Positions 1 through 28,058 of a stretch of 28,058 nt of DNA are shown one piece after another. Position numbers and translations under genes: made by a program. Numbering within the stretch: the stretch's first letter is position 1; every line of letters starts with the position of its first letter. This DNA is from a virus (Duplodnaviria; Caudoviricetes). Where the stretch lies: the IMG/VR virus record IMGVR_UViG_3300015360_000159, positions 1 to 28,058 of that record. One strand, given 5' to 3'. Under the pieces are notes generated by a model, which saw only the letters and a list, made by a program, of their open reading frames with translations, did not search any database and was not told the DNA's origin.

Positions 1-722
1 CCCTTGAGTGCGTTTATTTCGGCCAATGTCAACGCGCGAGAGAATGCGCACACTGAATCCATTTTGCCGTCAAACCCCAACGCGCCGCTCGCGTCGTTCG
101 CGCCGACGATTAACGCACTGGTGGTGTTCAGAAGCGCCGCCGCGACGCTGGTACACGTGGTCGCGACGGCCACGCCGTTAAGATAGATTTGTATTCTCGC
201 TGCTGCTGCCAGCGAGCCATCGAAAACCCAGGCTATGTGGTTCCAGCCGGTCGACGTGCCGAATGCAGCCGTCGCGGTACCCAGGTTGTTAATCTCGGTT
301 TGGAAATTGTTGCTCGTGTCAAGCGCGATAAAGATGCGCCGCTGGCCCACCTCGTACTGGTGCCAAATAACGTCGGTGCCGCCGATGTTGGCGCGCTTGA
401 TCCAGGCTGCGATTGTAAAGCCCGCCGTGGCGCTTAGGTCCGTTGAGTCCGGGCAATTGAACAGGCGCGTGTTCTGGAAATCAAAGCACGGGTAACCGCC
501 GTCGTTCGCGACGAATTGCGGCTGCAGTCCAGCTTGCCCGGTAAGCGTGTCAGCGATCCCAAGCGGCGCCTGGTCTGCTACGGTGACAACATCGAGGCCC
601 GAAAGAGCCACGCTGCGCGTCGCATCCCAGAAGGCTACGCAATTCGGAATTTCCTTCTCTGGGAAAAAATCCAGGAACGCAACGTTCCCCATCCAGAACC
701 CCATCCCCAGATTTCGGCTCAC
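1..722 (-). CDS. LamG (concanavalin A-like lectin/glucanase fold) virion protein, 3' end truncated by the window edge
   Basis: Not in the ORF track. Translated by hand from GTG at 722, which overlaps the upstream TGA (GTGA): MSRNLGMGFW...VAFWDA...GFTIAAWIK...GWNHIAWVFDGS...IQIYLNGV...LIVGA...FDGKMDSVCAFSRALTLAEINALK. These are typical Laminin_G_3 motifs, and the frame is open to the edge. Confidence 0.85.
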   Translation of the reverse strand, partial: MSRNLGMGFWMGNVAFLDFFPEKEIPNCVAFWDATRSVALSGLDVVTVADQAPLGIADTLTGQAGLQPQFVANDGGYPCFDFQNTRLFNCPDSTDLSATAGFTIAAWIKRANIGGTDVIWHQYEVGQRRIFIALDTSNNFQTEINNLGTATAAFGTSTGWNHIAWVFDGSLAAAARIQIYLNGVAVATTCTSVAAALLNTTSALIVGANDASGALGFDGKMDSVCAFSRALTLAEINALK

Positions 723-1462
723 GGAACCGCCGTGGTTAGGGTCTCGATGTCGAGCCGATAGCTACGTGTGCTGCCGGAGGTGTTGGCAAGCGTGTAGCGG
801 CAGTTGTTGGTGCTTACCGCAGCGGTCAGCGTAAAGCCGGAGCCGTACTCCTCGCCCGTCTTCTCACCTTCAAGCACGGCAGTTCCTGACGGATTGGTCC
901 AGCGGCTCACGTGGGTCTTCAGATAAAGCACATCGCCCGCACCATTTCCGACCATGCCTTGAATCTGCAACCGCACCTGTTTGAGCGCAGTGATCGGCAC
1001 GTCGTAGTCAAAGCTTGTCGCGGTAGCGAGCGAGCCCGAGACGGTGGTGCCAGCGCCCTTGACCGCGTTGTTCAGCGCCTCGGTCCACCCCATTGTGGGA
1101 TGGCGCTCGGTGGACTCACCAGCTGCGAAGGGGACGAAGCCCTCGGAGTTGGGCACGCCGACTAGGCCGTAGGCGACCGTTGCGACGTTGTAGACGTCAC
1201 GGACGAGGCACTTGATGAGCAGACAACTGTAAGTCCCCGCGGTCATCGTAAACGTCGCGGTGGCGCCGCTAGGGCTGCCCGCTGGCGTGATGACGATTGA
1301 CGCGGGTGTGACCGTGCTCGCGTGCGTGCCGACGCAGGACCACTCAATCGACTGGACGCCAGAACTGTTGGCGAGCGCTAGCGTGACGGTTGCGCCGCCC
1401 GTCGTTTGGACGAGTCCTGTCGTGATTGCTGTGCCGTTGATCGTAAAGCTGGCGCTAGGCAT
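719..1462 (-). CDS. Putative tail fibre/accessory virion protein (Thr/Gly/Ser-rich, beta-rich, Ig-like N-terminus)
   Basis: 247 aa, composition typical of virion beta proteins, located after the baseplate genes and overlapping both neighbours. Confidence 0.6.
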   Translation of the reverse strand: MPSASFTINGTAITTGLVQTTGGATVTLALANSSGVQSIEWSCVGTHASTVTPASIVITPAGSPSGATATFTMTAGTYSCLLIKCLVRDVYNVATVAYGLVGVPNSEGFVPFAAGESTERHPTMGWTEALNNAVKGAGTTVSGSLATATSFDYDVPITALKQVRLQIQGMVGNGAGDVLYLKTHVSRWTNPSGTAVLEGEKTGEEYGSGFTLTAAVSTNNCRYTLANTSGSTRSYRLDIETLTTAVP

Positions 1463-2576
1463 TCTGTTCCTTAAATCCGAGGGATTGGGTCAAAAGCACG
1501 GTTCCTGTTGGCTCTGTCGCCGGCACAATCGAGGGGGTGGACTCTTTGAGAGATAGAATATGCAGGCTGATCAGGTTCGGGATCTTCGGCAAAGCTGTGG
1601 CTACGTTGGTTATGTCTGCCGCATCGTGAAAGACCGAACTGATCCGGTGTTGCGAGTAAGCGCGCCACAGGTCCGCGATGAGGAGCAGCGCTGACGCCGG
1701 GTCACTTGCTGCGCCAGAGATTGGGAGATTCGCCAAGTCCGAACACCTGGATGCGCCGGGTGCGTGGTAGCCCTGCGAGCCGACGTCGAGAGCGGATGCC
1801 TTGGCGTTGCGAAAGTGCCGCGTCATGTTGAGCAGCAGTTCGTTTGCCGCGGTCACGATACCGGCAGCGCTCAGCACTCCGGACGTCGGGATGATCGATG
1901 TGCTGACCACGTTGTCCGTGTCGTTTGCTGCATGCACGCCTGCCAGAATGCGGTGAGCGTTAAACTTGGCAATAAGATTGGTGATAATGGTCGACATAAC
2001 GCCGGCCGCGGTCGCCGAGTCTAGGTCTACGAGACTGGCGAGATCGGCTAGAACGTTTGTGTTCAGCGCCGCGTAGCGCGCCTTTGCTGTCCGCGAGTTG
2101 AACAGGGCTGGCGTGGTCTCGCCGTGCACGTCAGCAATGGTCTGGCGGATGTTATTTCCAAAGCACCATATCGTCAGGTCGCTAGTGTCCGGAGCCTTGC
2201 CGATTGGCAGCACCAGCCGATGACCCACGTTGATGTAAAGCGTTGTCGCCGCGCCCACCTCGGTCTCGCTCTGATAGCCGCTCGCCGAACCCTCGAAGCC
2301 GCCGCCGTAGCCCGTGGCGCCTTTGACATACTCCTGGACCGAGACGACATAGATGCCACCGCGGTCGACGGTGAAGGGAATGGCTGTACCGAGCCCCTCG
2401 TAAATCTGCACCCGTGATGACTGCGAATCCGCCAGCTTCTTGGCGAGCTCGCTCTTGTCTGGAGCCGCAGTAACCCAGACGCGCGCGTAGTTTGCGCCCG
2501 CGCCCGTGATGGTGACCGAAAGTTTAAACTCCCGATTTGGCACCGGGTATTGGGGCTGAATTACAAGAGCGGTCAA
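1455..2576 (-). CDS. Putative virion protein with an N-terminal beta domain and C-terminal His-containing helical repeats
   Basis: 373 aa, TTGA overlap with the upstream gene. Repeats: FNAHRILAGVHAAND, MTRHF and YSQHRISSVFHDAAD. Confidence 0.65.
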   Translation of the reverse strand: MTALVIQPQYPVPNREFKLSVTITGAGANYARVWVTAAPDKSELAKKLADSQSSRVQIYEGLGTAIPFTVDRGGIYVVSVQEYVKGATGYGGGFEGSASGYQSETEVGAATTLYINVGHRLVLPIGKAPDTSDLTIWCFGNNIRQTIADVHGETTPALFNSRTAKARYAALNTNVLADLASLVDLDSATAAGVMSTIITNLIAKFNAHRILAGVHAANDTDNVVSTSIIPTSGVLSAAGIVTAANELLLNMTRHFRNAKASALDVGSQGYHAPGASRCSDLANLPISGAASDPASALLLIADLWRAYSQHRISSVFHDAADITNVATALPKIPNLISLHILSLKESTPSIVPATEPTGTVLLTQSLGFKEQNA

Positions 2577-3322
2577 GGTCCGAGCCCATCGAAGTCGAGT
2601 TGTGAGATGTCGAGCAAGAAGCCGTCGCCGGTTACCCAGCTGGTTGTCACATGGTCGGGCAGGATCGAGTCGAGCAGCGGAATGAGTTTGCCGTCCATCA
2701 GCTCGATAAAATCGCCAAGCTCTGAATCAGCCGGCTTGGTTACTTGGATCGCAACGTGCGAGCGTTCGCTAGTCCAGGCGCCGCCTCCGAGGCTGTAGCT
2801 TCCGGGGCCTGGGTTAACGCCGGGCCAGAAGGTGTTGAGCGGCGGGTTTGCTAGGTCTGTCCCGCGGGAGAGCAGGATGGCCACGAACTTGGTTCCGAGC
2901 AGGGCTTTGACCGCGTCAAGAACCGCGATGTAGCTGTTGCCCTTTGCGATCTGAAAATTGGCTGAGCAGCTTAGGCGAATGTCGTCTTCGTTGTCCTCTG
3001 GGCGTGTCGAAACACCGAGCACATCGACCCAGTAGCCTAGCTTGTCCGAGGCCCTGGCTGGCGTCAGGTTGGCGCGGAACTTCTCAGGCACTCTCCAGCC
3101 GACGTGGGCGAAGAAACGCGCTAGCGCGAGGTTTTCGGCGTGCACGAGGGTGTTTCGCTCGCGTGTGTACGCCGAGCCGCGCATCGATTGAAACTCACGA
3201 TAGAGCGTTCCAGCGTATGGCTCATCGGCTTCGCCCGCACCGAGCTTGTTGAGCGAGCCGCCATAGTCCGCGATGTCAGCCTTCCGGCTCCATGCCGGCT
3301 TGCCCGTTGGAGTGGTCACCAT
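2573..3322 (-). CDS. Baseplate wedge protein, Mu gp48/P2 gpI-like
   Basis: Motifs 'LTPARASDKLGYWVDVLGV...DIRL' and 'ILPDHVTTSWV' resemble gp48/DUF2313-type proteins. Start re-set to ATG 3322 (or GTG 3319), because the 3538 start in the track overlaps the upstream gene. Confidence 0.6.
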   Translation of the reverse strand: MVTTPTGKPAWSRKADIADYGGSLNKLGAGEADEPYAGTLYREFQSMRGSAYTRERNTLVHAENLALARFFAHVGWRVPEKFRANLTPARASDKLGYWVDVLGVSTRPEDNEDDIRLSCSANFQIAKGNSYIAVLDAVKALLGTKFVAILLSRGTDLANPPLNTFWPGVNPGPGSYSLGGGAWTSERSHVAIQVTKPADSELGDFIELMDGKLIPLLDSILPDHVTTSWVTGDGFLLDISQLDFDGLGP

Positions 3323-3759
3323 GCGAGAATGCAAACCGTTCCGTTGGCGTTCGCGCCAGTGCTGCCGTCGTAGAGCCGCACGGACAGTTTGGTTGAGGCG
3401 TCGACCGTGAAACGCGCAAGCAGCGCAGTAGTAGCTGTCCCAACCGCGTAGCGCACGCTGATTGGCTCGGACACATCGAAGGCATCCGTAAAAACCTTGT
3501 TGGCGAAATCTAGCGTGAAGTTGCCGATGCCTATCCACGTCGCGGTGGGAGCGAACGCTAAACCGTCGCCGTTCTGGCCGCGGTAGCTGTCCACTGTTGC
3601 GACGCTGACGCCGACCGTCGCGATAGCCCAGAACAGCGGAGCCATTCGCTTGGTCGCCACCAGGTCAGCGCAAAAGCGCGCGTGCTGCTCCGGAGTCCAT
3701 CCGTCCTGAATCGAGCCGCCTAGGCGCAGCGGGAGCGGAGAAAATGCGCCTAACGCCAT
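3316..3759 (-). CDS. Hypothetical virion/baseplate-associated protein (paralog of 3759..4292)
   Basis: 147 aa, ATG coupled to the upstream TAA (TAATG). Aligns by eye with the upstream ORF. Confidence 0.7.
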   Translation of the reverse strand: MALGAFSPLPLRLGGSIQDGWTPEQHARFCADLVATKRMAPLFWAIATVGVSVATVDSYRGQNGDGLAFAPTATWIGIGNFTLDFANKVFTDAFDVSEPISVRYAVGTATTALLARFTVDASTKLSVRLYDGSTGANANGTVCILAW

Positions 3760-4292
3760 TAGGTAACCATCAGACTTAGACGAGCGTTGACGATATCGAC
3801 GCCTGCCGTGGTGCGCGCTCTAACTGTGACCGTTTGGCCGGAGATCGACCACTCAACCGTGCCCGTGCTGCCGGAGAGATTCGCCAAAACGAAGCGCGGG
3901 GTGAATGCGCCGACCACGCCATACGCATCCGCGTAAGTCGAGGCGAACACAAAGGAGCATTGCCCGTCGCCGACTCGTGACGCACTGGGGAATCCCGAAG
4001 GCGGCGAGCTGCCCAGGTAGCTAACGGTTTGGATCCCCGTCATCAGGTACGCTGCGCTGATCGTAGGCGCAGCCGGCACGGTATCGCTGCCTGTGTACGA
4101 GAGCACGCAAAAGGGCGCAGTCCGCGCAATCGCTGCCAAGTCTTCTGCGGCTCGACAGAGAGCCTCAGCCGAGACATCGGTGAGCGGATCGATGACGCCC
4201 TGGTTGAGGTAGTTGGCCTTCTGCAAGTGCCCACCGTAGTAGGTGTGATCTGCGGAGCGGGCCCACGCAGGAAGGCCGAGAGGTGTCGTCAT
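3759..4292 (-). CDS. Hypothetical virion/baseplate-associated protein
   Basis: 177 aa, ATGA overlap with the upstream gene, beta-rich C-terminal half. Confidence 0.7.
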   Translation of the reverse strand: MTTPLGLPAWARSADHTYYGGHLQKANYLNQGVIDPLTDVSAEALCRAAEDLAAIARTAPFCVLSYTGSDTVPAAPTISAAYLMTGIQTVSYLGSSPPSGFPSASRVGDGQCSFVFASTYADAYGVVGAFTPRFVLANLSGSTGTVEWSISGQTVTVRARTTAGVDIVNARLSLMVT

Positions 4293-5443
4293 GTGCCGAT
4301 GGTTCCGTTCGCCACGGTCATCGGGTTACCGATGGCTCTGGTCCGATAGTTTGTCGTGCCGCGGCGCAGCCATAGCGCCTGATTATCAAAGCCGAGAAAC
4401 CAAAGGCCTGCATTCTCGGCTTCATCGATGGCGACGGCTTTCCAGGTTGCCCCGAGATCAATGCTGTAGAGCAAGAGGCAGCCGGGCCGGTTGGCGCCGC
4501 CGTCTAGATTGTCATAAACGGCAGCGATAACGCCATCCGCGACGACGACAGTCGTTATTCTGTTGGCGGGAGCAACAGTGCTGAATGCCGTGTTTTGCAA
4601 AGTGAACGCGCCGCCTGGAGTGGCGCTCGTCCAAACCCTCCCGAACTTGCCAACCACGACCCATAGCCCGCGCGTAGGACTCCAATTCATTCCGACAATC
4701 GGCTCCGAGCTGGCAATCGTGGTAGTGGTCCATGTCGCCCCGTAGTCGCTCGAATAACTGAACTGGCCGATGGCTGCGCCGTTGTCGCCGAACGTGATTA
4801 GGTGGCCGTTGTTGGCCACAACCGGGCGACCGGTGCCGCCGCCTGCGGAACTGAGCGTGTTGACGCCCGTGGCCGCGGCGCGAGCGGTCCATGTCGCTGC
4901 GGTCGGAGAACTCCAAACCTTGCGAGCGGCTACGCCGGAGAAGATGTAAAAATAGCCGTCGGTCGGGTCGACAACGCAATAGCACCCAGCTCCCGCGAAG
5001 TCGCCGACAACTGCCCCTGTGATGGTTCTCTCGGTCATGTTGAGCATGTTGGCTTTGTCGACGGACCAAACGGCTTTTGTGTAGTCCGTGGTGTTCGACC
5101 CCGCGAACATCGCATTTGTGCCGTACCCGCAACAGTCCTGATATTGCCAGTTGCCGGACGCTGGCGCCACGACCCTGTTCGTGGAGACCCGTTGCACGTC
5201 TGCCATGAAGATGACGGTATTTGATGCAGCGTTAACTCCAGCAATTGTGAGACCAGACGCCAGCCGCGTGGGATGATGGACATCGTGCGCTAGCGCCACC
5301 GTCGTCCAGTTCTGCAACCAGTCATCGACTTGATCTGACATCAGCTTTTGCTGACGACTATCGATGGCGCTCTGCTGCGTAGACGTTAGCTTTTCGCCGT
5401 ATGCCCAACCGATGGCCTTGAGTCGTTCGAAGAATGCAATCAT
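4289..5443 (-). CDS. Asp-box/BNR-repeat beta-propeller protein, putative receptor-binding or tail accessory protein
   Basis: 384 aa with Asp-boxes YSSDYGATW and YSIDLGATW, plus degenerate WSSPTAATW and WTSATPGGAF. Directly follows baseplate J. Confidence 0.75.
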   Translation of the reverse strand: MIAFFERLKAIGWAYGEKLTSTQQSAIDSRQQKLMSDQVDDWLQNWTTVALAHDVHHPTRLASGLTIAGVNAASNTVIFMADVQRVSTNRVVAPASGNWQYQDCCGYGTNAMFAGSNTTDYTKAVWSVDKANMLNMTERTITGAVVGDFAGAGCYCVVDPTDGYFYIFSGVAARKVWSSPTAATWTARAAATGVNTLSSAGGGTGRPVVANNGHLITFGDNGAAIGQFSYSSDYGATWTTTTIASSEPIVGMNWSPTRGLWVVVGKFGRVWTSATPGGAFTLQNTAFSTVAPANRITTVVVADGVIAAVYDNLDGGANRPGCLLLYSIDLGATWKAVAIDEAENAGLWFLGFDNQALWLRRGTTNYRTRAIGNPMTVANGTIGT

Positions 5444-5446
5444 GGG

Positions 5447-6946
5447 TTATGCCGGGTAAACTGCGAACTTGCGCGGGCTTAAAACGTTGGGACTAGCTGA
5501 GACGATGACGGGGGTTGTCGGCACGGTCTGGCTTGAGTAGCTAACCGCGGTCGAATTGATCTCGCTGAACTTGTCCGTGAAGCGCGAGAGCGCCGCTGCG
5601 TTGACGGAGCTTGGTGCAGCGTCGGTGACAAGTGGCTTACGGAGCGAGCGCGGAAGACGATTGGGGTCCGCCGTGTTCTCGCCTGGGCCTAGATTCTCAA
5701 GCAGGTCAAGCCACGCATCGCCGTAGAGTGAGAGCGACTTGGCCGCTGGGCAGATGTAATCCCCGACCGCCGGAGCAGCTCCCGTAGAGTCCGCGAGAGG
5801 CTTGTCGAGAATCAGCTCCCATGCGCCGGTGCCGCCCGTGTAGGAGATGACGAGGCCTTGGTAAAAGCGCATGTCATTCGGCGACCACCAGGCAATTTTG
5901 GTTTGCAGCGCCGCCGGAGTCGTCGTGGTCGCTGCGCTCGTGGTGAGCGTCACGCCCGTGTAGACCGACACCTGGCAGCGCCCGAGGTCTGCGCCCGTAG
6001 GCGTGGGCCAAGGCGTCGGGTCAAGCCAGCCTAGGCCGGTGCCGCCCGCCAGCGCGGAGGCCGGGAGAGACATCGAGAGCGCTACGTCAACGCGCTCGTC
6101 TGCGGCTGCCCGAATCACGTGCTCGGTGTCGAGCCCAAACTGTGACTGGATGGCGCCGCGGACCGTGTTTAGTTGCGCGGCATTCATAGCGCGCGAGAAG
6201 TTTAGATTTGGCCTGTCATACATCTTGACCGGCACGGCCTGCGATGAGCCCGGGCCGCCGAGTCCCGGATAGATGAAACAATCCTGCACAGCCCCGCTTG
6301 AGTTAAGCGCGACCTCGCGAACGTGTGCCCAATTGCCGCCGGCTGGGCGGTTCTGTGTCACGTTGAGGATGCGCTTGCGAAGCCTGTCCTCGGTCTCGGT
6401 GTCGATGCCGCCAGTCAGTGGGGCGCCGATTGAGACCGTAGCGACCTCGAGAATATTGAACGGCGCGCCGATGAACCGAACAGGCGTGCCCGCGACCGTG
6501 TTGGATGCGCTGCCGAGGTCCACCGCGGTCACGTCAATTTCTTGTCCGTCGGTCGGGCTGACGTAGGTGCCGACAACCTGAATTCGGAAACCGTTGGGCA
6601 GAAGCAACTGAGTGCCTGAGGGTATCGTTGCAACGCCCGAAACGCTGATGGTCACGCGCCCTGAAGCGCCAGACTTCTGCACCTCGGGCAAACCGTATTC
6701 GCTACGGAGCTGTGCTAGGCGCTCGGTTGAGGCAGTGAAGATTGAGATCTCAGAGTCAGAGATGGCGATGTTCGCCTGAGCGATTAGGCCCACGTTCGCC
6801 ACAGCGGTTGCGAGCATGAACCAGTCCGTGCCGGGTGTGACAGGAGGAGCCGCTACGCCCGCATCGATTGCCGCTAGGCGGATGTCGCGCAGGAACTGAT
6901 CACGCAGCTCGGCAGCGTTTTTGACAACGGTCAGCTTGGAGCTCAC
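5447..6946 (-). CDS. Baseplate J-like wedge protein (Mu gp47/P2 gpJ family)
   Basis: 499 aa with 'ASGRVTISVSGVATIPSGT', 'LTGGIDTETEDRLRKRIL...PAGGNWAHVREVA' and 'FIYPGLGGPGS', typical of Baseplate_J. Confidence 0.9.
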   Translation of the reverse strand: MSSKLTVVKNAAELRDQFLRDIRLAAIDAGVAAPPVTPGTDWFMLATAVANVGLIAQANIAISDSEISIFTASTERLAQLRSEYGLPEVQKSGASGRVTISVSGVATIPSGTQLLLPNGFRIQVVGTYVSPTDGQEIDVTAVDLGSASNTVAGTPVRFIGAPFNILEVATVSIGAPLTGGIDTETEDRLRKRILNVTQNRPAGGNWAHVREVALNSSGAVQDCFIYPGLGGPGSSQAVPVKMYDRPNLNFSRAMNAAQLNTVRGAIQSQFGLDTEHVIRAAADERVDVALSMSLPASALAGGTGLGWLDPTPWPTPTGADLGRCQVSVYTGVTLTTSAATTTTPAALQTKIAWWSPNDMRFYQGLVISYTGGTGAWELILDKPLADSTGAAPAVGDYICPAAKSLSLYGDAWLDLLENLGPGENTADPNRLPRSLRKPLVTDAAPSSVNAAALSRFTDKFSEINSTAVSYSSQTVPTTPVIVSASPNVLSPRKFAVYPA

Positions 6947-7380
6947 GCGATCACCCGGTCCACGTTCCCGCTCTTTAGGTCGGTGAATATCAAGGTGATC
7001 TGAGCACGCCCGCTGCTGAGCTTCACGGTCGAGATTTGGTCAATACGCATGATTTTCTCAATCGTGGTTTCCTGGCGGAAGGCCGAGCGCACTGCGGTGT
7101 TAACAATTCGCTCGAAGCCGTCGCCCATTCGGTCAGGAAGGCTGATGCCGAAGGTCGGCTGCACGGTGCTTGAACCCACCAAGGTCATCAGGCGAATCAG
7201 CACGCGCTGTCGTAGGCTCGGCATCTGCTTGAGCTGTCGCGTGGTTGCGTCGACTTCGTAGTCTCGCGTCTGAAAGTTTAGGTAACGCACGCCCGAAGGG
7301 CCATCGGCTGGAGCCGCGCCTGTGACCGGGGTGCCGTAGCCAAACGGGAACAGGCCTACTGATTTGACGCCGAGTCCCAT
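6943..7380 (-). CDS. Baseplate wedge/sheath initiator protein (gp25/Mu gp46-like)
   Basis: 'LRQRVLIRLMTLVGSSTVQPTFGI' matches the gp25/GPW pattern. Start re-set to ATG at 7380, just after the upstream stop at 7382. Confidence 0.75.
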   Translation of the reverse strand: MGLGVKSVGLFPFGYGTPVTGAAPADGPSGVRYLNFQTRDYEVDATTRQLKQMPSLRQRVLIRLMTLVGSSTVQPTFGISLPDRMGDGFERIVNTAVRSAFRQETTIEKIMRIDQISTVKLSSGRAQITLIFTDLKSGNVDRVIA

Positions 7381-7381
7381 A

Positions 7382-7684
7382 TCAATCCAGGGGGCAAGCG
7401 ATGCCAAAGTTCGGGAAGTTGGGCAGCTGCGGCAATGCCGGGATGGGGAGCTGAAACGAGGGAAGCATGGCGGCGAAATTGAGCTGAATCCCTGGTATGC
7501 CGATGGCAAAGCTCGGCAGTGTCGGGAGTGAGGGAAGCGCTGGTATCGGGAGCTGAAAGCTCGGCAGCGAGAGATTCAGTTTCAGCCCCGGAATGCTAAT
7601 GCTGAAGCTGGGAAACGTCGGTAGCGAAGGCAGTGCTGGTATCGGGAGCTGAAAGCTCGGCAGATCGAACGCGCAGCGGCTCAA
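7382..7684 (-). CDS. Small Pro/Leu/Phe-rich triple-repeat protein with terminal cysteines
   Basis: 100 aa, three copies of LPSFQLPIPALP(S/Q)LP. TTGA overlap with the spike gene, and it fills the gap before the gp46-like gene exactly. Confidence 0.75.
   Translation of the reverse strand: MSRCAFDLPSFQLPIPALPSLPTFPSFSISIPGLKLNLSLPSFQLPIPALPSLPTLPSFAIGIPGIQLNFAAMLPSFQLPIPALPQLPNFPNFGIACPLD
7446..7663. repeat. Intragenic tandem repeat (about 96-102 bp period)
   Basis: gctggtatcgggagctgaaagctcggcag is identical at 7539-7567 and 7635-7663. A third, diverged copy has gggagctgaaa at 7446-7456. Confidence 0.9.
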
Positions 7685-8304
7685 CCGACACCGATAAATA
7701 CGTTCGGAGCAGGGACGCCGGTGATGCCCGTGACGCCCATGATAACCGCGGTCGCCGGCGTGCCAACCATGCCGCCCACTACCACCGAGCCGCCGTAAAT
7801 GTTTATGCTTGAGTCGCTGATGATGAGTCCGGCGCCACCGGACGAGATGTTGATTCCGCCCGACTCGCTGATCTCAAAGATGCAGCCGAACGCGGCAAGC
7901 GAGATCTTCTTTTCCTTGCGGTCCATGCTAAAAACCATGTCGTCGCCGACCACAATTGCGACCTGCTGGTCCTTGCAGAGCACTCGAGCGTCGAAGTCTT
8001 CGCCGGTCGCAAACAGAGCGGTTTCGCCGTCCTTCAGCTCGCCCGCTACCTTGCTAGTGCGGTTGTCGCGAGCCCCAATGATGACGCCATTGGAGTTGCC
8101 TACGCCTCGCGCCACTACCGCCTCAACATGCCCGTTGTCATTCTTGGGCGCCGGCTTTGCCAACACGCCAAGGCAGGCCATTACGTCAAGCTCACCGAAC
8201 GCCTCGTGCTCGTCGGGCCCGGTCGGAATACCCGCCTGAGCCACAACGGCGTTTGTTTTGGGGTTGAGCTTGGAGGCTCCGAGCTGTGCGACGTCGATCA
8301 GCAT
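7681..8304 (-). CDS. Baseplate central spike (Mu gp45/gpV-like)
   Basis: 207 aa. OB-fold-like N-terminus 'VEAVVARGVGNSNGVIIGARDNR...LKDGETALF', followed by a beta-repeat C-terminus. Located after the hub gene. Confidence 0.75.
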   Translation of the reverse strand: MLIDVAQLGASKLNPKTNAVVAQAGIPTGPDEHEAFGELDVMACLGVLAKPAPKNDNGHVEAVVARGVGNSNGVIIGARDNRTSKVAGELKDGETALFATGEDFDARVLCKDQQVAIVVGDDMVFSMDRKEKKISLAAFGCIFEISESGGINISSGGAGLIISDSSINIYGGSVVVGGMVGTPATAVIMGVTGITGVPAPNVFIGVG

Positions 8305-8311
8305 AGGGGGT

Positions 8312-9517
8312 TCAGATCACAAAGGAGTTGGGGCGCCAGCATTCGATCTCAGTCGTGGCGCCTTGGCCTGCGGAATATTTGAAGGTTCTAGATTCGATCC
8401 AGAGGTCTTCGTTGACGCCGAGGATCGAATCGGAGACTCGGACCATGGTGTCAATCGCCCAGAGCGCCCCGCTGTGCGGGTCCTGGTGGCCTAGGAGCGT
8501 GGCGGAGTAGCGCAGCGTGTCCTTGAGCCTGGAGCTGATGGCGCGCCTTGCTGCTCGCTCTAGCTGCTCCTGCGTTCGGCTTTCCTCGTCTCGGAGGTAC
8601 AGCAGCCGATAGAGTTGAGACGGCGGTAGCGGGCCAATGCCCGGCTCTGGCTTGCGGCGGCCTGGCACCGAGTGTGCGCCCAGGATGCGACCCATCTCGT
8701 CACTGAATGCGGAGGCCAGAATCGACATATCAAAATGCTTGACTACGTCCTTTTTTGCCTGGCCGCTTTCGCCAGTTTTGGCGTTCATTAACGTGTAGGT
8801 CGGGAAGCTTGAGTAATCCCGCGTGACCCGCGCATCCAAGATATTGTTGGCAACGCTCTTGTCTGGGTCGTCCGTGCGTTGGAGCTCGTAGAGAGGTGTC
8901 TGTGAGTAGCTAGGCGCGGCGAGCACTAGCGTTGTGCGGTTGTTGCCCGGCTGAATGGTCACGCCGAAGCGAGCGCAGAGTCGATTGCAAAACTCGTAGA
9001 TACCCTCGCCGGGCTTGGGTTTCAAATCCTCAACCGTCAGCGCCTTAATGCCGCTGTCCCCGCTGCTCTTCTTGCCCTTCACGCCGCAGCGGATTTCCCG
9101 CATCGCTATGTCGTCGTCGCTGATGATCGAATCGATGCCGACCGGCAACGCCGCTAGCGTAATGGCCTCAAAGAGCGACATCCCCTGAGTGATTTTCAGG
9201 GTTGGATCAACGTTGCACTCAACCAGATCTGAAACGAAGTCGCGACCTCGGAACGTGACCGCGGACCCGTTGCCACCAATCTCGGATTGGTCGATTCGCC
9301 CGATCACTTGACTGTTACCGTTGAGCAGAAGCTCGACCGGCTCAAGCTCGAGGTCTTGAAGTTTGGTGCGATCCTCCGCGTAGGTTGTGAACTCAAACCC
9401 ATCGGTTGAGGTCAGGAACGACGACTGGAGGGAGTATTCGGTGATGTTGGTGAGGGCGCGTCCGCTTGTCTCCAGTTTCACCAGGAGCTGCGGGTCTGTC
9501 TCGTCAGGCTGAGCCAC
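8312..9517 (-). CDS. Baseplate hub protein (Mu gp44/gpP, T4 gp27-like)
   Basis: Motifs 'YSLQSSFLTSTDGFEFT', 'VIGRID', 'GRDFVSDLVECNVDP', 'PKPGEGIYEF' and 'LWAIDTMVRVSDSILGVNEDLWIESRTF'. Start re-set to GTG 9517. Confidence 0.85.
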   Translation of the reverse strand: MAQPDETDPQLLVKLETSGRALTNITEYSLQSSFLTSTDGFEFTTYAEDRTKLQDLELEPVELLLNGNSQVIGRIDQSEIGGNGSAVTFRGRDFVSDLVECNVDPTLKITQGMSLFEAITLAALPVGIDSIISDDDIAMREIRCGVKGKKSSGDSGIKALTVEDLKPKPGEGIYEFCNRLCARFGVTIQPGNNRTTLVLAAPSYSQTPLYELQRTDDPDKSVANNILDARVTRDYSSFPTYTLMNAKTGESGQAKKDVVKHFDMSILASAFSDEMGRILGAHSVPGRRKPEPGIGPLPPSQLYRLLYLRDEESRTQEQLERAARRAISSRLKDTLRYSATLLGHQDPHSGALWAIDTMVRVSDSILGVNEDLWIESRTFKYSAGQGATTEIECWRPNSFVI

Positions 9518-10412
9518 CGGTGTTGCTCTCGTAAATGTTGACCGGGGTGTTCGCCTTGACGCCCGGTGTGCGGGCAAAAAGCGGGTTGAGTTGCATGAGC
9601 TCAACCACGGTCATACCGAAGTTGTTGGCGACCTCGGAGACCGTTTGCGCGTAGCGGAGCGTTACCGTGACCACCTTGCGCTGAGGGTCTTTGAGGCGCT
9701 CTTTGAGCTGATAGGCTGAGTCGCGCGTGCGCCTGGATGCCCGTCGAAGCTCCCACGTTTGCGGGTTCTCCAGACGATCGATGGTCTGCTCCAGGTCCTC
9801 GCAGCGCGCAGCGGTGTCATCGAGCGTTGCCGACAGCTTGTTGCCCTGCTGCTCCACCTGGCGACCAAGGCCACTGATGGCTGCGATGGGATTGACTAGC
9901 GGCTCGGGTGGCGCCTCTTGCTCCCAATCAATCTTTTCAACCTCTTCATCGAGCCCTCGCGTGTCGGCCTCTAGGCCCTTGATCGAGAGCGCGGAGAAAT
10001 CATCCAGCGCTAACACACCAATCACAGGCGCGTGAACGAACTCGACTTGAATGTCATCACCGTCGCGCCTGTTGACATCTGATGTCGCGCTGAAGCTTAC
10101 ACACTTGGCATCGAAGAACCCGAGAACCGGATCCCACAACTGGCCGCGTGAACGGTCGCGGCATGCGTCAATAAACTTGGGCATCGTCTCGGTGAAGAGA
10201 TTTAGGTATGGCCCAGTGTCAATTCCCTGACGAAACGGGATTGTGTAGCTAAACGTCCAGTTCTTGGCGCCGGTCGAGTCGATGAACTCGCCATCTTTGT
10301 ACTGAAACTTATGCCGCGCGTCCTCATGGGCGAACGAAACCGAGCGCGCCGTGATGGGCAGCACGAGGTCTCGCCACTTGAGTGGGTCCAGAAGCTTGAA
10401 AACGTCGGTCAT
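9504..10412 (-). CDS. Mu gpN-like DNA circularization/tail tube initiator protein with C-terminal LysM-like domain
   Basis: N-terminal 'HKFQYKDGEFIDSTGAK' and 'GQLWDPVLG' resemble DNA_circ_N. C-terminal 'QTVSEVANNFGMTVVELMQLNP' is LysM-like. Follows the tape measure gene. Confidence 0.8.
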   Translation of the reverse strand: MTDVFKLLDPLKWRDLVLPITARSVSFAHEDARHKFQYKDGEFIDSTGAKNWTFSYTIPFRQGIDTGPYLNLFTETMPKFIDACRDRSRGQLWDPVLGFFDAKCVSFSATSDVNRRDGDDIQVEFVHAPVIGVLALDDFSALSIKGLEADTRGLDEEVEKIDWEQEAPPEPLVNPIAAISGLGRQVEQQGNKLSATLDDTAARCEDLEQTIDRLENPQTWELRRASRRTRDSAYQLKERLKDPQRKVVTVTLRYAQTVSEVANNFGMTVVELMQLNPLFARTPGVKANTPVNIYESNTGGSA

Positions 10413-10423
10413 TTGCTAGGGGC

Positions 10424-12781
10424 TCACTTGACCGGGTTCGTCGGCTGGTTGCTGCGGTTAATCGCGTTTGCCGCCATCTTGGACGCGCTGGTCTGCATGT
10501 CACCCGCGGCCTTCGCGGCCAGTTCAAGAATCTTCTGAATTTGAGCTGCGTCTGCGATGTCATTGGACCGGCGTTGTTCTTGTTCGGGCACCGTGAAGGC
10601 GGAGCTGATGCCTGGGCCCGATCCAGTAACCGAGTTCTTGAGCAGCTCCGAAATGCCCGGGGTTGGCATCTTGAGAAACGCGCTCATCAGAAGTTGACCA
10701 AGCCCAGCCGTGGTTGGTGTCGCGCCACTGGCGGTGAGTGCGCTTTTCGTGGTTTGTAGCTCCTTGTGTGTCGCGTCGGTCAACCCGCCGTCGCGCATCT
10801 CGCTAATCGCCCTGCCTTGGAGGTTCGCCGCGTTGACCGTGCGGCGAACGTTCTCCTTCTGCATGCTGGCCTTCTCGTTGAACAGAATGTCGATTGCCGC
10901 TGTGCCGATCTCGAAAGTTGCGGCGGCGATCCCGATTATGCCAAGGCTCTTTCCCAGGGAAGTGGCGACCGTTTTAGCAAGAACCTCGCTCAGTTTGGCG
11001 CCGGCAATGTCCGCAGTAATCTTGGCGCCCACGATTGCCCCGAGACCCTTGAGCGGATTGTCGATGAGGTATTCCGCCACCTTCGCTGCGCCCGCTGCAA
11101 ATTTCGTCATCGGCTCAATGAGCTCCACGAACTTCGGGATCAGCTTCGTGATGGCCGGCAGCATCTGCGTTCCCATGGCTGCGTTGAATTTCTTCATCGC
11201 CTCCTTGAACTGCATGTCGCTGTCTTCCATGCGGGAGCCAACGCGCTCGTTGATGTCCTCCTGCGAAAGATTGGCGCCGGCGAACTCTTGAAACTTCGCC
11301 ATCACTGCGGCTTTGCCAGAGCCTTTTTCTTTTTTCTCGGCTTCGCCGTATGTGCCAGTGAATCCCTTGAGCACCTTGCGCGATTCCATTCCGAGCAAGC
11401 CCGAGGTTTTCTCTACGTCGCCGCCGGTCTTGTCGAGCACGTCCGCGATGATCTCCATCGGGTTGCGCAGCTTCGTTGGATCAGCCGTGCTCTTGATGTT
11501 GACCCCGAGGGCCTTGAACTTTTTCTTGTTCGTGACGATGTCTGAGCCGAGGCGCGCGACGCTTGTTGCTGCGTCTTCCGCGCTTGACGAGCCGCCCGCG
11601 GCTTTCGAGACTTGGGCGAATGCGCCCACCATCTTGAGCAGCTCAGGCGCGCCGCCTTCGAAGTCGCGAGTGGCGCCGCCGAGCTTCCCGAACTGCGTGG
11701 CTAAGTCTCGGATCTCAACCGCGCCCATCGAGCCCTGTTGAGCGAGCGTGCGCATCACGTCGCCCATCTGCTTCATGCGCTCGACCGGATCGGAGATTTG
11801 ATCCTTCAGCACGTTGAAAACTTCGCCCGCAGTTGCGCCCATCTCACCTAGATCGGTGCCGGTAGCAATCGAGAGATCACTCAGCTGGCCAATCATCTGG
11901 CGAGCCGTACTCATGTCGCCGGTCTTGGTGTAGAACTCACCCATCCCCGAGAGAGCTTCCGCGCCGGTGGCGCCTCGGACGCTCCTAGCCTCCTTGAGCA
12001 GCTGGCCTTTCTGCTCAGGCGTGCCTGCCTGATTCGCTAGGTCGCTCGCCTGCGCGGCCTCGCTCTGCTGCGCGCTAAGCGCGCCGGCCAGGGCAAAGCC
12101 CCCGCCGATGCTCAAAGCAGCGCCAGCGAGGCGCCCAACGCCGCCGACGGCCCCTGTCACGGATGATCCGACGGCCCGCCCGGTCTTGATGGACGCTCGC
12201 TCGCGGGCCTTCCATGCCTGGTCGGCCGCACGTGCGCGGACCTTGAGCTCCTGAGCAGCTGCCCTAGCGGCTCTAGCATCGGACGAGATCCGGGCGCTCT
12301 CAATGCGCCGGATCGCTGACAGCTCTGCGCGCTCGGCGGACTGGACCCGCTGGAACGCCATCTTCTGCCCGGATAGCTGCGCCTTGGCATCGGCGCGCAT
12401 CTTTTCAATCGCGATCTTGCTGGTGAACGCCTTCTCCTGAGCCACACCGGATAACCGCGCGGCTTTAGCCCGGTTGATTGCCGATAGCTCGGAGCGCTCA
12501 ACCGTCTCGACTCGCTTGAGTTGCGACTTCTGGATCGCGAGGTTGGCCTTTGTCTCAGCGCGAAGACGGTCTACGGCGACCTTGTTCGCAAACGCGGTTT
12601 CTTGATTCGCAGCACTGCCGGCACTGCCGCCGCCCGCTCCTCGTCCAGGCGCTCTCCCTGACTGCCCCAGCGTCCTAGCGATGCGCTGATTGTGGACGGC
12701 AACACGGCGCTCAATACCCGCGAGGGCTCGCTCAACCGTGTTCGCGTTTACAACGCGGAAGTCCCATTCAAGTGTCGCCAA
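10424..12781 (-). CDS. Tail tape measure protein
   Basis: 785 aa, Ala/Gly/Lys-rich and helical, with TMP core 'LAQQGSMGAVEIRDLA' and 'FKALGVNIK...LRNPMEIIADVL'. Longest tail gene, located after the chaperone. Confidence 0.92.
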   Translation of the reverse strand: MATLEWDFRVVNANTVERALAGIERRVAVHNQRIARTLGQSGRAPGRGAGGGSAGSAANQETAFANKVAVDRLRAETKANLAIQKSQLKRVETVERSELSAINRAKAARLSGVAQEKAFTSKIAIEKMRADAKAQLSGQKMAFQRVQSAERAELSAIRRIESARISSDARAARAAAQELKVRARAADQAWKARERASIKTGRAVGSSVTGAVGGVGRLAGAALSIGGGFALAGALSAQQSEAAQASDLANQAGTPEQKGQLLKEARSVRGATGAEALSGMGEFYTKTGDMSTARQMIGQLSDLSIATGTDLGEMGATAGEVFNVLKDQISDPVERMKQMGDVMRTLAQQGSMGAVEIRDLATQFGKLGGATRDFEGGAPELLKMVGAFAQVSKAAGGSSSAEDAATSVARLGSDIVTNKKKFKALGVNIKSTADPTKLRNPMEIIADVLDKTGGDVEKTSGLLGMESRKVLKGFTGTYGEAEKKEKGSGKAAVMAKFQEFAGANLSQEDINERVGSRMEDSDMQFKEAMKKFNAAMGTQMLPAITKLIPKFVELIEPMTKFAAGAAKVAEYLIDNPLKGLGAIVGAKITADIAGAKLSEVLAKTVATSLGKSLGIIGIAAATFEIGTAAIDILFNEKASMQKENVRRTVNAANLQGRAISEMRDGGLTDATHKELQTTKSALTASGATPTTAGLGQLLMSAFLKMPTPGISELLKNSVTGSGPGISSAFTVPEQEQRRSNDIADAAQIQKILELAAKAAGDMQTSASKMAANAINRSNQPTNPVK

Positions 12782-12792
12782 GGTCTAAAGTT

Positions 12793-13554
12793 TTACTTTC
12801 GCATTTCAAGCGCGCGGCGCATTGCCTCGTCGGCGTCAATCGCTTCGTAAAGGTCGCGCGTTTCAGAGCTTTCCGAAGAAGTTTGTGTGCTGCTCTCTTG
12901 CGGCTCGCCATAGAAGCCAGTGCCCATAGAGTAGGTCTCTAACTTCAACACCAAAGAATCTGGCAAGGTCGAGAGTTGGGATCCCAGGATGTGGGACAGC
13001 GTATAGGCCCTCCTTGCCAGCATGTAGGCTAACTGCACCAACTGAGGCAAGGTAAGCTGTCCTAAAGGGTGCTCGGAGCCGCCCTCCTCAAGACGCTTTA
13101 TCCAGAGATTGAGATCGGCCTCTGACTCAATGGTCTTTTCGTAAGGGCCGTACTTGTGCTGAATTGTGATGTAATGGTTGAACAACACCGCAAGCTCATC
13201 AGCGGTCAAGCTGTCGAGTTGCCTGGCGTCCGCGAAGATGCGCCGATAGATTGGTGGCTCAATGTCCGCGACGGGCTCGGCCTCGAAGCAGGCCATGGCG
13301 AGCAGCTCCTTGGCCACTTGGTCGCCCATAACTTCGCGCATCACGGGGGAATCGCCCGCGTCCTTGAACTTCTTGTCAGCCCAGATTCTGGCGCGGTCGT
13401 GGTCCTCCATATTGAGAACTTGGATGCGCACACGGCCAACCGCGTTTCCCATCTCGTCGCTTCGGGGGAAGTCGACGACGTCACTAGGGCGCGGCGTCTC
13501 TTGGAGTTTGAGCCAAAGCGCGCTGGCGCTTACGTTCTTCGGTGGTCCGGACAT
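12793..13554 (-). CDS. Tail assembly chaperone (putative)
   Basis: 253 aa, acidic and helical, located between tube and tape measure, with 'QLDSLTADELAVLFNHY'. Confidence 0.7.
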   Translation of the reverse strand: MSGPPKNVSASALWLKLQETPRPSDVVDFPRSDEMGNAVGRVRIQVLNMEDHDRARIWADKKFKDAGDSPVMREVMGDQVAKELLAMACFEAEPVADIEPPIYRRIFADARQLDSLTADELAVLFNHYITIQHKYGPYEKTIESEADLNLWIKRLEEGGSEHPLGQLTLPQLVQLAYMLARRAYTLSHILGSQLSTLPDSLVLKLETYSMGTGFYGEPQESSTQTSSESSETRDLYEAIDADEAMRRALEMRK

Positions 13555-13559
13555 TTAAC

Positions 13560-13612
13560 AAAAAAGGCCACGAGCCAAGCATCATGAGAGGGCGATGCTC
13601 GGCAGGTGACCT
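13560..13612 (-). terminator. Intrinsic terminator-like hairpin between tube and chaperone genes
   Basis: Minus strand AGGTCAC-CT-GCCGAGCATCG-loop-TGATGCTTGGC-TC-GTGGCCT gives about 18 bp of stem including G-U pairs, running into a T6 tract. Confidence 0.6.
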
Positions 13613-13669
13613 ACCTAAATGGACGCGCAAGCTGGAGCCCTCCAAAGCTCGCGTGTCAGTTGTGGTTGC

Positions 13670-14044
13670 TTACTCGATTGATTTCTTTTGCCCGACCCAG
13701 CTCAGCGAACCCTCGCTGCTCGCGTTGGTGCTCTGACTCATGTCGACGCTCAGGATCTTGCCGCGCCCGATGTAGCTTAGCCGGCCGATACCGACCTGAA
13801 ACGTGACGTATTTGCCAAGGTCGCAGTCTTGCTGAAAGTTGGCTTCGGGGCCGCCGATGGGGATTACGAAACCGAGCTCAATCGAGACGTCGCCCGAGCC
13901 AGGCGTAAAGCCGCCCAAGCCTTCGTTGAGCAGGTCGACGCGCTGCTGGCCGCTGTTCATGGTCATCTTGACCGAGGTGATTTGGATGAGCTTGGTCCCG
14001 TTATAAAATACCGGGATCTTCGCGTAGTCTTGCAGAGTAGCCAT
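13670..14044 (-). CDS. Tail tube protein (contractile tail)
   Basis: 124 aa, beta-rich, immediately after the sheath gene, with 'GLGGFTPGSGDVSIELGFVIP'. Confidence 0.8.
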   Translation of the reverse strand: MATLQDYAKIPVFYNGTKLIQITSVKMTMNSGQQRVDLLNEGLGGFTPGSGDVSIELGFVIPIGGPEANFQQDCDLGKYVTFQVGIGRLSYIGRGKILSVDMSQSTNASSEGSLSWVGQKKSIE

Positions 14045-14098
14045 AGAAAAAACGCCCTAAGTGGGGATGTTGGATTCAATACTTGAGAGCCGCGGACG

Positions 14099-15652
14099 TT
14101 AGCCGGGCGAGACTTCGGCGATCCGGAACGTGCCCTGATGCAGGTGGTCGATGACGCGGATGTCCAGAGCGAACTCGACGCGGCCGGAGTTGTTCGGATC
14201 ACGCACGGCTCGAATCGAGAGCTTCATGCCCGCGGCGTCTTGCATCTTGCCGGCAGCTACAAAGGTATCTATTTCGTTGCGGAGGAATGGCTTGAGCAGC
14301 TCGGGTGTGATGACGCCCGGTGGCAGGTCTGGCGCCGGGTCCAGCTTGCCATCGCTCAAGAACACGTCGGAAGCCAGCTTGGCGTCTCCGTAGTTGAGCG
14401 CGAAGTTGGCCAACACTTGGTCCGCAAACTCGTCCGCAACGCTGATGCGGTGCTGCTCGGTGGCGCGGAAGTCCGCCACGGTGCCAGCGCTGTTTTTGCT
14501 CCGCGTATCGAGCAGCATCACGATGTACGAGCCCGAGCCGTCGCTCGCGATGGCCGTGATGCCCGAGTTGATTGCGTCGCTCATATCGTTGTGAGTGAGG
14601 TAATCAGCCGCGGCAAACACCGGCTTGATGAGCCAGTCTGCGCGTCGGTAGCTGTCGAACTTGAACGACGAATCGACGCCCTGGCGAAGTTGCATAACAG
14701 CCGCGAGATTGCCCGCAAGCTCTGCCGGATCGTGTTCCGAGTTGCGTTGCCAGGCGAGCACAAGTCGCTCGTAATTACGCGACGTGGAGAGTGTTTGGGT
14801 TGCCGCCAGAGCACCGTTGCAGCCGCAGATACCGACGCTTCGCAAACCGGGGGTTGGTAGGCTCTTGGCGTTGAGGTGCGTGACCAGATTAGTCAGGCCG
14901 GCTGCGATCCATGTGCTGGTCGCGATGTAATATTTTCGCACAGCGTCAAGGGACGCGAGCGCAGTTGCGAGCTGTGCGGCCTCGGTCGTGGTGCCTTCAA
15001 TGCCGATATTGGCCGACGCCCCAATGCCGAGCCCCGCGCCCGCTGTGGCCACGGTGGTGGTTATGCCCGCCGTAATCGTCGCCCGGTACCGAACGGAAGC
15101 CGTGGCGCCGTCACCATGACTGGTCCCCGCGACGCGTGCAGTCATGGTGACAAGAGCATTTCCGGCCGCCGTTACCGGAAGATGCTCAGAGGCGTTGATG
15201 GCCGCGATGACGTTTGCGCCGATGGCGGCTGCCGTATCGCCTGAGCGAATACCGACAGAAATCTCCTCTCCGCATATCGTCACGGTAGTGGAGCCGGAGG
15301 CGCTTGCGGTCCCTGCGTATGTGATGCCACCGGTAGCCCCGGAAGGACTGCCGCCGGTCGTCGCGTCCATCCCGAGATACCAGAGCCTTGCGCTTTTGTT
15401 GGCCTTCAGAAAGATGCGCCCGGCGCGGTGTCCGGGGGAGCCGACGCCGCAATAGGTGCGCAGATCTTGTTCGTTACCAATAGAGTAAAGCGAGCCTGCT
15501 ACAGCGGTGCCCGCGCTCGTCTTGGGCATGACGATGACGACCTCACGCGCGCCAAGCGCCGAGCTAGTAGCGCCTTGAGCAAAGAGAATCTCGGCGTATC
15601 CGCCAGGCACACGGTTGGAGCTCGGAAGCCCCGTGATAGGAATTAGAGCCAC
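14099..15652 (-). CDS. Tail sheath protein (Mu gpL-like)
   Basis: 517 aa. N-terminal 'LPSSNRVPGGYAEI', 'YCGVGSPGHRAG', 'ATGGITYAGTASASG', and C-terminal 'RDPNNSGRVEFALDIRVIDHLHQ' are Mu-type sheath hallmarks. Confidence 0.92.
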   Translation of the reverse strand: MALIPITGLPSSNRVPGGYAEILFAQGATSSALGAREVVIVMPKTSAGTAVAGSLYSIGNEQDLRTYCGVGSPGHRAGRIFLKANKSARLWYLGMDATTGGSPSGATGGITYAGTASASGSTTVTICGEEISVGIRSGDTAAAIGANVIAAINASEHLPVTAAGNALVTMTARVAGTSHGDGATASVRYRATITAGITTTVATAGAGLGIGASANIGIEGTTTEAAQLATALASLDAVRKYYIATSTWIAAGLTNLVTHLNAKSLPTPGLRSVGICGCNGALAATQTLSTSRNYERLVLAWQRNSEHDPAELAGNLAAVMQLRQGVDSSFKFDSYRRADWLIKPVFAAADYLTHNDMSDAINSGITAIASDGSGSYIVMLLDTRSKNSAGTVADFRATEQHRISVADEFADQVLANFALNYGDAKLASDVFLSDGKLDPAPDLPPGVITPELLKPFLRNEIDTFVAAGKMQDAAGMKLSIRAVRDPNNSGRVEFALDIRVIDHLHQGTFRIAEVSPG

Positions 15653-15658
15653 TGGTTA

Positions 15659-16006
15659 TTACTCCTTCGACTTCGAGGCCGAAACGGTGAGGGCGGGTTT
15701 GGTGGGCGCGGCGATCCATTCGCCGTCCTGGAAATCAACAGGCGTGAACTCAACGCTGCAAGCGTCCGCCGTGTGCTTGTCGGCAGGCCAAAGCGAGGCA
15801 TCTCGACGGCAGCGAATCTTCAGCACGTGTGCCTCCGCGCTTGTCTCTTCGCACTCGTGCGCGTCTTTCGATGCGGGGAACGAGGCGGCGCCGTCCACAA
15901 CAACATATGCGCGCCCAACGTATCGAGGCGGATTGCCGACGAAAAGCGCCTGGTCCGGAACCAGCTCTAGGAGGTCCGCGCGTGCGTAGAATTTGAGTTT
16001 TGCCAT
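15659..16006 (-). CDS. Hypothetical protein (pre-sheath position)
   Basis: Start re-set to ATG 16006 (MAKLKFYARA), just after the upstream stop at 16012. Fills the gap to the sheath gene. Confidence 0.7.
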   Translation of the reverse strand: MAKLKFYARADLLELVPDQALFVGNPPRYVGRAYVVVDGAASFPASKDAHECEETSAEAHVLKIRCRRDASLWPADKHTADACSVEFTPVDFQDGEWIAAPTKPALTVSASKSKE

Positions 16007-16011
16007 TGGGA

Positions 16012-16467
16012 TTAGAATTCCTTCGCGAGCCTTCCGGCCCGTTCTGTCATGTCTTGAATCGAGAAGCGGTAAGCGGCGTTTGTCGCGTTCCACAGGAAGT
16101 GAGTAGGCTTGGTGCCCGGGTGCTTGACGGAGCGCCGGAAGACGAGAGCGCCCGATCTGCCGCGGAAGACCAGAAACTTGGACTTGCGTGCCCGGATGAT
16201 GTGCGGCCTGGTGCCGAACTCGACGAAACTCGCGTAACGCTTGGGAGACTTGATGCTCACCACTCGACCGCGGGCAGTTCGAACAACGCGCGTTTCGGTC
16301 GTGTTTTTGAGGCTTCTGACTGACCGCTGCTTGAACTTCGAGTATCTCCGAACGTGCTGCTCGGCGAGCTCGGTCGACCGCTCTAGCGATAGGTCAAGAG
16401 CCCGAGTGAGGCGCTGAACGAAGTGCTTGTGCTGCTTGACAAGCCCGCGGATGTTGATCGCGTCCAC
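16012..16467 (-). CDS. Neck/tail completion protein, HK97 gp10-like
   Basis: Basic protein with 'YASFVEFGTRPHII...VKHPGTKPTHFL'. Start re-set to GTG 16467, overlapping the upstream TAG (TAGTG). Confidence 0.85.
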   Translation of the reverse strand: MDAINIRGLVKQHKHFVQRLTRALDLSLERSTELAEQHVRRYSKFKQRSVRSLKNTTETRVVRTARGRVVSIKSPKRYASFVEFGTRPHIIRARKSKFLVFRGRSGALVFRRSVKHPGTKPTHFLWNATNAAYRFSIQDMTERAGRLAKEF

Positions 16468-16739
16468 TAGTCTTCCTGTTGACTCAATTGGTGCTGAAGC
16501 TTGGTGAGCGCGCCTAGAAGCGAGAGCGCTCGGCTGCCCGTGTGGCACGATGTCGAGTAAGTGTCGTCGGGGTGCAGAATGACGATCGCGTAGGCGCGCA
16601 TGCCGTCCTTTGCGATTAGCCCCGCCTGCATTTTGAGCGACTTGGCCCACGCCTTATCCATGTCGCGGTCTCGACAATCGATGACAGCCAGGCCCGGCTT
16701 TTTAGGCTTGTTTTTGAGCTTGGAAGTGGTGGTTGTCAT
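16467..16739 (-). CDS. Small hypothetical protein
   Basis: 90 aa, coupled on both sides (ATGA at the start, TAGTG at the end). Confidence 0.65.
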   Translation of the reverse strand: MTTTTSKLKNKPKKPGLAVIDCRDRDMDKAWAKSLKMQAGLIAKDGMRAYAIVILHPDDTYSTSCHTGSRALSLLGALTKLQHQLSQQED

Positions 16740-17482
16740 TGGATCGGCGCGTCCGTGTCCGCGTAGATGAGCGAGGGGATAACGCCGTCAGTGCCGCCAA
16801 CGCCAAAGTCGAAGCGAGCGCCTGCTAGGTCGGGGAACGAGCCGTCGATGTGGTGTTCGAGCTCCACCGTCTCGATAGTCATCGTGCACGCCGCGTAGGC
16901 CGGTGATGCTTCATCGCTGGCAAACTTGGCGGTGCCTGACTCGTGCCGCATGAGGCGGATTGAGCTGAGCGCACCAACGCCAGTGGTGGGCCCAAACTGC
17001 GAAGCGCCTGCGAGGTAAGCCTTGTGTCCGCGATGCCGGATGACGCTGGAGACAATCGTCGGAACGAATGTCAGCGCGGCCCAGACCCGGTGGAGATGGT
17101 CGACGCGGAGCGCGTCCAGAAAATAATTGAGCTCCCATTGCTGAGTGCGCTTTTCGATCCAAAGCGTGTGTTCGGCGTACTCCGCGGGCCCCGAGCGATG
17201 GAGCGACAGGAGCGGAAACGCTGGCTTGCGTTCGCTGAAAACCTTGGAGCTTGGCTCTAGCGGCAGCGTGTCCTGTACCGGGCTCTTGCCAGCCATCGGG
17301 GTGCCGTCCGCCGCCTGCCCCCAGGCCTGGGCGAGCTCGTCATTGATGGCCGCCTTAAACAGCGCCAGGAGCGCGTCTAGCGCCGGGTCCGGAATAACTC
17401 CGGTCGGTGTGACCGAAGCGCCGTCTAGGGGCAGCTGGATAGCGCCGATGCGCTTGTAGACTGAGTTTTGCGAGACCGTCAC
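16736..17482 (-). CDS. Putative tail terminator/completion protein
   Basis: 248 aa in the neck module. 'PAFPLLSLHRSG' and the alternating beta pattern resemble tail terminators. GTGA coupling. Confidence 0.55.
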   Translation of the reverse strand: MTVSQNSVYKRIGAIQLPLDGASVTPTGVIPDPALDALLALFKAAINDELAQAWGQAADGTPMAGKSPVQDTLPLEPSSKVFSERKPAFPLLSLHRSGPAEYAEHTLWIEKRTQQWELNYFLDALRVDHLHRVWAALTFVPTIVSSVIRHRGHKAYLAGASQFGPTTGVGALSSIRLMRHESGTAKFASDEASPAYAACTMTIETVELEHHIDGSFPDLAGARFDFGVGGTDGVIPSLIYADTDAPIQ

Positions 17483-17928
17483 GAGTCCGCCGCGATCGGG
17501 GACAGTGTCAGAGTGTAGTGCAACGCCTGGTCACTTTTGACGCTTGTGAGCCGATAGAGCGCGCCTTCGGGGAACTCGGGGCCTGTGACGGTGAAGTGCA
17601 GAAGCTCGCCCGTCTCAATCGCTGAGCCCGTGATCGTCGCGAGGAGCGTGCCGCCGCCCGTGAAGGCCGGCGTGATAGGCCCTAGCTCGATGGTGCCCTT
17701 CGGCATGCCGCCGAGAGTTAATTGCTCATCGTTCAGGAACCGAAGCTTCGGCGCAAATCCACCGTGCTCGAGAATAGAAGTGGTGACCGTGCCCGCGTCG
17801 CCTTCGAGGCCGTAAGCGCCAGAGAGAGAGCGAACCGATACCGTGACCGTGTAGGGCCGCAAGCCAAGCTGCCCCGGGATCGCCCGCACGCGACTGACAA
17901 TGCTGAGGAGGTCGGATGCGAGGGTCAT
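17479..17928 (-). CDS. Putative head-closure (stopper) protein
   Basis: 149 aa, beta-rich, at the position expected for a gp16/FII-like protein. Confidence 0.55.
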   Translation of the reverse strand: MTLASDLLSIVSRVRAIPGQLGLRPYTVTVSVRSLSGAYGLEGDAGTVTTSILEHGGFAPKLRFLNDEQLTLGGMPKGTIELGPITPAFTGGGTLLATITGSAIETGELLHFTVTGPEFPEGALYRLTSVKSDQALHYTLTLSPIAADS

Positions 17929-17931
17929 TGG

Positions 17932-18363
17932 CTAAACCTGAATGAGTTCAACACCCGCGCGAATGAGCTGCGGATGGATCTCTTGCATGACCGTCCGCAC
18001 GCCCTTGCCCATCGAGATATGGCCGGGCTTGAGAGGTCCAAAAGTTTGGTGGCGATAGATGACTAAGTCAGCGGGCGCGTCGTTACGGACCGCGACCCAT
18101 TTACGCATGGCGCGCGCCGCCTGGACGCCCTCGATTATCCAAGGGCCAGCGTCCGCCATCATGTCCGCGAGGTGTTGTGACGACTCGGACCAGCCGAGAT
18201 GCTGAATGTCGTCCGAGCTAATCAACCGCCGCCCCGTCAGGGCTGCTAGTTGCCGCGCTAGCGTTGTTTTGCCCGTGTGGGGACCGCCAACCAAGACAAT
18301 GCGGTGATGCTTGCTTGAGAGCTTCAGGGCCGCCGGGAATGGCGGCTGGGCAGAAGGGCTCAG
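17932..18363 (-). CDS. Small P-loop NTPase, nucleotide (adenylate) kinase-like fold
   Basis: 'RIVLVGGPHTGKTTLARQLA...LISSDD...PWIIEGV'. The frame stays open upstream of the track's TTG 18294, and a CTG at 18363 overlaps the preceding TGA. The start is uncertain. Confidence 0.75.
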   Translation of the reverse strand: MSPSAQPPFPAALKLSSKHHRIVLVGGPHTGKTTLARQLAALTGRRLISSDDIQHLGWSESSQHLADMMADAGPWIIEGVQAARAMRKWVAVRNDAPADLVIYRHQTFGPLKPGHISMGKGVRTVMQEIHPQLIRAGVELIQV

Positions 18364-18770
18364 CCGAGCCTCAGCGCTACCGATAGGTCCCGAGTGTCAC
18401 CGAAGTAGTCACCGTTGGGCAGATACTCGTCAACGCCAAGGGCCCGCGCGATGCGCTTGATCAGCATGCGCCCACGAGCGATAGCGCTCACCCGTGATTC
18501 GGAGCCGGACGAGCCAGCCGAGTCGTAAAATTCGACCTCATCGACCTTCTTTAGGGGCCCGTAGGAATAGGACCCTGATGTCGCTGTCGTCGCCAACGCC
18601 GTATCAATCAGCGTCAGCTCGGAGAGCCACAGAGCCAGCTCGGCTTGGTCGGTTGCATCTGTGCCGACCTTGTCGAGCATTGACTCTAGGCGCGTGTTTT
18701 TGTCGAAAAAGCCAAACGCTACGCCGAGGTACTTGCGCACGTCTTTCTTCTGCGCAGCGGTAAGTGCCAT
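18360..18770 (-). CDS. Putative head-tail adaptor protein
   Basis: 136 aa, helical, 'LTAAQKKDVRKYLG' N-terminus, located after the capsid and accessory genes. Confidence 0.6.
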   Translation of the reverse strand: MALTAAQKKDVRKYLGVAFGFFDKNTRLESMLDKVGTDATDQAELALWLSELTLIDTALATTATSGSYSYGPLKKVDEVEFYDSAGSSGSESRVSAIARGRMLIKRIARALGVDEYLPNGDYFGDTRDLSVALRLG

Positions 18771-18776
18771 GGCCGA

Positions 18777-19265
18777 TTATTTAGAGCGCTTCTGATTCAC
18801 GGCTTCTGACTTGATTGCCCGCTCTTCGGCGAGCGTCGCTTGCTTGGCGGTGTCGGCAAGCAAGTCTTCGGCGGCTTTCTTGTCATCGAGTGCCGACTCC
18901 AGGAAGCGCTCAAGCTCGGCGTTTCTCGCAAGAGACTCCTGAACTTTTGTGTTCATCTTGCTGAGTTCCTCGTGAGTCTCATCGAGCTTTTCCTTGGCCG
19001 CTCGCTCGGAGGCTTGCGCATCCGCAATCTGTTCACGGAGTGCGCTCAGCTGCTCGTCGCGCGTCGCCTCTTGCTCGGCCTGCACCTGATACTTGGCGCG
19101 AGTCTCAGGCGCTACCGGTACCGTGCCCAAAGGCAAGCCGTAGGCCATAGCGACCTCCACCAGCTTGCCGGGGACATCGACAGAGCCCCATGCGTCACAA
19201 GCGAACGTCTTCGCACCGAGCTCGAAACTTAAGGCTCGTTTAGTTTGGTTGTAGAGTGTGGGCAT
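18777..19265 (-). CDS. Hypothetical coiled-coil protein
   Basis: 162 aa with a short beta-like N-terminal domain and a long Glu/Ala/Lys-rich heptad region. Confidence 0.7.
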   Translation of the reverse strand: MPTLYNQTKRALSFELGAKTFACDAWGSVDVPGKLVEVAMAYGLPLGTVPVAPETRAKYQVQAEQEATRDEQLSALREQIADAQASERAAKEKLDETHEELSKMNTKVQESLARNAELERFLESALDDKKAAEDLLADTAKQATLAEERAIKSEAVNQKRSK

Positions 19266-19282
19266 GAGGTTCTTTCGAGGGT

Positions 19283-19813
19283 TTATGCGGAAACGAGATC
19301 GATGAACGCGATGCTGGGAGCCGATGCAAAGTGCAGGTTAAAGTCTGCCTTTATCTCAGTGAGCAGCGTGTTAAGCGATGCCTGATCTGACGCATCAGTA
19401 GCGGCGATGGCGTTGGCGCCGTCATTGGTGAAGTGCACCGACGCCGCTGAGCGGTGAGTGTTGAACGCCGCCTTGAGAGCGTTGGCCAACGTGATACCCG
19501 TAGCGAGATCGGTAGCGGTAGCCGTCGCGACTTGCGCCGAGACTGCTGAATCATGAGCGACCGTGTCTGCGAAGTGCAGATTTAGCACCGTCTTGGCGTT
19601 GTTAACCAGAGCAACGGATGTTGCCAGGTCGGTTGACGCCGCCGCCGTCACAGTGAGAGCCACGGTGGTGGGTGCTGTGTAGTCGGCCGAGTTAGATGTG
19701 GACGTTTTATCCAAGTGGAAAAACGTGCTGATATCCTCGGCGATGCGCTGATTGTGAGCCGCTATGAGAGCGAACATCATCGCGTCAGGAGTTTTGCGAG
19801 TCTTGAAAGCCAT
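19283..19813 (-). CDS. Putative capsid decoration/accessory protein with three His-containing repeats
   Basis: 176 aa, Ala/Thr-rich, directly after the major capsid gene. Repeats end in LNLHF, FNTHR and FNLHF. Confidence 0.65.
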   Translation of the reverse strand: MAFKTRKTPDAMMFALIAAHNQRIAEDISTFFHLDKTSTSNSADYTAPTTVALTVTAAASTDLATSVALVNNAKTVLNLHFADTVAHDSAVSAQVATATATDLATGITLANALKAAFNTHRSAASVHFTNDGANAIAATDASDQASLNTLLTEIKADFNLHFASAPSIAFIDLVSA

Positions 19814-19832
19814 GCTCAGTCAACCTTTCGGA

Positions 19833-20837
19833 TTAGACTTGGACGTTCTTGCGCATGCCGCAGCTCTTCGGCTTCTTGACCACAAGCTGCATGGTCGAGA
19901 GGACCTGCGCGCGGTCGGCCGGGCCGAGCTTCGCGAGCATCGAGTAGCTGAAACCAAGCGGCACGGAGCCATAACCGTCATCCGCAACCACTTGGTTGTA
20001 GACCTCGGGAGGCATTGAGCTGTCGGGCAGGTATTCGATGTGCACGTTCGCGGTGTTGAGGTAGTAGATGCGGTTCACCGTGGCCCTGTAGGCCTTGACG
20101 AACATGCAACCATCAACCTCGATGCCTTCGAAGCCGGCGTCCAACATGATTTGACCACGGGAGGTGTTCATCATGGTGTAGCGACGGTTGGCGTCGAACA
20201 GGTTGGCTACAGCGTTGAACACCGCGGTGCTGCAAACGGCAACATCCGGAGCTTCGCCCGATGCATCGCCGATTGCGCCGATGTCACTTCGAATCTGTGC
20301 AATCGTCGGAGCGGTTAGGGCGCCCGGGTCGACCACAGTTGACTGCCAATAGGTGTCAGCGGTCTTGTCGATGGTGGCGTAGGTGTTGCTGTTGTCACCG
20401 ATGGCGACGTCAAGCCCAGCAATGGTGGTGCCGGTGCCGGCTCCGGTGAACATCGCCTGCTCCAGGAGATCGGCGAGCGTCGCGGAAGCGTTAACCTGGT
20501 TGCGTGCCCACAGATTGCGATTACCCTCGGGGCTAGAAGCTCCGGCGGAAGCGTCCATGGCGAGCTTGGTGATGTGGAAGTTGGCTCGATAGAGACCCCA
20601 CGACAGGATCGCATCGTTCTGCGAGTCGCTGCCGAAGTTGGCCGCTACTGCGCCGTCGATGTGATTCTCTGCGATTGAGCCGCTGCCCTCGGCAACCCAG
20701 GCAACGTTTTTGCCAGCGCCGGGGACAATCTGAAGCAGTTTGAGCAGAGTCACTCGGCGGTTGATCTGCCGAATAACGTCGCCGCGGTACTCTTGGGCGT
20801 TAACTACGAGTGATAGGGTCTGGGGAGCATCAGCCAT
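19833..20837 (-). CDS. Major capsid protein (HK97 fold)
   Basis: 334 aa after the scaffold gene. 'LADLLEQAMFTGAGTGTTIAGL', 'TYATIDKTADTYWQS', 'GFEGIEVDG', 'RIYYLNT' and C-terminal 'QLVVKKPKSCG' fit phage coat proteins. Confidence 0.9.
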   Translation of the reverse strand: MADAPQTLSLVVNAQEYRGDVIRQINRRVTLLKLLQIVPGAGKNVAWVAEGSGSIAENHIDGAVAANFGSDSQNDAILSWGLYRANFHITKLAMDASAGASSPEGNRNLWARNQVNASATLADLLEQAMFTGAGTGTTIAGLDVAIGDNSNTYATIDKTADTYWQSTVVDPGALTAPTIAQIRSDIGAIGDASGEAPDVAVCSTAVFNAVANLFDANRRYTMMNTSRGQIMLDAGFEGIEVDGCMFVKAYRATVNRIYYLNTANVHIEYLPDSSMPPEVYNQVVADDGYGSVPLGFSYSMLAKLGPADRAQVLSTMQLVVKKPKSCGMRKNVQV

Positions 20838-20898
20838 GTTGGGCCTTCTTTTTCTGCCCGCGGAGGGGCTTTATGGGCACCGCGGGCGGTGCGTTGGG

Positions 20899-21633
20899 TT
20901 AGAGATTGAATCGAGCTTTCAGAGCACTTTCGCGCTCAATGGCTCGGTGGGCTTTTTCATTGTCGGTCGTCGCGGGCTGCTCGTATCGAGGCATCCCGTC
21001 ACTCCCGCGAGTGAGCTGTCTTGGCGCTTGGCCGCGGTTGGCACCGGGCGCAGGGGCAGGGGCCGGCACGAAGATCTTCGCGTCGTCGGATTGCAGCCAA
21101 TGCTTCACACCGTCCGCTAAAGGCATCTGCATGTCTTCTTCGGGCATGCCGTGGCCTGGTGAGCGTCGAGTGCGAAAGAAGGGCGTGCCGTCCTCGTCGA
21201 AGCCGATGCGTTTCTCCGCGTCGAACAAGAGCTTGGCTGCCATGTCGGTAGCTCCGGGCGCTACGCCTGCGCTTAGAGCGGCTTTGAGAGCGCTCCGGGC
21301 TGACTCATCGCGGCTACGCTGCACGGCCTCCGAGCGCGCTTGCTCGCTCTTCACTAGGCTGGCCTCGAGCTGCTTTGCCTTGTCCTCCAGCGCGACTAGG
21401 CGCGGGTCAACAGTGCGTGGCTTGTGCTCGCCTTCGGGCGCTTCGGTAGGCACTGCTGCCTTGAGCGCGTTGGCGATCTTCTCATCGAGCTTGAGGCCCT
21501 CGATTGATGCCGTTAGTTCCTTCTGGAGCTTCTTGCTGTGCGCTGTAATTGCACCGGTCACCATCGCAGCTACTTCCTCCGCGGTGATGTATTTGGGCGT
21601 GTTCGTGTCCGGAGACTCGTTTTCGGATGGCAT
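20899..21633 (-). CDS. Capsid scaffolding protein
   Basis: 244 aa, coiled-coil with a Pro/Gly-rich C-terminal linker, immediately upstream of the capsid gene. SD-like AAGGTG precedes the ATG. Confidence 0.8.
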   Translation of the reverse strand: MPSENESPDTNTPKYITAEEVAAMVTGAITAHSKKLQKELTASIEGLKLDEKIANALKAAVPTEAPEGEHKPRTVDPRLVALEDKAKQLEASLVKSEQARSEAVQRSRDESARSALKAALSAGVAPGATDMAAKLLFDAEKRIGFDEDGTPFFRTRRSPGHGMPEEDMQMPLADGVKHWLQSDDAKIFVPAPAPAPGANRGQAPRQLTRGSDGMPRYEQPATTDNEKAHRAIERESALKARFNL

Positions 21634-21763
21634 TGTTATTCACCTTTGGCCAGTGTTTGGCCGGTGCTATGCAATTGGTCCAGCGTTGCATCGTCGCTGC
21701 TAAGTCACTGTTGGGGCCGTGACTTCGGTGGCCGTTTCGGAACTTGAATGGTTGGATTGGTCG
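21634..21763 (-). promoter_or_regulatory. Structured 5' leader of the scaffold gene (three tandem hairpins, the last pairing with the SD)
   Basis: Minus strand: AAGTCAC/GTGACTT, ATGCAA/TTGCAT, and CACC-GGCCA/TGGCC-AAA-GGTG. Confidence 0.45.
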
Positions 21764-22372
21764 TTAAGCTAAATAGACGGTGACGCCGGCCGTTGTCGGC
21801 ACAGCAAGCGCGGTGCTGGTCAGGATGCGACTCGCGCCCAAGCGCTTCGGTGTACCCACGAGCGCAGCCGCGACAGGCACAGCGTCCGCTATGGCTTGCG
21901 AACCTTCGCCGTACTGCACATTGATGGTGCCGGCTGCTGCGATTTCCACGCCCTCAAACTTGTCAGCAAACGGAGCGCAGATGTCCTGTACGCCGATCTG
22001 AAAAGCGCCGGCCGTGCTGACCTGAGCCGGGAACGCGACGGAGTCGAGAATGTCGAAGGCTTGGGTACCGCGCAGAATGGTGTTTCCGTTCGCATCGGGA
22101 GGCGTCAGCGTCTCGGTTACGGTTGCGCCACCGCGCTTACCCGTTAGCGTGATAGCGGACGCAACGTAGGCGCCCACGCTGCTGGAGAGCGAGATAGTAA
22201 CGGTGCGTGGCAAATCAAGTACGCCCGTGGTGGCGCCGATCGCTGTCCCGTTGAAATCGGTCGCCTTCAGATACGTGATAGGCGCGGCCACCGTGGCAAT
22301 CGAGGTCTTGATCCCGTTGACCTTCGCAACGTCGGCGGCGGCATAGGTTTTCGTGCGTCGTGCGGTTTTCAT
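21764..22372 (-). CDS. Putative virion structural protein (Thr/Ala/Gly-rich, beta-rich)
   Basis: About 202 aa from ATG 22372, between portal and scaffold, with 'DLPRTVTIS...ITLTG..G..VTETL...GTQAF'. Confidence 0.65.
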   Translation of the reverse strand: MKTARRTKTYAAADVAKVNGIKTSIATVAAPITYLKATDFNGTAIGATTGVLDLPRTVTISLSSSVGAYVASAITLTGKRGGATVTETLTPPDANGNTILRGTQAFDILDSVAFPAQVSTAGAFQIGVQDICAPFADKFEGVEIAAAGTINVQYGEGSQAIADAVPVAAALVGTPKRLGASRILTSTALAVPTTAGVTVYLA

Positions 22373-22377
22373 AGGAC

Positions 22378-23985
22378 TCAAAAGGGCATGTTGGGTCGGG
22401 GCTTAATGCCGCCAGGGGGACCAAAGGGTTTCTTGTCGCCAGAGCCGCCCGGACCGTCCTTGGGCTTGTTCAGCGCTGCCTTCATCATGTCGGCCTGCTC
22501 TTTCTCGGCCTTCGCCTCCTTGAGCTTGGCCTCGGCAATGCCGGCCTTGATCTCTTCGCGCACAATCTGCTTGGTGGCCTCGTCCATGTCGGGCAAGAGG
22601 CTCTCGGCGAGGCGCGTTTTCATCTGCGTGTTGAACGTGTCGGATGGGATGCCGCCCGTCTTCTCAACCACCTCGAGAGTGTCGACCAGGCCGCTGATGT
22701 CGGCCGCTGCGAAGTCGTCTAGGCCCTCGATTGACCATGTTAACTTGTCGCCGCGTGCGGCGCTGATTAGCTGGTAGGTCTTCTCGATTGCCTCTTTGAC
22801 GAGCCGGGAGAACGAGAGCAGAACAACCCGCGTTGCCTCAGCGTCGGCGGCCTTGCTCTCTCCGCTGCGCCCTACGGAGGCGGCGTTGTTCTCGACTCCG
22901 AGCGCCATCGTGTGGGCGACTCGGAAGATTTCATCCTTGTGCTCTTTGATGGCATCACCAAGCGCGGCATAAGGCGCGGTCGGCGGCGACAACCACTCAA
23001 CGGACTCTTCTGCGCCTAACATCAGACCGTAGCCAGCGCCCATGCGAGGCGGGTTAGTCATGTCGAGCAGCTTGTACAGCGGCTGCGCGTAGCAGGTCGT
23101 GAAGAGTCCCCACTGTTGCGCGTTGGAAAGTCGAAAGTGCGCCAGCTGCGGCGTCTTGAGGTGCGATGCCAGCCAGAGCTCGCTCGGCAACTCCAAGCAA
23201 ACGAGCGGCACGGCGCCGAAGCGATGTGGCGTCGAACTAACGAGCGGCACGTTATCTTCGGCCGTTGGACGCCTGTCCGAGCGGTACGTGATCTGATAGA
23301 CGTCGACTCTGTCAGCCTGGATGTGATCCCAGTACTCGGTGATTAGGTCGTGACTTGAATCGAGGCTCTCGCGGTGTCGCTGGGAGCTGAACACCAGCGC
23401 CCAAGCCAGGTTGCCTGTCTCGTCCGTGTCCCAATCGAGGAGCTGCTCGTGCTTGACGCTGGAGAGCCAAACGCGGTCAAGGCCGAGCGCCTCATGCTGC
23501 GCCATGTTCGCCGGTTGCTCATCGCCGGTGCCGGCGTGATGCAGGCGCACCCAGGCGTAGCCCGCAACCATGGCGTCGGTGAGCGTGCTCTTGAACAACG
23601 CATCGAGGTCGCGGCCCGTGCGGTCGCAGTCCTCACGAAGCTCGGAATAGAATGGCGGGGCCTCGAAGACGGCCGCGTCGCCCGCGGGAACCGCTGAGCC
23701 GTCGCTCTTGACGGCCTTGTCCGCCTTTTGGCTAGCGACAGCGTTAGGGCGCGAGCTGAAAAGCAGCGCGGTAAAGAAGCCCACGATAGGGCTCACGTAG
23801 TTGCGGTAGGTGTATTCCTTGACCCGCAACTCGTAGAAGTTACCGGGCTCATGCGGACGCATCGGCAGAAAGCGGCCGAGCCGAGCCTCGAACGATTCAC
23901 CGCCAGCGTAGAGCGCACGCAGGTCCTTCAGCTGTTCCAAGTTAACGCCGGGATGACGCCTGTTGAGCTGCTGAATGGTGGGCAT
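22378..23985 (-). CDS. Portal protein
   Basis: 535 aa directly after the large terminase, with 'LRALYAGG...YRNYVSPIVGFF', 'QLLDWDTD', 'HRFGAVPLV' and 'RSGESKAAD'. Confidence 0.88.
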   Translation of the reverse strand: MPTIQQLNRRHPGVNLEQLKDLRALYAGGESFEARLGRFLPMRPHEPGNFYELRVKEYTYRNYVSPIVGFFTALLFSSRPNAVASQKADKAVKSDGSAVPAGDAAVFEAPPFYSELREDCDRTGRDLDALFKSTLTDAMVAGYAWVRLHHAGTGDEQPANMAQHEALGLDRVWLSSVKHEQLLDWDTDETGNLAWALVFSSQRHRESLDSSHDLITEYWDHIQADRVDVYQITYRSDRRPTAEDNVPLVSSTPHRFGAVPLVCLELPSELWLASHLKTPQLAHFRLSNAQQWGLFTTCYAQPLYKLLDMTNPPRMGAGYGLMLGAEESVEWLSPPTAPYAALGDAIKEHKDEIFRVAHTMALGVENNAASVGRSGESKAADAEATRVVLLSFSRLVKEAIEKTYQLISAARGDKLTWSIEGLDDFAAADISGLVDTLEVVEKTGGIPSDTFNTQMKTRLAESLLPDMDEATKQIVREEIKAGIAEAKLKEAKAEKEQADMMKAALNKPKDGPGGSGDKKPFGPPGGIKPRPNMPF

Positions 23986-24000
23986 CGTGGAGGAGAAAAC

Positions 24001-25395
24001 TTAGCTAGGAACGAATCCGCGCGGTTGCTCGCCCGCCGCTGCTTCGAGCGCCAGGGCTAACGCCCATGCGCGGTCCGCGTGACCGTCCCGGGTGCGGGGC
24101 GCGTCGTAAGTGACGTTGTTCGAGCTGGTGACGATTCGCTGAATCGAGCAAACGTCGTTGCGAATAGCGAGCGCGATGCCGGGTGGTGGGTTTGATTGCT
24201 GAAGGCAGTGGTCTGCGGACGCTAGCTTGATGCCGCGTTCCGCGAAGGCTGTGTAGAGCCTGGTGGCAAGCTCGGCCTTTTTCTGCAGAGTGAACACAAC
24301 GGGGGAGACCCGATAGTGCCCGTGCTTTTTGCGCATTCGGTCGGCCGGGAACGTGCCCATGCCGGTCGCGTCAACCGCAAGCTTTGTGACACCCGACTTG
24401 AATGCCCGGTCGACCATGGCCTCGAGCTCGTCGGAGTCTGTGCGCCTTATCACCTCGACAGAGTGAGTCCAGCAGACTTTGCCGACCCGTCGCACCGTGT
24501 AGAGCACGCTCAGGTCGACTTCCTTGCCGATGTCCAGACCGCCGTAGAGGTTGCCTGCCCCGCTCGTGCCAAGGTCTTCGGCGAGCGAATCGGTGACTAG
24601 CTCGGTCGGGATGTATTGGAGAGCGCCATCGAGAAACGAGCACTCGTACAGCTGACTAAACACCCGCGGGTCGTTGAGCGCGTTGGTCCAAAGTTCGACC
24701 ATGTCGACGCGAAACCCATCATCGAGGGCGCGTTGTAGCGGAATCTCGTGGTGCTTCCAGCCGGAGCCAGCCTTGGCATCCGTGCACAGAAGGTGAAACT
24801 TGTTGCCGACTCCGTTGGGCGTCGAAGCTACGCGAGCTCGGAAGTTGCCGAGCGAAGTGGAGGGCATCGTTGCGTCCCAGACCTTATCCGGATGGTCGTG
24901 GTAAGCGAACTCATCAAGGAACAGGTTGCCAGCAAATCCTCGGCCGCCTGAGCTCGGAAGCGCCAACATGCGCCCGCCAGAAACGAAGTCCACAGCTCGT
25001 GCACTGTCTCTCCGATCCTTGGCGGCAAGGGAGCAGCCGAGCTCCTCAAGCACCCTGCGATGCGTGGCCGCCATCTCGAGCACTTCGCTCGACTCAAGCT
25101 GGCCTCTAGAAATGATCGTGGTGTGTTCGCCATGAAAGACTCCCCAGAGGAGCCCTACCGCGGCGGTTGAATGGCTGATGCCGATCTGACGGCTCTTGTT
25201 AACTACCGCCTTGCGGGCGGGCTCAAGAATCCATTCGAGCTGATAGGCGTAGAAGGTCGACAGCCAGGCGACGAGCGCGCTGTAGTCACGCGTCTTGCCC
25301 TGAGAGTTTAGCGCGTCCCGGTAGCGCTCAATCGTCGCTCGGTGCGGGATCAACCTGGACGGCAGCGTGCTGTCCAAAGGCTGCACGGATGGCAT
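24001..25395 (-). CDS. terL: Terminase large subunit (Mu gp28-like)
   Basis: Walker A 'NKSRQIGIS', Walker B 'LFLDEFAY', coupling motif 'STPNG', and nuclease motifs 'GLDIG', 'VDATGMG' and 'GHADRAWALALA'. Exact start uncertain. Confidence 0.95.
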   Translation of the reverse strand: MPSVQPLDSTLPSRLIPHRATIERYRDALNSQGKTRDYSALVAWLSTFYAYQLEWILEPARKAVVNKSRQIGISHSTAAVGLLWGVFHGEHTTIISRGQLESSEVLEMAATHRRVLEELGCSLAAKDRRDSARAVDFVSGGRMLALPSSGGRGFAGNLFLDEFAYHDHPDKVWDATMPSTSLGNFRARVASTPNGVGNKFHLLCTDAKAGSGWKHHEIPLQRALDDGFRVDMVELWTNALNDPRVFSQLYECSFLDGALQYIPTELVTDSLAEDLGTSGAGNLYGGLDIGKEVDLSVLYTVRRVGKVCWTHSVEVIRRTDSDELEAMVDRAFKSGVTKLAVDATGMGTFPADRMRKKHGHYRVSPVVFTLQKKAELATRLYTAFAERGIKLASADHCLQQSNPPPGIALAIRNDVCSIQRIVTSSNNVTYDAPRTRDGHADRAWALALALEAAAGEQPRGFVPS

Positions 25396-25762
25396 TAGCG
25401 GCTTGCTCCGGGGTTGCGTGGGTGATGGCCGTATCTATCTGCCCCGAGTGCTCGACCTGCTGCGTCGCCCCCCACTCTTTCTTGAAGCGTCGCTCAAGAA
25501 TCCAAGCGTGGGCCTTCCAATCGTTGGTGCCGGCCTTCGTGATGCTCGCCACGAGCTTGCGCGCGTAGTCGGCCTCCTCCTTGAGAAAGCGGTCAGCGAA
25601 GGCTGTATAGAATTCGTCGCCCTCTGATGCGCTGTGGAGCCAGCTTCGAAGCGTGGCCGATGTAATACCAACAGCCGCGCAAGCGTGCTCCCTAGGGGCG
25701 CCTAGCCGCATTGTCGCGAGGATAGATGCCTCAAGTTCAGGCGTTAGCTTTTTGCGGTTCAT
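25328..25762 (-). CDS. terS: Terminase small subunit
   Basis: 144 aa with an N-terminal HTH 'KLTPEL...ACAAVGITSATLRSW' and 'DWKAHAWILERRFKKEWG...VEHSG'. Directly upstream of TerL. Confidence 0.8.
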   Translation of the reverse strand: MNRKKLTPELEASILATMRLGAPREHACAAVGITSATLRSWLHSASEGDEFYTAFADRFLKEEADYARKLVASITKAGTNDWKAHAWILERRFKKEWGATQQVEHSGQIDTAITHATPEQAANAIRAAFGQHAAVQVDPAPSDD

Positions 25763-26415
25763 TGAGTCTCCGGGATCTCCTCGATAAGCCCAACGAAGTC
25801 ACCGAAGCGGAAGATTTCTTGAGCGTTCGGCAGCGAGGCCAGGGCTATCGGTCGCTGAACACCGATTAGGCTCATGTCCTTTTGATAAAGTTTTTCCGCG
25901 GTCGCGCCGGCTTGGATTTTCTTGAGTGCGCCAAAACGTGCGTTCGCGGTTCCCAGCTGCCCTCTGCTCGGCAGGGTTTTGTCGAAAACTATAATAGCCC
26001 CGCCCGGCCTAGCAAGAGTCCGAAGGCGTTGCAAAAGTGGCACGCGTGCCGATACCGGGATGAACATTAGGCTCAAAAACAGGATGGCTACATCGAATTG
26101 CGCGTATTCGAATCTCTGAGCGTCGGCGACTTCAAAGTCGCCATAGCCGCGAAAGTTGGCGAGCATCTCTGCGCTAGGGTCAATTGAGACCGCCCTAGCG
26201 TTCTGCGCCTCAAGCGTGCTCCGTAGCGCGCGTGTAATGTTTCCGGTTGACGCCCCAATGTCATAGACCAGTCCGCGTTCGGGAATGTAGTGAGCGGCAA
26301 TGTGCGAACAGAACTCGGTAGCGAGGTCATACCAGGGCAGCTGTTCGCGCACGTGCTCATCAAACCCGGCAGCGACCTCCGCGGTCTTGAACGTCCAATG
26401 CTGCGGGATCTTCAA
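25759..26415 (-). CDS. CmoA-like SAM-dependent protein (carboxy-S-adenosylmethionine synthase family)
   Basis: Collinear with CmoA as I recall it: WTF...VA..F..H....LPWY, 'VYDIGASTG', 'IDPSAEM', 'LSLMFI', 'PGGAIIVFDK', 'K...G.....I/L.QK..L..V'. Confidence 0.8.
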   Translation of the reverse strand: MKIPQHWTFKTAEVAAGFDEHVREQLPWYDLATEFCSHIAAHYIPERGLVYDIGASTGNITRALRSTLEAQNARAVSIDPSAEMLANFRGYGDFEVADAQRFEYAQFDVAILFLSLMFIPVSARVPLLQRLRTLARPGGAIIVFDKTLPSRGQLGTANARFGALKKIQAGATAEKLYQKDMSLIGVQRPIALASLPNAQEIFRFGDFVGLIEEIPETQ

Positions 26416-27440
26416 CGCAAGACCTCGTCGCGCAAGGTCTCAGCTACGGCCCGCATCATAAGCGGCGGCACGGCTCGGCCAAGTCGCTCGAATTGTTTTT
26501 CGTAACTGCCGAGCAGCACGAAATCGTCAGGGAATCCGCAGATTCGCTTAACCTCCGGGATCGTTGGCTTCCGATAAAGCTGACTGCCTTCAAGCCTGAT
26601 GCCGAAGTCTTTAGCGAGCGTCGTAATTGTCCCGCTTGGCGCGTTCGCGTTGATTAGGCACATATGGAAGCCCGTCAGGTTCCTCTGCCGCCAGCCGGGG
26701 ATTAGCTTATATGGCTCCTCCGGCGGCGGTAGACTCGCGAGCGCCTCGCCTACCGTATACTGATAAGGTCTAGGCTTCGGGTGTACCGGTTCGATGTTTA
26801 GATCGTTCCTGACCCCGACGAATATCGTGCGCTTCCGCGTTTGGGGCACCCCGAGCCACTGAGCCTCAAGAACCTTACAGGTTACGCGATAGCCGCAGCC
26901 TTTGAGGCGTTTAAGTATCTCAAAGAAGTAACCCTTAGCGGCGCCCTTTATCAAGCCAGCGACGTTCTCGGCTACAAATGCTCGGGGCTGAAGCCCTTCG
27001 AGAATTCGTGTGAATTCGAAAAACAGATCGTCAACGCGCTGCTCGGTCCCGGAATAGGCCTTGACCTTGCCCCAGCCGTCTTCCCGTATCTTTGATAGCG
27101 AAGAAAAGGCCGAGCAGGGCGGGGATCCGTCCAAAACGTCAAGCTCGCCAACCTTGAGCGATGTCGAGTTTAGAATGTCGTCCGCCGTGACCTCGCGCAC
27201 GTCGCGCGCGTCTAAAATTGTAGATGGGGAGCAGTTGGCTAAGTAGCAGGCCCGTGCTGCGGGGATAAACTCATTAGCCCACAAGACTTTGAACCCTGCC
27301 ATTCGGTAGCCGGTAGAGCTTCCTCCGCAGCCCGCGAACAGGCTGACGACCTTGCGCCCGTTCCAGGGCAGAGCAACGATCTCGGACATCAGAGGAACGC
27401 GGTATGGCTGCTTGGCTACGGCCCGGGCGGCCAACCTCAC
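26412..27440 (-). CDS. DNA cytosine-C5 methyltransferase homolog, candidate carboxymethyltransferase
   Basis: Motif I FAGCGG, IV GSPPC, VI ENV, VIII QTRKRTIFVG, IX EVKRICGFPD, and an atypical motif X GRAVPP. Confidence 0.93.
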   Translation of the reverse strand: MRLAARAVAKQPYRVPLMSEIVALPWNGRKVVSLFAGCGGSSTGYRMAGFKVLWANEFIPAARACYLANCSPSTILDARDVREVTADDILNSTSLKVGELDVLDGSPPCSAFSSLSKIREDGWGKVKAYSGTEQRVDDLFFEFTRILEGLQPRAFVAENVAGLIKGAAKGYFFEILKRLKGCGYRVTCKVLEAQWLGVPQTRKRTIFVGVRNDLNIEPVHPKPRPYQYTVGEALASLPPPEEPYKLIPGWRQRNLTGFHMCLINANAPSGTITTLAKDFGIRLEGSQLYRKPTIPEVKRICGFPDDFVLLGSYEKQFERLGRAVPPLMMRAVAETLRDEVLR

Positions 27441-27979
27441 TTGCTAGCGCTCCAGGCGTAGCCACACTTCGGGCAGGCGCAGTTGGTGGGCAAGTCCTCA
27501 TCTGCTTCTTTGAAATCATCCGGAGGCGTAGCGCTAGCGAAGTCTTCGCCGAGTTTGTCTAAGTCCTTCTGAGACCAGCCGGCCAGCTCGATGTCCTCAA
27601 AGCTAAAGGCGCTCATCACCTCCGCGAGAAGCTCCGAGTCCCACTCGGCTGCCTCGCCAACGCGATTATCCGCAAGCGCCATCAGGTGAGCCTCGGCGGG
27701 GTCAAGATCCATGTACCGCACGGGCACCTGGGTCAGCCCCAAGATCTGCGCAGCCTTCAAGCGGGTGTGGCCTGCGATGATCTCACCATCAGCCTTGCGG
27801 GCAATAATGGGAGAACCGAAGCCGAAGCGCTTAATCAGGGGTGCTAGCTTCTGGGCCGCAACGTCGTTTTTGCGAGGGTTGCTCGCCCAGACTTTTAGCT
27901 GGTCGACGTCAACCCAGACAGCTGCGACCTCTTCTGGCGCGCGTGTGTGCGATTTCGATAGCTTGGTATCAGCACCCAC
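27437..27979 (-). CDS. ParB/Srx N-terminal domain protein with C-terminal Zn-ribbon-like motif
   Basis: 'NPRKND...IKRFGFGSPII...IIAGHTRLKAA..LG...VPV...LADNRVGE.AEWD' and C-terminal CACPKCG. Confidence 0.88.
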   Translation of the reverse strand: MGADTKLSKSHTRAPEEVAAVWVDVDQLKVWASNPRKNDVAAQKLAPLIKRFGFGSPIIARKADGEIIAGHTRLKAAQILGLTQVPVRYMDLDPAEAHLMALADNRVGEAAEWDSELLAEVMSAFSFEDIELAGWSQKDLDKLGEDFASATPPDDFKEADEDLPTNCACPKCGYAWSASK

Positions 27980-28058
27980 AATGATCGCCTTTTGCTGAAC
28001 TACAATTCCCTACACGTTTGAACATCTTGGTCATGACTGCTTCCCTGCGCGTCAATGA

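Follow-up and report, generated by a model that had tools for sequence, protein, structure and literature searches.

A predicted CmoA-CmoX DNA carboxymethylation module heads the packaging genes of a tailed phage

Gene order at the locus

The window, the 28,058-nucleotide (28-kb) fragment of an uncultured phage's genome analysed here, carries on its minus strand a series of overlapping genes for a ParB-like protein, a cytosine-C5 transferase of the CmoX type, a CmoA-like protein and the small subunit of terminase. The features referred to below are the following.

27437..27979, minus strand: ParB-like protein, 180 aa (PF02195, E 2e-7; phrog_620, E 2e-39)
26412..27440, minus strand: CmoX-type DNA cytosine-C5 transferase, 342 aa, predicted carboxymethyltransferase (PF00145, E 8e-50; 8yf3)
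27321-27338, minus strand: FAGCGG of cmoX
27114..27125, minus strand: SPPC catalytic motif IV of cmoX, Cys109 being the predicted nucleophile (aligned with SpCmoX Cys98)
27114-27122, minus strand: PPC of cmoX
26961-26969, minus strand: ENV of cmoX
26829-26843, minus strand: QTRKR of cmoX
26463..26480, minus strand: motif X of CmoX, GRAVPP, in which Arg322 (codon CGA, 26475-26477) replaces the usual Asn
25759..26415, minus strand: CmoA-like protein of 218 aa, belonging to the Moraxella phage Mcat8-type clade and predicted to synthesise carboxy-SAM (phrog_4752, E 5e-42)
25849..25881, minus strand: CmoA lid segment KDMSLIGVQRP, in which Asp180 aligns with Arg199 of E. coli CmoA and Arg188 with its position 207
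25328..25762, minus strand: terminase small subunit (phrog_4102, E 2e-25), ATGA overlap with cmoA
24001..25395, minus strand: terminase large subunit (PF03237 and PF17289)

The four motifs by which a first-pass annotation had recognised an intact C5 transferase (FAGCGG, PPC, ENV and QxRxR) all lie in a single open frame of 342 codons, and its placing of GRAVPP and of the Arg codon was confirmed. The cmoX stop and the cmoA start share TTGA (26412-26415), as it had also described. Two couplings were absent from that annotation: parB lies directly upstream of cmoX with a GTGA overlap, and the small terminase gene directly follows cmoA. Genes for the portal (phrog_145), the major head protein (phrog_9953) and a contractile tail (Baseplate_J) are found downstream of terminase on the same strand. 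The ParB-CmoX-CmoA module is coupled to the terminase genes and stands ahead of the packaging genes, and the overlaps leave no space for a ligase gene between parB, cmoX, cmoA and the small terminase gene.

Neither a restriction endonuclease nor a CmoB-like tRNA enzyme had been noticed nearby, and searches for them found neither: a Pfam scan of the 33 window ORFs contained no restriction endonuclease, the neighbours of cmoX being ParB, CmoA and terminase, and E. coli CmoB matched no ORF at E 0.1 in the window or in G001, a near-identical contig of 45 kb that is about 60% complete. PADLOC returned nothing beyond helicase-domain matches, which came from an upstream helicase in G001.

The transferase and its partner resemble CmoX and CmoA

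A CmoA-CmoX(-CmoY) system is known from Synechococcus phage S-B43 (Yang et al., Nat Commun 2025;17:281, PMC12783734; PDB 8YF3), so that the natural phage examples suspected in the first-pass annotation had indeed been published. In the S-B43 enzyme, SpCmoX, a Cys attacks C6 and an Arg binds the carboxylate of carboxy-SAM (Cx-SAM); in the crystal structure this residue, Arg350, contacts the carboxymethyl group, and the wild-type enzyme uses Cx-SAM exclusively (PMC12783734). SpCmoX (8yf3) is the best PDB match of the window transferase (E 7e-67), with 39% identity over 360 BLAST columns in a pairwise comparison (E 3e-77). Residues F35, E57, F58 and D80 align with its Cx-SAM contacts F25, E47, F48 and D69, and S106-P107-P108-C109 with S95-C98. 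The motif GRAVPP is aligned with GRMVPP of 8yf3 and GNAVP of M.HaeIII, R322 falling at SpCmoX R350 and at the position of HhaI Asn304. These are the sequence features that define CmoX in PMC12783734, and they identify the window transferase as a predicted member. As the R-to-N change renders SpCmoX inactive with both cofactors (PMC12783734), the R-to-N revertant that the first-pass annotation had suggested would serve as a loss-of-function control, with no switch back to methylation expected.

The stretch between motifs VIII and IX, which forms the target-recognition region, is unlike that of SpCmoX; the GC target of SpCmoX is therefore not transferable to the window enzyme. Word bias was rejected as a guide to the target motif: the most depleted 4-mers in G001 (GATC, GGCC and TGCA) fit general restriction avoidance and name no target, and a word-frequency count found both GC and CG over-represented there.

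For the CmoA-like protein, the best NCBIfam match is CmoA (TIGR00740), PDB sequence matches are headed by E. coli CmoA (4gek), and profile comparison with E. coli CmoA gave a probability of 99.5%. Its AlphaFold model (pLDDT 89.7) best matches 4gek (TM 0.86, Z 25.7, rmsd 2.2 over 210 residues); 4gek, 4iwn and 1im8 top the fold ranking with Z 25.0-25.7, closely followed at Z 23.2-23.5 by CysG and BelI, which are methyltransferases other than CmoA. The model thus indicates a CmoA fold with lid helices. Equivalents of Y39, D62, G64, S66, D89, D117 and F137 are kept, and Asp stands at the position of E164.

The motif X arginine and CmoA occur together

Co-occurrence of GR-motif transferases with CmoA, which the first-pass annotation had put forward as a check, was borne out in 78 related viral loci. 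CmoA was present in 70 of the 75 loci with an Arg-type transferase and in none of the three with a non-Arg transferase, these three controls all being incomplete contigs (8-39% complete). After clustering at 90% the counts were 55/59 Arg-type and 0/3 non-Arg clusters (Fisher p = 9e-4, related sequences not being independent). Five Arg-type loci had no CmoA in the stretch examined, and in one of them it lay just past the flank. In the reverse direction, GTDB loci contain 28 C5 transferases adjoining a window-type CmoA, of which 27 have the Arg and the remaining one is fragmented. A quick tree of 61 transferases, with many open forks and a long branch for the window enzyme, was used just to see how the non-Arg forms are placed: they are scattered on separate branches within the Arg clade.

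A ParB-like ORF was found in 69 of the 78 loci. ORFs located between cmoX and cmoA in relatives, when tested for other modifying enzymes, had no Pfam match or resembled an HNH homing nuclease. As a side observation, terminase was seen in at least 13 of the 78 loci, an underestimate obtained with five query proteins only and not counted as evidence.

Free 5-carboxymethylcytosine as the probable final mark

We consider it probable that the locus is a two-gene CmoA and CmoX carboxymethylation module placed ahead of terminase, with free 5-carboxymethylcytosine (5cxmC) as the likely final mark. CmoA would convert SAM and prephenate to carboxy-SAM, CmoX would move the carboxymethyl group onto C5 of DNA cytosines, and 5cxmC would probably remain free. 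Expression late, together with the packaging genes, would allow progeny DNA to be marked before packaging, presumably as protection from host restriction enzymes, with the ParB-like protein in an accessory role. The earlier suggestion that the phage makes its own Cx-SAM and writes 5cxmC on its DNA is supported, this being the CmoA-CmoX pathway of S-B43, and the carboxymethylation interpretation is very likely right. Evasion of 5mC-dependent nucleases, which the first-pass annotation had also proposed, would go beyond this: restriction protection in PMC12783734 is limited to a block of HhaI, and the terms 'type IV' and 'McrBC' are absent from its main text and the supplements examined.

The alternative that carries most weight keeps both enzymatic steps but makes 5cxmC an intermediate, modified further, as in S-B43, by an amide ligase or another enzyme from the missing part of the genome. 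S-B43 virions contain only the glycine amide and no free 5cxmdC (PMC12783734), a CmoY-like gene is present in 26 of the 78 related loci, and a ligase may be encoded elsewhere, given the fragmentary window and the incompleteness of G001. The three-gene CmoA-CmoX-CmoY pathway includes an asparagine-synthetase-like CmoY in the locus, whereas there is none in the window or G001: a three-sequence CmoY profile had no match in either, and PF00733, which does match S-B43 and TurkishDelight, had none in G001, G002 or the complete genome of Moraxella phage Mcat8, where the gene order is equal. The ligase adjoins or separates cmoX and cmoA in S-B43, TurkishDelight and PaBG, an arrangement that the overlapping window genes have no room for, and Yang et al. 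counted 2,251 ligases for 5,615 CmoX (PMC12783734). We therefore regard further modification as unlikely and free 5cxmC as the likely final mark.

A putative relocated arginine in the CmoA-like protein

According to PMC3663124, the carboxylate-binding Arg199 of E. coli CmoA is conserved across CmoA proteins. Both Arg199 and Asn132 are missing from the window protein, which has Asp180 and Phe in their places, and the residue at 199 is Glu in 118 of the 120 rows of the window-type clade alignment. With this and a TIGR00740 score of 46.5 bits under a cut-off of 193.3, the protein would fall outside the bacterial CmoA equivalog. The absence of Arg199 lowers membership of that equivalog only, as SpCmoA, a proven and fast carboxy-SAM synthase (PMC12783734), also has Glu at 199, with Arg at 203 and Leu at 132. 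For the same reason, loss of Arg199 was dropped as a disqualification for Cx-SAM synthesis.

Of the 233 aligned CmoA rows, 224 carry an Arg at one, and only one, of the positions 199, 203 and 207, a pattern with about three clades behind it and not 224 independent events; 8 rows have Arg at none of the three. K179, Q187 and R188 are invariant in all 120 window-type sequences. On this alignment Arg188, eight residues beyond the Arg199 position, would probably stand in for Arg199 if window-type CmoA is active.

The CmoA-like protein might instead make another SAM derivative, or be an ordinary methyltransferase acting for example in carboxyl esterification, with CmoX working on host carboxy-SAM or another cofactor. 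The substitutions at 199 and 132 and the nearly equal model matches of CysG and BelI would agree with this, and E. coli host CmoA can supply SpCmoX (PMC12783734). Against it, besides the residues of SpCmoA, Arg199-type and Arg207-type CmoA genes interchange beside closely related CmoX genes whether or not a ligase is present. In 18 viral loci a window-type CmoA is found alongside a CmoY-like ligase, an enzyme that requires a carboxyl handle. A gene for DAHP synthase, at the head of the prephenate pathway, lies three genes downstream of an other-clade CmoA homologue in Aeromonas phage HJ05. A non-synthase CmoA is, in our view, quite improbable. An ordinary orphan 5mC methyltransferase beside an unrelated gene is more improbable still: every family library calls the enzyme a C5 methylase and ParB-methyltransferase-terminase loci are frequent in phages (PMC4738411), but no CmoX model is among the matches of those libraries, wild-type SpCmoX takes no cofactor other than Cx-SAM, and the Arg and CmoA co-occur in both directions.

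Comparison with known systems

The predicted CmoA-CmoX module shares with S-B43 the C5 transferase fold, SPPC, the motif X Arg, the numbered cofactor contacts, an adjacent CmoA and the lack of CmoB. It differs in having no CmoY in the window or G001, in its position directly ahead of the packaging genes (the S-B43 module lies among replication genes), and in its target-recognition region, so that GC specificity need not apply. The two CmoA proteins belong to separate clades with 19% identity, their arginines being at 203 in S-B43 and 207 in the window.

The closest arrangement is that of Mcat8 (KR093632, annotated as hypothetical proteins) and of many prophage loci. In Mcat8, a small ORF taken as ParB-like is followed by an Arg-type C5 transferase, a CmoA of the same clade, a small gene, terminase and portal. 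As in the window, no PF00733 ligase is present, here in a complete genome; the proteins are only 48-49% identical to those of the window, 49% for CmoA. No experimental work on the Mcat8 locus was found in the literature, and neither Mcat8 nor two contig names matched the source data of PMC12783734 through sheet Fig6e.

The E. coli CmoA-CmoB pathway to tRNA cmo5U (4GEK, 4IWN; PMC3663124) has in common the CmoA fold and most SAM-binding residues, whereas the window lacks Arg199, Asn132 and CmoB and its predicted acceptor is DNA cytosine instead of tRNA hydroxyuridine. In engineered M.MpeI N374K, Cx-SAM use likewise follows from replacing the motif X Asn by a basic residue, a parallel to CmoX drawn in PMC12783734 itself; that enzyme is engineered and CG-specific and has Lys rather than Arg.

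In ParB-dependent phage thymine dioxygenases (PMC13229309, 2026), a small ParB-like protein, also with no obvious DNA-binding domain, adjoins a post-replicative DNA-modifying enzyme of another class than CmoX, often near terminases. ParB-domain neighbours occur on 1,660 contigs of the CmoX family (PMC12783734). The ParB-like protein is likely an accessory or activator; since SpCmoX needs no ParB for its activity, either in vitro or in E. coli (PMC12783734), a requirement for it at the window locus is only a possibility.

Window-type CmoA also pairs with another transferase

The window locus adds one member to the 5,615 published CmoX candidates. In practical terms, this compact two-gene version could serve DNA labelling and methylation mapping, since the carboxyl handle that it may put on DNA would stay free and might lie at a target that is neither GC nor CG; its CmoA is a test case for carboxy-SAM synthesis without Arg199. 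The larger question is raised by relatives in which the window-type CmoA clade pairs with a ParB-fused transferase, phrog_5475, mutually exclusive with CmoX and not encoded in the window. We tentatively suggest that the Arg199-less CmoA is a working synthase, a swappable cofactor supply heading packaging operons: here it might feed CmoX, giving free, negatively charged 5cxmC in virions, and elsewhere the ParB-ParB-class I transferase phrog_5475, which might carboxymethylate DNA at a different site, for instance a ring nitrogen or an amino nitrogen. Carboxymethyltransferases for such positions were sought by Yang et al. and none was found (PMC12783734).

The phrog_5475 model is a class I methyltransferase with METTL6 as best match (Z 13.4, rmsd 3.4, 191 aligned), and assigning a substrate from this fold was rejected, METTL6 standing less than 1 Z above the following matches. 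No DNA amino-methyltransferase is among the listed fold matches, which does not exclude one. The gene also lies beside CmoA homologues of other clades in Gordonia phage Evaa, Pseudomonas phage SM1 and Aeromonas phage HJ05; as these phages are cultured, their DNA is directly analysable.

A CmoX-type transferase and a CmoA-like protein are encoded beside the packaging genes

The window (28,058 bases) carries tailed-phage head and contractile-tail genes, all on the minus strand. Four overlapping genes lie at its end, followed by those for the large terminase and portal:

27437-27979, minus strand: ParB-like gene, GTGA overlap with the transferase gene
26412-27440, minus strand: C5 cytosine methyltransferase homologue, TTGA overlap with the CmoA-like gene
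25759-26415, minus strand: CmoA-like gene, ATGA overlap with the small terminase
25328-25762, minus strand: small terminase, overlapping the CmoA-like gene

The first-pass annotation had proposed that a C5 transferase carrying Arg instead of Asn in motif X acts with CmoA to make 5-carboxymethylcytosine (5cxmC) or a related bulky mark. All of its motifs and coordinates were correct when checked against the sequence; GRAVPP, for instance, lies at 26463-26480 and its Arg codon at 26475-26477. No restriction endonuclease was detected by Pfam among the 33 window ORFs scanned, and an E. coli CmoB query had no homologue in the window. The proposal itself is supported by the likeness to a system of Synechococcus phage S-B43 and by the sequence criteria of PMC12783734. 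In that system, phage CmoA converts SAM and prephenate to carboxy-SAM (Cx-SAM), the sole cofactor accepted by CmoX, which carboxymethylates cytosine C5 at GC. Arg350 of SpCmoX sits where HhaI has Asn304 and contacts the carboxymethyl group, and the R350N enzyme is inactive with either cofactor. The ligase CmoY then attaches glycine, and S-B43 virions yielded the glycine amide only. Selection by SPPC and R350 gave 5,615 CmoX candidates, with 4,257 CmoA, 2,251 ligase and 1,660 ParB neighbours (PMC12783734). No other work on natural CmoX systems was found in a literature search with little coverage of subscription journals.

The best PDB match of the window transferase is SpCmoX (8yf3, E 7e-67; M.HaeIII, 9e-28), with 39% identity over 360 BLAST columns. 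Residues F25, E47, F48, D69, S95-C98 and R350 of SpCmoX align with F35, E57, F58, D80, S106-P-P-C109 and R322, so that the window transferase qualifies as a CmoX candidate by the residues numbered in PMC12783734. It departs from SpCmoX between motifs VIII and IX, and its target can therefore not be inferred from that enzyme. Word-frequency bias in the window and in G001, a near-identical contig, named no target motif. In both, GATC was the most under-represented 4-mer (z about -6 to -7) and GGCC came next, as would fit a phage that avoids the restriction sites of its host.

The motif X arginine is linked to CmoA

A scan of viral contigs gave 116 transferase relatives; the best 80 were taken and two near-identical copies of the window phage excluded. 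In the 78 remaining loci (best of 116), motif X carried Arg in 75, Asn in two and Cys in one. The co-occurrence that the first-pass annotation had suggested testing was found: CmoA was present within the fetched stretch in 70 of 75 Arg loci versus 0 of the three non-Arg loci, the only such controls, on contigs 8-39% complete. Among the five CmoA-less Arg loci, one has CmoA just beyond the flank, another lacks it throughout a 62-kb contig and a third ends at a contig edge. After clustering at 90% identity the figures were 55/59 versus 0/3 (Fisher p = 9e-4). The raw tally held one CmoA-bearing row scored as non-Arg, most likely locus L020, where the transferase gene is split and GRAVPP falls in the second of its two ORFs. 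A CmoY-like gene was present in 26 and a ParB-like gene in 69 of the same 78 loci.

In a quick tree the three non-Arg forms fell on separate branches amid Arg forms, which weakly suggests that Arg and CmoA were both lost repeatedly. These close CmoX relatives (loci L025, L085 and L078) look like separate natural reversions, though R350N alone inactivated SpCmoX (PMC12783734). Two of them, L025 and L078, also have Ala in place of the Glu that lies four residues ahead of the motif X Asn/Cys position. Elsewhere, a single ORF (L042:4818-7400) is matched by the CmoX profile as well as the CmoY profile and appears to be a fusion of transferase and ligase. In a Staphylococcus phage SPbeta-like (KT429160; L004:4989-6688), cmoA adjoins a C5 methyltransferase 26% identical to the window enzyme. 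With GSPC in motif IV and GGVI, neither Asn nor Arg, in motif X, this enzyme would fail the SPPC and Arg filter of PMC12783734 and may represent a separate Cx-SAM-using lineage.

A probable displacement of the lid arginine among phage CmoA clades

The window CmoA-like protein has 2,202 relatives at E <= 0.001. Its AlphaFold model, built from 120 relatives (pLDDT 89.7), best matched E. coli and Haemophilus CmoA (TM 0.86; Z 25.0-25.7), with the CysG and BelI methyltransferases a close second (Z 23.2-23.5). By E. coli numbering, equivalents of Y39, D62, G64, S66, D89, D117 and F137 are kept, E164 is replaced by Asp, N132 by Phe and Arg199 by Asp. As Arg199 of E. coli CmoA binds the Cx-SAM carboxylate (PMC3663124), its absence is the weakest link in the assignment, softened by three results. 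First, the proven synthase SpCmoA likewise lacks Arg199; Glu stands there, with Leu for N132 and an Arg at 203. Second, in an alignment of 234 CmoA rows, 233 with Lys198 in register, positions 199, 203 and 207 held exactly one Arg in 224 rows, none in eight and two in one, a pattern standing on about three clades; the window clade has its Arg at 207 (R188, invariant in 120/120). Third, the window-type CmoA adjoins a CmoY-like ligase, which needs a carboxyl group, in 18 viral loci. The lid Arg appears at 199, 203 or 207 according to clade (window 25849-25881; CmoA genes of loci L011-L255), and from the alignment this shift is likely a compensatory move.

Window-type CmoA also occurs with neither a C5 transferase nor a phrog_5475 transferase (see below) nearby, alone in a phage-like region (L092:4926-5657) and in Polynucleobacter among unrelated, non-phage-looking genes (L151:754-8244).

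No ligase in the available sequence, and predicted role of the mark

The 45-kb contig G001 (95-96% identity to the window; about 60% complete) reaches about 6 kb further upstream and 10 kb downstream. It gave no match to the ligase model PF00733, which does match S-B43 and TurkishDelight, and nothing with a CmoY profile. The complete genome of Moraxella phage Mcat8 shares the window's gene order and CmoA clade and has no PF00733 match either. Free 5cxmC is therefore likely the final mark of the window phage. These results support the module as a ligase-less addition to the CmoA-CmoX system published in December 2025, with a predicted CmoA of a separate clade; the Fig. 8 candidates of PMC12783734 may already contain this phage or its clade. 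Upstream of the window, G001 encodes a DEAD-type helicase with C-terminal short Ala/Tyr/Ser/Pro-rich repeats (L089:3334-4782).

Judging from the gene overlaps, the ParB-CmoX-CmoA module would most likely be expressed with the packaging genes; CmoA would use host SAM and prephenate, and CmoX, acting through the usual Cys adduct, would carboxymethylate cytosines of progeny DNA. By analogy, the predicted mark likely protects against restriction, as demonstrated for HhaI, which the SpCmoX mark blocks, and for that enzyme only (PMC12783734); the first-pass annotation's proposal would extend this to 5mC-dependent nucleases, terms for which do not occur in the examined text and supplements of that paper. 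A role for ParB is plausible because ParB-terminase methyltransferase loci (PMC4738411) and ParB-activated thymine dioxygenases (PMC13229309) are known; SpCmoX is active without ParB (PMC12783734).

A candidate second class of carboxymethyltransferase

A reverse scan of bacterial genomes (GTDB) with the window CmoA clade gave 94 relatives. Of the best 80 loci, 28 had a C5 transferase (27 with Arg, one in pieces) and 46 had, between ParB and CmoA, a phrog_5475 protein (one a partial match). This protein, about 505-530 aa long, combines two ParB-like domains with a methyltransferase domain of class I. Both transferases occurred together in none, neither in six and CmoB in none of these 80. Among the best 80 of 315 viral phrog_5475 loci, CmoA was present in 78 and a small phosphatase-like gene in 73, and CmoY and CmoB were not found. 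In five of these viral loci a C5 methyltransferase lay elsewhere, with the ordinary Asn in the three examined. Six phrog_5475 transferases are located as follows:

L094:2993-4585, L129:3484-5004 and L163:2447-3967: phrog_5475 transferase
L172:702-2237: phrog_5475 transferase, Gordonia phage Evaa
L173:5311-6867: phrog_5475 transferase, Pseudomonas phage SM1
L174:1032-2624: phrog_5475 transferase, Aeromonas phage HJ05

In the cultured phages Evaa, SM1 and HJ05 the gene adjoins a CmoA homologue of other clades; neither the window nor G001 encodes this transferase. Fold searches placed the protein among class I methyltransferases generically, without pointing to a substrate. PMC12783734 states that no candidates for N6 or N4 carboxymethyltransferases were found alongside phage CmoA, and a literature search found none published. 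The phrog_5475 fusion is a candidate for a second carboxymethyltransferase class. A distant phrog_5475-like transferase in Escherichia phage vB_EcoM-613R2 (L175:1269-2642) has no adjoining CmoA. As the host species has its own CmoA, this enzyme could draw on host Cx-SAM, or else be a plain methyltransferase. In HJ05, the CmoA homologue is followed, three genes further downstream, by a DAHP synthase gene (PF00793; L174:6257-7420), which may raise prephenate supply.
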